This document shows, one piece after another, positions 1 through 64,000 of a DNA stretch of 64,000 nucleotides; position 1 is the stretch's first letter; every line of letters starts with the position of its first letter. The notes beneath the pieces are model-generated. The model saw nothing but the letters and a program-made list of their open reading frames with translations. It did not search any database and was not told the DNA's origin. Made by a program: the position numbers and the translations under genes. Source of the DNA: Actinomycetota bacterium (lineage in GTDB: Bacteria; Actinomycetota; Actinomycetes; Nanopelagicales; Nanopelagicaceae); NCBI GenBank assembly GCA_037140155.1, contig JBAXFA010000001.1:36724-100723 (forward strand), written 5' to 3'.

Positions 1-1306
1 CGTGATAATCATCTACCAAAGGCATTTGCCAGACCAGATCACCAGAGCGTTGCCCTGCCTCATAAAAACTCTTCGCCAATTTTTCATCGCGGGTATACAT
101 CGCTGCATGTTGTCGCCCTAGACCTAACGTGGCAGAACCAGTCAAAGTGGCAATATCGATTATGTAATCTGGATTCAAATTCTTATCGGCATAGGCCAGG
201 CCATCTGCCAAAACCAATCTGCCTTCAGCATCTGTATCTAAAACTTCTACAGTTTTGCCGCCATATTGGGTGATTACATCGCTCGGACGTTGTGAAGTTC
301 CAGAGAGAGCATTCTCAGCGAGCATCATCAAAACAGTTACTTTTATCTGAGGTTGAAAATGTGTGAGCGCACTTATCGCACCTAGGGCAGCGGCAGAGCC
401 CGCCATATCCGATTTCATCGGTGCCATAATTGGGTAAGGGCGCTTTAAAGAGATGCCGCCTGTATCAAATGTGATTCCTTTACCAACAATAACTACATGT
501 GTGAGGGCGCCGGCATTCTTCTTCCCTGACATTGGAATATATGTGACTTCAACAAATCTTGGACCTGGCTTTGGTGATGAATTTCCGACAGCGCGCAGCC
601 CTCCAAATTCAGCTAAATCTTTACCTGCCAGAACTCGAATTTCCAAACCGTTCTCTGCGGCAATCTTCACTGCTTCATCTGCGACCCAAAGTGGGCTCTT
701 TATATTTGAAGGTGTGTGAATCAAATCCCGCGTGCGTGAAATTGCGCTGGCGATAACGCCGGCTTCAATAATTGCTTCTGGCTTTTCGGTAGCAAATAAA
801 AATTGCGGCAGCTCTTGAGTTGCGCCGGTCTTCTGCGTCCAAACATATGCTCCAAGTTGAACCGATATGGCAAATGCTTTTAATTGGTCATGATTGGCCA
901 CACAAATTGTTGAGATAACTAGTGCCTTGCTGCGACCTTTACGGCCAAGCGCCGCACCTGCTTGGCGTAATGAAGGAGTTGTGCCATCGCCTAGCCCAAT
1001 TAAGTAAATTCGATCGGCTTGCATCTGATCAGATGCAACTGGAATTTCAAATAGTTCGCCAGGTTTTCCAGATGCAGAGAAGAATTCGAGTTCATCTCTA
1101 AGATTTAAATCAAATAACTTCTCCAACTTTTTAATAAGCGCGCTATGAGCTGGAAAATCAAAAGAGGTAGAACTACCTTCGGAAGTTACTTTAAAGCCGA
1201 CCGCGATCGCCTGCGAATCTGCGAGCGCCTCTAGCGATACCTCTACCGGGCTAAGCAGTGAGGCGGAGAATTTCGGCAGATTTTTAACCGCTGTCTTGGT
1301 AGCCAT
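1..1306 (-). CDS. pepA: leucyl aminopeptidase (peptidase M17); C-terminal end runs off the window
   Basis: Absent from the ORF track because no stop lies in the window. My translation from the ATG (rc of cat 1304-1306) gives MATKTAVKNLPKF... It contains the M17 signatures VGKGITFDTGGISLK, MKSDMAGSAA and DTDAEGRLVLADGLAYA. Confidence 0.9.
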   Translation of the reverse strand, partial: MATKTAVKNLPKFSASLLSPVEVSLEALADSQAIAVGFKVTSEGSSTSFDFPAHSALIKKLEKLFDLNLRDELEFFSASGKPGELFEIPVASDQMQADRIYLIGLGDGTTPSLRQAGAALGRKGRSKALVISTICVANHDQLKAFAISVQLGAYVWTQKTGATQELPQFLFATEKPEAIIEAGVIASAISRTRDLIHTPSNIKSPLWVADEAVKIAAENGLEIRVLAGKDLAEFGGLRAVGNSSPKPGPRFVEVTYIPMSGKKNAGALTHVVIVGKGITFDTGGISLKRPYPIMAPMKSDMAGSAAALGAISALTHFQPQIKVTVLMMLAENALSGTSQRPSDVITQYGGKTVEVLDTDAEGRLVLADGLAYADKNLNPDYIIDIATLTGSATLGLGRQHAAMYTRDEKLAKSFYEAGQRSGDLVWQMPLVDDYH

Positions 1307-1400
1307 GATTGCCAAAGGCTATCTAGTGCCGGGGCAGAATGCGCCGCAGACGGCTAGAAAAATGAGAGGAAAATGAAAGGGAAAAATGAGTTGAGTTGAA

Positions 1401-1580
1401 TTACTTCTTAATTAAAGCAACCGCAGCTTCAAGGGCGGCGCTGAGATTATTGGCTTCTTGCGCATTTAATTCGACCACTAGGCGTCCCCCACCTTCAAGT
1501 GGAATACGCATAACTAGCGAGCGCGCTTCCTTGGTTACTTCCATCGGTCCATCGCCAGTACGAGGTTTCATGGCTGCCAT
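1401..1580 (-). CDS. DUF3117-family small conserved actinobacterial protein (59 aa)
   Basis: Below the 60-aa track cutoff. My translation is MAAMKPRTGDGPMEVTKEARSLVMRIPLEGGGRLVVELNAQEANNLSAALEAAVALIKK. A GGAG lies upstream of the ATG. It closely resembles the conserved mycobacterial/streptomycete DUF3117 sequence as I recall it. Confidence 0.8.
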   Translation of the reverse strand: MAAMKPRTGDGPMEVTKEARSLVMRIPLEGGGRLVVELNAQEANNLSAALEAAVALIKK

Positions 1581-1737
1581 TGGGAAGTCTCCTTTAATGC
1601 CTATTTACTGCCTAGGGCCCGTGAGCCATCTTCGACTACACGAATTTCTACAGGGTATTTGCAGGGGGTAAGTATCTCGCATATTTGGCTAGGTATGAAA
1701 TCGGCCAAGTGAGCCCCTTAAATCAGACTGAGCCTGT

Positions 1738-1932
1738 CTATTTAACTCCCAATAGAGCGGTAATCCGCGCCTTGCCAGATGCCATGACCGCTACAACAGA
1801 TTTTTCAGGTACGCCGAGCATCTGAGCAATCTCAACGCTTGGAAGTGATCGCAAATAATGTAGTGACAAGATGATTCGTTCTTCCTCCGGCAACTGCGCC
1901 AAGGCATCCGTTAGGGATAAGGGCGCGGTCAT
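1738..1932 (-). CDS. small stand-alone sigma-70 region-4-like HTH protein (64 aa)
   Basis: Track ORF 1738..1998, trimmed to the internal ATG at 1932 so it no longer overlaps the upstream gene that ends at 1943. LPEEERIILSLHYLRSLPSVEIAQMLGVPEKSVVAVMASGKARI matches the sigma region 4.2 pattern. Confidence 0.6.
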   Translation of the reverse strand: MTAPLSLTDALAQLPEEERIILSLHYLRSLPSVEIAQMLGVPEKSVVAVMASGKARITALLGVK

Positions 1933-1942
1933 GGGTGCAAGG

Positions 1943-2398
1943 TTACTCGGGTGGGCGTAGTGATGTGGAGAGGCGAGCCAGCGATATCCGCACACCAAGC
2001 CATAGAAATGGATAGATCGCTAAGAATTGTAGGCGGGAACACTCAATATCTTCTGACCAATTAAATTTAGTCGCGTTTTCAGAAATCTTAACTAGCTCAA
2101 AAGTGCCCGTGCCCTTTAGGACCTTACCGGTATGTAAAACATCGCAACGTACTGGTGGTTGCCAGTTAGTTACAACCATTGTATCTAGCAGACCAACTTT
2201 AGAAAATTTTGGATAACTCTTATAAAACGGTCCAGTAAAGGCGGCGATCGAAGTGCCAACTCCTTCTCGAATTTGTGATGTTACCCAAACTTTACTTTGC
2301 AACATCCAATTGCCCTGACCTTCCCAGTCTGCAATCGCTTGCCAAGCGCGCAACTGATTACAGGGCAGTGTTAAAGAGATTGCAATTCTATGGCTCAT
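1943..2398 (-). CDS. SRPBCC (START/polyketide-cyclase-like) family protein
   Basis: 151-aa ORF. Length and pattern fit small SRPBCC ligand-binding proteins. There is no catalytic motif to pin it down. Confidence 0.55.
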   Translation of the reverse strand: MSHRIAISLTLPCNQLRAWQAIADWEGQGNWMLQSKVWVTSQIREGVGTSIAAFTGPFYKSYPKFSKVGLLDTMVVTNWQPPVRCDVLHTGKVLKGTGTFELVKISENATKFNWSEDIECSRLQFLAIYPFLWLGVRISLARLSTSLRPPE

Positions 2399-2413
2399 AT
2401 ATTTCAGTATCTT

Positions 2414-2950
2414 TTATTTGCCTGCGGCGATATCAAGAGCTTCGTCCACGTTTCTTGCCCAATGCAGAAGTTCACGTTGACCAGGTTTTACAAAACCATG
2501 CTCTTCTAGGTGGTCGATTAGAGTTGCAAGTGGCGCATATAAATCATATGGATCAAGGACGATCACCGGCTTTGTATGAAATTTTAGGAAACGACCTACC
2601 CAAATTTCGAATAACTCTTCCAGGGTGCCGATTCCACCTGGTAGCGCGATAAAGGCATCTGATAAATCCTCAATCATCGCCTTGCGGTTACGCATCGAAT
2701 CAACTACATGTAACTCGTCGCACTCTTTATCGGCGAATTCGATATCCACTAAGCGCTGCGGGATAACGCCGATAGTTTTTCCGCCAGATGTTCGTGCGCC
2801 ACGTGAGACCGCGCCCATCGCAGAGATATGGCCACCACCTGATACCAATTCCCAGGATCTTGCCGCAATTGCCGCGCCAAGGTCGTGCGCCAACTCAATA
2901 TATTTTGGATCGATAGTCTGTGATGAAGAGCAATAAACGGCGATACGCAT
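2414..2950 (-). CDS. LOG family protein (TIGR00730-type nucleotide phosphoribohydrolase)
   Basis: 178 aa, with the LOG signatures SGGGHISAMGAV and PGGIGTLEELFE. Confidence 0.85.
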   Translation of the reverse strand: MRIAVYCSSSQTIDPKYIELAHDLGAAIAARSWELVSGGGHISAMGAVSRGARTSGGKTIGVIPQRLVDIEFADKECDELHVVDSMRNRKAMIEDLSDAFIALPGGIGTLEELFEIWVGRFLKFHTKPVIVLDPYDLYAPLATLIDHLEEHGFVKPGQRELLHWARNVDEALDIAAGK

Positions 2951-2980
2951 GAGCCAAAGGATAGGGGTTAGGCTTATCGC

Positions 2981-3919
2981 ATGTCTTCGTCAAAGCAAGC
3001 ACCCACCGGGCTGGCATCCGGCCACGGAATAGCGACTTTATCTGGCACAACTGTCCTCGATGTCTGGTTTCCTAACCCTGCTCTTGGTGCGCTAATTGGT
3101 CAACCTGCTGCAAATCTGACATCACTTGTTGGAGTTGATGAAATACGCAAAGTTACACGCGAGATCATCTCTATTGAAATCGATTTGGCGCAGGCTCCAC
3201 AATCTGCAGCAGATGCATATCTTCGACTTCACTTACTTTCGCACCGCCTGGTAAAACCACATGGTGCAGTAATGGATGGAATATTTGGTTTATTAACTAA
3301 TGTGGTTTGGACATCAGCTGGGCCATGTGCGGTAGATGGATTTGAAGATGTTCGAGCTAGTTTGCGCGCTAAATATGGACATATCACAGTCTTTAGCGTT
3401 GATAAATTCCCGCGAATGGTTGATTACATAATTCCTTCTGGCGTTCGAGTCGCAGATGCCGATCGTGTTCGCTTGGGTGCACATTTAGCCCCGGGCACTA
3501 CGGTCATGCATGAAGGCTTCGTAAACTTCAATGCTGGCACTCTGGGTGCTTCTATGGTTGAAGGTCGTATCTCATCTGGCGTAGTCGTAGGTGACGGAAG
3601 CGATGTAGGTGGTGGTGCATCCATTATGGGAACGCTAAGTGGTGGTGGAAAAGAAGTTATCTCAATTGGCGAAAAGTGTTTACTTGGAGCCAACTCAGGG
3701 CTGGGTATTTCACTAGGTAATAACTGTGTAATCGAAGCCGGAACTTATATAACTGCAGCTGCAAAGGTACGCCTGCCAGATGGAGAAATTGTTAAGGCTG
3801 GTGCACTCTCCGGGGCTAGCGATCTACTTTTCAGACGCAATTCGCTGGATGGATCTTTAGAAGTAGTTGCTCGCACTGGTACATGGGGCGGACTTAACTC
3901 GATACTTCACGCAAACTAA
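2981..3919 (+). CDS. dapD: 2,3,4,5-tetrahydropyridine-2,6-dicarboxylate N-succinyltransferase
   Basis: 312 aa. Actinobacterial long-form DapD layout, with C-terminal left-handed beta-helix hexapeptide repeats (GVVVGDGSDVGGGASIMG..). Confidence 0.85.
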   Translation: MSSSKQAPTGLASGHGIATLSGTTVLDVWFPNPALGALIGQPAANLTSLVGVDEIRKVTREIISIEIDLAQAPQSAADAYLRLHLLSHRLVKPHGAVMDGIFGLLTNVVWTSAGPCAVDGFEDVRASLRAKYGHITVFSVDKFPRMVDYIIPSGVRVADADRVRLGAHLAPGTTVMHEGFVNFNAGTLGASMVEGRISSGVVVGDGSDVGGGASIMGTLSGGGKEVISIGEKCLLGANSGLGISLGNNCVIEAGTYITAAAKVRLPDGEIVKAGALSGASDLLFRRNSLDGSLEVVARTGTWGGLNSILHAN

Positions 3920-5163
3920 GCGAGGATAGAAAACCAGGCAGAAGGTAATTTACTTCGACTTCTAAAAGTTTCGCCTGTTAAAACGACAGTTACTCCAGAC
4001 GAAGACGTAGCCTGAATTAGATCAACGGTTCCAACTGGGTTGATTGAAAGAACCTGCAGTGTTGCTACATCTGACAGCAAGAAAGCAGCTGCAATAACCG
4101 ATTGTGGAATCTGTCTTATCCATTTTGCAAATAGCGGATTTAAAGTCATATCGGCACTTGCTGTATCAGGCACGCTCTGCGTATATGGCAAAGCTGTCCC
4201 CCATGCATGTTCTGAAGTCTCAGTCGCTCCGCCTGTAGATGAAGTGAAATATGCAGTGATCGGTGCACCTTGGTAGGTAACAATTTGGCCTTGGGTGCTA
4301 TCAACTGCAGCCTTCCAAAGTTGGCCAAACTTAGGCTCGCCTTCTTTGGCGTAGCCGACAAAAGTTTGATCGCTGATCGAGTTGTACAGGTGGCAATCAC
4401 AGGCGCTGCGCACTTTCCCCGATTTAGCTAAGGCGAAAGTTCTAGAGGCGATAGCTTGCGCTTGCAACGCTGCCACAGGCCACGAAGAAGGTACTTCGCT
4501 TACCCCCCATAAATACTCATCCTGCAGTCTTACTGAATTAATAACCTCTAGTCGCTTGCCTAAAACTTTATCTTTTATAACTTTAAATTGAATCTGTCCG
4601 TGGCGATATCTATTGATCGTCGAGTTGGTTGTAACCGAGAGAATTGTTGGCACTCCCTCTAAATAACGAGTTCCACTCCAGCGAAGGGTAAAGACCATTC
4701 CAGATGAGATTTGAGTAGTTTTTGAAGCGCGTGTGGTGGAGATTAGCAACTGCCCATTGGATAAAGTCACATTCAAGGTGGTCTTACTTGGGATAGTTAG
4801 CAAGGGTGTTGAAGTATGCGTCTCTGCTAAATCTCCAACATAAAGTTGCAGGGCTGCACCGGCAGATGTGCTTACAACTTTAGTCGATGTTAATAAGTGG
4901 CCAATATTTACGCGCAGAATCTGGGTATCTGTTGCGGTTTCGACGGAAGTTCCGGTGTAGTAATAATTTAAAATCGCAGTTGCCGATTCTCCAGCTAGCG
5001 CTTTAGCGCGCGCCCCAATCTGACTCAGTCCAACGCCATGGCCGTAACCGCTGCCTGTAAATGAAAAGTTTGGAGGAACTTCATCTGCCTTTGCCGACGG
5101 CGAAAATGTGGTGATAAAAAGAAGTGCAGCTAAAGCGGTCGCTACTTTTTTAAACATCCTCAT
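3916..5163 (-). CDS. SpoIID/LytB-domain secreted protein
   Basis: GYGHGVGLSQIGA SpoIID signature. Start trimmed to MRMFKKVATALAALLFITTFSPSAKA (signal peptide), which removes the overlap with the upstream ABC ATPase gene. Confidence 0.8.
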   Translation of the reverse strand: MRMFKKVATALAALLFITTFSPSAKADEVPPNFSFTGSGYGHGVGLSQIGARAKALAGESATAILNYYYTGTSVETATDTQILRVNIGHLLTSTKVVSTSAGAALQLYVGDLAETHTSTPLLTIPSKTTLNVTLSNGQLLISTTRASKTTQISSGMVFTLRWSGTRYLEGVPTILSVTTNSTINRYRHGQIQFKVIKDKVLGKRLEVINSVRLQDEYLWGVSEVPSSWPVAALQAQAIASRTFALAKSGKVRSACDCHLYNSISDQTFVGYAKEGEPKFGQLWKAAVDSTQGQIVTYQGAPITAYFTSSTGGATETSEHAWGTALPYTQSVPDTASADMTLNPLFAKWIRQIPQSVIAAAFLLSDVATLQVLSINPVGTVDLIQATSSSGVTVVLTGETFRSRSKLPSAWFSILA

Positions 5164-5965
5164 TTGCTGCCGCGCTCTTTCCAGCGTTGGTAAATTTTTG
5201 ATATTGCGCAATGACATCTGCAGGGTTACCGCGGGCCATTAGCTTTCCTTTATGGAGCCATGCCACTTCATTGCAAACATCTTCAATAGTCGCCATCGCA
5301 TGGCTCACTAAAATTAGCGCGCGGTCAGCCGAACGGAGTTCTTTGATGCGATTTAAACTCTTCTCTTTAAAATGAGCATCACCAGTACTTAGAGCTTCAT
5401 CAACAATTAAAATATCGGGTTGAACTGTTGCAGCTACAGAAAATGCCAATCGCGCAAACATTCCAGAAGAGTAAGTACGCATAGGCGCATCTATTGCATC
5501 GCCAAGTTCAGAGAAATCCGCGATGGCAGCAAATTGGCGATCGATCTCAGCTCGTGACATACCGGCTGCAAGGCCACCTAAATAAACATTAGCCCGACCG
5601 GTCATAGAAGGGTTAAAGCCAACTCCCAGAGCAAGTAAGGTGCTAACAGATCCATAAACTTCTACCCGTCCAGTTGTTGGTGGAACGATTCCGGAAATTA
5701 CGCGCATTAGCGAAGATTTACCTGCTCCATTTGAGCCGATTACACCAAGGACTGTTCCGTAATGAACATCTAGATTTACTTCGTGAAGGGCTTGAACAAC
5801 TCTGGTGTGTTTCTTGCCCCGACCCAGTGACTTCAAGCGCGCTTTTAAAGTTGGACGTTTATCAATTGAGGTTGTGTAAGTAAGTCCAATGTTCTGAACT
5901 GAAACCGCCAGTCCGTGCTTGGCGTGATTTGAATTAAGTGAGTTAGAGGCGGACAGCGAAATCAC
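5150..5965 (-). CDS. ABC transporter ATP-binding protein, polysaccharide/teichoic-acid export type (Wzt/TagH-like)
   Basis: Walker A GSNGAGKSSL, the YSSGM signature typical of TagH/Wzt, and Walker B ILIVDE. Confidence 0.85.
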   Translation of the reverse strand: MISLSASNSLNSNHAKHGLAVSVQNIGLTYTTSIDKRPTLKARLKSLGRGKKHTRVVQALHEVNLDVHYGTVLGVIGSNGAGKSSLMRVISGIVPPTTGRVEVYGSVSTLLALGVGFNPSMTGRANVYLGGLAAGMSRAEIDRQFAAIADFSELGDAIDAPMRTYSSGMFARLAFSVAATVQPDILIVDEALSTGDAHFKEKSLNRIKELRSADRALILVSHAMATIEDVCNEVAWLHKGKLMARGNPADVIAQYQKFTNAGKSAAANEDV

Positions 5966-6770
5966 GCTCCCTCGCCAAGAAGAAATAAGTGCCGATTATA
6001 AAAATTGCTAACGCCCAGATAAAACTATGGATTAGTGAGAACATATCTGGCGCCTTGGCATAGACCATTACCTGTGACCAGGAATCTAGTAGGTAGAAAA
6101 GCGGATTAACTATTTCGACGCTTTTAAGCTTGGGTGACATATCCGCAACTTGATAGAGAATCGGCGACAAGTAAAGCAAGCTACGAGTGAGATATGGAAG
6201 GAAGCTGGCGATATCTCGGAAATATACATTTATACAAGAGATCAGGATCGCCATTCCTAGCCCCATAAATAGCGCAATTAGAATGACTGGCAGCGCCCAT
6301 AGCATCTGCCATGAAACTGGCAAGCCAAGCAAAGTTCGAATGACTAGAAAAACGGCCAAGGTTGGTGCAAATCTAAATAGCGCGACTACGCTGGCTGAGA
6401 TCGGCAACATTATTCGCGGGAAAGCAGTATTTAAAATCAAACGTTGTCCAGCGGTAATTGATTTAACGCCGCCACTGAGGCTATTACTGATTAAATAAAA
6501 TAAGAAAAGACAGGCAGTTAAGTGACCGTATCTAGTTAAATCTCTGTGCCCACCAATTATAAATATCAATAAAAAATAGACACCGGAAAGTAAGAGTGGG
6601 TTAAGAACCAACCAAACTTGGCCAAAGACAGAACCGTAGTTCTGTTCGCGAAGTTCTGAGCGAGAGAATTCGGCGATAAAGGAGCGACGCGCCCAGAGTG
6701 CGCGCAGGTAAGCCCCAAGTGGCGGCATGCCGGCACGGAAGGGTTCGTAAATTACAACTGGTGCGCTCAT
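5943..6770 (-). CDS. ABC-2 type polysaccharide export permease (Wzm/TagG-like)
   Basis: 275 aa, about six hydrophobic helices, and immediately upstream of and overlapping the Wzt-like ATPase gene. Confidence 0.8.
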   Translation of the reverse strand: MSAPVVIYEPFRAGMPPLGAYLRALWARRSFIAEFSRSELREQNYGSVFGQVWLVLNPLLLSGVYFLLIFIIGGHRDLTRYGHLTACLFLFYLISNSLSGGVKSITAGQRLILNTAFPRIMLPISASVVALFRFAPTLAVFLVIRTLLGLPVSWQMLWALPVILIALFMGLGMAILISCINVYFRDIASFLPYLTRSLLYLSPILYQVADMSPKLKSVEIVNPLFYLLDSWSQVMVYAKAPDMFSLIHSFIWALAIFIIGTYFFLARERDFAVRL

Positions 6771-6781
6771 ATAGGTAAAGG

Positions 6782-7765
6782 CTACCGCAGCGCTTTAGTT
6801 GAGGTGATAAAGCCCGCGCCCCACGCGAAGTGCATAGTAGGAATTATCGCAAACAATAAAATGAATTCACGCGGAGATTTCGCAATAAAGATGGCAGCGA
6901 TCACGACAAATAGACCATAAATGAAGGCTGGCAGATAAAAGAGTGGATTGATTGCGAGCCCCATAAAAAGCGATGCGATTGTTCCGACCAACGCAAATGG
7001 CGGTGCCAGATATCGTAAATTTATAGTTCCCGAATGGCTGCGGGAAACAACGCGGCGCCATCGTCCGTATTGAAAATATTGTTTTGCTAGTTTCTTTAAA
7101 TCCGGCCGTGGTCTATAGATAACTTGTAGCCGAGGATCGAAGTAAATCTTTCCCCCGTTTTTACGGAGTCTGTAATTTAACTCCCAATCTTGGGCACGGG
7201 TATATCTCTCATCAAATCCTCCCACGGCGTTAATGGCTTCGCGACGAAATGCGCCTAAGTAAACGGTATCTACTTCCCCGGCAGCACCGCCGGTATGAAA
7301 GCGCGAGGCGCCAACACCTAGTCGACTGCGCATGGCGCGCGCTACTGCAATTTCAAATTTAGTAACTCCATCTGCTGCCATTACTCCACCGACATTGACA
7401 GCGCCAGATGTTCTTAAAATCTCAACTGCAAGAGAGAGATAGTTATTTGGAATCTTGGCATGTCCGTCGACTCGCACAATGATTGGGCTCACCGATGTTG
7501 CGATTGCCAGATTTAATCCAGCTGCAGTTTTTCCGGTTGGATTTGCCACTAATTTAATGCGCTGATCTTTGGATGCTAAAGCGCGAGCAATCTCATCAGT
7601 GCGATCTCGCGATGGTCCAAGAGCGAGAATTACTTCAAAGGCTCCTGAGTAATCCTGAGAAAGAATAGCCGCGACAGATTCTGCTAAATGTGGCTCTTCA
7701 TTAAGAACTGGGAGGATGACGCTTACCGCCGGTGAGGCAGATAACTCGCCAAGTGATGTCGACAT
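6782..7765 (-). CDS. glycosyltransferase family 2 with C-terminal membrane helices
   Basis: N-terminal VSVILPVLNEEPHL GT-A start, a DxD-type region, and a hydrophobic C-terminal third. Confidence 0.8.
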   Translation of the reverse strand: MSTSLGELSASPAVSVILPVLNEEPHLAESVAAILSQDYSGAFEVILALGPSRDRTDEIARALASKDQRIKLVANPTGKTAAGLNLAIATSVSPIIVRVDGHAKIPNNYLSLAVEILRTSGAVNVGGVMAADGVTKFEIAVARAMRSRLGVGASRFHTGGAAGEVDTVYLGAFRREAINAVGGFDERYTRAQDWELNYRLRKNGGKIYFDPRLQVIYRPRPDLKKLAKQYFQYGRWRRVVSRSHSGTINLRYLAPPFALVGTIASLFMGLAINPLFYLPAFIYGLFVVIAAIFIAKSPREFILLFAIIPTMHFAWGAGFITSTKALR

Positions 7766-7801
7766 AACCCCTCCACGCTATCGCCCAAGTAGAGTTCGCA
7801 T

Positions 7802-8914
7802 GTGAAATCGACGGGCGCAATACGGATTATTACATCACTCTCTGTGGGAGTAATCGTTCTTGCTTCAGTGTCTTGGCTCGGGCTTGGCCACGTCAGCGCA
7901 AAGATTGCGCGCATCAACGTCTTTGCTGGCCTAGATAACAGACCAGAAAAAACTTCACAAGCTGTTAATTATCTTTTAGTTGGATCAGATACACGTGAAG
8001 GCCTTACTAAAGAGCAGATGAAGTTACTGCGTGTTGGCAGCACCGCATCAGCGGCCGGCGGTCGTTCTGACACAATGCTCTTGGTTCATATAAGTAAGAA
8101 GCGAGATAAAGCGTTCTTGGTTTCGCTGCCACGTGACACCCTTGTAACGATACCGGCACATACAACACTTGATGGAAAATCACAGATTCCAGCTCGCCAG
8201 AATAAATTAAATGCGGCATTTTCATTCGGTGGCGCTCCTTTACTTATTCAGACAGTTGAGGGTGCGACAAATTTAAAGATTGATCATTACATCGAAATTA
8301 GCTTCGCTGGCTTTGCTGGGATTGTTGATGCTTTGGGTGGTATTGATGTGTGTACCAAAGTTAATATTGATGATCCAAAGAGCCACTTAGTACTTGCCGC
8401 CGGCACCCATACCCTAGATGGAATAGAGGCTCTGAAATACGTTCGCACTCGCGACTTCGATGGGCGCGGTGATATTGGGCGCATGCAACGTCAGCAACAA
8501 TTCTTGAGTTCGGTTTTAAAGAAAGCTACAAGTACTGGTGTGCTATTAAATCCAATCAAAATCGTCAATTTTATGAATGCTTCGCTGTCGACGATTAAAA
8601 TGGATGAAAATTTAAATGAGAGTGACCTGATCAATCTTGCCAAACAAATGCGTGGTCTTTCCTCAGGAAATGTGCGAACCTTGACGGTTCCCCTATCAAA
8701 TGCCAATGGCAACGTTCCGGGAATTGGTTCGGTTGTTGTTTGGGATGAAACTTTGAGCGCTGAACTTTGGACTCGTATTCGCGATGATTCAGCGCTAGTT
8801 GATGAAGTAACGCCTTCACCCTCTGCCAGTAGCACCGTAAAAGCTACGCCTGTAATAGTCGATAAATTTAAGACTCGCACTGCTGCAGAAAATCCGTGCG
8901 GCGCCATTAAATAG
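7802..8914 (+). CDS. LCP (LytR-CpsA-Psr) family cell-wall glycopolymer ligase
   Basis: GTG start and an N-terminal TM helix. NYLLVGSDTR...GRSDTMLLVHI...SLPRDT is the LCP core. Confidence 0.85.
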   Translation: MKSTGAIRIITSLSVGVIVLASVSWLGLGHVSAKIARINVFAGLDNRPEKTSQAVNYLLVGSDTREGLTKEQMKLLRVGSTASAAGGRSDTMLLVHISKKRDKAFLVSLPRDTLVTIPAHTTLDGKSQIPARQNKLNAAFSFGGAPLLIQTVEGATNLKIDHYIEISFAGFAGIVDALGGIDVCTKVNIDDPKSHLVLAAGTHTLDGIEALKYVRTRDFDGRGDIGRMQRQQQFLSSVLKKATSTGVLLNPIKIVNFMNASLSTIKMDENLNESDLINLAKQMRGLSSGNVRTLTVPLSNANGNVPGIGSVVVWDETLSAELWTRIRDDSALVDEVTPSPSASSTVKATPVIVDKFKTRTAAENPCGAIK

Positions 8915-8937
8915 AACGTGCCTTAGACTCTGAAACT

Positions 8938-10242
8938 ATGAAACTCTCGGTTATTGGGTGCGGATACTTAGGCGCAACCCATGCGGCCTGTATGTCATCT
9001 CTCGGTTTCGAAGTTATCGGAATAGACACCGATCAGAGCAAAATTGATCTTCTCTCACGCGGTGAACTTCCCTTCTACGAACCCGGCTTAGATACTTTAT
9101 TAGCTGAGCAAATTAAGACTGGAAGGCTCTCATTTACAACTGATTTTGCAGCTGCAGCACACGCCGATGTTCACTTCATCTGTGTCGGTACACCACAAAG
9201 TAAGGATGGCTTGGCCGCTGATCTAACTTTTGTGAAGTCATCGGTAGTTGCACTTGCACCACATTTAAAAGATGGCGCACTGGTTGTTGGTAAATCTACA
9301 GTTCCTGTTGGAACTGCTCAGGCCCTGCGCGAGATGTTGGCAGTATCTGCTCCGCAGGCAGGTTTGGCATGGAACCCAGAATTTTTACGAGAAGGGTTCG
9401 CCGTCGAAGATACCTTGACTCCCAACCGATTAGTTGTCGGAACCGTAGATGACCGTGCAGAAAGTATTTTGAAAGAAGTCTATAAACCAATTATTGATTT
9501 AGGAACGCCTTGGATTCGGGCTGATCTACCAACTGCGGAGCTGGTAAAAGTTGCTGCAAACTCATTCCTTGCTACCAAGATTTCATTTATCAATGCGATG
9601 GCTGAAGTATGCGAAGCAGCCGGCGGAGATGTGACGGTTTTAGCTAAGGCGATCGGTTATGACCCACGTATCGGAAGCCGCTTCCTGCAAGCCGGTATCG
9701 GTTTTGGTGGTGGGTGCTTGCCGAAAGATATTCGCGCCTTTATGGCGCGTGCCGAAGAACTTGGAGCCGAACAAGCTCTGGAATTCTTAAGAGAAATCGA
9801 TGCCATAAATCTGCGTGCCCGTCGACGTGTGATCGATGTTGTTCGAGCAGATTTATCTGAAGATCTCACCCAGTATAAAATTGCAGTTCTTGGCGCTACC
9901 TTTAAACCCGACAGCGATGATGTACGCGATTCTCCAGCGCTAGATATAGCAGCTCAATTGCAAGCAGCGGGTGCAACGGTTGTAGTGCATGATCCCAAGG
10001 GAATAGAACCAGCTCGTAAGCGTTTTCCTAATCTGGATTATGCCGAAAAGGTTTCAGATTGTGTAAAAGGCGCCGATGCGATTCTCCACTTAACTGAGTG
10101 GAAGGAGTATCGCGAGCTAGATCCATCTGTTATTGGCCAATTAGTGAAATCAAAATTCTTAATTGATGGGCGAAATGCGTTAGATCGAGATAAGTGGCGT
10201 GCTGCTGGTTGGCGTGTGCATGCTCTAGGCCGTAGTGATTAA
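8938..10242 (+). CDS. ugd: UDP-glucose 6-dehydrogenase family
   Basis: 434 aa. N-terminal Rossmann motif MKLSVIGCGYLGATHA and a catalytic GFGGGCLPKD motif. Confidence 0.88.
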   Translation: MKLSVIGCGYLGATHAACMSSLGFEVIGIDTDQSKIDLLSRGELPFYEPGLDTLLAEQIKTGRLSFTTDFAAAAHADVHFICVGTPQSKDGLAADLTFVKSSVVALAPHLKDGALVVGKSTVPVGTAQALREMLAVSAPQAGLAWNPEFLREGFAVEDTLTPNRLVVGTVDDRAESILKEVYKPIIDLGTPWIRADLPTAELVKVAANSFLATKISFINAMAEVCEAAGGDVTVLAKAIGYDPRIGSRFLQAGIGFGGGCLPKDIRAFMARAEELGAEQALEFLREIDAINLRARRRVIDVVRADLSEDLTQYKIAVLGATFKPDSDDVRDSPALDIAAQLQAAGATVVVHDPKGIEPARKRFPNLDYAEKVSDCVKGADAILHLTEWKEYRELDPSVIGQLVKSKFLIDGRNALDRDKWRAAGWRVHALGRSD

Positions 10243-10639
10243 AAATTCTTCTGCAGAGATTGATGCTGTTCTAGCTCTTAAAACTTGGGCGGTTGTAGGT
10301 CTTGGAAATAATCCAGAACGAGCGGCCTTCGGAGTTGCCAAGGTATTGCAAAATAAGGGCCATCGCATAATTCCGGTTTATCCACGCGCTGAAACCGTGC
10401 ATGGCGAAGTGGGTTATAAATCACTGAGTGAAATTCCTGAAAAAATTGATGTAGTTGATTGTTTTGTAAATTCTGAACGAGTTGGTGAAATTGTCGATCA
10501 AGCAATCGCGATTGGTGCCAAAGCCGTGTGGCTGCAGTTAGATGTAATCGATGAAGAAGCTGTTGCAAGGGCTAGGGCGGCAGGGTTGATTGCAATTATG
10601 GATCGCTGCCCCGCGATTGAATACAAATCTAGAAGCTAA
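10235..10639 (+). CDS. CoA-binding domain protein
   Basis: 134 aa. WAVVGLGNNPERAAFGV..., typical of the small CoA-binding (YccU-like) family. Overlaps the ugd stop. Confidence 0.7.
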   Translation: MIKNSSAEIDAVLALKTWAVVGLGNNPERAAFGVAKVLQNKGHRIIPVYPRAETVHGEVGYKSLSEIPEKIDVVDCFVNSERVGEIVDQAIAIGAKAVWLQLDVIDEEAVARARAAGLIAIMDRCPAIEYKSRS

Positions 10640-10640
10640 A

Positions 10641-11150
10641 TTAAAATCCAGTTTTTTGGCTACGTCGGGCGCTTAAATTGGCGCCCTTCTCTTTTGCTTC
10701 AGAGTTTATGGCCGCTAACGCATCTCCAACTTTTGCCGAAATTGCGCTATCGGCTAAACCAAGAATCCGGGCCGCCAAGATTCCCGCGTTCTTTGCATTA
10801 TCGATGCCCACAGTTGCTACCGGAATTCCAGCTGGCATCTGAACTATCGAAAGTAGTGAATCCATGCCATCTAGGTTCTTTAGCGAAATGGGAACACCAA
10901 TTACTGGCAGAGTTGTTAGTGAGGCGACCATTCCGGGCAGATGTGCTGCACCGCCTGCGCCAGCGATTATTACTTTAAATCCTTGGCTTTGTGCACCTTG
11001 TGCAAACTCCACCATTTCAAGTGGCATGCGATGGGCAGATAAAACTTCTGCGGTATAGGTGATTCCAAATGAGTCTAAAGTTTTGGCGGCGCTCTCCATA
11101 ACTGGCCAGTCAGAATCTGATCCCATGATGATCGCTACATCACTCATCAA
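10641..11150 (-). CDS. purE: N5-carboxyaminoimidazole ribonucleotide mutase
   Basis: [14 protein letters not shown] and [13 protein letters not shown] signatures. Confidence 0.93.
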
Positions 11151-12276
11151 TTTCTCCGCTCATATAGTCGCGTGCATGTTCAGCCACTTCAGTTAATTCT
11201 AGAAGGTTTTCACCAATCGCGGTAACGTGGCCAATCTTGCGCCCTTTACGTACTTCCTTCTTATATTGATGGAACTTCAACTCTGGATTTCGCGCCATCA
11301 AATGCAGATACGGGCGATACATATCGGTCTTTTCGCCGCCCAAGATATTTCCCATGACGGCAAAAGGGGCGGTCATGGTTGGATCGCCGAGCGGTAAATC
11401 TAAGATCGCGCGCAAGTGTTGTTCAAATTGGCTGGTACGTGAGCCTTCAATAGTCCAGTGTCCAGAATTATGGGGGCGCATCGCTAGCTCATTAATAAAT
11501 ATTTCATCACCCTTAATAAACATTTCAACGGCCATAACTCCGATGAGAGAAATATCGTTGGCAATGGAGAGCGCTAAATGTTGGGCTTTCTCGGCTAACT
11601 CCTTTGAAATCGCTGGCGCGGGAGTAATAGTTAGGGTACAGATTCCATTTTCCTGAACTGTCTGTGTTGGTGCCCATGATGTTGCCTGGCCATGTTCAGA
11701 CCTAGCAACCATTACTGCAATTTCACTATCAAATTCGATCAGCTCTTCTATTAAGAGTCGGGGATTTTCTGCTAATAACTCTTCTAAGTCATCGAGATTC
11801 TTAACCTTCCACACACCGCGGCCGTCGTATCCACCAAAAATCTTTTTAGCTATAAACGGGAAGTCAAAGGCTTGACCTTCATCCTCAATAACTCGCCAAT
11901 TGGGCGAAGGATATTTAGCCAATTTTGTGCGCATGGCTGATTTATCTTGAGAATATTGGAATGACTCTGACGTTGGAAAGACTTTTACGCCGGCGGCTTC
12001 CAACCCTTTTATAACTGACAATGGCACTAACTCATGTTCAAAAGTTACTAGATCACATTTTTTGGCGAATTCGATAAGTTGTTCTAGATCACGGTAGTCG
12101 CCAACTATATGTGGAGAAATTTGTGCTGCGCTATCTTGCTCATCTTGCGCAAAGAGTAAGAGATTGATACCGAGTGCAGTAGCCGGAGCCACAGTCATTC
12201 TCGCTAATTGCCCAGCACCAATAATGCCGACTGTAGGAAAGCGCTCATTCACATCGCTATCGTAGATGAACAACAT
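11140..12276 (-). CDS. purK: N5-carboxyaminoimidazole ribonucleotide synthase
   Basis: [12 protein letters not shown] plus an ATP-grasp body. Overlaps purE. The start is uncertain: ATG 12276, GTG 12252 and track 12321 are all possible. Confidence 0.88.
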
Positions 12277-13021
12277 CCCCCACGTTAACTTCAAAACCGT
12301 CGGCAAGCAGGAGTGCTCCAAATTTATTTATAGATTGTGCAATTCCGGTGCGATTTTCCCGTCCAATCACCTCGATTTGAACTTCACGCCCCAGAGTCGC
12401 ACAGACGTTGCTGTAGTTAGAAATAAAGTCCACTCCATCAACCCACTGAGAAAAATTGGTAGCAAATAGATTTAGAAATTGCGACAAGATTAGATTGCGG
12501 TCCAATTGACTAGATCCAGCAATTGCTAATGAGGTAGCGGTGGTCACTGGGAGTTCTTCAATAGAAGCTCCAACATTTAATCCAATACCTATAATGATTC
12601 CATTTTCAGTCGTTTGTGCTAACAAACCTGCAACCTTTTTCTCGCCAATTAAAATATCATTTGGCCACTTAAGTACAGCAGCAATTGGTAAATCTGCAGA
12701 TATAACCTCTTGCATTGTCAGAGCAGCAAGGTGCGCAATAAATCCCCAATCTCTTCTTGGACGTTTCGGTTCAATATAAAATGAAAAGAGAAGAGCGCTA
12801 TTCGGTTCTGCATCAAATGTACGATCTAATCTGCCGCGCCCGGCGCTTTGATATTCGGCGGCAATTACTTCGCCAGTTTCTAACGATTTAGATTGTGCTA
12901 ACTCAGCGAGATCGTTTTGCGTAGAGGTAGTGAGATCAACCACGCTTACTCGCCAGTATTGCGAAGCAAGCGAAGCGATGATCGATTTATCTAGTGGCGC
13001 TCTTGGCGCTTCGGTGCCCAC
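12257..13021 (-). CDS. birA: biotin--[acetyl-CoA-carboxylase] ligase
   Basis: GRGRLDR and KWPNDIL motifs. The track ORF extends to 13057. I prefer GTG 13021, which has TACGGT 7 nt upstream and avoids overlapping the accD start. Confidence 0.85.
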   Translation of the reverse strand: MGTEAPRAPLDKSIIASLASQYWRVSVVDLTTSTQNDLAELAQSKSLETGEVIAAEYQSAGRGRLDRTFDAEPNSALLFSFYIEPKRPRRDWGFIAHLAALTMQEVISADLPIAAVLKWPNDILIGEKKVAGLLAQTTENGIIIGIGLNVGASIEELPVTTATSLAIAGSSQLDRNLILSQFLNLFATNFSQWVDGVDFISNYSNVCATLGREVQIEVIGRENRTGIAQSINKFGALLLADGFEVNVGDVVHLR

Positions 13022-13039
13022 GCCTAGTACCGTAGAGCC

Positions 13040-14611
13040 ATGAGCCCAGATCTGCATACAACTGCTGGAAAAATTGAAGATCTACGTCTTCGTGTTGAGG
13101 AAGCTGTCCATGGGGGTTCGGCCCGCGCAGTTGAGAAGCAACATGCCAAAGGTAAGTTAACTGCCCGCGAACGTATCGACTTACTTGTAGATGCCGACTC
13201 CTTTACCGAAATTGATGAGTTTGCTCGCCATCGCTCAACCCAGTTTGGGATGGAGAAGAACCGCCCGTATGGTGATGGTGTAGTAATCGGTACTGCAACC
13301 GTAGATGGTCGACCAATCGCGCTTTACTCCCAAGATTTCACAGTTATGGGCGGAAGTCTTGGTGAAGTACATGCAGAGAAGATTGTAAAGATCGCTGAAT
13401 TCGCACTGAAGAGCGGAATTCCTTTGATTGGAATTAATGACTCAGGTGGTGCGCGAATTCAAGAAGGCGTTGCATCTTTAAATGGTTACGGCAAAATTTT
13501 CCGCCTTAATACTCGATCATCCGGAGTGATCCCGCAGATTTCTCTGATTTTAGGACCATGTGCAGGTGGTTCAGCATATTCACCAGCTCTAACTGACTTC
13601 ACGGTAATGGTCAATGAAACTTCCCATATGTTTATTACTGGACCGGATGTAATAAAGACTGTAACTGGCGAAGATGTTGAAATGGAAGAGCTCGGTGGCG
13701 CTCTTACCCATAACACTCGCTCTGGAAATGCGCACTACCTTGCAGATAGCGAAGCCGATGCTATTGATTACGTAAAGGCGCTACTCTCATATTTACCATC
13801 AAATAACATGGATGGAGCGCCGCATCTGCCGCCAACTCAGACTTTGGATGAGAGCGCTGAAGATGTTGCGCTAAATAAATTAATTCCAGATAGCCCTAAT
13901 CAGCCATACGATATGAAAACTTTAATCACGACTTTGGTTGATGAAGGTGAATTCCTCGAAGTGCATGCTCTGTATGCCCCGAATATTATTGTTGGTTTTG
14001 CACGTATCGAAGGCGAATCAGTCGGAATCATCGCAAACCAACCTTCACAATTGGCTGGAACTCTAGATATTAACTCCAGCGAGAAAGCCGCGCGCTTTCT
14101 ACGGTTCTGCGATGCGTTCAATATCCCAATTCTTACCTTGGTCGATGTTCCAGGATTTTTACCCGGAACTGAACAAGAATGGAACGGCATAATTCGGCGC
14201 GGCGCTAAGTTGCTATATGCCTATGCCGAAGCATCAGTGCCACTTGTTACTTTGATTACCCGCAAAGCCTATGGCGGTGCATTTATCGTTATGGGTTCCA
14301 AATATCTAGGTAGCGATATCAACTTCGCCTGGCCAAGTGCTGAAATTGCTGTAATGGGTGCACAAGGAGCGGTAAATATTTTGTACCGTAAAGAAATTGC
14401 TGATGCTAAAGATCCTGAGAAAGTGCGTGCTGAACTTGTAGCCGATTACACAGAGACGCTCTCTAATCCATATGCTGCAGCAGAGCGCGGAACAATCGAT
14501 AGCGTTATCGAACCACACCAATCGCGCGCCTATATAACAAAGGCGTTTCGTACCTTAAAGACCAAGCGCGACACCTTGCCAGCACGTAAGCACGGAAATA
14601 TTCCGCTTTAA
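13040..14611 (+). CDS. accD: acyl-CoA (propionyl/acetyl-CoA) carboxylase carboxyltransferase beta subunit
   Basis: 523 aa. The N-terminus ([13 protein letters not shown]) resembles mycobacterial AccD5, and the synteny birA-accD5-accE-maf-accA3 matches. Confidence 0.92.
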
Positions 14612-14796
14612 TGAAATTTACTATTACATCTGGAAACCCAACCGAAGAAGAGTTGCTTGCTCTTAAATCCGCACTAGATCGCCATCAGTTGCAAGATCTA
14701 AAACCGGTTATCAAGCGCAGCGTCTTTGCTTTGCCGCAGTTGCGCCAACCGCTGGCTCATCAGATAACTTTTGGGGCGCGGAGAAAATCTAAATAA
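14611..14796 (+). CDS. accE: acyl-CoA carboxylase epsilon subunit
   Basis: 61 aa with the GNPTEEELLAL motif. Start and stop are coupled to accD on one side and maf on the other. Confidence 0.8.
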   Translation: MKFTITSGNPTEEELLALKSALDRHQLQDLKPVIKRSVFALPQLRQPLAHQITFGARRKSK

Positions 14797-15398
14797 TGCC
14801 CCAAATAGTTCTTGCTTCACAATCAACTTCACGTCGCCGTTTACTAGAGGGCGCCGGTATCTCTCCAATTATCATGGTGAGCCATGTCGACGAAGAAACT
14901 GATTTTTTCAACGCGATGTCTCCAGCCGATATGGTGATTGCTCTAGCGGTAACTAAAGCTCATACCGTTCGCGAGCAAGTAGATTTTCCAGCGATCATTA
15001 TCGGATGTGATTCAACTTTTGATGTCGACGGAGTTTCTTTCGGTAAGCCCGGTACTCCAGAAATTGCTAAAGAGCGCGCACTAGCAATTAGTGGCCGAAG
15101 CGGGCTACTGCATACAGGCCATTGCATCATTGATACTGCACAAGGTCGGGAGATCGCAGATCGCGTAACTACCAAAGTTACATTCTCCAAGATGACCAGC
15201 GATGAAATAGATGATTACATCGCTTCAGGAGAGCCATTACATGTTGCAGGAGGATTCACGCTAGATGGTTTTGGATCGCCTTTTATTCCGATCATTGAAG
15301 GTGATTACACAAACGTTGTAGGAATATCAATGCCTTTCTTTAGATCCGCAATGTCACAACTTGGCTATTCTTGGCCACAAGTTAAGGAGATGCGATGA
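14796..15398 (+). CDS. maf: Maf-like nucleoside triphosphate pyrophosphatase
   Basis: 200 aa. [12 protein letters not shown] start, typical of Maf. Confidence 0.88.
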
Positions 15399-17113
15399 AA
15401 CGTGTTCTAATCGCCAATCGCGGTGAGATAGCAGTACGGGTTATTCGCGCCTGTCGTGACCACGGAATAGAGAGCGTCGCGGTTTACTCTGAAGAAGATC
15501 GTGATGCTATCCATACCAAAAGTGCGGATTTTGCTTTCTCTCTAAATGGCACCACTGCTACTCAAACTTATTTAGATATTTCTAAGATTATTGCTGCGGC
15601 AAAAGCATCTGGCGCAGATGCTGTGCATCCGGGTTATGGTTTTCTCTCCGAGCGCGCTGATTTCGCGCAAGCGGTAATTGACGCCGGACTAATTTGGATT
15701 GGACCACCACCAGCTGCCATTAGCGCGCTCGGCGATAAAGTTTCTGCTCGTCGAATTGCTGCAAAGGCTGGCGCACCGTTGGTTGCCGGCACTAAAGATC
15801 CAGTTTCTGGTCATGAAGAAGTAATCGCATTTGCTAAAGAACATGGCCTGCCAGTTGCTATAAAGGCAGCTTTCGGTGGCGGTGGGCGCGGTTTAAAAGT
15901 GGCGCACACAATGGAGGAGATTCCGGAGTTATTTGCTTCAGCTGTCCGTGAAGCGATCGCCGGTTTCGGACGCGGTGAATGTTTTGTCGAGCGCTATCTA
16001 GATAAGCCCCGCCATGTAGAAACCCAGGTACTGGTTGATAAACATGGCCATGCGGTCGTTGTCAGTACTCGTGATTGCTCGCTGCAACGTCGCCATCAAA
16101 AATTGGTAGAAGAAGCGCCAGCGCCATTCTTAACCGAAGCGCAGAATGAAGAGCTCTACCGCTCTAGTAAAGCGATCATGAAAGAGGCTGGTTATATCGG
16201 AGCCGGCACTTGCGAATTCTTGGTTGGCAACGACGGAACAATCTCTTTCCTTGAAGTAAACACACGCCTACAAGTTGAACATCCAGTTAGCGAAGAAGTT
16301 ACCGGTATTGATTTGGTACGCGAACAATTCCGCATCGCAATGGGCGAGAGCTTAGGCTTTGATGATCCAGTAATTCGCGGCCACTCACTTGAGTTCCGTA
16401 TCAACGGTGAAGATCCAGGTCGCTCATTTCTTCCAGCCCCTGGCCGCATTACTAAATGGAATCTACCGACAGGACCCGGAGTTAGAGTTGATGCCGGATT
16501 TAAAAATGGGGACACAATTGGCGGAAACTTTGATTCGCTCCTTGCCAAGTTAATTGTTACCGGTGCAACTCGCAAGGAAGCGATTGAGCGCGCTCGTCGC
16601 GCCTTGGCTGAATTTGAAATAGATGGTTTGGCAACTGCTATTCCTTTCCACCGCGCTATCTTGCAAGATCCGGCATATACCGAAGATTTTCGTGTGTATA
16701 CCAGCTACATTGAAAATGAATTTAAAAATGAGATTCCAGCATTTGTTCCAGCTGCTACGCCCGTTACTACTCGAGTTGCAGCCGAACATCTAGTTGCAGA
16801 AGTAAATGGAAAACGATTTGAAGTAAAACTCCATACTCCAGAGCCGGTTGTAAAGCGCCATCGCGCCAAGCAATCCAAGATCGGTGGCGCTAGCGGAACC
16901 GGGCTAACTAGCCCTATGCAAGGAACGGTCGTAAAGGTTGCAGTTGTCGTTGGTCAAAGCGTTGAAGTTGGAGATTTAGTAATCGTTCTAGAGGCGATGA
17001 AGATGGAGCAGCCGCTAATTGCCCATAGGGCCGGGATAATTACAAATCTCACAGCAGTGATTGGTGAAACTGTCTCTAGCGGCACCGTGCTCTGCGACAT
17101 TATTGATTCATAA
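15395..17113 (+). CDS. accA: acetyl/propionyl-CoA carboxylase alpha subunit (biotin carboxylase + BCCP)
   Basis: Biotin carboxylase N-terminus [19 protein letters not shown], an ATP-grasp domain, and the C-terminal biotinylation motif EAMKME. Confidence 0.93.
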
Positions 17114-17174
17114 CCTCGGCTCACTGATCAAATCTGTAATTCCCAATCTGATTTAATCTCATTAGGCTGTACTC

Positions 17175-18791
17175 ATGAACGCCGAGTTAGTTGCCGAAGT
17201 TCAGGCATGGATTGCAGACGATCCAGATCCTAAAACTGCCGCTGAACTAAGTGCTCTCCTTGCATCTGGTGCTGAAGATGAACTTAGAAAATACTTTGTA
17301 GGCTTTCTACAATTTGGAACTGCTGGGCTAAGAGGTCCGGTTGGACCAGGGCCATCGTGTATGAATCGTGCGGTCGTAGGTCGTACCGCCGCTGGTATTT
17401 CTGCCTATATGAAAGAGCGCGGTATGAAGCGCGTGGTTATTGGGCGCGATGCCCGTCATGGCTCAGAAGATTTCACCGAAGAGAGTGCGCAGATATTTGC
17501 CGGTGCCGGCTTTGAAGTATTTGTATTACCGCGTCCTTTGCCAACTCCTGTACTGGCTTTTGCAACCCACGAACTCAAATGCGATGTGGGCGTGATGGTT
17601 ACTGCCAGCCACAATCCCCCACAAGATAATGGGTACAAGGTTTATATCGGTCCTCGTGCGGATGGAATTGAATATGCCGCTTCCCAAATCATTAGCCCAA
17701 CTGATCACTTAATTGCAACGGAAATATCTGCAATCGATTCTCTCGCGCAAATGCCACGTGGTAAGTCCTGGACTATTTTAGGTGAAGATTTAATTTCTGA
17801 ATATGTGCGTCGAACTGCGTTGATTGCTGCGAAACCTGGTGATCTAAAAATTGTTTACACCGCAATGCATGGGGTTGGTACCGAAACCGCGCAGCGCGTC
17901 TTTAATCACGCAGGCTTTGCAACCTTAATTTTAGTTGATGAACAATGCACGCCGGATCCAGATTTTCCAACCGTGGCATTTCCAAATCCAGAGGAACCCG
18001 GCGCAATAGATTTGGCGTTGCAAAAGGCGCGCGATTTTGGCGCTGATCTAGTGATTGCAAATGATCCAGATGCCGATCGCTGCGCTGCAGCGGTAAATGA
18101 TCCAAAGGTTGGTTGGCGAATGCTGCGTGGTGACGAGTTGGGCATAATCTTCGGTGAATGGATTGCACGATCTCATACCCATGGCAGCTTTGGTAATTCG
18201 ATAGTCTCATCATCTGCTCTGCGCAAGATTGCCGCTCACTATGTAATCGATTTTAAAGAAGTTTTAACTGGTTTTAAATGGTTATCTAAGATTGAAGATC
18301 TGGCCTTTGGCTACGAAGAGGCGATCGGTTATGCGGTTGATTCACAAACCGTTAACGATAAAGATGGGATTTCAGCAGCTCTGCTGTTGGCACATATCGC
18401 TAGTGAATTAAAGATAAAGGGCCAAACTTTGCTAGATCTATTGGATGAAGTCTGGGCCCGCCATGGATTTCATGGAACAGAACAAATCTCTATCCGCGTG
18501 GCAGATATGTCGCGCATTACCGAACTGCTGACCCGAATTCGCCATAACCCACCTACGGAAATTGCCGGTCGCACTGTTACCGCAATTGATGATCTGGCTA
18601 ATCCGCAAGATGGACTGCCGCCAACCGATGGCCTGCGTATCTGGTTAGTCGAGGGAATCCGTATCATTGTGCGTCCCAGCGGAACAGAGGCAAAGATGAA
18701 GTGCTACATCGAAGTAATCACCAAGGACTCTGCCGCTGCCCAAGTATTGTTAGATCAACTTCGCCAACCGCTAAAGGAATTTCTCGCATGA
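17175..18791 (+). CDS. phosphohexomutase (phosphomannomutase/phosphoglucomutase family)
   Basis: Active-site TASHNPPQDNGYKV and a metal-binding DPDADR motif. Confidence 0.88.
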   Translation: MNAELVAEVQAWIADDPDPKTAAELSALLASGAEDELRKYFVGFLQFGTAGLRGPVGPGPSCMNRAVVGRTAAGISAYMKERGMKRVVIGRDARHGSEDFTEESAQIFAGAGFEVFVLPRPLPTPVLAFATHELKCDVGVMVTASHNPPQDNGYKVYIGPRADGIEYAASQIISPTDHLIATEISAIDSLAQMPRGKSWTILGEDLISEYVRRTALIAAKPGDLKIVYTAMHGVGTETAQRVFNHAGFATLILVDEQCTPDPDFPTVAFPNPEEPGAIDLALQKARDFGADLVIANDPDADRCAAAVNDPKVGWRMLRGDELGIIFGEWIARSHTHGSFGNSIVSSSALRKIAAHYVIDFKEVLTGFKWLSKIEDLAFGYEEAIGYAVDSQTVNDKDGISAALLLAHIASELKIKGQTLLDLLDEVWARHGFHGTEQISIRVADMSRITELLTRIRHNPPTEIAGRTVTAIDDLANPQDGLPPTDGLRIWLVEGIRIIVRPSGTEAKMKCYIEVITKDSAAAQVLLDQLRQPLKEFLA

Positions 18792-19735
18792 GCTTTTATG
18801 GAATCGTGGATGGTTCAGAGAGTTCACTTAAACACTTTCTTGCGCAGTTACCTGGCGTAGATCAAGTTGGTGCAGAAGCGCGCGCTGCCATGTTGGCAAC
18901 CCGCAGTATAAAAACAACAAGTAAGCGTTGGGCGATTGATACCGCAATTTCCATGGTTGATTTAACAACTCTGGAAGGTGCAGATACCGCCGGAAAAGTG
19001 CGCGCACTCTGCTCTAAAGCAGTACGTCCCGATCCAACTGATGCAACTGTGCCAAGTGTTGGAGCAATCTGTGTTTACAACGATATGGTGGCAATTGCCC
19101 GAACACATTTAGATGCAATTGGTGGCAAGCACGTACCAGTTGCTGCGGTCTCAACTGCATTTCCATCGGGTCGCGCATCTATGGAAGTTAAAATTCAAGA
19201 TACCCAAGATGCAATCGATGCCGGCGCTGCCGAAATTGATATGGTAATTGATCGCGGGGCATTTCTATCTGGCCAATACGGTTTGGTATTTGATGAAATC
19301 GTTAAGATTCGCGAGGTCTGTGGTGAGCGAGCTCATCTAAAAGTTATCTTTGAAACTGGCGAGCTAGTTACCTATGACAATGTCCGTAAGGCTTCTTACC
19401 TGGCGATGCTAGCTGGCGCTGACTTTATTAAGACATCGACCGGCAAGGTTGCACCAGCTGCAACTCCCCCGGTCGTATTAGTGATGTTGGAAGCGGTGCG
19501 CGATTTCTATCAGATGACTGAACGTCGCATTGGCGTAAAGCCGGCCGGTGGAATTCGCAATACCAAAGATGCGATCAAGCAATTAGTTCTAGTTAATGAG
19601 ACCGCTGGACCAGAGTGGCTAACCCCCGAATTCTTCCGCATCGGAGCAAGTGCGCTACTCAATGATTTACTCATGCAACGCATGAAAATGGACGATGGCT
19701 ACTACGCTAGCCCTAACTACGTAACGATCGATTAG
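18788..19735 (+). CDS. deoC: deoxyribose-phosphate aldolase
   Basis: Contains the FIKTSTGK Schiff-base lysine motif. Start trimmed to the ATG at 18788, which forms an ATGA overlap with the mutase stop. The track N-terminal extension lies inside the mutase gene. Confidence 0.85.
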   Translation: MSFYGIVDGSESSLKHFLAQLPGVDQVGAEARAAMLATRSIKTTSKRWAIDTAISMVDLTTLEGADTAGKVRALCSKAVRPDPTDATVPSVGAICVYNDMVAIARTHLDAIGGKHVPVAAVSTAFPSGRASMEVKIQDTQDAIDAGAAEIDMVIDRGAFLSGQYGLVFDEIVKIREVCGERAHLKVIFETGELVTYDNVRKASYLAMLAGADFIKTSTGKVAPAATPPVVLVMLEAVRDFYQMTERRIGVKPAGGIRNTKDAIKQLVLVNETAGPEWLTPEFFRIGASALLNDLLMQRMKMDDGYYASPNYVTID

Positions 19736-19758
19736 ATGAAGAGAAACTGGATAAAGCA

Positions 19759-21192
19759 ATGACATTTGAGTACGCACCAGCTCCTGAATCTCGTTCTATC
19801 GTAGATATCAAGCCAAAATACGGCCACTTTATTGATGGCAAGTTTGTGCCAGGTAAGAAACACTTTGCGACCATAAATCCCGCAACCGAAGAAGTTTTAA
19901 GTCAAATCTCACTTGGCGGTCAGAGCGATGTCGATAAAGCAGTCCTAGCGGCGCAAAAGGCATATACCAAGACTTGGTCAAAGCTGTCTGGCAAAGAACG
20001 TGGAAAATATCTCTACCGCATAGCGCGTATCTTGCAAGAGCGTGCTCGTGAATTTGCAGTGCTTGAAACTTTAGATAACGGCAAGCCAATTCGCGAGACA
20101 CGTGATATCGATATTCCACTAGTTGCGGCACATTTTTTCTATCACGCAGGATGGGCAGATAAATTAGATTACGCTGGCCTTGGTAAATCACCACAGCCAC
20201 ATGGCGTCGCTGGCCAGATAATTCCCTGGAACTTTCCGCTTCTTATGCTGGCGTGGAAAGTTGCACCCGCGCTAGCAACCGGAAATACCGTTGTCTTAAA
20301 GCCCGCTGAAACAACTTCGCTCACCGCACTTCTATTCGCTGAAGTTTGCCAACAGGCCGAACTCCCAGATGGCGTTGTAAACATTGTTACCGGTGATGGT
20401 TCAACCGGTGCGGCAATTGTTAACCATCCTGGTATCCATAAGATCGCATTTACTGGATCAACTGAGGTCGGAAAGAAGATTGCGCGCGCAATCGCTGGCA
20501 CCAATAAGAAAGCCACCCTTGAACTAGGTGGAAAAGGTGCAAATCTTGTCTTTGACGACGCTCCCCTAGATGAGACCGTCGAAGGCATTGTGAACGGCAT
20601 ATTTTTCAACCAAGGCCATGTTTGCTGCGCTGGCTCGCGCTTAATTCTGCAAGAAGGAATTGCCGATGAATTAATCGAAAAGCTAAAGGTTCGAATGGCA
20701 AAGATTCGGGTTGGTGATCCGCTAGATAAGAACACTGATTTGGGTGCGATAAATTCCAAAGAGCAATTAAGCAAGATTCAAGAATTAGCTAGCGCAGGAG
20801 ATTCAGAAGGCGCACAGCGCTGGAGCCCGGCCTGCACGTTATCGGCCAAAGGTTTCTGGTTTGCACCAACAATCTTTACCGGAGTAACTCAAGCTCATCG
20901 CATTGCGCGCGAGGAAATATTTGGACCAGTGCTCTCTATTCTTACTTTCCGCACACCACAAGAAGCGATCGAGAAAGCAAATAACACTCCATTTGGTTTA
21001 TCTGCTGGCGTGTGGAGCGAGAAAGGCTCACGCATCTTGTGGGCTACTCAGCAACTTCGAGCCGGAGTTGTCTGGGCAAATACCTTTAATAAATTTGATC
21101 CAACCTCACCATTTGGTGGTTATAAAGAATCTGGTTGGGGACGCGAAGGCGGCAAACACGGACTAGCGGCATATTTGAAGGAGGGAAAGTAA
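19759..21192 (+). CDS. NAD(P)-dependent aldehyde dehydrogenase
   Basis: 477 aa with both catalytic motifs, ELGGKG and FFNQGHVCCAGSR. Confidence 0.9.
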   Translation: MTFEYAPAPESRSIVDIKPKYGHFIDGKFVPGKKHFATINPATEEVLSQISLGGQSDVDKAVLAAQKAYTKTWSKLSGKERGKYLYRIARILQERAREFAVLETLDNGKPIRETRDIDIPLVAAHFFYHAGWADKLDYAGLGKSPQPHGVAGQIIPWNFPLLMLAWKVAPALATGNTVVLKPAETTSLTALLFAEVCQQAELPDGVVNIVTGDGSTGAAIVNHPGIHKIAFTGSTEVGKKIARAIAGTNKKATLELGGKGANLVFDDAPLDETVEGIVNGIFFNQGHVCCAGSRLILQEGIADELIEKLKVRMAKIRVGDPLDKNTDLGAINSKEQLSKIQELASAGDSEGAQRWSPACTLSAKGFWFAPTIFTGVTQAHRIAREEIFGPVLSILTFRTPQEAIEKANNTPFGLSAGVWSEKGSRILWATQQLRAGVVWANTFNKFDPTSPFGGYKESGWGREGGKHGLAAYLKEGK

Positions 21193-22062
21193 ATGGCTTC
21201 TTCGAAGAAGGTGACAAGTAAGGCGGCAGCTCGCCTAGAAGTTAAGAAGACTTACAAGTTATATATCAATGGCGCATTCCCGCGCAGTGAATCTGGCCGT
21301 GTATATGAAGTTAGCAACGCTAAAGGTGGATTTATTGCGAATCCATCACTTGCATCTCGTAAAGATTTACGTGATGCCGTCGTCGCAGCTCGTGCGGCAC
21401 AAAGCGGATGGGCCAAGGCCACCGCCTATAACCGTGGTCAAATTCTCTATCGCATTGCCGAAATGCTCGAAGGTCGCGCTGATCAATTTGCTTCCGAGAT
21501 ATCACTTGCTAACGGTGTTACTTTAAAGAGAGCGCAAGATGAAGTTGCCACAGCGATCGACCGTTGGGTTTGGTATGCCGGCTGGAGCGATAAGTTATCG
21601 GCAGCCTTCGGAGCCACAAACCCAGTTGCTGGCCCTTATTACAACTTCACTATCCCTGAGCCACAAGGTGTAATCGCAGTCGCTCCCGCCGAAACTTTCC
21701 TCGCCTTTATTGATGCAATTGCACCTGCAATTGTCTCTGGCAATACCGTTATCGCACTTGTTCCTGGTTCTGCCGCGATTGCGGCGATGACCTTTGCTGA
21801 AGTGTTAGCAACAAGTGATCTACCGGCAGGTGTTTTAAATATCTTGACTGGTTCACATGATGAGCTCGCTCCATGGGCAGCCTCTCACATGGATATTGAT
21901 GGATTTGATATCTCTGGCATCGATAAGAAGAAGCGAGCTGACCTTAAAGTCGCGGGCGCTGAGAACTTAAAGCGAATCCATAGCTTTGATGGCGTAATTT
22001 CCCCAACACGTATCTTCGCCTTTATGGAAGCAAAGACGGTCTGGCACCCAATCGGAGTTTAA
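21193..22062 (+). CDS. truncated aldehyde-dehydrogenase-like protein lacking the catalytic Cys region
   Basis: 289 aa. The ALDH N-terminal/cofactor-domain pattern is present (YINGAF..., WAK..., GNTVIALVPGS). There is no FxNxGQxCxA catalytic-Cys motif. The start directly abuts the stop of the upstream ALDH. Confidence 0.7.
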   Translation: MASSKKVTSKAAARLEVKKTYKLYINGAFPRSESGRVYEVSNAKGGFIANPSLASRKDLRDAVVAARAAQSGWAKATAYNRGQILYRIAEMLEGRADQFASEISLANGVTLKRAQDEVATAIDRWVWYAGWSDKLSAAFGATNPVAGPYYNFTIPEPQGVIAVAPAETFLAFIDAIAPAIVSGNTVIALVPGSAAIAAMTFAEVLATSDLPAGVLNILTGSHDELAPWAASHMDIDGFDISGIDKKKRADLKVAGAENLKRIHSFDGVISPTRIFAFMEAKTVWHPIGV

Positions 22063-22064
22063 AA

Positions 22065-23159
22065 CTACTTAGCAGATATTGCTAAGAAGCCAGGCTTAAC
22101 CACGTTTTCAATAATTGCCAAGCGCTCTTCAAATGGGATAAAAGAACTCTTGAGCGCGTTAATGGTCACGCGCTGCAGATCAAGAAATGTCCAGTTAAAT
22201 GCTTTAACTAGCTCGGTCATTTCGCGAGACATTGATGTTGCCGACATTAGACGATTATCAGTATTTACGGTTACACGAAAACGTAGCTTCGCTAAATCTC
22301 CAATTGGATGGTCTGCAAAGTTTGCGGCAGCACCTGTTTGAATATTCGAAGATGGACACATCTCAAGAGGAATTCGGCGGTCGCGAACATAGGCGGCCAG
22401 ACGCCCAAGTCGCGCTGGTGTGTGATTTAAATCGATATCGTCGATGATACGAACTCCATGGCCCAATCTCTCGGCACCGCAGAGTTGGATCGCCTCCCAG
22501 ATTGATGGAAGTCCATAGGCTTCACCGGCGTGAATCGTGAAGTGAGCATTTTCTCGGCGTAGATATTCGAAGGTATCTAGTTGATCGCTAGGTGGGAAGC
22601 CATCTTCTGGGCCTGCAATATCAAAGCCAACTACGCCACGATCGCGGTATTTAACAGCAAGTTCAGCTACTTCTTGCGAGAGTTGATTCTGGCGCATTCC
22701 GCAGAGGAGCAAGGTAACTCGAATAACGTTGCCTTCGTTCTTGGCATCTAATTCACCGGCCCGAAATCCTTCCAAAATTGCCTCGATAGCCGTAGATAAA
22801 GTTAAACCTTTCTCAGTGAGTAGTTCTGGCGCCATTCGGACTTCGGCGTAGACAACGCCGTCGCGCGCTAAATCAATCGCACATTCACGAGACACGCGAA
22901 TTACATCTTCGGCACGCTGCATCACCGCAACTGTGTGAGCAAAAGTTTCTAGATAACGTACGAGAGAACCAGAGTCACAAGATGCACGGAACCATTCTGC
23001 AAGTTCTGCCGCATCGTAAGTTGGAAGCTCGTGACCGATCTCTTTGGCGATATCGATAATAGTTTGTGGGCGCAGGCCGCCATCTAAGTGATCGTGCAGC
23101 AACGCTTTGGGAAGGAGTTTAATTTGTTCTGGGGTTGGAACTTTATTTAAATTACTCAT
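22065..23159 (-). CDS. add: adenosine deaminase
   Basis: [11 protein letters not shown] metal-binding start and the SLNTDD-like VNTDNRLMS motif. Confidence 0.9.
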
Positions 23160-24493
23160 CCAGTAATCCGTTCAATCACAAGCGGCAGGCGATCTACCTT
23201 GCCATTTTCTTCAATTTTAATTGCCCCATCCAGTATCTCAATGGCGCGTTCAAAGCGGGCAGGTTCATCGGTATGTAATGTCAGGAGTGGCGATCCTTTT
23301 GCGACGTAATCACCAGGTTTAGCGTGCATTTCAATTCCAGCACCTGCCTGTACCTTTTCTCCTTGCTTAGAGCGCCCTGCACCTAAACGCCAAGCAGAGA
23401 CTCCAATTTTCATAGCATCCATCTTGGTCATAGTTCCGGATTGCGTTGCAGTAATTACATGTTGCTCGCGCGCAACTGGCAGCTTCGCATCTGGGTCTCC
23501 ACCTTGGGCTGAAATCATTCGCTTCCAGTGATCCATCGCTGATCCATCTTTTAGAGCATCTGCCGGATCTTTCCCAAGTATGCCTGCCGCATCAATCATC
23601 TCGCGCGCCAAAAGAATAGTTAACTCAACAACATCGGCTGGTCCACCACCGGCTAAAACCTCAATAGATTCGCGTACTTCAAGGGCATTTCCGGCAGTTA
23701 AGCCAAGTGGTACATCCATCGCAGTAACCAAAGCGCGCGTTTTAACTCCAGCGTCGAGCCCAAGTTGCACCATCGTGCGAGCAAGTTCTGCCGCTTTGGC
23801 AGGATCACTCATAAAGGCTCCGCTCCCAGTTTTAACATCGAGGATTAGCGCCGAAGTTCCTTCAGCGATCTTCTTCGACATAATCGAAGAGGCAATTAGC
23901 GGAATGGCTTCAACTGTTGCCGTCACATCGCGCAGCGCATATAGCTTTTTATCTGCTGGCGCTAAACCAGCACCGGCTGCACAAATTACCGCACCAGTGT
24001 CTTGCAAAACTTTTAACATTTCTTCATTCGATAGCGATGCACGCCAGCCAGGAATTGACTCGAGCTTATCTAGGGTGCCACCAGTATGACCGAGACCACG
24101 GCCAGAAAGTTGTGGAACGGCTCCCCCGCATGCAGCAACAAGCGGAGCAAGCGGCAAGGTGATCTTGTCACCAACGCCACCAGTTGAATGCTTATCTGCT
24201 GTTGGGCGATCTAGCGCTGACCAATTCATTCGCTCACCGGAATTAATCATGGCGTTAGTCCAGCGAGAAATTTCGCGTGAGTTCATGCCATTTAAAAGAA
24301 TTGCCATAAGCAGCGCAGACATTTGTTCGTCGGCAATGACACCGCGAGTATAGGCATCGACTGCCCAGTCAATTTGCTTATCTGTTAGCTCATTGCGATC
24401 ACGCTTGGCTGCAATTATTTCTACGGCAGCGAAGGGTTCGACGCCATTGCTACTTTGGTTAGTCAAGGCGCTTATCAATCTCTTCGGGACCAA
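23156..24493 (-). CDS. deoA: thymidine/pyrimidine-nucleoside phosphorylase
   Basis: [10 protein letters not shown] and [16 protein letters not shown] motifs. The track start is a TTG that overlaps cdd. The true start may be the TTG at 24466. Confidence 0.9.
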
Positions 24494-24857
24494 ATGCCCA
24501 AGGAAGTAGTTCCGATAGCGGCTTAACTCCGGTATCTGTCATTAATTGCAAATTCGAACCGCCATGTTCTTGCAGTAACTGACGGCAACGGCCACATGGC
24601 ATTAAATAATTTTCTGCAATATCGACACAGCTAAATGCGATTAAGCGACCGCCACCGCTATTGATCAAGTTAGATACCAGGCCGCATTCAGCACATAAAG
24701 TCAGCCCATAACTGGCATTTTCTACGTTGCAGCCAGAAATTATTCGGCCGTCATCGACCAGCGCAGCTACCCCAACTGGAAATTTAGAATATGGCGCATA
24801 AGCCTGCTTCATCGCAGTTACCGCATGTGATTTAAGAAGCTCCCAATCAACGAGCAT
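24459..24857 (-). CDS. cdd: cytidine deaminase
   Basis: Zinc motifs CAECGLV and PCGRCRQ. Start trimmed to MLVDWELLK to avoid overlapping the upstream SBP gene; the track start is 24878. Confidence 0.88.
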   Translation of the reverse strand: MLVDWELLKSHAVTAMKQAYAPYSKFPVGVAALVDDGRIISGCNVENASYGLTLCAECGLVSNLINSGGGRLIAFSCVDIAENYLMPCGRCRQLLQEHGGSNLQLMTDTGVKPLSELLPWAFGPEEIDKRLD

Positions 24858-25845
24858 AAGCCGCACTCGCTGCCGCATTGATCGCTGCTGATTGGGCAGC
24901 TAACGTCTTCGACTTAATTACGATTTCAATACCCTTATCGGCAATTGTGTAGCGATGTCCGTAAATTCCAGCCTTTGGGTCGATCACATCAGATAGTTGG
25001 CTCTTATTAGCCGCACGCCCGATTACATCCGAAACTGCAATATCTACTCGCTTAACAATAGATGCTAATAAATACTTCGAGTTGGCCGGGGTAACAGTTA
25101 GATACAGGTCTGGTTCAGTGAGAATCAGATTGATATCTGCGGCGCTCTTCTTACGCGATTTAGAGGTATTTGCTTTTACGATCGCATCAAATACAGAATC
25201 CGCAGAACCAGAAGTTGCGGTGTAGATGACATCAATACCCAAGGAAATGAATGCTTGGGCTGCAAAATCTAAGTCGGTGGCAGTAAATTTTACAAAAGAG
25301 CGCACGTTCTTCTTAGCGGCGCTAACCCCTGCTAGAAATCCATTTTGGTAATTATCAGCCGAAGATGGAGTTGTAATCATGGCGACCTTGCCGCTCTTGG
25401 TGGTAAGCGCAGCGCTATAGCCCGCCAGAAACGCTCCTTCAATATCTGCAAAGGTAATCGAGGTTACATTGAGCGCTGCAATTGAAGCATCTCCAATAAT
25501 TGCAAATTGGATATTTGGAAATTCAATTGCGAGTGGGGCTACTGCTTTTGCATACTCGCCACCAACTGCAATTATTGTTGCGCAATTTTTCGCAGTTAGT
25601 GAGCGAAGTCTTTTAGTGCGATCGACTAGTGTGCCGTCAGTTACGACGCCTTCAAAGGTAAAGGTGAATTGGTTTTGTGCTTTTTTTACACCCGCCAATG
25701 TGGCGTCGTTAAATGAGCGATCTCCAAGCCCGCCAGTGTCGTAGGCGATACAAATATTTGTGGCGGCATTAGCAGGGGCAGCGCTAGCTAGAGCTGATGA
25801 AATAATTAGAGCTGCGATAGAAAAACCTGAACGTATTTTCATCAC
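24847..25845 (-). CDS. BMP-family (PnrA-like) nucleoside ABC transporter substrate-binding protein
   Basis: Signal peptide followed by ICIAYDTGGLGDRSFND, the typical BMP family start. Confidence 0.8.
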   Translation of the reverse strand: MMKIRSGFSIAALIISSALASAAPANAATNICIAYDTGGLGDRSFNDATLAGVKKAQNQFTFTFEGVVTDGTLVDRTKRLRSLTAKNCATIIAVGGEYAKAVAPLAIEFPNIQFAIIGDASIAALNVTSITFADIEGAFLAGYSAALTTKSGKVAMITTPSSADNYQNGFLAGVSAAKKNVRSFVKFTATDLDFAAQAFISLGIDVIYTATSGSADSVFDAIVKANTSKSRKKSAADINLILTEPDLYLTVTPANSKYLLASIVKRVDIAVSDVIGRAANKSQLSDVIDPKAGIYGHRYTIADKGIEIVIKSKTLAAQSAAINAAASAAYAR

Positions 25846-26837
25846 AAGACCAAACCTAAATTTTTATATGTGTCGGCAACGGTTGCACTAGCAACGCTTC
25901 GAGCCTTGTCCGCACCTGAGTGAAGAATTTTAATTAAATGCGCTTCATCTTCGAGGAGCTCAAGCGCTCGCGCACGAATTGGACGCAAATACTCAACGAC
26001 GACTTCAGCTACTGCGCCTTTGAAATCGCCATAGCCCTTTCCAGCAAATTCACTTTCTAACTCTGAAATCTTCTTGCCTGATAGCGCTGCATGAATAGTA
26101 AGCAAGTTGCTAATTCCAGGCTTTTCTTTATCATCAAATTTAACTTCGCGGCCAGCATCGGTTGTTGCGCTCTTGATCTTCTTGGCATTTGCTTCAGGGG
26201 TATCCATAATTTCTAATACTCCGGCTGCTGATCCAGAAGACTTGCTCATCTTATTTGTTGGCTCTTGCAGGTCAAAAATCTTGGCGCCCGATTTAAGGAT
26301 GTGGCCTTCTGGAATTCGGAAGGTCTCACCAAAACGCGTATTAAAACGTGTAGCTAAATCACGAGTTAGCTCGATATGTTGGCGCTGATCTTCGCCGACT
26401 GGAACGTAATGGGCTTGATACAAGAGAATATCAGCGGCTTGCAACATTGGATATGTAAATAGACCTACTCGTGCCGAATCTGCGCCACCTTTAGCTGATT
26501 TATCTTTAAATTGGGTCATTCGATTTGCTTCGCCAAAGCCCGCAATACATTCCATAATCCAACCAAGTTGATTATGTTCGGCAACATGTGATTGGACAAA
26601 GAGAGTTGATTTATCTGGTGATATGCCAAGCGCAATTAACTGAGCAGCAGAGGTAAGGATTCGCTTACGTAGAAGTGCGGGATCTATTTCGCCAGTAAGG
26701 GCGTGAAGATCTACGATGCAGTAAAAGGCATCATTTCCTTCTTGTAGCTCAACCCATTGCTTCAGCGCGCCTAGATAATTTCCTAGGTGGAAAGAGTCGC
26801 TAGTCGGTTGGATACCGGAGAGGATGCGCTTTTCCAT
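25842..26837 (-). CDS. trpS: tryptophan--tRNA ligase
   Basis: HLGNYLG (HIGH-type) and KMSKS motifs. Confidence 0.93.
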   Translation of the reverse strand: MEKRILSGIQPTSDSFHLGNYLGALKQWVELQEGNDAFYCIVDLHALTGEIDPALLRKRILTSAAQLIALGISPDKSTLFVQSHVAEHNQLGWIMECIAGFGEANRMTQFKDKSAKGGADSARVGLFTYPMLQAADILLYQAHYVPVGEDQRQHIELTRDLATRFNTRFGETFRIPEGHILKSGAKIFDLQEPTNKMSKSSGSAAGVLEIMDTPEANAKKIKSATTDAGREVKFDDKEKPGISNLLTIHAALSGKKISELESEFAGKGYGDFKGAVAEVVVEYLRPIRARALELLEDEAHLIKILHSGADKARSVASATVADTYKNLGLVL

Positions 26838-26859
26838 GTTGGTATTCTCGCATGGATCG

Positions 26860-28152
26860 CTAATTACGCGATATCGCTAACTGTCCTGCGCGCTTGCCTT
26901 CCATCGTTAAAACAGTGATACGAATACCGTTTACCCCGACCACATCATTAACAACTGGAATTCGCCCTAAAAAGTGCATCACAAATCCACTAGCGGTTTC
27001 ATATGGCCCATCGGGAATATCAATGCCAGTTTGATCGCGTAAATCATCGAGCGAAATCAGCCCATCGACCTCAAAGTCGCCCGTGCGGGCTTGCAGCGAT
27101 ACTTCCGCCTCATCGACATCATATTCATCTTTGATATCGCCGATCAGGCACTCCACCAAATCTTCGAGGGTGACGATGCCATCGGTTCCGCCATATTCAT
27201 CAAGGACAATTGCTAAATGCTGGCGCTGATTGCGCATCTCGGTCAGTGCAGGCAGAACACCTTTAGTTCCGGGTAAGAACATAATGCTACGAACTAGCTC
27301 TTGAATCTTTCCCCCAGCGCTAACGAGTGAGGTATCCAATAAGTCGCGCACGTGAATAAAGCCAATTACTTCATCGGTGGAACCGCGAACGACTGGGTAG
27401 CGAGAGTGGGCACGATCTACGGCGAGCGCAATCGCTTTACCAACTGTAAGTGAGGCATCCATAAAATCGACTTCGGTGCGCGGCACCATAACTTCATGAA
27501 CCTGGCGCTCGGATGCGTTAAAGACTTCTTCTACGATATCGCGTTCTTCGGCAGTTAGCGCGGCATGTCCGGTTACTAGATCTAATAACTCTTCTTCAGA
27601 CATTTGGCTACGTTGTTCTTTAGGATCGATACCAAAGGCGCGAACGACAAAATCAGTTGAACGAGATAGTAACCAGATAATCGGACGGAATAACTTTGCG
27701 ATGATATCGATGGCGCCAGCGCTCCATAGCGATATCTCTTCAGTACGAAAGAGCGCCAAACGCTTTGGAACTAATTCTCCGAAAACCAGCGAGAAATAAG
27801 CGATAACTAGCGTTACTCCAATTAGCGAAGTTACATTTGCCGCATCCGCTGATAAACCTAAATCGATTAGTTGTGGAATCACATATACGCCAAGTTTTTC
27901 TGCACCAAGGGCGGCCGATAAAAATCCGCAGACTGTGACGCCGACTTGAGCGGCCGCTAAGAAGCGATTGGGGTTGGTTGCAAGGTGAGCGACCTTAGCT
28001 CCACGTTTACCTCTAGTTGAGAGTTGGCGAACTTGGCTCTCGCGCAGTGAGATAAGTGCAATTTCGGCCGCTACAAAGAGTGCGCCAAGCAAGATAAGGC
28101 CGGCTACGGTGGCTAGATCGCCCAGTAAGGCACCAATCGGGTAAGGGTCCAT
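26860..28152 (-). CDS. hemolysin-family/CNNM membrane protein (DUF21-CBS pair-CorC_HlyC)
   Basis: 430 aa. N-terminal TM helices, a central CBS region and a C-terminal CorC-type domain. Confidence 0.8.
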
Positions 28153-28261
28153 GATGAGGGCAATTCTACTTCCTTCTCGAACCAGCGGGCGATCTACTGC
28201 GCCCCTTCCATATTTCTACGCTTGTGCCCTATTCTTACCCAGCCTAGCCAACCGGCTAGCA

Positions 28262-28304
28262 CCTTCATCCTCGGACCGTCGGGCACGTACCTGCCCGGAG
28301 AAGG
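28262..28304 (+). promoter_or_regulatory. candidate SD-sequestering hairpin in the msiK 5' leader
   Basis: CCTTCATCC (28262-28270) can pair with GGAGAAGG (28297-28304), with one bulged A. An inner hairpin forms from GGGCA (28281-28285) and TGCCC (28292-28296). The 3' arm overlaps the GGAGAAGGAG ribosome-binding region 9-15 nt before the ATG at 28316. Confidence 0.3.
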
Positions 28305-28315
28305 AGATACCTTAA

Positions 28316-29398
28316 ATGGCATCTGTTGTATTCGAAAACGCAACACGTATTTATCCAGGCACAACCAAACCTGCAGTCGACAAGTTAAACCTAACTGTTA
28401 AAGACGGTGAATTTTTAGTTCTTGTCGGTCCATCAGGTTGCGGTAAGTCAACATCGCTTCGTATGTTGGCAGGCCTTGAAGAGATCGACGAAGGTCGCAT
28501 TCTTATCGGTGACCGCGATGTAACAAACGTTGCTCCAAAAGATCGTGATATCGCAATGGTCTTCCAGTCATATGCGCTATACCCACATATGACTGTTGCA
28601 GAGAACATGGGATTTGCACTTAAGATCGCTGGAGTTGCTAAAGAAGAACGCGATAAGCGCGTTAATGAAGCAGCTAAATTGCTTGACCTTGAACCATATC
28701 TAGAGCGCAAGCCAAAGGCTCTTTCAGGTGGGCAACGTCAGCGCGTTGCAATGGGTCGCGCAATTGTTCGCGAACCACAGGTCTTCCTTATGGATGAGCC
28801 ACTATCAAACCTTGATGCGAAGTTGCGCGTTGCAACTCGTACCCAGATCGCAGCGCTACAGCGCCGCCTCGGAATTACAACTGTCTACGTAACACACGAC
28901 CAAGTAGAAGCTATGACTATGGGCGATCGCGTAGCAGTTCTAAAAGATGGTCTACTTCAGCAAGTAGATACACCTCGCAATCTTTACGATTCACCAGCAA
29001 ATGCATTCGTTGCCGGCTTTATCGGATCTCCTGCCATGAACCTTCTCTCTGCTCCTGTTAGCGGTGGCAAGGCGATGCTTGGTGATCTAGCGATCGATGT
29101 TCCAGCATCTGCCGGATCATCAGTCACAGTCGGTATCCGTCCAGAAGGATTCGCACCTGCTTCAAAGGGCTTTAACGTCCTTGTTGAAGTAGTTGAAGAG
29201 CTCGGTGCCGATGCATTCGTATATGGCAAGCCAGCAGATTCCTCAGTGAAGTTTGCTAACTCTGGCGATGAAGGCGCACAAGTAATTGTTCGTTGGGATC
29301 CAAAGAACCCACCTAAGCCAGGTGACACAATTTCTGTGACAGCTAACGCAAGTGCAGTGCACCTCTTTAGTTCATCAACTGGAGAACGTGTTAAGTAA
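28316..29398 (+). CDS. msiK: sugar ABC transporter ATP-binding protein (MsiK/UgpC/MalK type)
   Basis: Walker [10 protein letters not shown], signature LSGGQRQR, Walker B FLMDEPLS, and a C-terminal MalK-like regulatory domain. Confidence 0.9.
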
Positions 29399-29410
29399 TT
29401 TGAAGTAAAT

Positions 29411-29445
29411 AAAACCCCCGTCACTTATGTGGCGGGGGTTTTATA
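29411..29445. terminator. bidirectional rho-independent terminator between msiK and the enolase-like gene
   Basis: AAAACCCCCGTCAC (29411-29424) / TTAT loop / GTGGCGGGGGTTTT (29429-29442). 14-bp stem with one mismatch, flanked by an A-run and a T-run. Confidence 0.85.
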
Positions 29446-29446
29446 T

Positions 29447-30706
29447 TTAAAAAGGTTTAGAAAACTCTGTCTCTTCGGTTGCTTCTAATTCGAGTAAACG
29501 ATTCCACTTTGCAGTTCGCTCTGATCCATGGGTAGAGCCAACCTTTATCTGTCCGGCGCGCCAGCCCGTTGCTAGATCTGCCAGCCAAGAATCCTCAGTC
29601 TCACCGCTGCGCGCTGATACAACCGTTGCGAATTTATTGGCATGGGCGTTTGCCAACACTCGCTGAGTAGAAGTAACTAAGCCATTTTGATTGGCTTTGA
29701 TCAAAATGGCATTGGCGCTCTTCTCAGCAATGCCACGTTCTAGGCGATGCAAGTTTGTTGTAAATAGATCATCGCCAAGAATTTGTAAATTTGCTGGAGC
29801 CTGCGCATTGAATGCGCTCCAGGCCTGCCAGTCATCTTCGGCAAAGGGATCTTCAATTGAAGAAATTGGATAGGTATTTACTAAATTGAGCATCTCTTCC
29901 ACAAATTGATCTGAAGAATAAGTGGCGCCAGAAGTAGTTAGCGCATACTTATTATCGATAAAGAATTGTGTTGATGCGATATCGAGGGCAAGTGAGACCT
30001 TGTCAGATAGGCCAAGTAGTTCAATTTGAGCAAGAACAAATTCGCAGGCATCGTCAGTTGAAGCAAATGAGAGGCCAAGCCCACCTTCATCTGCCACTAA
30101 GTGGGTTATGCCATGTGTTTTACCATCACTTGCCGCACGTTCGCGAATTGCAACAACCCAGGAAAGTGCCTCAGCAAAATTTGTAGCAGCATGGGGAATC
30201 ACCAATACATCTTGAATATCTAGGCTGCGATTGGCGTGTGCTCCCCCAGATAAAATATTAACCATCGGCATCGGTATCAATAACTTGCCTTCTGGTTGAA
30301 AATACCTGGCCAGCGATTTTCCTGAAGCGTGTGCCGCAGCTTTCGCAACTGCAAGTGAAGTTGCCAGCGTTGCATTAGCGCCGATTACTTGGTGGCCCGG
30401 TGTGGGATCAACTTCAACTAATAACCCATCGATTGCTGCCAGATTGAGACTGTGGCCCAATAATTTAGGTGCGATCTTGGTGTTTATATTTTCAATTGCT
30501 TGATAGACAGATTTGCCTGCGAAGAATTCTTCTGATTTTTCGGTGCCGGCATCACGCAATTCATGTGCTTCATGTGCACCCGTAGAAGCCCCCGATGGCA
30601 CCCGCGCAGTGTGGATAGAACCATCGCTAAGAGTCAGCGTTACCGCAACTGTGGGGCGCCCGCGTGAATCTAGAACCTGATATCCCAGGACGCGTTTTAT
30701 ATTCAC
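29447..30706 (-). CDS. divergent enolase-family protein (paralogue-like)
   Basis: The enolase signatures PSGASTG, ADEGG, ALDIAS, SIEDPF, LGDDLF, LIKANQ, RSGETED and GQIKVGS are present. However, SHRSGETED is SARSGETED and DIQEFMI is DIQDVLV. The GTG start forms a GTGA overlap with the kinase stop. Confidence 0.8.
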   Translation of the reverse strand: MNIKRVLGYQVLDSRGRPTVAVTLTLSDGSIHTARVPSGASTGAHEAHELRDAGTEKSEEFFAGKSVYQAIENINTKIAPKLLGHSLNLAAIDGLLVEVDPTPGHQVIGANATLATSLAVAKAAAHASGKSLARYFQPEGKLLIPMPMVNILSGGAHANRSLDIQDVLVIPHAATNFAEALSWVVAIRERAASDGKTHGITHLVADEGGLGLSFASTDDACEFVLAQIELLGLSDKVSLALDIASTQFFIDNKYALTTSGATYSSDQFVEEMLNLVNTYPISSIEDPFAEDDWQAWSAFNAQAPANLQILGDDLFTTNLHRLERGIAEKSANAILIKANQNGLVTSTQRVLANAHANKFATVVSARSGETEDSWLADLATGWRAGQIKVGSTHGSERTAKWNRLLELEATEETEFSKPF

Positions 30707-31677
30707 TTTGCGGCACTTTCCAAGAGCTGCGTAAGAGTCATATCTGAATCTAACAGCGCCGACTTAGTTAGCGCCACCAATCGTTCTTGAGCAGGTGAAT
30801 CCAAATAATTTACAGGTGATACTCCCTCGACTCGTGCCAGGGCTATCAAGGCAATGTGGTGTGGCAGGCTTGCGGCAACGTTTAACTGAGAATCTTGTTG
30901 ATAGTTGGCGAAGAACTGCTTTGCCGTTTCAACCAATAAATCCTTCTCATCTCCTTGCGAGGCACGAATAATCTTGCATAGTAAGTGCGCAAGTAAAAAT
31001 GCGAGATCAAAGACGGGATTTCCGATATGGGCGACTTCAAAATCAAGGACAATCGGGCGATGATCAGCGGTTGCCATAATATTTTTAGGTGAAAAATCGC
31101 CATGAACTAAAGTTCTCTTTACAGTGGTGATCTCATTTATGAGCCCAGCGATAACCGGCTCTAAGCCTTGATTTTTAGCTAATACCGCGCGATAGAAAGG
31201 CGCCACTCGCAACTGCTCGAAGAGTGAATCTTCCATAAACTTTGCCTTGATCTCATCTGATCCCGCAGCTGCGTTATGCCAAGCAGCCAATATCTTGCCA
31301 AGTCTGGCACCCATCTCAGGATGGATTCGACCTTCCAACATATCTATCTTCCAATTGGTGCAACTTCGTGGCAGACGAGACATCGTTAAGGTGAACTCAG
31401 CAGCATCACAATCAATAAGTTCGGGAACACTTTCTGGAGTTATTGAGTGATAAACCTGCATCGCATCGGCTTCCACGATTGCTCGGCGTTGATCGGCGAC
31501 CCATTTAGCTTTTGTCTTTAACTCAGGTAACGCTTGCTTAACTACGAGATCAACCTCTGCGTTCGAGACGGCTAAGACGACACAAGAAACGCCACCGGTG
31601 AGTGTTTCCACGGTGGCGTTGCCTGTTAATAGTCCGCGCTGTGAAAGGTAGGAAAGAACCGAACCTTCATCGAGCAC
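30703..31677 (-). CDS. APH-fold (aminoglycoside-phosphotransferase/MTR-kinase-like) small-molecule kinase
   Basis: 324 aa. Catalytic loop LVHGDFSPKNIM and metal-binding segment VLDFEVAHIGNPVFDLAF. GTG start. Confidence 0.75.
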   Translation of the reverse strand: MLDEGSVLSYLSQRGLLTGNATVETLTGGVSCVVLAVSNAEVDLVVKQALPELKTKAKWVADQRRAIVEADAMQVYHSITPESVPELIDCDAAEFTLTMSRLPRSCTNWKIDMLEGRIHPEMGARLGKILAAWHNAAAGSDEIKAKFMEDSLFEQLRVAPFYRAVLAKNQGLEPVIAGLINEITTVKRTLVHGDFSPKNIMATADHRPIVLDFEVAHIGNPVFDLAFLLAHLLCKIIRASQGDEKDLLVETAKQFFANYQQDSQLNVAASLPHHIALIALARVEGVSPVNYLDSPAQERLVALTKSALLDSDMTLTQLLESAAK

Positions 31678-31690
31678 GGGAGTTGAGTAC

Positions 31691-32584
31691 TTATCCCTTT
31701 AGCGAACCTGACAAGAGGCCACGCAAGAAGTAACGACCTAAGAATAGGTAGACCAGCAACGTTGGGATCGAAACGATCAGCGAAGCGGTCATGTTATTTC
31801 CGTAGTAAACCTGGTTGCCAGAGCCGGTGATGAAGTTAAGGGCGGTAGTTGCAACCGCTAACTTTGGAGAACCACCGGTTAGGAAGATCGCAAAGAGGAA
31901 GTCGTTCCAAGCAGATGTGAACTGCCAAATAAGAACAACTACGAAGCCAGGGATAGAAAGTGGCAAGAAGATAGTGCGGAAGATTCTTAACATTCCGGCG
32001 CCATCAACACGCGCTGCTTCGATTAGCTCATTTGGGATTGCTGCATAGTAGTTACGGAAGATCAAGGTACAGATCGGAATACCGTAGATAACGTGCGCGA
32101 ATACCAATACATAAATTGAGCCGCCGATACCTGCCCACTGATTGAACTTTGTAAGTGGAATCATGATCGCTTGGTAAGGGATAAACATTCCGAATAAGAA
32201 TGTAGTGAAGATAAAAGTTGATCCCTTAAAGCGCCACTTAGCAAAGACGAATCCATTGATCGAACCGATAATCGCTGAAATAACAGATGATTGCACCACA
32301 AAGAACAAGGTGCGAAGCATCGGTACTTTTAACTGTTCCCAAGTTGGGCCCCAGGCGCTGAAATCTAACTTCTTCGGAGGCAAGAAAGCAGCTGATTGAG
32401 ATACACCAGTAATTCCCTTAACAGAGTTAATTACCATGATGTAAATTGGCAGCGCTGCGATTACAAAGAGAATGCTCAGAGCGAAGTAACGGAAGATCAG
32501 CCAGAACTGGCCTTTGCCATCTAGCTTGCGCTTATTGCGAACATCAACCTTGCGGGTAACGCGGGATGCGATATCTGAACTCAT
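31691..32584 (-). CDS. carbohydrate ABC transporter permease (CUT1, MalG-like)
   Basis: 297 aa, six TM helices, and the EAA loop ELIEAARVDGAGMLRIFRTIFLP. Confidence 0.88.
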   Translation of the reverse strand: MSSDIASRVTRKVDVRNKRKLDGKGQFWLIFRYFALSILFVIAALPIYIMVINSVKGITGVSQSAAFLPPKKLDFSAWGPTWEQLKVPMLRTLFFVVQSSVISAIIGSINGFVFAKWRFKGSTFIFTTFLFGMFIPYQAIMIPLTKFNQWAGIGGSIYVLVFAHVIYGIPICTLIFRNYYAAIPNELIEAARVDGAGMLRIFRTIFLPLSIPGFVVVLIWQFTSAWNDFLFAIFLTGGSPKLAVATTALNFITGSGNQVYYGNNMTASLIVSIPTLLVYLFLGRYFLRGLLSGSLKG

Positions 32585-33504
32585 TTGTTCGCCTCCTCTG
32601 TCTTATTTACATAGATTAGATATGGGATTACCGCTACTGCGATCATCAGCAAGATCAAGACCGCGATCGCTGCGCCCTTGGCATAGTTCTGGAAGTCGAA
32701 GATAACTTGCCACATATAAATGGCGAGCACCTTGGTGACATAGCTCTTGCTGGCGATACCGAAGATTAAGTCGAAGACCTTCATCGATATATGGCCCAAG
32801 ATAATTAAGACCGTTAAAAATGTTGGAGATAGCTGCGGGAACAAGATATGGCGGTAGATCTTGTATTCACTTGAGCCGTCGACTCGAGCTGCTTCGCGTA
32901 GATCATCAGGGATTCCGCGGAAACCCGCTAAGAAGAGCGCCATTACATAGCCAGACATCTGCCAGATCGCCGGCAGCGCCATGGCAAACATGGTGCCCTT
33001 CTCTGATGAGTACCAGTCGTTCTGCAGGAAGCCAAGATGGGCCTTCATGAGCAACATGTTGAGACCAGTTGCATCTTTATCACGTGCTGAGTCCATCAGC
33101 CAGCGCCAAGATGTTCCCATTGCGATGAATGAGATCGCCATTGGATACAAATAGGTAGAGCGGAAGAAACCCTCGCCCTTAATTCCCTTTTCCAGCAGAA
33201 GCGACATAATCAAACCAGAGAGTAAACATCCGATGATGAATACGCCGGTAAATTTTAGAAGATTGCTGAGCGCATGAGTAAATTCTGGGTCTTGCCAGAG
33301 TTCGCGGTAATTGGTTAGTCCTACAAATTTAACATCTGTCGTATAAGAATTAGTGCGGTTCTGTAGTGATTCGCGCACGGTATAGCCGATCATTCCGTAT
33401 ACGAAGACCGCCATTGCAAAAATTGATGGGAGTACGAAAAAGAATCCGCCCCAAGGGCTATGGACTCGATTTTTCTTTACCTTCACTTGAGTCACGCCTC
33501 TCAA
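32581..33504 (-). CDS. carbohydrate ABC transporter permease (CUT1, MalF-like)
   Basis: EAA loop DLREAARVDGSSEYKIYRHILFP. The start is uncertain: TTG 33504 or GTG 33486. Confidence 0.88.
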   Translation of the reverse strand: MRGVTQVKVKKNRVHSPWGGFFFVLPSIFAMAVFVYGMIGYTVRESLQNRTNSYTTDVKFVGLTNYRELWQDPEFTHALSNLLKFTGVFIIGCLLSGLIMSLLLEKGIKGEGFFRSTYLYPMAISFIAMGTSWRWLMDSARDKDATGLNMLLMKAHLGFLQNDWYSSEKGTMFAMALPAIWQMSGYVMALFLAGFRGIPDDLREAARVDGSSEYKIYRHILFPQLSPTFLTVLIILGHISMKVFDLIFGIASKSYVTKVLAIYMWQVIFDFQNYAKGAAIAVLILLMIAVAVIPYLIYVNKTEEANK

Positions 33505-33554
33505 AATATTTCAAATCATCAAAAAACAAAATTATCAAATTCATTTGTACAAAG

Positions 33555-33596
33555 TCTAAGTTCTGGCGGAGCCTTGCGGCCCCGCCAGAACTTAGA
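33555..33596 (-). terminator. strong intercistronic stem-loop downstream of the SBP gene
   Basis: Perfect 15-bp stem, 33555-33569 (TCTAAGTTCTGGCGG) with 33582-33596 (CCGCCAGAACTTAGA), and a 12-nt loop. It sits 34 nt after the SBP stop. There is no immediately adjacent U-run. Confidence 0.6.
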
Positions 33597-33629
33597 ACTA
33601 ACTTACATTTCCTACTTAACGGTTAAAAA

Positions 33630-34904
33630 TTAGCCGTTTGAGTTAGCAGTGAAAGCAGCAACGAGAGCCTTAGCGAATCCCTTTGCATCCTTTGCACCAC
33701 CTGTGTAGAAGCGACCAACAGCAGCATCGTAAGCAGCCATTCCAGCGTTACCGTAGTTAACACCGTGAACAGTTGAACCGACGAGACGATCTGTCTTCCA
33801 CTCCTTCATTGCAGCCTGTAGGTAGCTGTCGTATAGCGCAGGGTTTGAATCCTTACGCACTGCGATAGAACCCTTCTTAGGGTTGAATGCATCTTGACCG
33901 GCTAGAGATCCGCAGACCTTCAACCAGGCGATACCTGCATCGCGGTTTACAGCGCCCTTAGGCAATGTGAATGAGTCAGAGAGCCACATGTAAACAGGTC
34001 CCTTATCAACGTTGTTTGGAGCAACAGCCCATGTGTAATCAGTACCTAGCTTTAGGCCTTCTGATTGCCACTGTGATGAAGCCCAGTCACCCATGATGAA
34101 GAAGCCGGCTTTGCCTGTTGTTACAAGCTTGCCTGCATCTGGCCAGTCAAGTGACTTGCTTGAGTTTCCGTAAGCAAGGATCTTTGAGAGGTATGTAATT
34201 GCCTTAGCAACTTCTGGACCATCCCACTTTGTCTTGCCATTCCATAGACCGTTGTACTTATCTGCGCCCATTGAGCCAAGAAGTACTACGTCGAATAGGT
34301 GAGCAATCGCCCAGTCGCCGTTACCAGCAAGTGCGATTCCATCAATTCCGGCCTTCTTGAACTTAGCCATTGCAGCAAGCATCTCATCGAGAGTCTTAGG
34401 AGCTGCTGTGATTCCAGCCTTCTTTGCTGCAGCTGGGTTCCACCATAGAACGTTTGCACGGTGGATGTTTACAGGAACGGAGTAAATCTTTCCGTTTGTT
34501 GTAAGTGTCTTGATTAAGTCAGCTGGGAAAATCTTGTCCCATCCTTCTGACTTGTAAAGGAATGAAAGGTCTTCAACCTGTCCAGCCTTTACATAAGATG
34601 ATAGTTCTGCGCCAGCATGTGCCTGGAATGTGTCAGGTGGATTGCCAGCTTGCATACGTGATACGAGAACACCCTTTGCGTTAACGCCAGCTGCACCTGC
34701 AACTGCTGCGTTAATGAATGGTGTCTTTGGATTTAAACGTGTGAACTCAGTTGTCATTCCTGCAAGACCTGCAGCTTCTCCGCCTGATGCCCACCAGGTG
34801 AAGATTTCGAGTTGCTTATCAGTTGCAGCAGATGATGCTGGAGCTGTTGTCACAACAAGTGCAAGTGCAGCGAAGACTGCTGCTACTTTGGACTTCTTTA
34901 GCAT
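33630..34904 (-). CDS. extracellular solute-binding protein family 1 (CUT1 sugar ABC transporter SBP)
   Basis: 424 aa with a signal peptide and the LEIFTWWASGGE start typical of family-1 SBPs. SD GAGAAAGG precedes the ATG. Confidence 0.85.
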   Translation of the reverse strand: MLKKSKVAAVFAALALVVTTAPASSAATDKQLEIFTWWASGGEAAGLAGMTTEFTRLNPKTPFINAAVAGAAGVNAKGVLVSRMQAGNPPDTFQAHAGAELSSYVKAGQVEDLSFLYKSEGWDKIFPADLIKTLTTNGKIYSVPVNIHRANVLWWNPAAAKKAGITAAPKTLDEMLAAMAKFKKAGIDGIALAGNGDWAIAHLFDVVLLGSMGADKYNGLWNGKTKWDGPEVAKAITYLSKILAYGNSSKSLDWPDAGKLVTTGKAGFFIMGDWASSQWQSEGLKLGTDYTWAVAPNNVDKGPVYMWLSDSFTLPKGAVNRDAGIAWLKVCGSLAGQDAFNPKKGSIAVRKDSNPALYDSYLQAAMKEWKTDRLVGSTVHGVNYGNAGMAAYDAAVGRFYTGGAKDAKGFAKALVAAFTANSNG

Positions 34905-34935
34905 GTAATGCCTTTCTCGATGTAGAGGGATTTCC

Positions 34936-34949
34936 TAACTACGTAGTTA
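34936..34949. promoter_or_regulatory. perfect 14-bp palindrome, candidate operator upstream of the SBP gene
   Basis: TAACTACGTAGTTA with a central CG, 32-45 nt upstream of the SBP ATG, in the 234-nt araA-SBP spacer. Confidence 0.4.
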
Positions 34950-35138
34950 TGCACCCCCCTGGAAATTTCAGGGACCAGGGTTTTACATGTGGCTATCCTC
35001 GTTCGGGCGCTGGGGCGCGTCAACCTACATAGCCCCTTTGACGATAACGATTAGGTTACGAAGCGCGCCCATAGCGGGCTATCCCAATTCTTGAGATCTC
35101 AGCCTAAATAGTTAGCTAAAGGCTGGTTAAAGATCGGC

Positions 35139-36650
35139 CTAGGTCAGGGAAGAGAGCTTGTAGAAGGCGCCATTCCACTTAATCTCTTTATGGAAATCCT
35201 CGCTGGTAGTTGAGGCGCTAATTCGCAGATGTTCGACCTGGGCGATATTTGCAAAGTCGACTAAAACTTCTGGGTCAAGAGCGGTGCTTAAAACTGTGTG
35301 GTGCGAACCGCCGGCATAGATCCAAGATTCTGCCGATGTAGCAAGTGATGGCGCAGGTTTCCAAACCGCACAAGCAACTGGCAACTTCTTTAACTCTTTA
35401 TCTGGATTAACTACTTCAACATCGTTAGAGACGATTCGGAAGCGATCACCAAGATCCATCAGACCAACGACTCGACCTTGTGCGGGTGTTGCATTGAAAA
35501 CTAAACGAACTGGATCTTCTTTTCCACCGATGCCAAGAGGATGGATTTCACACTTTGGTTTCTGGTTTGTAATCGTTGGACAAACTTCCAACATATGCGC
35601 ACCAAGAACCTTCGGTTCACCTGGTCCGAAGTGGTAGGTGTAATCCTCCATAAATGATGTTCCACCTGGCAGACCTTCCGTCATGCTCTTAATAATGCGC
35701 AGCAGTGCAGAAGTCTTCCAGTCGCCTTCGCCGCCAAAGCCATAACCCTTTGACATCATTCGCTGCACAGCAAGTCCTGGTAACTGCTTTAGCGCACCTA
35801 GATCCTCAAAGTTAGTTGTAAAGGCGCTGAAGTTTCCGGCGGTTAAGAAAGTTTCTAGTGCAATTTCAAGCGATGCCTGATAACGAAGTGATTCATGGCG
35901 GGCGCCACCCTTTTTAAGTTCGGCAGAGACTTCAAAGATCTTTTCATATTCGGCAACAAGAGCATCGATTGCGGCTGGCTGAACTGCAGCGACGGCATCT
36001 ACAAGTGCGTTTACACCGTAGGCCTCGATCGACATTCCGAGCGTGATTTGCGCGCTTGTCTTGTCGCCATCAGTTACTGCGACATAGCGCATATTGTCGC
36101 CGAAGCGAGCTAGCTTTAAATTCTGTGCCGTGTTCCAGCCAATTGCTGCGCGCATCCAATGTGCGATTCGAGTTGAGACGCTCTTTTCTGAGACGTGGCC
36201 AGCAACAACTTTACGTGGCAAATGTAGGCGCGCTTGCACATGGCCATGTTCGCGATCGCCATGGGCTGCTTGATTGAGATTCATAAAATCCATATCGATG
36301 CTTTCCCATGGAAGCTCAGAGTTAGCTTGGGTATTTAAATGCAGAATTGGAACTTGGAGCGCGTTAAGCCCACCAATCCACATCTTGGCCGGTGAAAAGG
36401 TATGCATCCAAGTTATTACACCGATGCAATTTGGGTTAGCTGATGCCTCGTGACAGAGCGCTTTTATATCTTCCGGTGTCGTCAATACTGGTTTCCAAGT
36501 GGCTTTAATCGGTAGATCACTTGCTGCATTCAGTGTTGCTACAACTTGCTTTGATTGTTCTGCAACTTGCGCCAAAATCTCTGGACCATAAAGCGGCTGG
36601 CTTCCGGTTAGGAACCAGATTTCTAGACCTTGCTCTTGGAGAGATTTCAC
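35139..36650 (-). CDS. araA: L-arabinose isomerase
   Basis: 503 aa. AraA motifs [24 protein letters not shown] and GGSHHTV. Confidence 0.92.
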
Positions 36651-36713
36651 GCGTTACCTCAGATTCTTGGCTAGTACTTTAAATTGCGAGTTTTGCAAAA
36701 TAGTACATTAGCG

Positions 36714-37421
36714 CTAATTATTCGGAAATAGCTCATCCGAGATTTCTAAATTACCGCGCAATAGATGGACTTTGCCCGGGCCATACTTACGCCACTTATC
36801 AGTGAAAACGAGCGCAGTATCTTCATCAATTCCTATCAGTGCAGTATCGGCATCTTCACGAATCACTGCAGCAGCAACGCGCTCGGGAAGCCATCCCAAA
36901 AATTTGTCGTAGTGCGGGATCACTTCTATCTCAGGGAGCAAGTTGAGCCCCTCGCTAATTTGAGATCTGCGAATACCAATGATCTTGCCACCGAAAGCCA
37001 TGGCACCAGCAGAACAGCCTGCTAGCGATGAACCAGAACGCCAGGCCTTAACTATCGCCGCCCACAACGGGGTATCTCGAAATATCTGCGCTAAATGTCC
37101 GGGATCTCCCCCAGAGAAATAAATTAATCCAGCGCCTTCTATCTGATCTATAAATTTCTGATTACTAGCATCTTCGCGAGTTAAAACCGGAAGATAGATA
37201 ACTTCGCAATCAATACGTGCGCCTTGCGCTGCACCACGAGCACGCCAGAAATCTAAACGGTCCTCACCTTCTTTACCTGCAGCAGTTGGAATTTGAATAT
37301 AGGTATTTTTCTTGCCTCGCAAAATGGCCAATCGCAAGAGCTCACTTTCGAGCCCTTGCGATTGAGGTAAATACTCGCCGGAACCAACAAGGGCAATTGC
37401 ACCAGGCTGGTTATCAATCAT
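36714..37421 (-). CDS. peptidase S51 family (cyanophycinase/peptidase E-like) protein
   Basis: 235 aa. Nucleophile elbow GCSAGAMAFG and an N-terminal IALVGSGEY pattern. Confidence 0.65.
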   Translation of the reverse strand: MIDNQPGAIALVGSGEYLPQSQGLESELLRLAILRGKKNTYIQIPTAAGKEGEDRLDFWRARGAAQGARIDCEVIYLPVLTREDASNQKFIDQIEGAGLIYFSGGDPGHLAQIFRDTPLWAAIVKAWRSGSSLAGCSAGAMAFGGKIIGIRRSQISEGLNLLPEIEVIPHYDKFLGWLPERVAAAVIREDADTALIGIDEDTALVFTDKWRKYGPGKVHLLRGNLEISDELFPNN

Positions 37422-37423
37422 AT

Positions 37424-38638
37424 TTACGCCATTGCTACTTTCAGATTTTCATCAATTGAAGCAAGGAACTCTTGGGTTGTTTGATAAGGCGCGGTCTTTG
37501 AAATCAAGAGGGCGAGATCTTTCGTCATCTTCCCTTGTTCTACAGTTTCAATACAAACGCGTTCTAAAGTCGCACAGAACTTGGCGAGTTCGGGGTTGTT
37601 ATCTAATTTGGCGCGGTGAGCTAGCCCTTGTGTCCAAGCAAAGATTGAAGCAATCGGATTAGTAGAAGTTGCTTTACCGGCTTGGTGATCGCGATAGTGA
37701 CGCGTCACAGTTCCGTGAGCAGCCTCTGATTCGCAGATCTTTCCATCTGGAGTCATTAGAACTGAAGTCATCAGACCAAGTGAGCCATAACCTTGTGCGA
37801 CGGTATCGGATTGCACATCTCCATCGTAGTTTTTACAGGCCCAGACATAGCCGCCTTCCATGCGAAGTGACATGGCAACCATGTCATCGATCAAGCGGTG
37901 CTCATACCAAATTCCTGCGGCATCAAATTGGCTCTTAAATTCGGCTTGGAAAATTTCTTCAAAGATATCTTTAAAGCGACCGTCATAGGCCTTAAGAATT
38001 GTGTTCTTTGTTGACAGGTAAACTGGAAACTTGCGGAGTAACCCATAGTTAAGCGATGCGCGGGCAAAGTCGCGGATTGAGTCATCTACGTTATACATCG
38101 CCATTGCCACACCTGAAGATTCAAAGTTAAAGACTTCAGTATTAATTGGCGCAGATCCATCTTCCGGAACGAATGAGATAGTTAGCTTTCCGGGACCTGG
38201 AACCTTGAAATCAGTTGCACGGTATTGGTCACCAAATGCGTGACGACCGATAACGATTGGCTTGGTCCAGTGCGGAACCAGGCGTGGCACATTTGAAATA
38301 ATGATCGGCTCACGGAAGATGACTCCACCCAAGATATTGCGGATAGTTCCGTTAGGAGATTTCCACATCTTCTTCAGGCCAAACTCTGCAACGCGGGCTT
38401 CATCGGGAGTAATCGTTGCGCACTTAATTCCAACGCCATGCTTTTGAATAGCGCGGGCAGAATCAATGGTTACTTGATCATCTGTAGCATCACGATGTTC
38501 CATGCCTAAGTCGTAATACTCAAGGTTTACATCTAAGTAAGGAAGGATGAGCGAGTCCTTGATGAACTGCCAAATAATGCGGGTCATCTCATCGCCATCT
38601 AGTTCAACAACAGTGCCCGTTACCTTGATCTTATTCAT
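37424..38638 (-). CDS. icd: NADP-dependent isocitrate dehydrogenase (about 400-aa eukaryote-like subfamily)
   Basis: 404 aa. [20 protein letters not shown] start and [11 protein letters not shown] motif. Confidence 0.92.
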
Positions 38639-38689
38639 ATCTGCTTCCTTTGATCCAATCGCTCTTCTTAGATTTAAATGCTTGAATTT

Positions 38690-39640
38690 TTAAAGTGTTT
38701 GTACATCTGCTTGCTTAGCGCGAACTGCTTCTGCCGCCTCTTTCAAGCCCGCAAGTTCTGAATCAGTTAACTTGGTTTCAACGACTTTCTTTACGCCGCT
38801 ACGACCGATCTCGGCTTCAACGCCGAGATATACGCCAGAAATTCCGTATTCGCCATCAACCCAAGCACAGACTGGCATCACGGCGCCGGAATCTTCGATA
38901 ACAGCCTTTGCCATGCGAGCAGCGGCTGCAGATGGTGCGTAGTAAGCAGAACCAGTTTTAAGTAGCGCAACTACTTCAGCGCCGCCATTGCGAGTGCGAT
39001 CTACAAGATCTGCAATCTCCTCGCTTGAAAGTAGATCAGCAAGTGGTTTGCCATCTACTGTGCAGCGACTTGGAACAGGGACCATGGTGTCGCCATGTGA
39101 GCCAAGAGTTAGCGTTTTTACAGATGAGACCTTTACGCCAAGCTTTTCGGCAACGAAGTTAGTGAAACGAGCGGTATCTAACATACCTGCCTGGCCGATT
39201 ACACGATTCTTGGGAAAATTAGTTGCTAATTGAGTTAGCGCGGTCATTTCATCTAGTGGATTTGAAACTACGATGATTACTGCATTAGGAGAGTGCTTTG
39301 CGATATTTTCTGCAACGCCACGAACGATGCCGGCGTTTACGCCAATTAGATCCATACGGCTCATACCTGGTTTGCGCGGTAAGCCGGCTGTGATTACTAC
39401 GACGTCAGAGTTTGCAGTTGCTTCGTATCCTGCGCCATCGGCAGTAGTAGTTGCGCCAATAATCTTGGTTTCAAATCCTTCGATGGAACGAGATTGGTTC
39501 ATATCAAGAGCTAAACCTTCGGGCTTGCCTTCGAGAATATCTGTGAGAACAACTGTGTCGAAGATGTTGTATTCGGCTAAACGAAGTGCGGTAGTTGATC
39601 CATAAAATCCTGCACCGACAACAGTTACTTTCTTAGACAT
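38690..39640 (-). CDS. mdh: malate dehydrogenase (LDH-like family)
   Basis: VTVVGAGFYGSTTA Rossmann motif, ITAGLPRKPGMSR substrate loop, and catalytic GSHGDTMVP. Confidence 0.9.
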   Translation of the reverse strand: MSKKVTVVGAGFYGSTTALRLAEYNIFDTVVLTDILEGKPEGLALDMNQSRSIEGFETKIIGATTTADGAGYEATANSDVVVITAGLPRKPGMSRMDLIGVNAGIVRGVAENIAKHSPNAVIIVVSNPLDEMTALTQLATNFPKNRVIGQAGMLDTARFTNFVAEKLGVKVSSVKTLTLGSHGDTMVPVPSRCTVDGKPLADLLSSEEIADLVDRTRNGGAEVVALLKTGSAYYAPSAAAARMAKAVIEDSGAVMPVCAWVDGEYGISGVYLGVEAEIGRSGVKKVVETKLTDSELAGLKEAAEAVRAKQADVQTL

Positions 39641-39653
39641 GGCAAACTCTTTC

Positions 39654-39667
39654 TCTTGACGTCAAGA
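39654..39667. promoter_or_regulatory. perfect 14-bp palindrome upstream of mdh
   Basis: TCTTGACGTCAAGA, 14-27 nt upstream of the mdh ATG. It has no loop, so protein binding is more plausible than a hairpin. Confidence 0.3.
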
Positions 39668-39673
39668 TAAACT

Positions 39674-39910
39674 CTACAACCCGTTCGGAAGTGAGATTGC
39701 CACGGCAAGCAGGGCAAGGGCAATTGCCAGCGCTAAATAACGCTCAACTCTGCCGCTCTTTCCCGCCTGCCAATATGCGATGGTGATCACACCCATACCG
39801 ATGGCGATCGCTATCGACCCCAAGCGAACAAATGAAAATACTCCGGCGATAAAGCCCGCCGCAATTGCTAAATAGGCCAGGCGCAGGCCAAGTGAACTTA
39901 CCTTTCGCAA
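39674..39910 (-). CDS. DUF3017-like small membrane protein
   Basis: 78 aa with two or three hydrophobic helices, in the conserved position downstream of folD in Actinobacteria. Confidence 0.6.
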
Positions 39911-40740
39911 GCTTCAACCACATTTGTTAATAACATCGCCCGTGTCATCGGACCTACACCGCCAGGCATTGGCGCAACAAAGGAGGCAACTTCCATAACC
40001 GCCGGATCGACATCACCGAGTAATCCGGCGCTAGTTCGTGAGATGCCAACATCGATAACTGTTGCACCTTTTCGAACTAGGTCTGCCTTAAGGAAATGTG
40101 CACTACCTATGGCTGCGATGACGATGTCAGCACGTTTGGTATGTGCGGCTAAATCTTTTGTTCCAGTGTGGGTCAAAGTAACCGTGGCATTTTCTTGCTT
40201 GCGAGAGAGCAATAAGCCAAGTGGTCGACCAACGGTTATTCCGCGCCCAATTACAACAACGTCCGCACCAGCTAATGGAATTTTATATTGGTTAATTAGC
40301 TCAACTATTGCACGTGGCGTACAAGGAAGTGGCGCAGCATAACCTGCGACCAAGCGACCTAAGTTAATGGGATGCAACCCATCTGCATCTTTGGCAGGAT
40401 CAATTGCTTCTAAAACTGTCTGTGTATTTATTCCACTTGGTAGCGGTAGTTGCACGATATAACCGGTGCACTCTTTCGCAGAATTCAAATCTTTGATTGC
40501 GGCCAAAATATCAGCTTGGGTTGCGCTAGCTTTTAGATCAACGCGAATGGAGTTAATGCCAACTTGCTGGCAATCGCGATGTTTACCTGCGACATAAGAA
40601 ATAGATCCGGGATCATCACCAACTAAGACGGTTCCGAGTCCTGGTGTTACTCCCGAACTCTTTAAATGGTTAACACGAGCGGCTAGGTTCTCTTTGACTT
40701 TGGCTGCTAGTGCTTTGCCATCGAGAATCGTTGCGCTCAT
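39898..40740 (-). CDS. folD: bifunctional methylenetetrahydrofolate dehydrogenase/methenyltetrahydrofolate cyclohydrolase
   Basis: ILDGKALA start, YVAGKHRDC and PGGVGPMT motifs. Confidence 0.93.
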
Positions 40741-40778
40741 GAGTGGGATCCTATTAGACGGGCTGTGCGGTTGCGAAG

Positions 40779-42323
40779 TTAAGCATGCGAGAAATGCCTG
40801 GTACCCGTGAAGAACATAGCTATTCCTGCAGCTTTTGCAGCTTCAATTACTTCCTCATCACGCACACTGCCACCAGGTTGCACTACTGCTGTAACACCGC
40901 CATCAGCCAAGATCTGTAACCCATCGGCAAATGGGAAGAAGGCATCGCTTGCTGCAACGCTTCCTTTAGCACGATCGCCAGCACGATCTATGGAAAGTTT
41001 TGCAGAGTCAACGCGATTTACCTGACCCATACCAATACCAACTGCAGCACCGTTCTTAGCCAACAAAATTGCGTTGCTTTTGACTGCGCGAACTGCCCGC
41101 CAGGCAAATTGTAGATCTGCTAAAACCTCGCTGGAAACTTTATCTCCAGTAACTTGTTGCCAATTAGCGCAATCATCTCCGGGCGCATCTATCTTGTCGG
41201 TATTTTGCACAAGTACACCACCTGATACCGGCCGTATTTCTAGAGGTGAAATTGCAGTATTAGGACAAGTCAAGATACGTATCGAAGGCTTCTTCTTCAA
41301 GATATCTAGCGCTGCGCTTTCATACTCTGGCGCAATTATTACTTCAGTAAATACTTGTGAAAGTGCTTCTGCCATAGCAACGGTAACTTTGCGATTTGCG
41401 GCAACGACTCCCCCAAAGGCAGATACTGGATCGCAGGCATGCGCTGCGGCATATGCCGCAGCGATATCTGAACCTATTGCGATGCCGCATGGGTTGGCAT
41501 GTTTGATGATCGCAACGCAAGGTTGCGAATGATCCAGCGCGGCACGCCAAGCAGCATCGGCATCGGTGTAATTATTAAATGACATCTCTTTGCCATGGCT
41601 CTGTATCGCGTTAACAATTCCGGGAGGGCCACCACGATAGATGGACGCGCTCTGATGAGGATTTTCACCGTAACGAAGCGAACTCGCGCGCTTCCAAATT
41701 AGACCGAACCAATCTGGAATATCCATACTGATTTGAGTACCGAGCCAACTTGCGATCATCAGATCGTATTCAGCAGTGGTGCGGAAAACTTCTAGCGCAA
41801 AACGTCTACGTTCCGCAAAGGTTGTTCCACCAGCCGCAATTGCTGCAAATAGCTGGTCATATTGCGCAGGGCTAGCAATTACTGTCACAGATCCATGGTT
41901 CTTTGCCGCACCGCGCAACATCGAGGGGCCACCGATATCTATCTGCTCGATACATTCGGCATAAGCCGCACCTGACATGATCGTTTCTAGAAACGGATAG
42001 AGATTTATAACTACTAAATCAAAGGGTGCGATATCTAAATCTGCAATTGCCTTTAAATGTTCTGGATTATCTTGATCTGCCAATATTCCAGAGTGAATTT
42101 TGGGATGCAGCGTCTTTACGCGCCCGCCCATAATTTCTGGAAAACCGGTGTACTCACTCACTTCGGTAACGGCTATTCCGGCGCCTTGCAGAGTTTTAGC
42201 AGTTGAGCCAGTTGAAATTATTTCTATTCCAGCTTTGGCTAATACCGCTCCGAGTTCGAGCAGCCGAGCTTTATCGTAAACACTAACTAGCGCCCGGCGA
42301 ATAACTTTGCGATCTGTCATCAA
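40779..42323 (-). CDS. purH: bifunctional AICAR transformylase/IMP cyclohydrolase
   Basis: 514 aa. RALVSVYDK start, [12 protein letters not shown] motif and C-terminal FTGTRHFSH. Confidence 0.93.
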
Positions 42324-42892
42324 GACCTCACAAGATCGGTTAGAAGGAGCTGCAGCGTCGCAACATAGAGACGTCGTTCCACAATCTTAACCCGTTCATG
42401 CAATGAATCTTCGGTATCTATAGGTGCGATTTCTATCGCCTCCTGGGCTATTACTTCACCGGTATCAACTCCGCTGTCTACCCAGTGAATGGTTGTGCCA
42501 GTTTGAGTTGCACCGGCTGCCAATGCATCACGGACAGCATGAGCGCCAGGAAATAGTGGCAAGAGCGCTGGATGGCTATTTACAATTCGAAAACGTGAAA
42601 CGGTATCGCTGGCTAAAATTCTCATAAATCCGGCGCTAACTACTAAATCTGGCTGCAACGATTCCAATTTTTTAAATACTTCTTCATCCCATAACTTGCG
42701 ATCAGACTTCATCGGTATTAAAAAGCTCTGGATATTGCACTCTTGTGCGCGAGTTAATACCTGCGCTCCCGGCTTATCGCAGATCAAACCAACGATATCG
42801 GCGGCAAGTACGCCGCTAGAGGCTGCATCAAAAATAGATTGGGCGATAGATCCGTTGCCCGATGCCAGTACGACTAAGCGAGCCTTTCTCAT
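42320..42892 (-). CDS. purN: phosphoribosylglycinamide formyltransferase
   Basis: LASGNGS and NSHPALLP motifs. 4-nt overlap with purH. Confidence 0.9.
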
Positions 42893-43965
42893 GAACGAGA
42901 TGGCAATTTGATTTGTGGAATAAAGACCATTGCAGCAATGCCGATTCCGAGTTCAATAGTTAAGGAGAGAGCCAATTTCCATATTGAGACGCCGACGGCT
43001 CTCATCGCATCGGTCATCAGCGAACCACTGGCCAAGTAGGCAATAAACGAAATTGATATAGCAATCAGAATTAAAGCTTGCACCAGCGCTTGCGTACTGG
43101 AAGATAGCGCCCATGCAGCCAGTAGTGCACCTAGCGCGATAACGAGTGCAATAGCGATCAGAGCCCACTTAGACGATGAAGTCGGCAGTACCGCCAAAAT
43201 TGGCAGAGCTGGAATTTCTCCGAGACGATGAGTAAATGGTGAAACTAAAGTTCCGGTACCAACTGCAAAACCAGTACCTGTGAAATAGGCGAGAGTAGAT
43301 ACTGCAAGATTTGGCAAGTAAAAAAGATTTAGCGCAAATAACAATATGCTTCCAAAGAAGCCAGGTTGCAGAACTATTGAGATGTTTTTAAAGGTTGAGA
43401 TATTCGTGAAGATGGAAATTCCTAAGAAGATAAATGAAGCGCCTAGCAGAATCGCCAATACCCGCGAGGCATAGCTGACCGCCTGTGACATCCGCAAGCG
43501 AGATCCGGCGGTAAGCGATGCTAAATAGGCGATTACAAATCCAAAGACTGGTGCCAAATACCATTGTGAATTAACACTTGGAGACTTGCTGGCAACTGCG
43601 AGAAGAGTTGCAACGATTGCATATTGCGATGCAAAAATTGAGCGAACACTTGCAATGTTGTGAAAATCGCCATGTAATTTAGATAGAGCTCGACCAAAGC
43701 CACTGCGCAGTGCAAAAAATGGTAGCAACATTGCACCGATAGGTAGGTATGACAGATATCCAGTTGCCGTTCCATTTAAAAAGAATGGAATGTGATGAGC
43801 GCCGAGCCATAACCAGATCGCAGCACGCATCGGATCTGAGGTGTTTCCAGTTGCGCTACCAGCAGTTGCCCAAGCAATTAGCGAGATAAAGGCAAGTGGT
43901 AGTAAGAGGACTGCAACGGTGCGCAAGATTTGTGCAAACGAGACCGCTAGGACACGTTGCAACAT
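42889..43965 (-). CDS. polytopic membrane protein, DUF6350/PerM-like
   Basis: 358 aa with about 10 TM helices. Its position between sucD and purN matches the mycobacterial PerM locus. Confidence 0.6.
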   Translation of the reverse strand: MLQRVLAVSFAQILRTVAVLLLPLAFISLIAWATAGSATGNTSDPMRAAIWLWLGAHHIPFFLNGTATGYLSYLPIGAMLLPFFALRSGFGRALSKLHGDFHNIASVRSIFASQYAIVATLLAVASKSPSVNSQWYLAPVFGFVIAYLASLTAGSRLRMSQAVSYASRVLAILLGASFIFLGISIFTNISTFKNISIVLQPGFFGSILLFALNLFYLPNLAVSTLAYFTGTGFAVGTGTLVSPFTHRLGEIPALPILAVLPTSSSKWALIAIALVIALGALLAAWALSSSTQALVQALILIAISISFIAYLASGSLMTDAMRAVGVSIWKLALSLTIELGIGIAAMVFIPQIKLPSRS

Positions 43966-43973
43966 GGTCTTAC

Positions 43974-44855
43974 TTAGCGGCCGAGTATGGCGCGCATTAA
44001 GCGCGCTGTTTCACTTGGAGTTTGTCCGACCTTTACGCCAGCTGCTTCGAGCGCATCTCTCTTAGCCTGCGCAGTACCTGATGAACCAGAAACAATCGCA
44101 CCTGCGTGTCCCATCGTCTTTCCTTCAGGTGCAGTAAATCCTGCAACATAACCGACAACTGGTTTGGTTACATATTCGGCGATAAAGGCTGCGGCGCGTT
44201 CTTCTGCATCGCCACCGATTTCACCGATCATAACGATCGCAGTTGTATCAGGATCATCTTGGAAGGCTTTTAAGCAATCGATATGAGTTGTGCCGATTAC
44301 CGGATCGCCACCAATGCCAACTGCAGTTGAGAATCCGATATCGCGAAGTTCATACATCATCTGATAGGTAAGGGTTCCAGATTTTGAAACTAAACCAATT
44401 GGTCCGCGCTTTGTAATGTCGGCGGGAATGATTCCCACATTTGATTGATCTGGACTAATCAAACCTGGACAGTTAGGTCCGATAATTTGGGTTGTTCCCT
44501 TTTGCACAGAATAGGCATAGAAGTAAGCCGAGTCATGAACCGGAATTCCTTCAGTGATAACAACGACTAATGGCATCTTCGCATCGATCGCATCGATGAC
44601 CGCAGCCTTGGCAAATTTAGGTGGCACAAAGACAACTGAAACATTGGCGCTCGTTGCCGCAATTGCTTCGGCTACGGTGTTGAACACTGGTAGCTGATGG
44701 CCATCGATATCTACGGTCTGTCCACCTTTACCAGGTGTTACGCCACCGACAACTTTGGTACCTGATGCCAACATGCGACGGGTGTGTTTGGTTCCTTCAG
44801 AACCAGTCATGCCTTGCACAATTACTTTGCTATTTGAGTTAATAAAGATCGACAT
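43974..44855 (-). CDS. sucD: succinate--CoA ligase alpha subunit
   Basis: [11 protein letters not shown] motif and the catalytic-His segment MGHAGAIV. Confidence 0.94.
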
Positions 44856-46021
44856 TACTTTGCCGCCAATTCTGCAGCGCGGGAAGCTGCTCCATCCATA
44901 GTTTCGGCTTGCTCAACCAACGGGTGGTTTGCTGCGGTAAGAATTGCGCGACCTTCAAGCACGTTATTGCCATCTAAGCGCACAACAATTGGCTTAGTAG
45001 CCTTTGCGCCAAGTAGTTCAAGGGCTTGCACAATGCCGTTGGCAACAGCATCGCAAGCGGTAATTCCACCAAAGACATTTACAAATACGCTCTTCACATC
45101 TGGGTCGCCCAAGATAATAGAAAGGCCATCGGCCATAACTTGGGCAGATGCTCCGCCACCAATATCTAGGAAGTTCGCCGGACGCATTCCGCCAAATTTT
45201 TCCCCGGCGTATGCAACAACATCGAGAGTAGACATCACAAGCCCTGCGCCGTTGCCGATGATTCCGACTTGGCCATTTTCGAGCTTTACGTAATTTAAGC
45301 CCTTCTCTTTTGCGGCGGCCTCTAAAGCATTTGCTGCGGCATGATCTACAAGGGCGGCATGTCCAGGTTGGCGAAATTCAGCGTTCTCATCAAGAGTTAC
45401 TTTTCCATCAAGGGCGATGATGCGACCATCTTCAGTTTTAACAAGGGGGTTTACTTCAACCAGAGTTGCATCCTCAGATTGGAAAGTCTCCCAAAGTTTT
45501 ACAAGTACATCAGCGACTTGATCGGCAATATCTGCTGGAAACTTTGCTTGCGCAATAATCTCTTTCGCTTTAGCAGAAGAGATTCCATCTACTGCAGTTA
45601 CGGGAACCTTGGCTAATTTTTCAGGTGCGGTGCGTGCTACTTCTTCAATATCCATACCGCCGGCAACTGAGGCCATAACCAAGAAGGTGCGATTTGAGCG
45701 ATCTAATAAAATCGAAATGTAATATTCATCAACGATCGGTGCTGCTTGGGCGATCATTACTTGATGAACTGTGTGGCCTTTTATATCCATACCAAGAATC
45801 GCGCCGGCTTTTTCCTTTGCATCATTTGCATCAACGGCTAACTTCACACCGCCAGCTTTTCCACGTCCGCCAACTTTTACTTGGGCTTTAACAACTACTT
45901 TTCCACCCATTTTGCTAGCTGCCTGAAAGGCTTCTTCATCTGTGGTCGCCACAGCACCAGCTAAAACAGGTACGCCATGTTTTTCAAAGAGGTCACGTGC
46001 TTGGTATTCAAAGAGATCCAC
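44855..46021 (-). CDS. sucC: succinate--CoA ligase beta subunit
   Basis: GTG start, (M)[11 protein letters not shown], and an ATP-grasp domain. The stop overlaps the sucD start by 1 nt. Confidence 0.94.
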
Positions 46022-46098
46022 TTAATTATTACCGTTTCGACGATTACTAGCTCTTCTTTGCGCTAGCGGATAGGGGTAATCCTAATCGCAAGAGCGGG

Positions 46099-48345
46099 TT
46101 ACAGAACCACCACAGGCGCATAACGCAGTAGTAAACGCTTATCTCCATATTGGCCAAAGTTGATGGTGGCCTCAGATTTATCGCCTTCTCCTGCAAGAGC
46201 TACAACCGTGCCGAGCCCGAATGTGTCATGTGACACACGCTGGCCGACTGTAAGAACCATCGCTGAAGAAGTCTTTCCGGTTGCGCGCGGTGGCGCAGTT
46301 GTTGCAACTCGTGATCTGCGAATTCCTGAGCTGCCAGATGAAGATTTAGAACGAGTCTCATTCTTCCATTCAATTAGCTCGGATGGAATCTCATCTAAGA
46401 AACGTGAACCGGGATTGTATTTAGGAGTTCCAAAAGTTAATCGGTATTCAGCGCGCGAGATATATAAACGCTTTTCGGCGCGGGTTAGACCGACATATGC
46501 CAAACGCCTTTCTTCTTCAATCTCTTTCGGATCATCGAGTGTGCGCGCGTGCGGGAAGATGCCATCTTCCATACCGGTTAGAAATACCGTAGGAAATTCC
46601 AGACCCTTTGCAGTATGCAGAGTCATCAAAGTAACTACTCCCCCGTGATCTTCTCCATCTGGGATTTCGTCAGCATCTGCAACAAGTGAAACTTTTTCTA
46701 GAAAACCAGCGAGTGAAATTTCTTCATCTTCACCGAGTTCTTCAAAGGGGCGTTCTTCATATTCCATGGAAGCGGAAACAAGTTCTTTTAAGTTCTCTAC
46801 ACGAACCTCATCTTGCGGATCGGTGCTCGCTTCTAGCTCGGTTAGCAATCCAGATTGTTCTAGAACTGCTTCGATAATGACTGATGGTTTGGTCTTGGCT
46901 TCAACCAACACCGCCAGTGCGGTGAGCATCGAAGTAAATTGTGCAATTGATTGAGCGGCTTTATTTGGCACAGAAGTTGCTTCCGAGACGCGAAGTAGCG
47001 CGTGCCAGAAAGATATTCCTTGGGCTTGTGAAAATATTTCTACTTCTTCTAGGGCGCGATCGCCGATGCCGCGTTTTGGAAAGTTAATAATGCGTCGTAT
47101 CGAGACTTCATCATTTGGATTGGCCAGGACTCGTAGATAAGCCAATAGATCTTTTACTTCCTTGCGCTCGTAGAAACGCAGCCCGCCAACGACTTTGTAG
47201 GGAATGGCAGCGCGCATAAAGATTTCTTCGAAGATACGGGACTGTGCATTTGTGCGATAAAAGACTGCGGTATCACCAGGATTGGAATGGCCCATATCTT
47301 GCAGGGAGCGAATTTCACCTTTTACAAATTCAGCTTCGTCATATTCTGATTCGGCAACATATCCGATTAGCGGTGCGCCCGAGCCAGCATCTGACCAGAG
47401 GTTTTTCTCTTTGCGAGATTCATTTTGGGTAATAACTGCGTTTGCAGCGTTGAGGATATTTTGAGTGGAGCGATAATTTTGTTCAAGCAGCACTGTTGCG
47501 GCGTTTGGGTAATCGACTTCAAATTGCAAGATATTACGGATCGTCGCGCCACGGAAACCGTAGATAGATTGGTCGGCATCGCCAACCACGCAGAGTTCAG
47601 CCAGTGGATAACCATCGCCTTCGGTGCCAGTTAACTCTTTCACCAACATATATTGGGCATGGTTTGTATCTTGATATTCATCGACCAAGATATGGCGAAA
47701 GCGTGACCTAAAGCGCGCTTTGGTTTCAGGAAATTGTTGCAAAACCTGAACAGTCTTCATAATCAAATCATCGAAATCTAGAGCATTTGCCTGCTGCAGC
47801 CGCTTTTCATACATTGTATAAACATCGGCGACGATAGTTTCAAATTGATTCTGGGCTGCCGATAGATACTGATAGGGGGTTTGTAGTTCGTTCTTAGCGT
47901 TTGAGATTAGCGATTGAAATTGGCGCGGTGGATAGCGCTTGGCATCTAGGTTTAACGTCTCCATTACTCGCGAAATTAACTTCTGAGAATCTGCCGAATC
48001 GTAGATACTAAAGGTGCTGCTATAGCCCAGACGTTCAATCTCTTGGCGCAGTAAACGAACACACGCAGAGTGAAAAGTTGAGACCCACATAGATTTTGCA
48101 ACCGGTCCAACTAGATCTGTGACGCGATCTTTCATTTCCCCGGCTGCTTTATTGGTAAATGTGATCGCCAAAATTTCATATGGGCGCACGCCACGAGCGG
48201 CCATTAAATAAGAGATACGGCGCGTTAAAACGCGTGTTTTGCCAGATCCAGCACCGGCAACGACTAATAAAGGTGCGCCTTGGTGGATGACAGCTTTCTG
48301 CTGCTGCGGATTAAGTCCGGCCAGCAGTGAATCTGTATCAACCAT
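46099..48345 (-). CDS. pcrA: ATP-dependent DNA helicase PcrA/UvrD family
   Basis: GAGSGKT Walker A, DEYQDTN, and C-terminal helicase motifs. The track start is 48375. I prefer the ATG at 48345 (MVDTDSLLAGLNPQQ), which has TAGACT 7 nt upstream. Confidence 0.9.
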   Translation of the reverse strand: MVDTDSLLAGLNPQQQKAVIHQGAPLLVVAGAGSGKTRVLTRRISYLMAARGVRPYEILAITFTNKAAGEMKDRVTDLVGPVAKSMWVSTFHSACVRLLRQEIERLGYSSTFSIYDSADSQKLISRVMETLNLDAKRYPPRQFQSLISNAKNELQTPYQYLSAAQNQFETIVADVYTMYEKRLQQANALDFDDLIMKTVQVLQQFPETKARFRSRFRHILVDEYQDTNHAQYMLVKELTGTEGDGYPLAELCVVGDADQSIYGFRGATIRNILQFEVDYPNAATVLLEQNYRSTQNILNAANAVITQNESRKEKNLWSDAGSGAPLIGYVAESEYDEAEFVKGEIRSLQDMGHSNPGDTAVFYRTNAQSRIFEEIFMRAAIPYKVVGGLRFYERKEVKDLLAYLRVLANPNDEVSIRRIINFPKRGIGDRALEEVEIFSQAQGISFWHALLRVSEATSVPNKAAQSIAQFTSMLTALAVLVEAKTKPSVIIEAVLEQSGLLTELEASTDPQDEVRVENLKELVSASMEYEERPFEELGEDEEISLAGFLEKVSLVADADEIPDGEDHGGVVTLMTLHTAKGLEFPTVFLTGMEDGIFPHARTLDDPKEIEEERRLAYVGLTRAEKRLYISRAEYRLTFGTPKYNPGSRFLDEIPSELIEWKNETRSKSSSGSSGIRRSRVATTAPPRATGKTSSAMVLTVGQRVSHDTFGLGTVVALAGEGDKSEATINFGQYGDKRLLLRYAPVVVL

Positions 48346-48373
48346 GGCGCGGAGTCTATTAGGCTTGACTGTC

Positions 48374-49099
48374 ATGGAGCCGCTACCAAATTCTGAAATT
48401 AAACGTGTACTCGTAATTAACGCCCACCCCGATGACTCAGACTTTGGCGCATCCGGAACTATCGCCCAATGGGTTAAATCTGGAATTGAAGTCGCCTACG
48501 TCTTCTGCACCAATGGCGATCAAGGCGGGGAAGAGTCAGGCTTCACTAAAGAAGAAATGCCCGCAATCCGCCAGCGCGAACAACGCGCCGCTGGCGCTGC
48601 AATCGGCGTAACCGATATTACATTTTTAAATTATGTTGATGGCCATCTCGAAGCAACTCTTGGTTTGCGCAAGGATCTAGTTCGCCAAATTCGTATTAGC
48701 AAACCAGACCGCATGGTCTGCCAATCACCAGAACGTAACTGGGATCGCATCGGTGCCAGCCACCCCGATCACTTAGCAGCAGGAGAAGCAGCGATCCAAG
48801 CGGTCTACCCTGATGCACGAAATCCATTTGCCTTTACCGATTTATTAAAAGATGAAGGTCTAGAACCGCATCGCGTTAAAGAAGTTTGGGTAATGGGCTT
48901 TGCCAATCCCGATCACTGGGTAGATATCACCGATACCTTTGATTTAAAGATGAAGGCGCTTCACGCACACGCATCACAAACAGCACATAATAAAGAGTTG
49001 GAAAATATGGTTCGCGAGTGGGGTCAGCGCAACGCTGGCGTTGCAGGTTTCCCAGAAGGTCGAATCGCCGAAGCTTTTAAGATCGTTAATACCAATTAG
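48374..49099 (+). CDS. PIG-L/LmbE family deacetylase
   Basis: VLVINAHPDDSDFG zinc-deacetylase motif. Start trimmed to the ATG at 48374, which has TAGGCT 8 nt upstream. The track extension lies antisense inside pcrA. Confidence 0.8.
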   Translation: MEPLPNSEIKRVLVINAHPDDSDFGASGTIAQWVKSGIEVAYVFCTNGDQGGEESGFTKEEMPAIRQREQRAAGAAIGVTDITFLNYVDGHLEATLGLRKDLVRQIRISKPDRMVCQSPERNWDRIGASHPDHLAAGEAAIQAVYPDARNPFAFTDLLKDEGLEPHRVKEVWVMGFANPDHWVDITDTFDLKMKALHAHASQTAHNKELENMVREWGQRNAGVAGFPEGRIAEAFKIVNTN

Positions 49100-49125
49100 T
49101 TAATACCAATTAACTGTAACTTTTT

Positions 49126-49803
49126 TTAGCGGACAGTTACCGATTTAATCTCAATTGGCTGTACTGGAAAACCATCTCCTGCGTAATACGCCTTACTTGA
49201 TGTTTGATCGACTTTATACGCACCAACTTTTTCAATCCGCAACAACAATGGCAGGCCGGTTTTGATCTTGCCCCAGATGGTGTAACTGGCTGGAAGAGTT
49301 GTGTCTTTATAGACTAAAAAGAACTGACTGCCATTGGTATTTGGGCCAGAGTTAGCCATCGCAACGGTGCCTGCCGGATAAGTAAGGATGGTTTTCGTTG
49401 GAAGATTCTCATCTTTATATCCCTGCCAAGAACCTGGAGAACCGTTTCCTTGGGCAGATGGATCACCACATTGCAGAACGTAAAGCCCTTCAGTCGTTAA
49501 GCGATGACAGAAAGAGTTATCAAAGAATTTAGCGCGCGCAAGAGCTGCCATATTGGTAACCGTTTGCGGGGCAGCCGGGTCCAAGGCAATTGTGATCACA
49601 CCGCAATTGGTTGTGATCGTCATCGTGGTTGCTAACTTCTTATCGACTGAAGTTGGTTGTTTCACGGTGGCGGGTGCATGCGCTTTAGAGGTTGGCTTGG
49701 CGCAACCAGCAACTGTAGTTGGACGGTCGGCGGCAGATGCCTGAATAAAAGTTAAAGGTGTCACGGCGATTGCCAGGGCACAGAGCGCAGTAATCCTCTT
49801 CAT
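49126..49803 (-). CDS. secreted cyclophilin-type peptidyl-prolyl cis-trans isomerase
   Basis: FHRLTTEGLYVLQCGDP and GSQFFLVY motifs. Start trimmed to MKRITALCALAIAV (signal peptide), which has a GGAGTAGGA SD. Confidence 0.85.
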   Translation of the reverse strand: MKRITALCALAIAVTPLTFIQASAADRPTTVAGCAKPTSKAHAPATVKQPTSVDKKLATTMTITTNCGVITIALDPAAPQTVTNMAALARAKFFDNSFCHRLTTEGLYVLQCGDPSAQGNGSPGSWQGYKDENLPTKTILTYPAGTVAMANSGPNTNGSQFFLVYKDTTLPASYTIWGKIKTGLPLLLRIEKVGAYKVDQTSSKAYYAGDGFPVQPIEIKSVTVR

Positions 49804-49847
49804 AGTCGAGTTCCTACTCCCATTCAATCTCTTTGCGAGTGTTCATT

Positions 49848-51398
49848 TCATTCCCACTCGATTGTTCCAGGTGGTTTCGACGTCACATCCAACACAACTC
49901 GATTTACTTCGCGCACTTCATTGGTAATTCTAGTTGAGATTTTCTCTAAAGTTTCATATGGGATACGTGACCAATCAGCGGTCATCGCATCTTCGCTAGA
50001 TACAGGACGTAGAACTATTGGGTGGCCATATGTGCGGCCATCACCCTGCACGCCAACGCTACGAACATCGGCCAATAAGACAACTGGACATTGCCAGATC
50101 TGGCGATCAAGACCAGCGGCTTTTAACTCTTCGCGCGCAATCAAATCTGCATGGCGCAGTAAATCAAGACGATCTTTCGTTACTTCACCGATGATGCGAA
50201 TACCAAGGCCGGGACCTGGGAAAGGTTGGCGCCAAACAATTTCTTCAGGAAGTCCTAGTTCTAAACCAACTTGGCGTACTTCATCTTTAAAAAGCGTGCG
50301 CAGTGGTTCTACTAAAGTAAATTTCAGATCATCAGGCAAGCCACCAACATTGTGATGTGACTTGATATTGGCAGTACCGGTACCGCCACCTGATTCCACA
50401 ACATCTGGATACAAGGTGCCCTGCACTAAGAATTCAACGTCACCACCAGCTGCGATATCGCGCGCTGCCTTTTCAAAGGAGCGAATAAATTCACGGCCAA
50501 TGATTTTTCGTTTAGTTTCCGGATCTGTAACACCAGCAAGTGCGTTTAAGAATTGATCAACTGCATCAACCACAACTAGATCTATGCCGGTGGCTGCCAC
50601 AAAGTCACGTTGTACTTGCTCTGATTCACCGCTGCGCAAGAGGCCGTGATCGACGAAGACACAGGTGAGCTGTGAACCAACTGCGCGCTGAATGATCGTC
50701 GCCGCAACCGCTGAGTCGACTCCACCAGATAAACCACAGATCACGCGCTTGCTACCGATTAGCGCCTTGGCTTTAGCGATCTCATTTTCTGCGATATTTC
50801 CGGTGGTCCAATCTGGCTGGCAGCCTGCAATGTTAATTAACCAGTTCTTAAATATCGCTTGGCCATGTTCGGAATGTAGAACTTCTGGGTGAAATTGCAC
50901 ACCCGCAATTTTTCCTGATGCATCTTCAAATGCGGCAATTGGTGTATCAGCCGTTACTGCACAGATAGAAAAACCTGCTGGCGCTTGCGTTACAGCATCA
51001 CCATGTGACATCCAAACACTTTGCACTGCGGGAAGTAATGAGAAGATCTTCGAAGTTGATTCAGTTTTTATCTCAGTACGGCCGAATTCTGATTTACCGG
51101 TCTGACTTACAACACCACCCAGGGCTGCAGCCATTACTTGAAATCCGTAACAAATACCGAAGACTGGAATACCAAGTTTTAATATCTCGCCATCAAATTT
51201 TGGAGCATGATCTGCATAAACGCTAGATGGGCCACCCGATAAGACAATTGCTGCAGGGTTCTTGGCGGTGACTTCAGCTGCTGTGATATGTGATGGAACT
51301 ATTTCAGAATAAACGCTTGCTTCGCGCACGCGACGAGCGATCAGCTGCGCATATTGCGCACCGAAATCGACTACTAAAACACCGCTTTTAGAATTCAA
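49848..51398 (-). CDS. guaA: GMP synthase (glutamine-hydrolysing)
   Basis: GATase domain (GICYGFQ), the ATP-PPase SGGVDS motif and the C-terminal PPGTIEWE. Confidence 0.94.
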
Positions 51399-51402
51399 TC
51401 GT

Positions 51403-52512
51403 TTAAGCCCCGTGAATAATGACTTCTACGCGCTGGAAAGATTTCACATCTGAGTATCCAGATGTAGCCATAGCGCGGCGAAGTGCGCCGAATAAGTTCA
51501 TTGATCCATCTGAAGTATGTGATGGGCCGAGCAGAATTTCTTCGATTGACCCAACCGTGCCAACGTTTACGCGTTCTCCGCGTGGTAGCTCTTGGTGATG
51601 GGCTTCTGAACCCCAGTGCCAACCAAGTCCTGGCGCTTCAACTGCCTTAGCAAGAGGAGATCCCATCATGACCGCATCTGCGCCACACGCCAGCGCCTTA
51701 GCAATATCACCTGAGCGGCCAACTGAACCATCTGCAATAACGTGAACGTAACGTCCACCAGATTCATCTAAATATTCACGGCGCGCAGCGGCAACTTCAG
51801 CAACAGCAGATGCCATTGGAACTTCAATCCCTAAAACTTTACGAGTTGTGTGAGCTGCTCCCCCACCGAATCCAACCAAGACACCAGCAGCACCAGCGCG
51901 CATCAAGTGCAGGGCACCAGTTGATGTAGCGACTCCACCAACGATTACAGGTACATCTAGCTCGTAGATAAATTTCTTTAAGTTAAGCGCCGAATCATCA
52001 TTGCCAACATGTTCTGCTGAAACTGTTGTACCGCGAATTACGAAGATATCCACGCCGGCATCGATAACGGCCTTGTGTAATTCGGCAGTACGTTGTGGTG
52101 AAAGGGATGCAGCAACTGTTACACCGGCATCGCGAATAGTTTTGATACGTTCTTTAATTAGTTCGGGGCGAATAGGTGCGCTATAGATCTCTTGCATACG
52201 TCGAGTAGCGTGCTTATCTGGCATAGATGCGATTTCACCAAGTGGAATACGGGGATCGTCATATCGAGTCCACAGACCTTCTAGGTTTAAAACACCTAAC
52301 CCGCCGAGCTTGCCAATTGCGATTGCAGTATCTGGTGAGACAACAGAATCCATAGGAGCAGCCATCATTGGAATATCAAATTTATAAGCATCGATCTGCC
52401 AGGCAGTTGAAACATCTTCGGGGTTACGAGTTCGACGGCTTGGGACGATAGCGATGTCGTCGAAAGAGAAAGCTTGGCGGGCGCGTTTTCCTGGTGCGAT
52501 TTCGATATCCAT
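51403..52512 (-). CDS. GuaB3-type IMP-dehydrogenase-related protein
   Basis: 369 aa, IMPDH-barrel-like, without the catalytic GSICTT loop. Its position between guaB and guaA matches mycobacterial guaB3. Confidence 0.85.
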
Positions 52513-52523
52513 GGCGGCCTTCC

Positions 52524-53666
<1,143 letters not shown>

Positions 53667-53683
53667 CTAGTCTAACTTGAGAA

Positions 53684-54559
53684 TTAGGCGCCGATTGCCT
53701 GCTTGATCTGCTCGCAAGCCAGCGTTAAATCGTCAGCAAATGGCATATCTGCGCATTGATCGCGGTCCCAGCCCGGGCCACCCAAGATAACGCGCGGTGA
53801 TGGACGCACTGCCGGGATATCACGGAAGAATTTAGGGTCACCATTTTTTGGTAACTGCGCCCAAAGAAATACCGCAGGCGGGGCGCTACGCGAAATCATG
53901 CTCGATAAAGCTGCAAGTGGAGTACGCGCGCCCAAGAAGTTACATTCAACTTTTTCTTCTGCAAGAGCAGCGTGCAAGGCATGTATTGCCAAGCTATGAA
54001 TCTCTTCGCCGACCGAGGCGATTAACACCGGGCGAGCATTTATTGGGCTCTTTAATTGCTTGGTTCGATCGCGGAGAATTCCAATGATTGTTTCAGAGAG
54101 CAGGTGTTCGACTTCGATACCAGTACCAGTTGCCGCCCAGGCATCGCCAACGATTACGAGAACTGGAACCATGACTTCTTGCCAGCTGTCGATAACTCCA
54201 TATTTTGCAATATCTTTACGCAATAACTCTTCCACAAAAGTTCGGTCTAGCGAGTTTGCAGCGCTAACGATAGCTAAAACAACATCCTCACGAATTTCGC
54301 AGTTCTGTAAAATCTTTTCTACTTTTACTTCACCTTTATGGGATAAAGCTTGCTCTGCTGCATCTGCGGGTGCGACTCCGGCTGAGATTAACCGTCGCAT
54401 TAAAGTTAACTTGGCGAGATCGCTCGGACAATATCTGCGATGTTCTCCAGCTTCGTGGCTAGAAGGCCCAAGACCATAGCGGCGAGCCCAGGTTCGCAGG
54501 GTGGCTGGGGCTACTCCGATTTGGCGCGCGACCGCCGCGACCGTGAATAGCTCTTCCAT
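53684..54559 (-). CDS. MerR-family transcriptional regulator with a C-terminal B12-binding-like domain
   Basis: N-terminal MerR HTH (FTVAAVARQIGVAPATLRTWARRYGL...HRRY). The C-terminal Rossmann-like segment VLIASVGEEIHSLAIHAL...FLGARTP...ILGGPGW resembles the CarH/LitR B12 domain. Start trimmed to MEELFTV; the track start is 54610. Confidence 0.65.
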   Translation of the reverse strand: MEELFTVAAVARQIGVAPATLRTWARRYGLGPSSHEAGEHRRYCPSDLAKLTLMRRLISAGVAPADAAEQALSHKGEVKVEKILQNCEIREDVVLAIVSAANSLDRTFVEELLRKDIAKYGVIDSWQEVMVPVLVIVGDAWAATGTGIEVEHLLSETIIGILRDRTKQLKSPINARPVLIASVGEEIHSLAIHALHAALAEEKVECNFLGARTPLAALSSMISRSAPPAVFLWAQLPKNGDPKFFRDIPAVRPSPRVILGGPGWDRDQCADMPFADDLTLACEQIKQAIGA

Positions 54560-54634
54560 GGGGTAATCGTGGCGGTATCTGAGAGATCCCACCACTTGAA
54601 ACACGCTCAACCCTCAGGATTTAAGTGACGAAAC

Positions 54635-54680
54635 GAACAACCTATGGCGCGGTAAATGCTTGAACAACCTATGGCGCGGT
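54635..54680. repeat. perfect 19-bp tandem direct repeat (27-bp period) in the MerR/whiB3 divergent promoter region
   Basis: GAACAACCTATGGCGCGGT occurs at 54635-54653 and again at 54662-54680. The second copy ends 2 nt before a TAGGCT -10-like hexamer (54683-54688). Confidence 0.9.
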
Positions 54681-54716
54681 TGTAGGCTTCCCCTATAACA
54701 AGGCAAGGAGAAGGCA

Positions 54717-55016
54717 ATGGCTGAAACATCACGTCTACCGCTTCCAATCGCAGATCATTGGGAATGGCAGTACGAGGGCGCTTGCCGCGAGCTACCTGCT
54801 GAAATGTTCTTTCATCCAGATGGCGAACGCGGTCCGCGCCGTCGCAATCGTGAAAATGCCGCGAAAGCTGTTTGCGCATCATGCCCGGTAATCGCTGCCT
54901 GTCGCGCACATGCCTTGGCTGTACAAGAGCCTTACGGAATCTGGGGCGGTCTATCAGAAGATGATCGCGCGCTAATTCTCAACAAAGAACTGCCAACAGT
55001 TTACGAAGCTTCCTAA
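54717..55016 (+). CDS. whiB3: WhiB-family [4Fe-4S] transcription factor, WhiB3/WhiD type
   Basis: Cys pattern C23-x29-C53-x2-C56-x5-C62, plus the MFFHPDGERG and GIWGGLSE motifs. AAGGAGAAGG SD. Adjacent to groEL, as in mycobacteria and Streptomyces. Confidence 0.92.
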   Translation: MAETSRLPLPIADHWEWQYEGACRELPAEMFFHPDGERGPRRRNRENAAKAVCASCPVIAACRAHALAVQEPYGIWGGLSEDDRALILNKELPTVYEAS

Positions 55017-55040
55017 TTTTTTAACCATCCTAGTAATAAA

Positions 55041-55068
55041 AAATCCCCCGCATCTGTGCGGGGGATTT
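55041..55068. terminator. bidirectional rho-independent terminator between whiB3 and groEL
   Basis: AAATCCCCCGCA / TCTG loop / TGCGGGGGATTT. Perfect 12-bp stem flanked by A- and T-runs. Confidence 0.88.
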
Positions 55069-55089
55069 TTTTATCTAAACGATTAGTGG

Positions 55090-56730
<1,641 letters not shown>

Positions 56731-57024
56731 TTACTTCTCGATTACAGCAAGAATGTCGCGAGCTGAAAGTACGAGGTACTCCTCGTTGTTGTACTTAACT
56801 TCAGTTCCGCCGTACTTGCTGTAGAGAACAACGTCGCCGACCTTGACATCCATAGGAACGCGAACGCCGTCATCGAAACGACCAGGACCTACGGCTACGA
56901 CTGTGCCTTCCTGTGGCTTCTCTTTTGCAGTGTCAGGAATAACGAGTCCTGATGCTGTGGTGGTCTCGGCTTCTGATGCCTTAACAACGATGCGATCTTC
57001 GAGTGGCTTGATGGCTACTGCCAT
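56731..57024 (-). CDS. groES: co-chaperonin GroES
   Basis: Start trimmed to [15 protein letters not shown], which has a GGAGAAAAAA SD. The track extension overlaps the CIRCE element and the tsaD end. Confidence 0.93.
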
Positions 57025-57041
57025 GATTTTTTCTCCTTCAA

Positions 57042-57068
57042 TTAGCAGTGTGTGGCTTAGAGTGCTAA
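57042..57068 (-). promoter_or_regulatory. CIRCE (HrcA operator) upstream of groES
   Basis: On the groES strand it reads TTAGCACTC-N9-CACTGCTAA. The consensus is TTAGCACTC-N9-GAGTGCTAA, so one half is perfect and the other has 2 mismatches. Confidence 0.8.
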
Positions 57069-57076
57069 CTGTAGTT

Positions 57077-58108
57077 CTAGAGGGCAACCCGCTCAACTTG
57101 GAGGGCGGAATCAGCGTCAAAGGCCTGTGGCCCAGGGGCGCGGCCGGCGGCGACCATCAGCGAGCCCAGGGCTGCCACCATCGCCCCGTTATCGGTACAA
57201 AGGGCTGGGCTTGGAATGCGTAGGCGAACCCCGGCTTTAGCGCAACGCTCTTCGGCCAAATGGCGCAGCCTGGAATTAGCGGCAACTCCCCCAGCAATTA
57301 CTAGCGAATCAATCCCAGTTGCTTTACATGCCGCCAAAGATTTCAACAGCAGCACATCAACTATGGATTCTTGGAACGAAGCTGCCACATCGCCCTTTTT
57401 ATAATCTGGCGTACTTTCTAAATATCTAGCAACGGCAGTTTTTAAACCAGAGAAAGAAAAATCGTAAGGACGAGTTGCCCAATCGTTGCTAGTTGTTAAA
57501 CCACGTGGAAAATCAATTGCTGTTGGTGATCCCAAAAGGGATGTTTTGTCAATTGCGGGACCACCAGGAAATCCAAGTCCCATAACGCGTGCGATTTTAT
57601 CGAAGGCCTCACCGGCTGCATCATCCATCGTCGCACCCAGTTTGGTAATAGTTGATGTTATGTCATCTACTTGCAACAAGGATGAATGTCCACCACTAAC
57701 CAACAAAGCAATCGTCGGATCAGTTGGCAGATCATGAGTTAAGTAATCAACGCTGATGTGAGCGGCTAAATGGTTAACGCCATATAAAGGCTTACCTAAA
57801 CCCAGCGCCAGTCCACTGGCAGATGCGACACCGACTAATAGAGCACCGACTAAACCAGGGCCGGCAGTAACTGCAACCGCATCAATATCTTTAAGTGAAA
57901 TATCGGCATCGCGCACCGCTTTTTCAATGCTTGGCAACATCGCTTCTAGATGTGCACGGCTAGCGATTTCCGGGACGACTCCCCCAAAGCGGGCATGTTC
58001 TTCCACGCTAGAGGCGATCACATTGGCCAACAACTTTCGCCCGCGCACAATGCCAATTGCGGTCTCATCGCAAGAGGTTTCAATTCCTAAAACAATTGGC
58101 TCGCTCAT
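57077..58108 (-). CDS. tsaD: tRNA N6-adenosine threonylcarbamoyltransferase
   Basis: [10 protein letters not shown] start and the HLAAHI motif. Confidence 0.93.
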
Positions 58109-58563
58109 ACTTTGAGCTCCTTACGCATTACAAAAGCATCTAAACCTGGGCCGTAATAGCCTTTGCGAGTTGAGATATTTTCATAACCCAACTTTTCATA
58201 TAGCGCGATGGCACTCACATTTTCTGTACCAACTTCCAACATCATCGCGGGCGCACCTTTAGAAATAGACCATTTCTCAAGCTCTGACATGAAGTGGCTG
58301 GCAATACCTTGGCGGGTGTAATCAGGTAAAACCGCCACAGTTAAGACATCGGCTTCAACCCCTGGCGCCACGACCAATACTGCGGCATAGCCAACTATCT
58401 GATCTTCATCGTTTGTGGCAACTAAGAAATATCGCGAATTAGGCACGCCCTTGAACTCTTCTTTGAACTGCCCCATTGACCAGGGCGAATCAGCAAATAA
58501 AACTCGTTCCATGGAAACCAAAACTGGCAGATCCAGCTGCATCGCAGCGCGGTAGCTAATCAT
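58105..58563 (-). CDS. rimI: ribosomal-protein-alanine N-acetyltransferase (GNAT)
   Basis: 152-aa GNAT fold (RQGIASHFM). 4-nt overlaps with both tsaB and tsaD. Confidence 0.8.
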
Positions 58564-59093
58564 CTGCGCTCCGCAGTTGGCACGGCATCTGGCCGACGCA
58601 GATACATCGGTTCAGTAATATTTTGGCTTTTGCTTAGCGCCACTAACTTTTCCATATCTGGATATAAATCAAGGATGTAGCCAGATACATCAGCTGGTTT
58701 ATCTACTGCTGGCCCTGCTACACGCACGCCGTCTTTATATGAAGCCCAGTAAATCTCTTTGCGGCGCGCATCTATTGCCACGGTGTATTCATCTGTATCA
58801 ACAACGATCGCATCGAGTGAACAAACTCCAATTACTGGAATTTCACGAGCAAGAGCAAAAGTATGCGCGAAGGTAATTCCAACCCGTAATCCAGTAAAAG
58901 GACCAGGTCCCATGCCGACGACTACTTGGTCAGGCTTTGGAGAAACTTCTAGCGCTTTGGAAACTAGCTCAGTAATTGCAAAACCATGTTCGGTAGCGCC
59001 TTCATGAAAGCCTTCAAATAAGACTTTGCCATCTTCAATGATCGCAACGATTGTGCGGTTCGTTGCCGTATCAATCGCTAGTGAAAACGTCAT
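58560..59093 (-). CDS. tsaB: tRNA threonylcarbamoyladenosine biosynthesis protein TsaB
   Basis: LAIDTATNR start. Trimmed to the ATG at 59093, which gives a 4-nt overlap with the tsaE stop. Confidence 0.85.
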   Translation of the reverse strand: MTFSLAIDTATNRTIVAIIEDGKVLFEGFHEGATEHGFAITELVSKALEVSPKPDQVVVGMGPGPFTGLRVGITFAHTFALAREIPVIGVCSLDAIVVDTDEYTVAIDARRKEIYWASYKDGVRVAGPAVDKPADVSGYILDLYPDMEKLVALSKSQNITEPMYLRRPDAVPTAERR

Positions 59094-59527
59094 AGGTTTA
59101 ACTCTGCCCAACGAGGGCCGATTGCCCGACATGTAATAACTCGTTCATCAACTGTGCGATCAATATCAATTTCCAAACGCTCATCCGATAAACGAGCGGA
59201 CTCGGCCCCGCCCCATTCGATAACGGTGACAGCGCTTTCCCGGGCAGTATCCAGATCTAAATCATCCAAGTACAGCGCCGCTTTCCCGCTTTCCAATAAC
59301 CGATAGGTGTCGACATGTATCAGCGGCAGCGCACCCGGATGGATACGTGAGATAACAAATGTTGGCGAGGTAACTTCAGTTATGCCAAGGGCGGCACCTA
59401 TGCCTTGCACCAAGACTGTTTTGCCAGCTCCAAGTGGGCCGTTTAAAAGGATGAGATCACCGGCACGAAGTTGTGCACCAATTTTTTCGCCAAGGCCAAA
59501 CATATCTTGCGCCGTTGCGATCTTCAT
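59090..59527 (-). CDS. tsaE: tRNA threonylcarbamoyladenosine biosynthesis ATPase TsaE
   Basis: P-loop GPLGAGKT. TACCCT hexamer 8 nt upstream of the ATG. Confidence 0.85.
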   Translation of the reverse strand: MKIATAQDMFGLGEKIGAQLRAGDLILLNGPLGAGKTVLVQGIGAALGITEVTSPTFVISRIHPGALPLIHVDTYRLLESGKAALYLDDLDLDTARESAVTVIEWGGAESARLSDERLEIDIDRTVDERVITCRAIGPRWAELNL

Positions 59528-59547
59528 AAGGGTTAAGGGTACTCGTG

Positions 59548-59588
59548 AAAAAGAGATAGGGGCCGCGCTCTCGCGCGACCCCTATCTC
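59548..59588 (-). terminator. rho-independent terminator after the secreted hydrolase gene
   Basis: On the minus strand: GAGATAGGGGTCGCGC..GCGCGGCCCCTATCTC followed by TTTTT. It lies 27 nt after the hydrolase stop and 21 nt before the tsaE ATG. Confidence 0.8.
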
Positions 59589-59614
59589 GTAGGATCTTTT
59601 CTACAACTCAAATT

Positions 59615-61264
59615 TTACTGGTTGTAGTACTTCATCCATGGATAGAGAGTGTCACGGTCAATCTTGAGGTATTTAGCCTTTGTGACCTTACTTAACTGTG
59701 CACCTGTCCAAGGTAAGTTGCCAGTGATCGCAGCCTCAATTGCTGTATCAATTACCACCTTGTATTGAGCCATTGTGAAGTTAGTATGACCAGTACCTGG
59801 AGTTCCCGTAATTGAAATTGGGCCACCATCTGCATCAAACTTCGACCATGTCTTAGGAGTTACGCTCCAGATAACCTGCAACTTACGAGCAGGTGCTGAA
59901 TATGCACCGCTCTTCTGTGCAGCTTTCATCGCAGCAGCTTTTGCAGCAGCGAAATCTGCTTCGTAGAGATCAGAGATGCGCTGAACGATTCCGGCAGGTT
60001 CTACTGGATCGTGTTGACCAATCATCATCACTGTTGGAACTTTGATCTTGCCAGTGCTCTCGTACATGGTTGCAGCAGACTTTGCCAATGCTGCAGCATC
60101 CCCCTTGATGCGTGGAGCATCTGGGTTTAGTGGGCTGAGTGTTTGCAACATTCCAGCAATTGCGGTGTTACCGCTAAGGCCAGCGTTGTAAACAGTGCGA
60201 TCTTCATCGCTGAGCTGCTTTGAATAATCGGTCTTCTGATTATCAAAGCTATTTCCACCCATCTTGTTCTGCATATCGCGGGCACCGAGCAATGAATACC
60301 CAAGTACTCCCGAAATATTTTCCAAGGTAGCAAGAGCTGGTGCGTAAGCAAGTGGCCATGCAGTAGCGGCAGCACCTGGTGGTCCTGCAATGCCATCAAA
60401 TGATGAGCTCTGTGCACTGATGCCTGCTAGACGACCAATCATCAAGAGCGCACTACGTGATGGGATTCCGCCAGCATATAGAGCAAGTCCTGACTTGCTT
60501 GAAGTCGTTGGCCACGCACCCGATGCAACTCCAGCCTTAAGGGCTGTCAAAATTGCGGTGTACTTCTGGAGATCTCCCAACATCTGCATATCTCCGGCAG
60601 CGCCTGCAGCGTAGCCAGTTAATTTAATTGATGGATCAAACCAAGTCTTCATTAACCAAAGTAGGTCAATAAAGTACTTGCTTTGTGAGCCCCAAGCATC
60701 AACTGGGTTCATAACCGCAGCTGATGAAATTAGCTCTGGGTGCTGCTCGGCAAAAGCCTGAGTAATTCCGCCACCCATTGAGTAACCCCAAGCAACAACT
60801 TTTGTAGTTGTTGTGAACTTAGCTTTAAAGATTCCAATAAGTTCTGTATTGGTCTTTACCGCTTCATCCAGGTTCCATCCTTGGGTGCTAAAACCAGAAC
60901 CCATGACAGCAACGCCCTTATCGGTTAAGTACTTAACTAATTCAGGACTTCCACCGCTTTGGCCTGGGCCATTTGGTGCAATCTGCGCAGTTGAATCAAT
61001 AGAAAAACCTGCAGCAGGAATCGATGTGTTTCCACCGAAACCATGTGACCAAATTGTCACAGTGCCATTAAATGTGGCAGGCACAACCATCTTGTAGGCA
61101 GCGCCATCCGATGTTGTTCCTGTACATGTCTGTACTGGAGTCTTTCCATCACAGACTGGATCAGTTGCTGCAGCGTTAGCTGGTGCTGCAACTACTAAAG
61201 TTGCAAGCATTGTGGCTGTTGAAACTAGCGCAAATGCGCGTGATTTAAACGATGTAGTTCTCAT
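59615..61264 (-). CDS. secreted alpha/beta-hydrolase-fold protein of unknown specificity
   Basis: Sec signal peptide (..VVAAPANA/AATD) and nucleophile elbow GYSMGG. Candidate Asp is in GQHDPV and candidate His in GTGHTNF, with a long insertion between Ser and Asp. The ATG overlaps the stop of the upstream SBP gene (TAATG). Confidence 0.6.
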   Translation of the reverse strand: MRTTSFKSRAFALVSTATMLATLVVAAPANAAATDPVCDGKTPVQTCTGTTSDGAAYKMVVPATFNGTVTIWSHGFGGNTSIPAAGFSIDSTAQIAPNGPGQSGGSPELVKYLTDKGVAVMGSGFSTQGWNLDEAVKTNTELIGIFKAKFTTTTKVVAWGYSMGGGITQAFAEQHPELISSAAVMNPVDAWGSQSKYFIDLLWLMKTWFDPSIKLTGYAAGAAGDMQMLGDLQKYTAILTALKAGVASGAWPTTSSKSGLALYAGGIPSRSALLMIGRLAGISAQSSSFDGIAGPPGAAATAWPLAYAPALATLENISGVLGYSLLGARDMQNKMGGNSFDNQKTDYSKQLSDEDRTVYNAGLSGNTAIAGMLQTLSPLNPDAPRIKGDAAALAKSAATMYESTGKIKVPTVMMIGQHDPVEPAGIVQRISDLYEADFAAAKAAAMKAAQKSGAYSAPARKLQVIWSVTPKTWSKFDADGGPISITGTPGTGHTNFTMAQYKVVIDTAIEAAITGNLPWTGAQLSKVTKAKYLKIDRDTLYPWMKYYNQ

Positions 61265-62571
61265 TAGTTTGGCAATCCCTTCGCTGGCATTGCTGGACGA
61301 ACATAGGTTGATTTCACAACATCGCCTGTACCGGAATCTGTGGTGTAAGGGGTGTATGTGAAGGTGTCGTTAGGGACAAGGTCACCAGTCTTATTAAATG
61401 TACCGAACCAGTAACCGTTGAAGCCGACGTTGCTTGTCTTTGAATAGTTCAGTGGAACTAGCCCCGCGTTAGGGAACTTAGATCCGCTGTTATCAATTGC
61501 GGCAAGTAGCGAAGCGCGAGTTAAGTCTTTACCAGCTGCCTTAAGGGCTTGAACTGCAATAAATGCTGTGTTCATACCGATAAGCGCCCAGCTATTGAAC
61601 TTAGCTCCTGGGTTATAAGTTGTGTTGATCTCTTTGAACTTGGCAACGTATTCATCCTTTGGATCTACAACTGATGGCATAAATGACATCGATGTTGCGC
61701 CAATGATGTAAGGAACTGTTGCTGGATTAATTGATCCGATATCAGCGCCGACTGAGCCGAGTATCCACTTAGGTGCATACTGAGCTTTTGCGGCAGCCAA
61801 GATTGTGTACAAGGTTGCACTTGCAACACCGAATACAACTTGAACTTCACATCCGCCGGTCTTGAACTTAGTGATCCATGAATCTGGAACACCAGCTACG
61901 CCTTGAGATAGCGATGGGTAAGCAATTTTGACTGCGAAGTCCATATTGCCATGTGACTTATCGAAACCGACAAGCGCATCATCACCGAAGTCATCATCCT
62001 GATACAACAAGCAAACCTTCTTGCCTGGGTAAGTTTCCTTTAGGAACTTACTCATCAACTTTGCTTCCATAATGTATGAAGGCAAGATTGTGGAAGATGT
62101 TGGGTATGCCTTGCGATCGTTAAATCCGCTAAAGCCGGTGTTGATGAAGAGGCTTGGGATTCCGCGACGGCCAAGGTTTACCGCAGATGCAACAGCCTTA
62201 TTGTTTGCTGTTCCAAGTGCGCCGATAACTGCAAGGACCTTATCCTTAGCAATTAAATCCTGAGTATTTTGAATAGCCTGCTTTGGAAGATAGCCATCAT
62301 TTTTTACAACGAGGCTGATCTTGCGGCCATTTACACCACCGTTTGCGTTGACATAATCAAAATATGCCTTCATCGCACCTGGTAGTTGGTTGTAGCCGAA
62401 ACTGGCTGAACCTGTCATTGGCAAAGTAATGCCGAGTTTGATTGCGGTTGAAGTTACGCCTACTTCTGAACGCGGCGACAGCGCTTGTGCCGGCATCACA
62501 GAGAGTGAGAGCGCAGTTGCAGCCATCACCGCGGAAGCTACGAGAAACTTCCGACGAGTCGTTCTGATCAT
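61264..62571 (-). CDS. Leu/Ile/Val-binding-protein-family (type I PBP) ABC transporter substrate-binding protein
   Basis: The twin-arginine-like signal TRRKFLVAS, then IKLGITLPMTGSASFGY...NGGVNGRKISLV, typical of the Liv-type SBP family. Confidence 0.82.
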   Translation of the reverse strand: MIRTTRRKFLVASAVMAATALSLSVMPAQALSPRSEVGVTSTAIKLGITLPMTGSASFGYNQLPGAMKAYFDYVNANGGVNGRKISLVVKNDGYLPKQAIQNTQDLIAKDKVLAVIGALGTANNKAVASAVNLGRRGIPSLFINTGFSGFNDRKAYPTSSTILPSYIMEAKLMSKFLKETYPGKKVCLLYQDDDFGDDALVGFDKSHGNMDFAVKIAYPSLSQGVAGVPDSWITKFKTGGCEVQVVFGVASATLYTILAAAKAQYAPKWILGSVGADIGSINPATVPYIIGATSMSFMPSVVDPKDEYVAKFKEINTTYNPGAKFNSWALIGMNTAFIAVQALKAAGKDLTRASLLAAIDNSGSKFPNAGLVPLNYSKTSNVGFNGYWFGTFNKTGDLVPNDTFTYTPYTTDSGTGDVVKSTYVRPAMPAKGLPN

Positions 62572-62656
62572 ATTTTTCCTTCCATCGAGGGATACAGCGG
62601 GTAGATCTAGTTAGTGCGGTATTACTTGTGCAGATATCTTACGAGCAGGTTAACGC

Positions 62657-63646
62657 CTAATGAACGTGACGCGACCGAAGCTTCTCGATCGGACCTTTCG
62701 GGGCTAAAAAGACCGTCAAGATCAAGAGCGCGCTCACAATAAATTCAGGCAATAACGTGGCTAGATTCCCGGACCCGCTCCATCGATCGGAGATCAATGA
62801 GGCGATCTGGGGGATCGCAACCAGCGCTACTGAGCCAATCATGACGCCTCCGAGGGTATTTACGCCAGATAGAACTGCCCCGGTTGCGATAGAGAAGGAG
62901 AGAGCCAGCGGAAATGCGCTCGGGGAGACGTTATTTATGGTCATGGCCAGCAGGGCGCCAGCTAGACCGGCGATACCGGAGCTCACGGTGAAGGCCAAGA
63001 CCTTTGAGCGGCCAATATTAATGCCAGCGATTTCGGCGGCGACTTCATTGGTCTTAACTGCCCGCCAGGTGCGTCCATAGCGTGATCGCAAAATATTTTG
63101 TACCCACCACATCGAAATTAACGCTGCAAGAGATGCGATCCAGAAGAACCATTTGTATTGCGTGAAGTTCTGACCGAACGAAAGTGGCGGCCAACCAGCA
63201 TCAAATGAAATGCCTTGCTCGCCACCAAATATTGAAAATTGATTAGCAATTGAAGGTAGCCCTACCGCAAGTGCCAGAGTTGTTCCTGCTAAATATGGTC
63301 CAGATAATCGCGCCGCAGCTGCGCCAAGGATTGCGCCAAAGAGCGCGGTAATTAAAACTGCAACGACAAAGCAGGCCCAAATTGGAGCATGGAAGTGAAT
63401 TTGAGTAAGCGCTGCCGAATATGCACCGACTGCCAACAGTGCGCCGTGTCCTAGCGAAATTTGTCCTGAGTAACCAGTCAATAAAATAACTGAAGCGATT
63501 GCGACTACATACACGGCGATAGTTGCACCCTGGAACGAGCGCCATTCATCAACGATATTACTAAGGATGTAAACAATTAGGCCAATTAGTACGAAGCCAA
63601 TAAAGCGATGTTTATTGGTGATCTGAAGTTTATGCACGACGACCAC
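62657..63646 (-). CDS. livM: branched-chain amino acid-type ABC transporter permease (LivM-like)
   Basis: 329 aa, polytopic, with the GQISLGHGALLAVGAYSAAL motif. Confidence 0.85.
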   Translation of the reverse strand: MVVVHKLQITNKHRFIGFVLIGLIVYILSNIVDEWRSFQGATIAVYVVAIASVILLTGYSGQISLGHGALLAVGAYSAALTQIHFHAPIWACFVVAVLITALFGAILGAAAARLSGPYLAGTTLALAVGLPSIANQFSIFGGEQGISFDAGWPPLSFGQNFTQYKWFFWIASLAALISMWWVQNILRSRYGRTWRAVKTNEVAAEIAGINIGRSKVLAFTVSSGIAGLAGALLAMTINNVSPSAFPLALSFSIATGAVLSGVNTLGGVMIGSVALVAIPQIASLISDRWSGSGNLATLLPEFIVSALLILTVFLAPKGPIEKLRSRHVH

Positions 63647-64000
63647 CTTTCACGCCAATTATTCCTTGAGGTCTAATTAACAGAACTAGAATCAAAATTA
63701 AGAATGCTGCAAAGAAAACTAGCGATCCCCCGACATACATCAAGATGACCGCCAAGATAATTCCAAGTGTTAAGCCGCCAACAACTGCGCCAATTAAACT
63801 TTCGATTCCACCAATCACGGCAGCCACAAATCCAAAGACTAAGAGCAAACTAAATTCAAATGATTCGGGTGAAATTGATCCAGAACCATTAGTTGTCTGC
63901 AAGATTCCGGCAGTCGCTCCTGCTGCACCTGAAATTGCCCAACCAACTGTGCGAATTAAATCAACGCGAATACCAGCTAGGCGAGAAATTTCTGGGGCAA
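63630..64000 (-). CDS. livH: branched-chain amino acid-type ABC transporter permease (LivH-like); N-terminal part outside the window
   Basis: The frame stays open to the window edge (..PEISRLAGIRVDLIRTVGWAISGAAGATAGILQTTNG..). C-terminal GGIESLIGAVVGG..LLIRPQGIIG is typical of LivH. Confidence 0.82.
   Translation of the reverse strand, partial: APEISRLAGIRVDLIRTVGWAISGAAGATAGILQTTNGSGSISPESFEFSLLLVFGFVAAVIGGIESLIGAVVGGLTLGIILAVILMYVGGSLVFFAAFLILILVLLIRPQGIIGVKGGRRA

Follow-up and report, generated by a model that had tools for sequence, protein, structure and literature searches.

Enolases proper are commonly regarded as an isofunctional family, i.e. one with a single function, and annotation pipelines call anything above the TIGR01060 cut-off the glycolytic enzyme. 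In tartrate and glycerate clusters, as on byi_1p of Burkholderia sp. YI23 and p2 of Cupriavidus pinatubonensis, glycerate 2-kinase/enolase/pyruvate kinase modules are found in which a kinase forming a 2-phospho-acid lies beside a dedicated extra enolase. PhpH, an enolase homologue which Blodgett and colleagues reportedly described in 2007, is said to belong to phosphinothricin-tripeptide biosynthesis in Streptomyces, and the "enolase" step in methionine salvage is carried out by RuBisCO-like or HAD enzymes, which lie outside the enolase family.

In the window, i.e. the whole stretch of 64,000 nucleotides analysed here, the minus strand codes at 29447–30706 for an enolase homologue of 419 aa with a GTG start; the open reading frame is as described in an earlier note on this DNA, which did not give the strand. 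According to Pfam, Enolase_N (1.3e-39) and Enolase_C (1.1e-72) account for the N-terminal domain and the TIM barrel over the full length of the protein, and solved PDB enolases align with it gap-free from end to end (E down to 1e-98), which bears out the full scaffold and metal ligands claimed in that note. The gene is named "enolase" by both NCBI and JGI. With 399.5 bits the protein lies above the TIGR01060 equivalog cut-off of 300 bits, compared to 642–680 bits for canonical enzymes; since both groups of sequences exceed this cut-off, it does not separate them.

Active-site residues and extent of the lineage

All of the motifs quoted beforehand (PSGASTG, ADEGG, ALDIAS, SIEDPF, LGDDLF, LIKANQ, SARSGETED, GQIKVGS, DIQDVLV and STHGSER) were seen in the protein. 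It retains Ser38 (counterpart of Ser39), His157, Gln165, Glu207 (the general acid Glu211), Asp242, Glu285 and Asp313 (Asp246, Glu295 and Asp320), Lys337 (the base Lys345), Arg366 (Arg374) and Lys388 (Lys396). However, two residues on the C3-hydroxyl side that are invariant in canonical enolases, Glu168 and His373 in the yeast enzyme, are replaced: the codon GAT at 30209–30211 (minus strand) places Asp166 at the former position, and the codon GCG at 29612–29614 (minus strand) places Ala365 at the latter. Both replacements had been proposed before, with the proviso that a careful alignment might find the two residues conserved after all; the gap-free alignment to solved enolases gave Asp166 and Ala365 instead. 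The His373Asn variant of yeast enolase reportedly has about 10% of its activity left.

The motif ADEGG, in turn, had been listed among the conserved ones, but GDEGG is the form found in 87 of 88 canonical enzymes. Its alanine (Ala205, GCA at 30092–30094 on the minus strand), which stands two residues ahead of the general acid Glu207, is therefore a third clade-specific change, Ala being present in 92% of the loci of what is called here the D/A subfamily, in contrast to Gly in 99% of the canonical enzymes. The change in the SRSDR loop is likewise present in the window protein (STHGSER, with Gly394 encoded by GGA at 29525–29527 on the minus strand), but it is no family trait: the loop arginine is lost in the Planktophila lineage only, and most D/A members have Arg at loop position 394 or one residue earlier.

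The signature of the D/A subfamily comprises Asp at position 168, Ala at position 373, the Ala of ADEGG, and Val or Ile after Lys396. The window protein fits it, and the signature pattern matches the window sequence once, with a chance expectation of 0. Asp occupies the Glu168 position in all 112 covered D/A loci, which were chosen by a pattern limited to residues 364–402 and distant from that position, and Ala occupies the His373 position in 34 of 34 D/A cluster representatives; in the canonical representatives Glu and His, respectively, are found in 88 of 88. It is evident that the two exchanges covary across the whole clade, far beyond chance. The base Lys345 and the general acid Glu211 are strictly retained throughout the clade, which spans at least eight bacterial phyla. 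In a neighbour-joining (NJ) tree, 84 of 84 D/A sequences fall into one clade from which the canonical sequences are excluded, with a bootstrap value of 45/100 for the exact split. The clade-wide residue counts and the tree support the view, surmised earlier from the single sequence, that the window protein comes from an enolase lineage of its own in which active-site residues have changed. Full-text literature searches for the D/A clade, for an APH-fold glycerate kinase and for 2-phospho-aldonates returned no description, and the clade is a widespread and, as far as these searches reach, undescribed enolase branch for which the database label "enolase" is probably wrong.

The kinase partner and the genomic neighbourhoods

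The start of the enolase homologue overlaps the stop of the preceding gene in the tetranucleotide GTGA (30703–30706), where the TGA of the one and the GTG of the other interlock, as the earlier note had stated. This preceding gene (30703–31677, minus strand) codes for an MtnK-like APH-fold small-molecule kinase of 324 aa, as judged from Pfam (APH), from its best NCBIfam match (MtnK, 68.8 bits) and from PDB 2olc, an MtnK structure matched at 6e-8. Conserved amongst the kinases are the motifs GGVS, K-aL--L-V--dW-a---R---E, HGD-SPKN and lD-E, and the catalytic HGDxSPKN and DxE are retained in the window kinase, which also has weak matches to TCAD9 and Bud32. Identity as a 5-methylthioribose kinase (MtnK, TIGR01767) was rejected, as the score is far below the cut-off of 275 bits and neither MtnA nor MtnB is found in the window or at related loci.

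With respect to other genomes, the kinase is found in 86 of 120 species-level D/A loci, and in 76 of these 86 it lies directly upstream of the enolase gene or overlaps it, usually by 4 bp. Co-occurrence of the two genes, about which the earlier note had asked, is nearly but not entirely universal; of the 34 loci without a kinase, about 24 break off within 1.2 kb upstream of the D/A gene. Both domains also occur in single ORFs (P0125; P0135 with P0285 on 6 contigs), a D/A enolase lies within 6 kb of a kinase homologue in 7 of 7 sampled cases, and kinase and enolase distances are correlated (r = 0.87). D/A enolases are carried on plasmids in Rhodococcus, Methylobacterium, Sphingobium and Azospirillum. 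Amongst plasmid-borne enolases, those with the kinase are of the D/A type in 5 of 5 cases, whereas those without it are canonical in 8 of 8; two of the canonical copies (L127, L134) adjoin a classical glycerate kinase and pyk and retain Glu and His. Azospirillum brasilense Sp7 carries the cassette of kinase and D/A enolase on its plasmid p1 and has a canonical enolase as well, on p3, and the view that the D/A enolase behaves as an accessory paralogue outside Planktophila is supported. Because of the adjacency in many phyla, the overlap of start and stop, the two-domain ORFs, the co-varying divergence and the clean split between kinase-linked D/A and canonical copies, a functional tie between the D/A enolase and the APH-fold kinase, which the earlier note had suspected, appears well founded and is supported. 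An apparent fusion of the enolase with a 2-hydroxyacid dehydrogenase (L142, 738 aa) was discarded as a frameshift or gene-calling artefact: in the correct frame the enolase runs on to SARSGETED...KVGSFARSER, closed by a stop codon, with a separate start for the dehydrogenase.

Upstream of the kinase gene, and separated from it by 13 nt, lie the genes of a CUT1-type ABC importer, all on the minus strand: permease 2 (31691–32584; Pfam BPD_transp_1, NCBIfam GlcU-like), permease 1 (32581–33504; BPD_transp_1, GlcT-like) and a solute-binding protein (33630–34904; SBP_bac_1), whose nearest solved relative is the glucose/galactose-binding protein of Thermus (PDB 2b3b, E = 1.5e-91). A convergent ABC ATPase gene on the plus strand (28316–29398; MsiK/UgpC/MalK-like according to Pfam and NCBIfam) probably codes for the energising subunit of this transporter, and the same arrangement is found in Ca. 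P. lacus and on acI metagenome contigs, acI being the lineage of freshwater Actinobacteria to which Planktophila belongs, amongst the most abundant of freshwater bacteria. Between the convergent genes, sequence and fold indicate a G + C-rich hairpin with a U-tract (29409–29444; -22.6 kcal/mol, z = -6.0, equally stable shuffles 0/200), a bidirectional intrinsic terminator that comes next after the enolase homologue and is in line with its description as the last cistron of the operon. An L-arabinose isomerase gene (araA, 35139–36650, minus strand; NF002795, 768 bits) precedes the transporter operon at a distance of 234 nt; it has the same position in Ca. P. lacus, is absent from other D/A loci, and is a neighbour whose membership of the unit is putative. 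The sugar ABC operon had been regarded as the telling context of the gene, and the CUT1 genes are indeed present upstream in the window. However, homologues of the window permeases or solute-binding protein occur in only 2 of 120 D/A loci, so that the transporter was rejected as a conserved partner; its arrangement with the cassette recurs in close acI relatives only and is lineage-specific.

Elsewhere the cassette is accompanied by TRAP, MFS or other ABC transporters and by sugar-acid or hydroxy-acid enzymes. In Azospirillum a TRAP transporter and a GntR/FCD regulator lie nearby, in Ca. Planktophila sp. BS7 it is found together with an ILVD_EDD dehydratase, SDRs and an FAH-family hydrolase related to 2,4-didehydro-3-deoxy-rhamnonate hydrolase, and at other loci 2-Hacid_dh, FAH, UxuA and GFO/IDH/MocA proteins are neighbours. 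A 2-Hacid_dh gene, with phosphoglycerate, glyoxylate and hydroxypyruvate reductases as best matches, adjoins the cassette in L138-L140, L142-L144, Rhodococcus and Sphingobium, but amongst fully flanked species-level loci it is adjacent in only 2 of 34 and present anywhere in only 4 of 34. A search of the 64-kb window for relatives of 2-Hacid_dh and of the sugar-acid genes of BS7 found none. In some loci sulfonate- or sulfur-associated neighbours occur (FMN_red, Bac_luciferase, TauD, sulfatase, DoxD/DoxX), and the neighbour censuses revealed no recurrent sulfite exporter or oxidase near D/A loci. In the Pfam census the first neighbours are heterogeneous, with 2-Hacid_dh, FAH and SDR recurring in subsets only, and all-against-all clustering of neighbouring ORFs gave no universal third gene but only enolase, kinase and shadow ORFs, i.e. 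ORFs on other frames or strands. For the D/A loci of Streptomyces that lack the kinase, a PhpH-like role in phosphonate biosynthesis was dropped, as no supporting neighbours were present at the loci inspected.

A candidate phosphorylating and dehydrating cassette and its alternatives

The sequence evidence gives about an even chance to the proposal that the kinase and the enolase homologue form one two-step cassette which would first phosphorylate and then dehydrate a 2,3-dihydroxy acid. The MtnK-like kinase would use ATP to phosphorylate a (2R)-2,3-dihydroxy-carboxylate, presumably at its 2-hydroxyl, and the resulting 2-phospho-acid would be held by the D/A enolase via the unchanged site of two Mg2+, Lys396 and Arg374. 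Lys345 (Lys337 in the window protein) would then take the C2 proton, and the C3 hydroxyl would be expelled with the aid of Glu211 (Glu207), yielding an enol phosphate, i.e. PEP or a 3-substituted PEP, from which the phosphoryl group might be returned to ADP, so that the dehydration would be ATP-neutral. In Planktophila the cassette is attached to a hexose-type ABC importer.

All three clade-defining exchanges (Asp for Glu168, Ala for His373 and Ala for the Gly ahead of Glu211) lie around the C3 or leaving-group side of the pocket and would enlarge it there, which would favour a C3-substituted substrate over plain glycerate; a C4–C6 aldonic acid or another 3-substituted glycerate is accordingly the favoured candidate. 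That the substrate is a carboxylate is plausible because of the TRAP transporter and GntR/FCD regulator in Azospirillum, the sugar-acid genes of BS7, and the 2-Hacid_dh, FAH, UxuA and GFO/IDH/MocA neighbours elsewhere. Tentatively, and with slightly less than even confidence, the cassette might thus represent an uncharacterised cross-phyla module for the ATP-neutral phosphorylative dehydration of a non-glycerate 2,3-dihydroxy acid to a 3-substituted phosphoenolpyruvate. In the absence of a third gene shared by all loci, the genomic context does not spell out the pathway.

Several points count against this proposal, amongst them the bootstrap value of 45/100 for the exact split and the residual activity reported for the yeast His373Asn variant. 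The solute-binding protein of the window resembles a glucose/galactose binder and not a sugar-acid binder. The 2-Hacid_dh, which is similar to hydroxypyruvate and phosphoglycerate dehydrogenases, and the common diketo-acid hydrolases fit the production of plain D-glycerate equally well.

A serious, albeit on the whole unlikely, rival is therefore a route from glycerate via 2-phosphoglycerate (2-PGA) to PEP, in which the kinase would be a fourth class of D-glycerate 2-kinase, the D/A protein a true and dedicated 2-PGA enolase, and the D/A pattern an oddity of an ancient lineage, either tolerated or regulatory in nature. Glycerate might be supplied from hydroxypyruvate by the 2-hydroxyacid dehydrogenase or by FAH hydrolysis of 2,4-diketo-3-deoxy-hexonates, and the reductase-like genes beside several cassettes as well as the SDRs, ILVD_EDD dehydratase and FAH protein of BS7 are in line with such a supply. 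The ligands of carboxylate, phosphate and metal are all unchanged in the D/A enzymes, and catabolic clusters do recruit extra enolase copies, as L127 and L134 demonstrate. A new class with an APH fold is also conceivable because none of the three described glycerate kinase classes contains an APH-fold enzyme (PMC2063504). However, precisely those extra enolases that lie beside a classical glycerate kinase and pyk keep Glu and His, two residues without exception amongst the canonical enzymes, while the kinase-linked copies are all of the D/A type. In addition, a genome of about 1.4 Mb offers little reason to keep a redundant 2-PGA enolase, tight coupling or even fusion of the two genes makes little sense when 2-PGA is a free central metabolite, and the dehydrogenase is a rare companion in the fully flanked loci.

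It is improbable that the same scaffold performs other chemistry, acting as a phospho-lyase on a phosphate ester made by the kinase, expelling another C3 leaving group (e.g., sulfite from 2-phospho-3-sulfolactate, the ComA reaction reversed) or merely epimerising or enolising a 2-phospho-acid. The altered residues coincide exactly with those in charge of the C3 leaving group, other families offer well-established pairs of APH-fold kinase and phospho-lyase, and some neighbourhoods contain the sulfur- and sulfonate-associated genes mentioned above. Yet the strict retention of Glu211 and Lys345 suits the loss of hydroxide better than that of an anionic group, no ligand of the 2-phosphate site has been lost, and the sulfur-related neighbours are sporadic and come with no recurrent sulfite exporter or oxidase.

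That the gene codes for the housekeeping, possibly sole, glycolytic enzyme, which would have drifted and come to lie behind a transporter operon by chance, is very improbable. The TIGR01060 score above the cut-off and the name given by NCBI and JGI are in its favour, and a tblastn search found no second enolase in the 64-kb window; a representative considered as the possible canonical enolase of acI (P0132) turned out to be alphaproteobacterial. However, the TIGR01060 score is 240–280 bits below those of canonical enzymes, purifying selection maintains the D/A pattern across the clade, which is not drift, the closest relatives are accessory, plasmid-borne and kinase-linked genes of hosts that also have canonical enolases, and the cassette is found at two different loci within Planktophila (the window and L009). 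Least probable of all is a non-metabolic pair, i.e. an APH-fold protein kinase regulating a moonlighting enolase or a catalytically dead enolase scaffold, for although protein kinases share the APH fold and the TCAD9 and Bud32 matches point that way, the kinase has MtnK-type small-molecule kinase motifs, catalytic and metal-binding residues beyond the D/A pair are conserved across phyla, and the neighbours are transporters and catabolic enzymes.

Implications and comparison with known systems

If the D/A enzymes do something other than form PEP from 2-PGA, glycolytic reconstructions that count them as enolase are wrong for the genomes concerned, and these range over all the phyla of the clade and include plasmids of well-studied soil bacteria as well as acI Actinobacteria. 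A non-glycerate substrate, if true, would give the enolase family proper a second physiological reaction, would open a new route for the carbon of sugar acids in abundant Actinobacteria of fresh water, and would mean that thousands of "phosphopyruvate hydratase" entries in the databases are misannotated; if instead the glycerate route holds, the kinase would nevertheless represent a fourth class of glycerate kinase that has gone unrecognised. The combination of Asp168, Ala373, ADEGG and an adjacent kinase is simple enough to serve immediately as an annotation rule, and direct assays could address a novel specificity of the kinase as well as a novel reaction of the enolase type.

Compared with canonical enolase (EC 4.2.1.11; TIGR01060; PDB 3qn3, 7ckp, 1ebg), the window protein has the same fold, 42–47% identity over its full length, and the same Mg2+ ligands, Lys345, Glu211, Lys396, Arg374, His159 and Gln167. 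It differs by Asp168, Ala373 and ADEGG, which are clade-wide, the D/A combination being found in 0 of 88 canonical representatives, by TIGR01060 scores that are 120–280 bits lower for the D/A enzymes, and by linkage to the kinase gene instead of glycolytic or cell-division genes. With the glycerate 2-kinase modules introduced at the outset, the cassette would share the logic of converting a hydroxy acid via a 2-phospho-acid to an enol phosphate; those modules, however, combine the classical glycerate kinase family with a Glu/His enolase, whereas the D/A cassette has an MtnK-like APH-fold kinase, overlapping or fused genes, and no linked pyk. Amongst characterised proteins, MtnK itself (TIGR01767; PDB 2olc) stands closest to the kinase and has the KQALP...W...R...E, HGD..N and DxE metal motifs in common with it, but the cassette kinases score only 48–69 bits against the cut-off of 275 and have no MtnA or MtnB neighbours.

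PhpH is similar in being a member of the enolase family that reportedly acts on a modified, 2-substituted glycerate and not on 2-PGA; it is set apart, by its description, by a phosphonate cluster with PEP mutase and a modification on the phosphate side. Finally, hydroxylysine kinase and phosphohydroxylysine phospho-lyase also employ an ATP-dependent APH-fold kinase to activate a hydroxylated molecule for elimination. In that pair, however, the lyase is a PLP enzyme that expels the phosphate, whereas the D/A protein has the enolase fold and would most likely keep the phosphate and expel the neighbouring hydroxyl.

An aspartate/alanine clade of enolase homologues

The gene at 29447-30706 on the reverse strand is an open reading frame of 419 aa with a GTG start, whose product matches Enolase_N (1.3e-39) as well as Enolase_C (1.1e-72) of Pfam, has its top database matches at 93% identity and aligns end to end with solved enolases (E = 1e-98 to 1e-76), with the catalytic motifs in stretches free of gaps. 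Numbered as in the yeast enzyme, the residues kept are Ser39, His159, Gln167, Glu211, Asp246, Glu295, Asp320, Lys345, Arg374 and Lys396. The replacements of Glu168 by Asp (codon GAT, 30209-30211, reverse strand) and of His373 by Ala (codon GCG, 29612-29614, reverse strand), which an earlier note had proposed, are upheld by this gap-free alignment and by the codons, and every motif listed in that note is found in the translated frame. However, ADEGG, there taken to be a conserved motif, is a third site discriminating the clade described below: two residues ahead of the general acid Glu211, 92% of the clade have Ala, whereas 99% of canonical enzymes have Gly, giving GDEGG. The loop change STHGSER for ..SRSER is likewise present in the window protein, but it is private to the Planktophila lineage and not clade-wide. 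The three clade-specific sites all lie on the side where canonical enolase, as established for the yeast structure, accommodates the C3 hydroxyl together with its network of waters. Judged by its sequence, the protein has an active site of enolase type, intact but for these three changes, and it does not qualify as a canonical EC 4.2.1.11 enzyme, since the two invariant residues Glu168 and His373 are replaced; it represents a variation on a fold and mechanism already known.

When a library of representatives at 50% identity was searched and the best 149 matches were aligned, Asp was found at the Glu168 site in 43 and Ala at the His373 site in 36, with both (hereafter D/A) in 34, so that these are essentially one set of proteins; Glu and His occurred together (canonical) in 100. 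A degenerate DNA pattern covering only residues 364-402 (S-A-R-S-G-[ED]-x-E ... K-[VI]-G-S ... R..K-[WY]-N) has one match in the window, where chance would give 0, and matches at least 120 loci in GTDB contigs (one genome per species). Among the matches listed are loci from Actinomycetota, Planctomycetota, Verrucomicrobiota, Acidobacteriota, Chloroflexota, Bacteroidota, Deinococcota and Alpha-, Beta- and Gammaproteobacteria. As the pattern leaves position 166 (the Glu168 site) free, the listed loci provide an independent test of the Asp, which is present in all 112 that cover this position, against Glu in 88/88 canonical representatives. In a neighbour-joining tree all 84 full-length D/A sequences fall into one clade, the bootstrap value of the exact split being modest (45/100). 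Both D/A (400-524 bits) and canonical proteins (642-680 bits) score above the TIGR01060 cut-off of 300, and annotation pipelines therefore call all of them phosphopyruvate hydratase.

At the site of yeast Ser39 (window protein position 38), a ligand of the second Mg2+, Ala is found in 50 of the 106 D/A loci covered (motif PAGAS(T/R)G) and in only 8/88 canonical enzymes, Ser being kept in the window protein; this split may mark D/A sub-families with different metal or substrate handling.

An MtnK-like kinase as partner

As the earlier note had observed, the GTG start overlaps the TGA stop (gcaaaGTGAat) of an upstream gene for an APH-fold kinase (30703-31677, reverse strand). A gap of 13 nt separates the kinase gene from the second permease gene, and a strong hairpin terminator (-22.6 kcal/mol, z = -6) lies between the enolase-homologue gene and the convergent ABC ATPase gene. 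The source of the window is a Candidatus Planktophila or Nanopelagicaceae (acI) actinobacterium. The same gene order is found in Ca. P. lacus (CP016783.1) and in metagenome contigs of the freshwater lineage acI, and the binding protein is most alike to a Thermus glucose/galactose-binding protein (2b3b, 1.5e-91). The sugar ABC operon proposed as the setting is real in the window, but it is not a conserved partner: of the 120 listed D/A loci, examined as 8-kb stretches, 2 contain a homologue of either the permeases or the binding protein of the window.

A homologue of the kinase is present in 86 of these 120 loci, and about 24 of the 34 without it have under 1.2 kb of sequence left upstream of the enolase gene. 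At 76 loci the kinase gene lies directly upstream of or overlaps the enolase gene, typically by 4 bp (ATGA/GTGA). In the metagenome proteins P0125 (745 aa) and P0135 with P0285 (770 aa, seen on six contigs), a complete APH domain precedes complete enolase domains within a single reading frame. Conversely, a profile built from 56 kinases retrieved at least 3396 homologues, and all seven that were looked up on long contigs lie near a D/A enolase (one 5.7 kb off, the others adjoining). Pairwise divergences of kinase and enolase are correlated (r = 0.87, Mantel p = 0.001), to which shared species phylogeny contributes. The D/A enolase gene is nearly always linked to an MtnK-like small-molecule kinase whose family keeps the nucleotide-loop GGVS, the catalytic HGDxSPKN, the DxE metal motif and the MtnK-typical segment KxaLxxLxVxxdWxaxxxRxxxE. 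Its only named relative, 5-methylthioribose kinase (MtnK), is distant (48-69 bits against a threshold of 275; PDB 2olc, 6e-8).

The order of the two genes varies. In two Rhodococcus plasmids (L123, L126) and Methylobacterium nodulans pMNOD02 (L125) the enolase gene precedes the kinase gene, stop and start still overlapping; the Rhodococcus order is FAH, CtBP-like dehydrogenase, enolase, kinase, FAH. Several kb separate the two genes in the Burkholderiales Cupriavidus sp. TA19 (L138), Variovorax (L048) and Ralstonia pickettii (L059), where the enolase adjoins an SsuE-like FMN reductase, a two-domain glyoxalase/extradiol-dioxygenase-like protein, a CMD-family protein and a cupin, and the kinase adjoins LacI, an MFS sugar transporter, FAH and 2-Hacid_dh; the arrangement may reflect another pathway, or an extended one, in that group.

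Gene neighbourhoods of the cassette

Across the neighbourhoods examined no universal third gene was found, and those genes that recur are of a carboxylate or sugar-acid type. Of the 120 listed loci, 17-18 contain D-2-hydroxyacid dehydrogenases, which adjoin in 5/6 distinct proteobacterial contexts sampled via the kinase; they match phosphoglycerate, glyoxylate and hydroxypyruvate reductases best, all below the family cut-offs. FAH-family proteins related to 2,4-didehydro-3-deoxy-rhamnonate hydrolase or HpaG are found in 10 of the 120, and further neighbours include SDRs, ILVD_EDD and UxuA dehydratases, GFO/IDH/MocA and xylose-isomerase-like proteins. In Ca. Planktophila sp. BS7 the cassette resides at a locus other than that of the window, flanked by SDR genes and facing an ILVD_EDD dehydratase and an FAH hydrolase. 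An unannotated cluster on plasmid p1 of Azospirillum brasilense Sp7 (L132; NZ_CP012915.1, 1072134-1085330) combines a DctP-DctQ-DctM TRAP carboxylate importer, a PhyH-family dioxygenase and a GntR/FCD regulator with kinase and D/A enolase and, Sp7 being genetically tractable, offers a good experimental entry point. An apparent fusion of enolase and 2-hydroxyacid dehydrogenase (738 aa; L142, 9026-11242, MAG CAVRCA010000003.1) is an artefact of a frameshift; read in the correct frame, the enolase regains its C-terminus and a stop codon, and the dehydrogenase is a separate overlapping gene.

Within the 64-kb window neither sugar-acid enzymes nor a second, canonical enolase of this Planktophila genome were found. 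The window does encode a full-length L-arabinose isomerase, AraA (35139-36650, reverse strand, 768 bits), isolated between the transporter operon and a housekeeping region (icd, mdh, folD, as in L001); neither in the window nor in Ca. P. lacus does araB or araD lie close by. AraA may take the imported sugar as its substrate, e.g., as a galactose/arabinose isomerase, or be unrelated. Two adjoining forward-strand frames, 19759-21192 (477 aa) and 21193-22062 (289 aa), match two neighbouring Aldedh-family genes beside a DeoC gene in Ca. P. lacus and acI contigs (L001, L129), the shorter looking like a truncated aldehyde dehydrogenase.

Candidate functions and comparison with known enolases

We propose that the kinase would convert its substrate into a 2-phospho-hydroxy-acid, which the D/A enzyme would turn into an enol phosphate by the enolase mechanism. 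Since the exchanges of Asp for Glu, Ala for His and Ala for Gly would alter, and mostly enlarge, the C3 side of the pocket, we favour, with moderate confidence, a substrate bearing a C3 substituent, i.e., an aldonic acid or another 3-substituted glycerate. The main alternative, less probable though well suited to the dehydrogenase and hydrolase neighbours, is that the kinase constitutes a further class of D-glycerate 2-kinase, with the D/A protein serving as a dedicated 2-PGA enolase; of the three glycerate kinase classes reviewed, none has an APH fold (PMC2063504). A full-text literature search found nothing on the D/A clade, an APH-fold glycerate kinase or 2-phospho-aldonate intermediates, and the acI genome paper reports a complete EMP glycolysis, with nothing more on point (PMC5301498). 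A different leaving-group chemistry is unlikely, and a drifted housekeeping enolase highly so; A. brasilense Sp7 carries a canonical enolase besides the cassette, and the D/A gene is thus an accessory paralogue in this strain. A non-metabolic role of the pair is the least probable reading.

Plasmid-borne enolase homologues serve as natural controls. All five inspected with an APH kinase neighbour are D/A (Rhodococcus pseudokoreensis, R. opacus PD630 pRoPD630_1, Sphingobium sp. TomTYG74, where the gene is annotated 'eno_2', M. nodulans pMNOD02 and A. brasilense Sp7 p1), and all eight without the kinase are canonical: those of Azospirillum TSH58 and A. brasilense Sp7 p3, adjoining pflB-pta-ack, of Burkholderia sp. 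YI23, in a tartrate cluster with glycerate kinase and pyk, of Cupriavidus taiwanensis (with pyk-gapN-ppc), C. pinatubonensis (with glycerate kinase and pyk), Methylocystis, Tsukamurella (in a glycolytic cluster), and of Methylocella tundrae plasmid 2 (L136), directly after crcB and a universal stress protein. The last, which follows the known fluoride-stress-linked pattern of an extra enolase at the fluoride exporter gene crcB, is unrelated to the D/A clade. The preference for a C3-substituted substrate also rests on this comparison, because the classical glycerate-kinase-linked extra enolases keep both Glu168 and His373, whereas in the D/A enolases both are replaced.

Follow-up and report, generated by a model that had tools for sequence, protein, structure and literature searches.

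Introduction

The enolase (EC 4.2.1.11) mechanism requires a carboxylate alpha-proton, and the enolase subgroup proper is, to our knowledge, generally held to be isofunctional. Enolase acts after a glycerate 2-kinase in the lower branch of the non-phosphorylative Entner-Doudoroff pathway, the serine cycle (HprA-GckA-Eno) and the E. coli gar/glx system, where a hydroxy acid is converted to a 2-phospho acid and then to an enol phosphate. These systems are linked to D-2-hydroxyacid dehydrogenase, aldehyde dehydrogenase and sugar-acid dehydratases, and they rely on the housekeeping enolase. APH-fold sugar kinases are well known, and MtnK, PsiK, NahK and homoserine kinase II are representatives of the fold. 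Glycerate kinases fall into three known classes, GarK/GlxK (PF02595), MOFRL and P-loop GLYK (review PMC2063504). In the Route III non-phosphorylative pathway of pentoses and 6-deoxyhexoses, an SDR 4-dehydrogenase and a FAH hydrolase cleave 2-keto-3-deoxy sugar acids to pyruvate and a hydroxy acid, glycolate or lactate, and no kinase or enolase step is involved (Watanabe et al. 2019, PMC6336799).

Here, we analyzed a 64,000-nucleotide stretch of Planktophila-like (acI Actinobacteria) DNA, hereafter the window, in which an araA gene and a sugar ABC importer share an operon with a kinase and an enolase-like gene. A previous sequence-only reading had suggested that, if araB and araD are missing from the rest of the genome as well, the ketose made by AraA is processed by the kinase/enolase-like pair. 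We give about an even chance to a different view, in which the locus combines two separable units. The first would consist of araA and a CUT1 ABC importer powered by a shared MsiK ATPase. The second would be a cassette of two genes, inserted after the final permease gene and ahead of the terminator, that mediates O2-phosphorylation and dehydration of a 2,3-dihydroxy acid and does not have AraA as its upstream enzyme.

Results and Discussion

The operon lies on the minus strand, and its ORF coordinates agree with the gene order and the 234-nt spacer described in the sequence-only reading. The araA gene (35139-36650; 503 amino acids) is followed by the spacer (34905-35138) and by genes for a family-1 solute-binding protein (SBP) of a CUT1-type ABC importer (33630-34904; 424 amino acids; SBP_bac_1) and two BPD_transp_1 permeases. 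Permease 1 (32581-33504; 307 amino acids from a TTG start, compared with 301 in its orthologs) and permease 2 (31691-32584; 297 amino acids) are encoded by ORFs that overlap by 4 nt. The cassette begins 13 nt further downstream with the APH-fold small-molecule kinase (30703-31677; 324 amino acids), whose ORF overlaps by 4 nt with that of the enolase-family paralog, termed EnoL (29447-30706; 419 amino acids; Enolase_N and Enolase_C). Given the 13-nt gap, the cassette is probably co-transcribed with the importer. The msiK/ugpC-type ATPase gene (28316-29398; 360 amino acids) converges on the operon from the plus strand, and a hairpin at 29409-29444 (AAAACCCCCGUCAC-UUAU-GUGGCGGGGGUUUU) is predicted to serve both as a bidirectional intrinsic terminator. 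The hairpin folds with -28.2 kcal/mol on the plus strand (z -7.7) and -22.6 kcal/mol on the minus strand (z -6.6) and carries an A-run on one flank and a U-run on the opposite flank, in line with the terminator proposed earlier; a simple terminator scan made no call at this site. In agreement with the earlier reading, the locus is free of regulator genes: CNNM and TrpS form one immediate flank, and peptidase S51, Icd and Mdh the opposite one.

AraA is a true ortholog of L-arabinose isomerases. It matches the NF002795 equivalog over residues 7-500 of 503 (768 bits; cut-off 622), contains the three AraA Pfam domains and gives 646 bits with the solved AraA 9vf5. The GEGDW, MEDY, AHMLE and HHT motifs are intact, as the sequence-only reading had noted for the AraA catalytic motifs in general, and align with those of 9vf5 and 4r1o; we take their Glu/Glu/His/His residues to be catalytic and Mn2+-binding as in E. 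coli AraA. The locus resembles araBAD and araB-araD-araA operons in that araA sits beside a sugar ABC importer. In the canonical araB-araD-araA operons of other Nanopelagicaceae (L085 and L086), however, FGGY (556-559 amino acids) and Aldolase_II (219-221 amino acids) genes immediately precede araA and are accompanied by LacI and by GH51 or GH127 genes, whereas araB and araD are not adjacent to araA here. Consistent with their reported absence, the size-matched ORFs scanned in the window (at least 150 amino acids, AraB/AraD-like size) contained neither an FGGY nor a class-II aldolase domain. In another Planktophila, a classical glycerate kinase gene (PF02595) directly follows araB-araD-araA.

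The importer comprises a family-1 SBP, two MalF/MalG-type permeases and a separately encoded MalK-like ATPase, which is the composition of a CUT1 importer with a shared MsiK. MsiK (ABC_tran and OB_MalK) scores 464 bits against NF008653 (cut-off 432), and its leader contains the msiK RNA motif RF01747 (28254-28312, plus strand; 60.4 bits, gathering score 33, E 2.6e-12), a further likeness to shared-MsiK systems. The best solved relative of the SBP is the Thermus thermophilus glucose/galactose-binding protein (ttGBP; 2b3b/2b3f; 310 bits, E 1.5e-91). Pseudomonas-type glucose binders rank next, and the best NCBIfam matches of permeases 1 and 2 are the archaeal GlcT and GlcU, respectively, each below its cut-off. 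Thus, the system resembles the Thermus ttGBP and Pseudomonas GtsABC-type importers, and the SBP probably binds a monosaccharide of the glucose/galactose/L-arabinose type. Because the SBP is a homolog of glucose/galactose binders, the cargo is likely L-arabinose or D-galactose; the link to araA suggests one of these sugars rather than glucose.

Is the kinase/enolase-like pair bound to AraA? The enolase-like gene directly follows the kinase gene in 66 of the 72 GTDB species loci (92%) that have enough downstream sequence among the 80 loci collected. The cassette is found in six bacterial phyla and one haloarchaeon, its carriers including Actinomycetota, Atribacterota, Gemmataceae, Flammeovirga, a spirochaete, a Negativicutes MAG and the haloarchaeon Halopenitus. 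In contrast, only 3 of the 80 loci, all from close Planktophila relatives, have araA within 9 kb of the kinase. The araA gene and the importer occur in the same order in L001, L005-L007 and L087, and this part of the proposed co-conservation holds; the kinase/enolase-like pair does not follow. L087 has araA (86% identity), the SBP, both permeases and msiK in matching positions, and neither gene calls nor tblastn detected a trace of the kinase or EnoL there. Conversely, araA-free clusters contain copies that share 50-70% identity with the cassette proteins and have the same active-site signature, and orthologs of the SBP and permeases (69-85% identity) cluster with the cassette in L009, L010, L012 and L070. 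The pair is an autonomous two-gene cassette. We found no description of it in the literature, which agrees with the earlier impression that it is unusual, and it seems never to have been studied.

The kinase matches only APH-type Pfam families (PF01636). Its AF2 model (pLDDT 97) best matches MtnK structures (TMq ~0.8, 18-20% identity) and also the PsiK fold, and a match to PDB 2olc (E 6e-8) extends over ~100 residues. The kinase shares with MtnK, PsiK, NahK and homoserine kinase II the HGD catalytic loop, the DxE-type metal motif and a stand-alone soluble organization; at least 90% of 50 homologs, and at some positions all of them, have H192-G193-D194, N199, D212 and E214. We considered 5-methylthioribose kinase as its identity and rejected it: the TIGR01767 match reaches 68.8 bits in two partial stretches (cut-off 275), and MtnA or MtnB is absent among the annotated neighbors in the window and the 80 loci. 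Moreover, the kinase is ~75 residues shorter than MtnK, and its genomic context suggests a carboxylic acid substrate more than a ribose derivative. The family comprises 512 clusters at 50% identity (E<1e-30) and includes a fusion of the kinase to the enolase (P0161), as well as fusions to 2-Hacid_dh, FAH and PfkB. The kinase belongs to none of the PF02595, MOFRL or P-loop GLYK classes and, if it is a glycerate kinase, would define a new one.

EnoL exceeds the cut-off of the TIGR01060 enolase equivalog (399.5 bits; cut-off 300) and is 39-44% identical to the yeast, E. coli and C. jejuni enolases. It has the two-domain enolase fold and retains (yeast numbering) the Mg2+ sites S39, D246, E295 and D320, the phosphate binders H159, R374 and S375, the base Lys345, the acid Glu211, and Q167 and K396. 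The catalytic set is nevertheless incomplete, given that Glu168 and His373 of the three enolases are replaced by Asp and Ala, and the earlier label "enolase-like" is therefore apt. Poyner et al. (1996) reportedly observed a ~10^4-10^5-fold loss of activity in the E168Q variant of yeast enolase. E168D occurs in 59 of 59 kinase-linked homologs and H373A/G in 58; together with the other clade-specific substitutions N155S, M170L, G209A and T397V, E168D and H373A are each present in at least 90% of the 59 sequences, and all cluster around the C3-OH side of the substrate. Since these homologs are only 38-52% identical to each other, about as distant as they are from true enolases, constraint acts on the six-residue signature. 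EnoL also differs from enolase in being a second copy, missing from the close relative L087, that is coupled and at times fused to a dedicated kinase.

The neighborhoods of the cassette point to acid metabolism. Within 9 kb of the kinase, the 80 loci encode FAH (29 of 80), ALDH (15), IlvD/EDD (14), 2-Hacid_dh (14), MR_MLE (13) and SMP-30 lactonase (10). The paralogous acI clusters combine lactonase, IlvD/EDD, SDR, FAH and ALDH and thus resemble Route III, although the window itself has none of these genes. Outside acI, the contexts are heterogeneous; among genes up to two positions away, 2-Hacid_dh occurs most often there (8 of 128 proteins). In the Negativicutes locus, genes for a URO-D-like protein and PucR precede the kinase and EnoL genes, which are followed by those for a LarA-like 2-hydroxyacid racemase and an LctP lactate-type permease; in L070, GlcD/GlcF-like 2-hydroxyacid oxidase genes adjoin the kinase gene.

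We propose that the APH-fold kinase would phosphorylate the 2-hydroxyl of a 2,3-dihydroxy carboxylic acid, for which D-glycerate is the simplest candidate, and that EnoL would then remove the 3-hydroxyl using its Lys345 base, Glu211 acid and two-Mg2+ site. Our best guess is that D-glycerate or a close analogue is the substrate and PEP or a PEP analogue the product. In other genomes, the acid may derive from oxidative non-phosphorylative sugar catabolism through FAH-type hydrolysis of 2,4-diketo-3-deoxy acids, from glyceraldehyde oxidation by aldehyde dehydrogenase, or from 2-keto acid reduction by D-2-hydroxyacid dehydrogenase. Such a sequence would parallel the glycerate 2-kinase and enolase systems, including their linked dehydrogenases and dehydratases, but with a dedicated and remodeled paralog in place of the housekeeping enolase. 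Several observations run against this proposal. The window lacks the oxidative-pathway genes of other cassette clusters, a crude NJ tree that includes only three true enolases does not group the paralogs into one clade, the nearest solved relatives of the kinase act on sugars or amines rather than acids, and the contexts outside acI vary.

The choice of D-glycerate itself meets a further objection, given that the housekeeping enolase would suffice for ordinary D-2-phosphoglycerate, and the existence of a separate paralog, invariably altered at E168, speaks for another substrate. We tentatively entertain, as a possibility clearly below an even chance, that EnoL is functionally divergent within the enolase subgroup proper and forms with the kinase a widespread "phosphorylate, then eliminate" module for a hydroxy acid other than D-2-phosphoglycerate, such as L-glycerate, a C4-C6 aldonate or a 3-substituted lactate. 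If so, the module would let the acid enter central metabolism in the form of an enol phosphate, and the kinase would represent a new class of hydroxy-acid kinase.

A more specific alternative, which we consider rather unlikely, is that the cassette is an ATP-primed dehydratase for a C4-C6 aldonate (erythronate, threonate, arabinonate or galactonate), converting a 2-phospho-aldonate to a phosphoenol-2-keto-3-deoxy acid whose phosphate could be returned to ADP. All six substitutions lie at or next to residues of the C3-OH pocket, and E168D, H373A, N155S and T397V shorten or remove polar side chains, as expected if C3 bears an extra substituent; the cassette also occurs within aldonate-processing clusters (lactonase, IlvD/EDD, MR_MLE or UxuA), and the importer is of the monosaccharide type. 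However, most of these clusters have a conventional aldonate dehydratase of their own, and the LctP/LarA and 2-Hacid_dh contexts better suit a small monocarboxylate. We know of no phosphoenol-2-keto-3-deoxy acid intermediates.

It is improbable that EnoL is just an additional, functional isozyme of 2-PG enolase paired, through co-regulation of lower glycolysis only, with an unrelated anomeric or 6-kinase for the imported hexose. The equivalog score of EnoL, its intact K345, E211, K396 and metal ligands, and the presence of NahK, MtnK and others among the fold matches of the kinase are compatible with this view. Nevertheless, the 92% gene-order conservation, the fusions and a six-residue signature shared across phyla are unexpected for a redundant isozyme, and many kinase loci have no sugar importer. 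Carriers in Mycobacterium, Streptomyces and Rhodococcus have a canonical enolase elsewhere in the genome.

The route from AraA through L-ribulose (or D-tagatose) to the kinase and EnoL, replacing AraB and AraD, is very unlikely. The genes do lie side by side in the window and in the close relatives L001 and L005-L007, the scanned window ORFs revealed neither araB nor araD, and the ten closest Planktophila-type AraB clusters, among at least 120 AraB homologs listed, have no member from complete genomes carrying this locus type. Yet the distribution of the pair, intact in loci that rarely have araA nearby and missing from L087 where araA and the importer persist, does not fit processing of the AraA ketose, and canonical araB-araD-araA operons occur in the same family. 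Furthermore, the enolase chemistry retained by EnoL depends on a carboxylate alpha-proton, and ketose phosphates have none. Equally hard to credit is a purely speculative role in which the enlarged C3 pocket accommodates another leaving group and 3-sulfolactate, downstream of a sulfoquinovose-type oxidative pathway, is phosphorylated and desulfonated to PEP and sulfite: the acI clusters share enzyme families with the sulfo-ED pathway (SDR dehydrogenase, SMP-30 lactonase, IlvD/EDD and ALDH) and the two invariant substitutions remove groups that touch the C3 substituent, but a sulfite exporter, a sulfite dehydrogenase and a GH31 sulfoquinovosidase are all absent from the annotated neighbors, and the known reaction, that of ComA, runs from PEP and sulfite in the reverse direction.

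The spacer between araA and the SBP gene has no Rfam match, and its overall fold is not significant (z -1.95). Across six aligned orthologous spacers, whose length and remaining sequence vary, three elements are conserved: GTAACCTAATCGTTATCG at 35042-35059, which includes TAAC-N6-GTTA; the -35-like GGTTGACG at 35018-35025; and a CCCTGG..CCAGGG hairpin at 34957-34980. The conserved blocks constitute a putative promoter/operator.

Gene organization of the araA locus

The araA gene of the window (35139-36650, minus strand) is identified by the NF002795 equivalog with 768 bits against a cut-off of 622, and its product matches solved AraA at 646 bits with the GEGDW, MEDY, AHMLE and HHT motifs intact. 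On the same strand, a 234-nt spacer separates araA from the gene of a family-1 solute-binding protein (SBP; 33630-34904), which is followed by two BPD_transp_1 permease genes (32581-33504 and 31691-32584) with a 4-nt mutual overlap. The gene of an APH-fold kinase (30703-31677) starts 13 nt past the last permease gene, and an enolase-family gene (29447-30706) overlaps the kinase gene by 4 nt. The msiK gene (28316-29398, plus strand) converges on the operon across a 48-nt gap, which by folding contains a perfect bidirectional terminator (-28.2 kcal/mol on the plus strand and -22.6 on the minus strand; z -7.7 and -6.6). The ORF list and the Pfam and NCBIfam scans thus bear out the minus-strand gene order proposed in an earlier sequence-only reading, and its accounts of intact AraA catalytic motifs, a bidirectional terminator with a convergent msiK gene and the lack of a regulator gene within the locus also hold. 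A simple promoter and terminator scan of the window returned counts no higher than chance and overlooked this real terminator. The msiK RNA motif (RF01747; 28254-28312, plus strand; 60.4 bits in the Rfam scan) lies directly 5' of msiK, and therefore the shared ATPase has the usual actinobacterial leader element. Housekeeping genes identified by the Pfam and NCBIfam scans flank the locus, with CNNM, TrpS and a Bmp-type binding protein on one side and peptidase S51, Icd, Mdh, PurH, SucCD, PcrA, GuaA/B and GroEL on the other.

Among solved structures, the SBP is closest to the Thermus glucose/galactose-binding protein (310 bits), with Pseudomonas-type glucose binders next. Because these nearest solved relatives bind glucose or galactose, the importer is likely to carry a monosaccharide, and the adjacent araA gene suggests L-arabinose or D-galactose as candidates. 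The conserved blocks of the araA-SBP spacer are GTAACCnAATCGTTA, a GTTGAC -35-like box and a hairpin; at 35018-35059 (minus strand), an operator-like block, GTAACCTAATCGTTATCG (TAAC-N6-GTTA), is accompanied by the -35-like box GGTTGACG. Six orthologous spacers keep the operator-like and -35-like blocks despite differences in length and in the sequence around these blocks. The fold of the spacer is not significant, and the Rfam scan detected no riboswitch in it, the msiK motif being the only Rfam match. Judging from the conserved blocks, a separate regulated promoter probably drives the importer and the two downstream genes; transcription reading through from araA into them would be compatible as well.

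Separation of the kinase and enolase-like genes from araA

Is the kinase/enolase-like pair the partner of AraA? The sequence-only reading had proposed a sugar pathway from AraA through the kinase to the enolase-like protein in place of AraB and AraD, with co-conservation as its own criterion. An araA gene lies within 9 kb of the kinase gene in only three of 80 loci, all of them from Planktophila and with kinases at least 78% identical to that of the window. Furthermore, L087, a locus from a close relative whose AraA is 86% identical to the window AraA and which keeps synteny with the window from pcrA to trpS, has the order peptidase S51, araA, SBP, permease 1, permease 2, an opposite-strand 308-aa orphan and msiK; neither gene calls nor tblastn at E<=1e-3 found the kinase or the enolase-like gene there. 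These two observations refute the proposed pathway as a general explanation. The orphan of L087 (14895-15821, minus strand), an ORF with no Pfam match, occupies the exact position that the kinase and enolase-like genes have in the window, which identifies this site as an indel hotspot.

The absence of araB and araD from the locus, the starting point of that proposal, is confirmed in that no FGGY kinase or class-II aldolase is present among the size-suitable window ORFs scanned. The 233-aa and 516-aa ORFs at 49126-51398, considered as araD and araB, were rejected as cyclophilin and GuaA. Other Nanopelagicaceae, such as those of L085 (a complete 1.32-Mb genome) and L086, have araA in a canonical araB-araD-araA operon together with genes for LacI regulators, ABC importers and arabinofuranosidases of GH51 or GH127. 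The 120 best homologs of Planktophila AraB (at least 65% identity) include none attributable to genomes with the window locus type, the ten AraB clusters closest to Planktophila AraB hold no member from complete genomes with this locus type, and literature searches on araB or araD in Planktophila gave nothing. In L086, from another Planktophila, a classical glycerate kinase gene (PF02595; 11515-12648, plus strand) directly follows araB-araD-araA, an association of arabinose genes with glycerate phosphorylation that parallels the window.

We consider it highly probable that the kinase and enolase-like genes are separable from araA and are not the partner of AraA. The window locus is an ordinary uptake locus, presumably for arabinose or galactose, with an attached accessory cassette, and its araA, importer and msiK part is unremarkable.

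An autonomous kinase/enolase cassette

Together, the kinase and enolase-like genes make up an autonomous cassette. In a GTDB scan with one genome per species, at least 597 of the 600 candidate matches listed were confirmed, and the best 80 loci were kept. Adjacency was scored by ORF calling with blastp and then by tblastn, and the enolase-like gene lies directly 3' of the kinase gene in 66 of the 72 loci with sufficient downstream sequence. An exhaustive, profile-free search (E<1e-30) places the kinase family in at least 512 clusters at 50% identity, one representative of which (P0161, 745 aa) is a kinase-enolase fusion. Four other representatives (P0122, P0207, P0228 and P0252) are fusions of the kinase with an FGase (N-formylglutamate amidohydrolase-like), PfkB, D-2-hydroxyacid dehydrogenase or FAH domain; the kinases P0159 and P0213 have N-terminal extensions without a Pfam match.

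By its homologs, the window belongs to Candidatus Nanopelagicaceae, close to Planktophila; relatives of the window kinase occur at 74-96% identity in lake metagenomes and at 84% in strain IMCC26103. Many carriers of the cassette are Actinomycetota, including Microbacterium, Rhodococcus, Mycobacterium, Nocardia, Streptomyces, Acidimicrobiia and Gaiellales. Atribacterota, Gemmataceae, Flammeovirga, a spirochaete, a Negativicutes MAG and the haloarchaeon Halopenitus carry it as well. In a Thermoleophilia MAG (L077:10010-11219), the enolase-like gene 3' of the kinase is split across three reading frames, which reflects either pseudogene formation or a fault in the assembly.

Kinase fold and remodelled enolase active site

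The kinase adopts the APH fold in a very confident AF2 model (pLDDT 97), and its HGD, N and DxE motifs are invariant or nearly so (at least 90%). Its nearest solved folds are MtnK (TMq ~0.8, 18-20% identity) and PsiK. An assignment as MtnK was rejected, since the equivalog model gives 68.8 bits against a required 275, and no methionine-salvage partners were found near the kinase.

The active sites of 59 full-length kinase-linked enolase paralogs were compared with those of the yeast and E. coli enolases and of C. jejuni enolase (as aligned), in yeast numbering. All 59 paralogs keep the Mg2+ ligands S39, D246, E295 and D320, the phosphate binder H159, Q167, the base K345 and the acid E211; the phosphate binders R374 and S375 are kept in 58, as is K396, which sits in a conserved QIK(T/V)G segment, with a gap in one row in each case. 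E168D is found in all 59, H373A or H373G in 58, and N155S, M170L, G209A and T397V in at least 90%. Glu168 and His373 of yeast enolase face the C3-hydroxyl side of D-2-phosphoglycerate (2-PG), and the yeast E168Q enzyme is nearly inactive. The paralogs share 38-52% identity and are no closer to one another than to true enolases; given this divergence, selection and not recent shared ancestry accounts for the persistence of the signature. In a crude NJ tree that included only three true enolases and was built after masking of the six signature columns, the paralogs were not resolved as monophyletic; a single and a multiple origin of the signature are not distinguished, and no single-origin claim is made.

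Cassette neighbourhoods and proposed function

Among the 80 loci, genes lying no more than 9 kb from the kinase include FAH hydrolase in 29, aldehyde dehydrogenase (ALDH) in 15, IlvD/EDD dehydratase and D-2-hydroxyacid dehydrogenase in 14 each, MR_MLE dehydratase in 13 and SMP-30 lactonase in 10. The typical cluster of other Nanopelagicaceae comprises lactonase, U32-like, SDR, kinase, enolase-like, IlvD/EDD, FAH and ALDH genes. In one locus (L009), a divergent operon adjoining the cassette cluster contains SDRs, a PfkB kinase, a KDPG-type aldolase and orthologs of the window SBP and permeases. Outside acI, D-2-hydroxyacid dehydrogenase is the commonest immediate neighbour; a Negativicutes locus combines the cassette with a LarA-type 2-hydroxyacid racemase and an LctP permease, and L070 has GlcD/GlcF-like genes. 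Such regulators as were seen near the cassette are of the FCD-GntR, IclR and PucR types. Extra annotation of actinomycete neighbours yielded regulators, an MFS transporter, acyl-CoA dehydrogenase and others, with no coherent pathway. The neighbour enzyme families all act on 2-hydroxy or 2-keto carboxylic acids. They are known from the oxidative, non-phosphorylative breakdown of sugar acids, of which Route III (PMC6336799) uses an SDR and an FAH.

We propose that the kinase would phosphorylate O2 of a 2,3-dihydroxy acid, which the enolase paralog would then dehydrate to an enol phosphate by the standard enolase mechanism. The simplest instance would be the conversion of D-glycerate through 2-PG to PEP, which fits FAH, ALDH and D-2-hydroxyacid dehydrogenase partners that could each supply glycerate and parallels the classical glycerate kinase 3' of araBDA in L086. 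Glycerate specifically is a tentative assignment, and the chief argument against plain 2-PG as the true substrate is that the paralog is dedicated and remodelled. As rival readings, the cassette may act on a larger aldonate, its substrate may carry a different leaving group, or the paralog may be a plain isozyme.

No description of the APH-kinase/enolase pair was found in the searchable literature, and the cassette appears to be undescribed. It is a variant that combines known kinds, an enolase-family paralog and an APH-fold kinase, and would be more if its substrate proves new. In that case, the paralog would be a rare example of a member of the enolase family proper that has diverged in function, and would disclose a new way for hydroxy acids to reach PEP-level intermediates. 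If the cassette only converts glycerate to PEP, the kinase would still add a fourth class, non-homologous to the others, to the glycerate kinases and would account for the use of glycerate-type exudates by streamlined freshwater bacteria. The paralog scores 399 bits against the NCBIfam enolase cut-off of 300 and will therefore be annotated as enolase; pipelines will call the first cassette gene 'aminoglycoside phosphotransferase' or 'methylthioribose kinase' and the second 'enolase', so that metabolic reconstructions probably miscount both. The acI/Nanopelagicales are the most abundant freshwater bacterioplankton, and wrong annotation of the cassette distorts their reconstructed carbon use.

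Additional observations

A conserved 307-aa U32-like protein (L021:3262-4185 and orthologs) has a weak Peptidase_U32 match (36 bits), and its gene lies upstream in the SDR-kinase-enolase-like operon of 18 Nanopelagicaceae loci. PDB sequence searches gave no relative of the U32-like protein and nothing useful for the small SDR; the genes of both lie ahead of the cassette in acI clusters. Two Planktophila MAGs (L015 and L019) have a paralogous cluster of U32-like, SDR, kinase, enolase-like and IlvD/EDD genes beside cyclophilin, guaA and guaB3, and the orthologous site of the window (49126-52512) has no such insertion. Genes of the uroporphyrinogen decarboxylase family adjoin the cassette in Negativicutes, Acidimicrobiaceae and spirochaete loci (L073, L079 and L083). 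Upstream of guaB in the window, a gene at 53684-54610 (minus strand) encodes a CarH-like MerR-family protein with a B12-binding domain (95 bits, under the equivalog cut-off), which may serve this photoheterotrophic lineage as a regulator that responds to light or B12.
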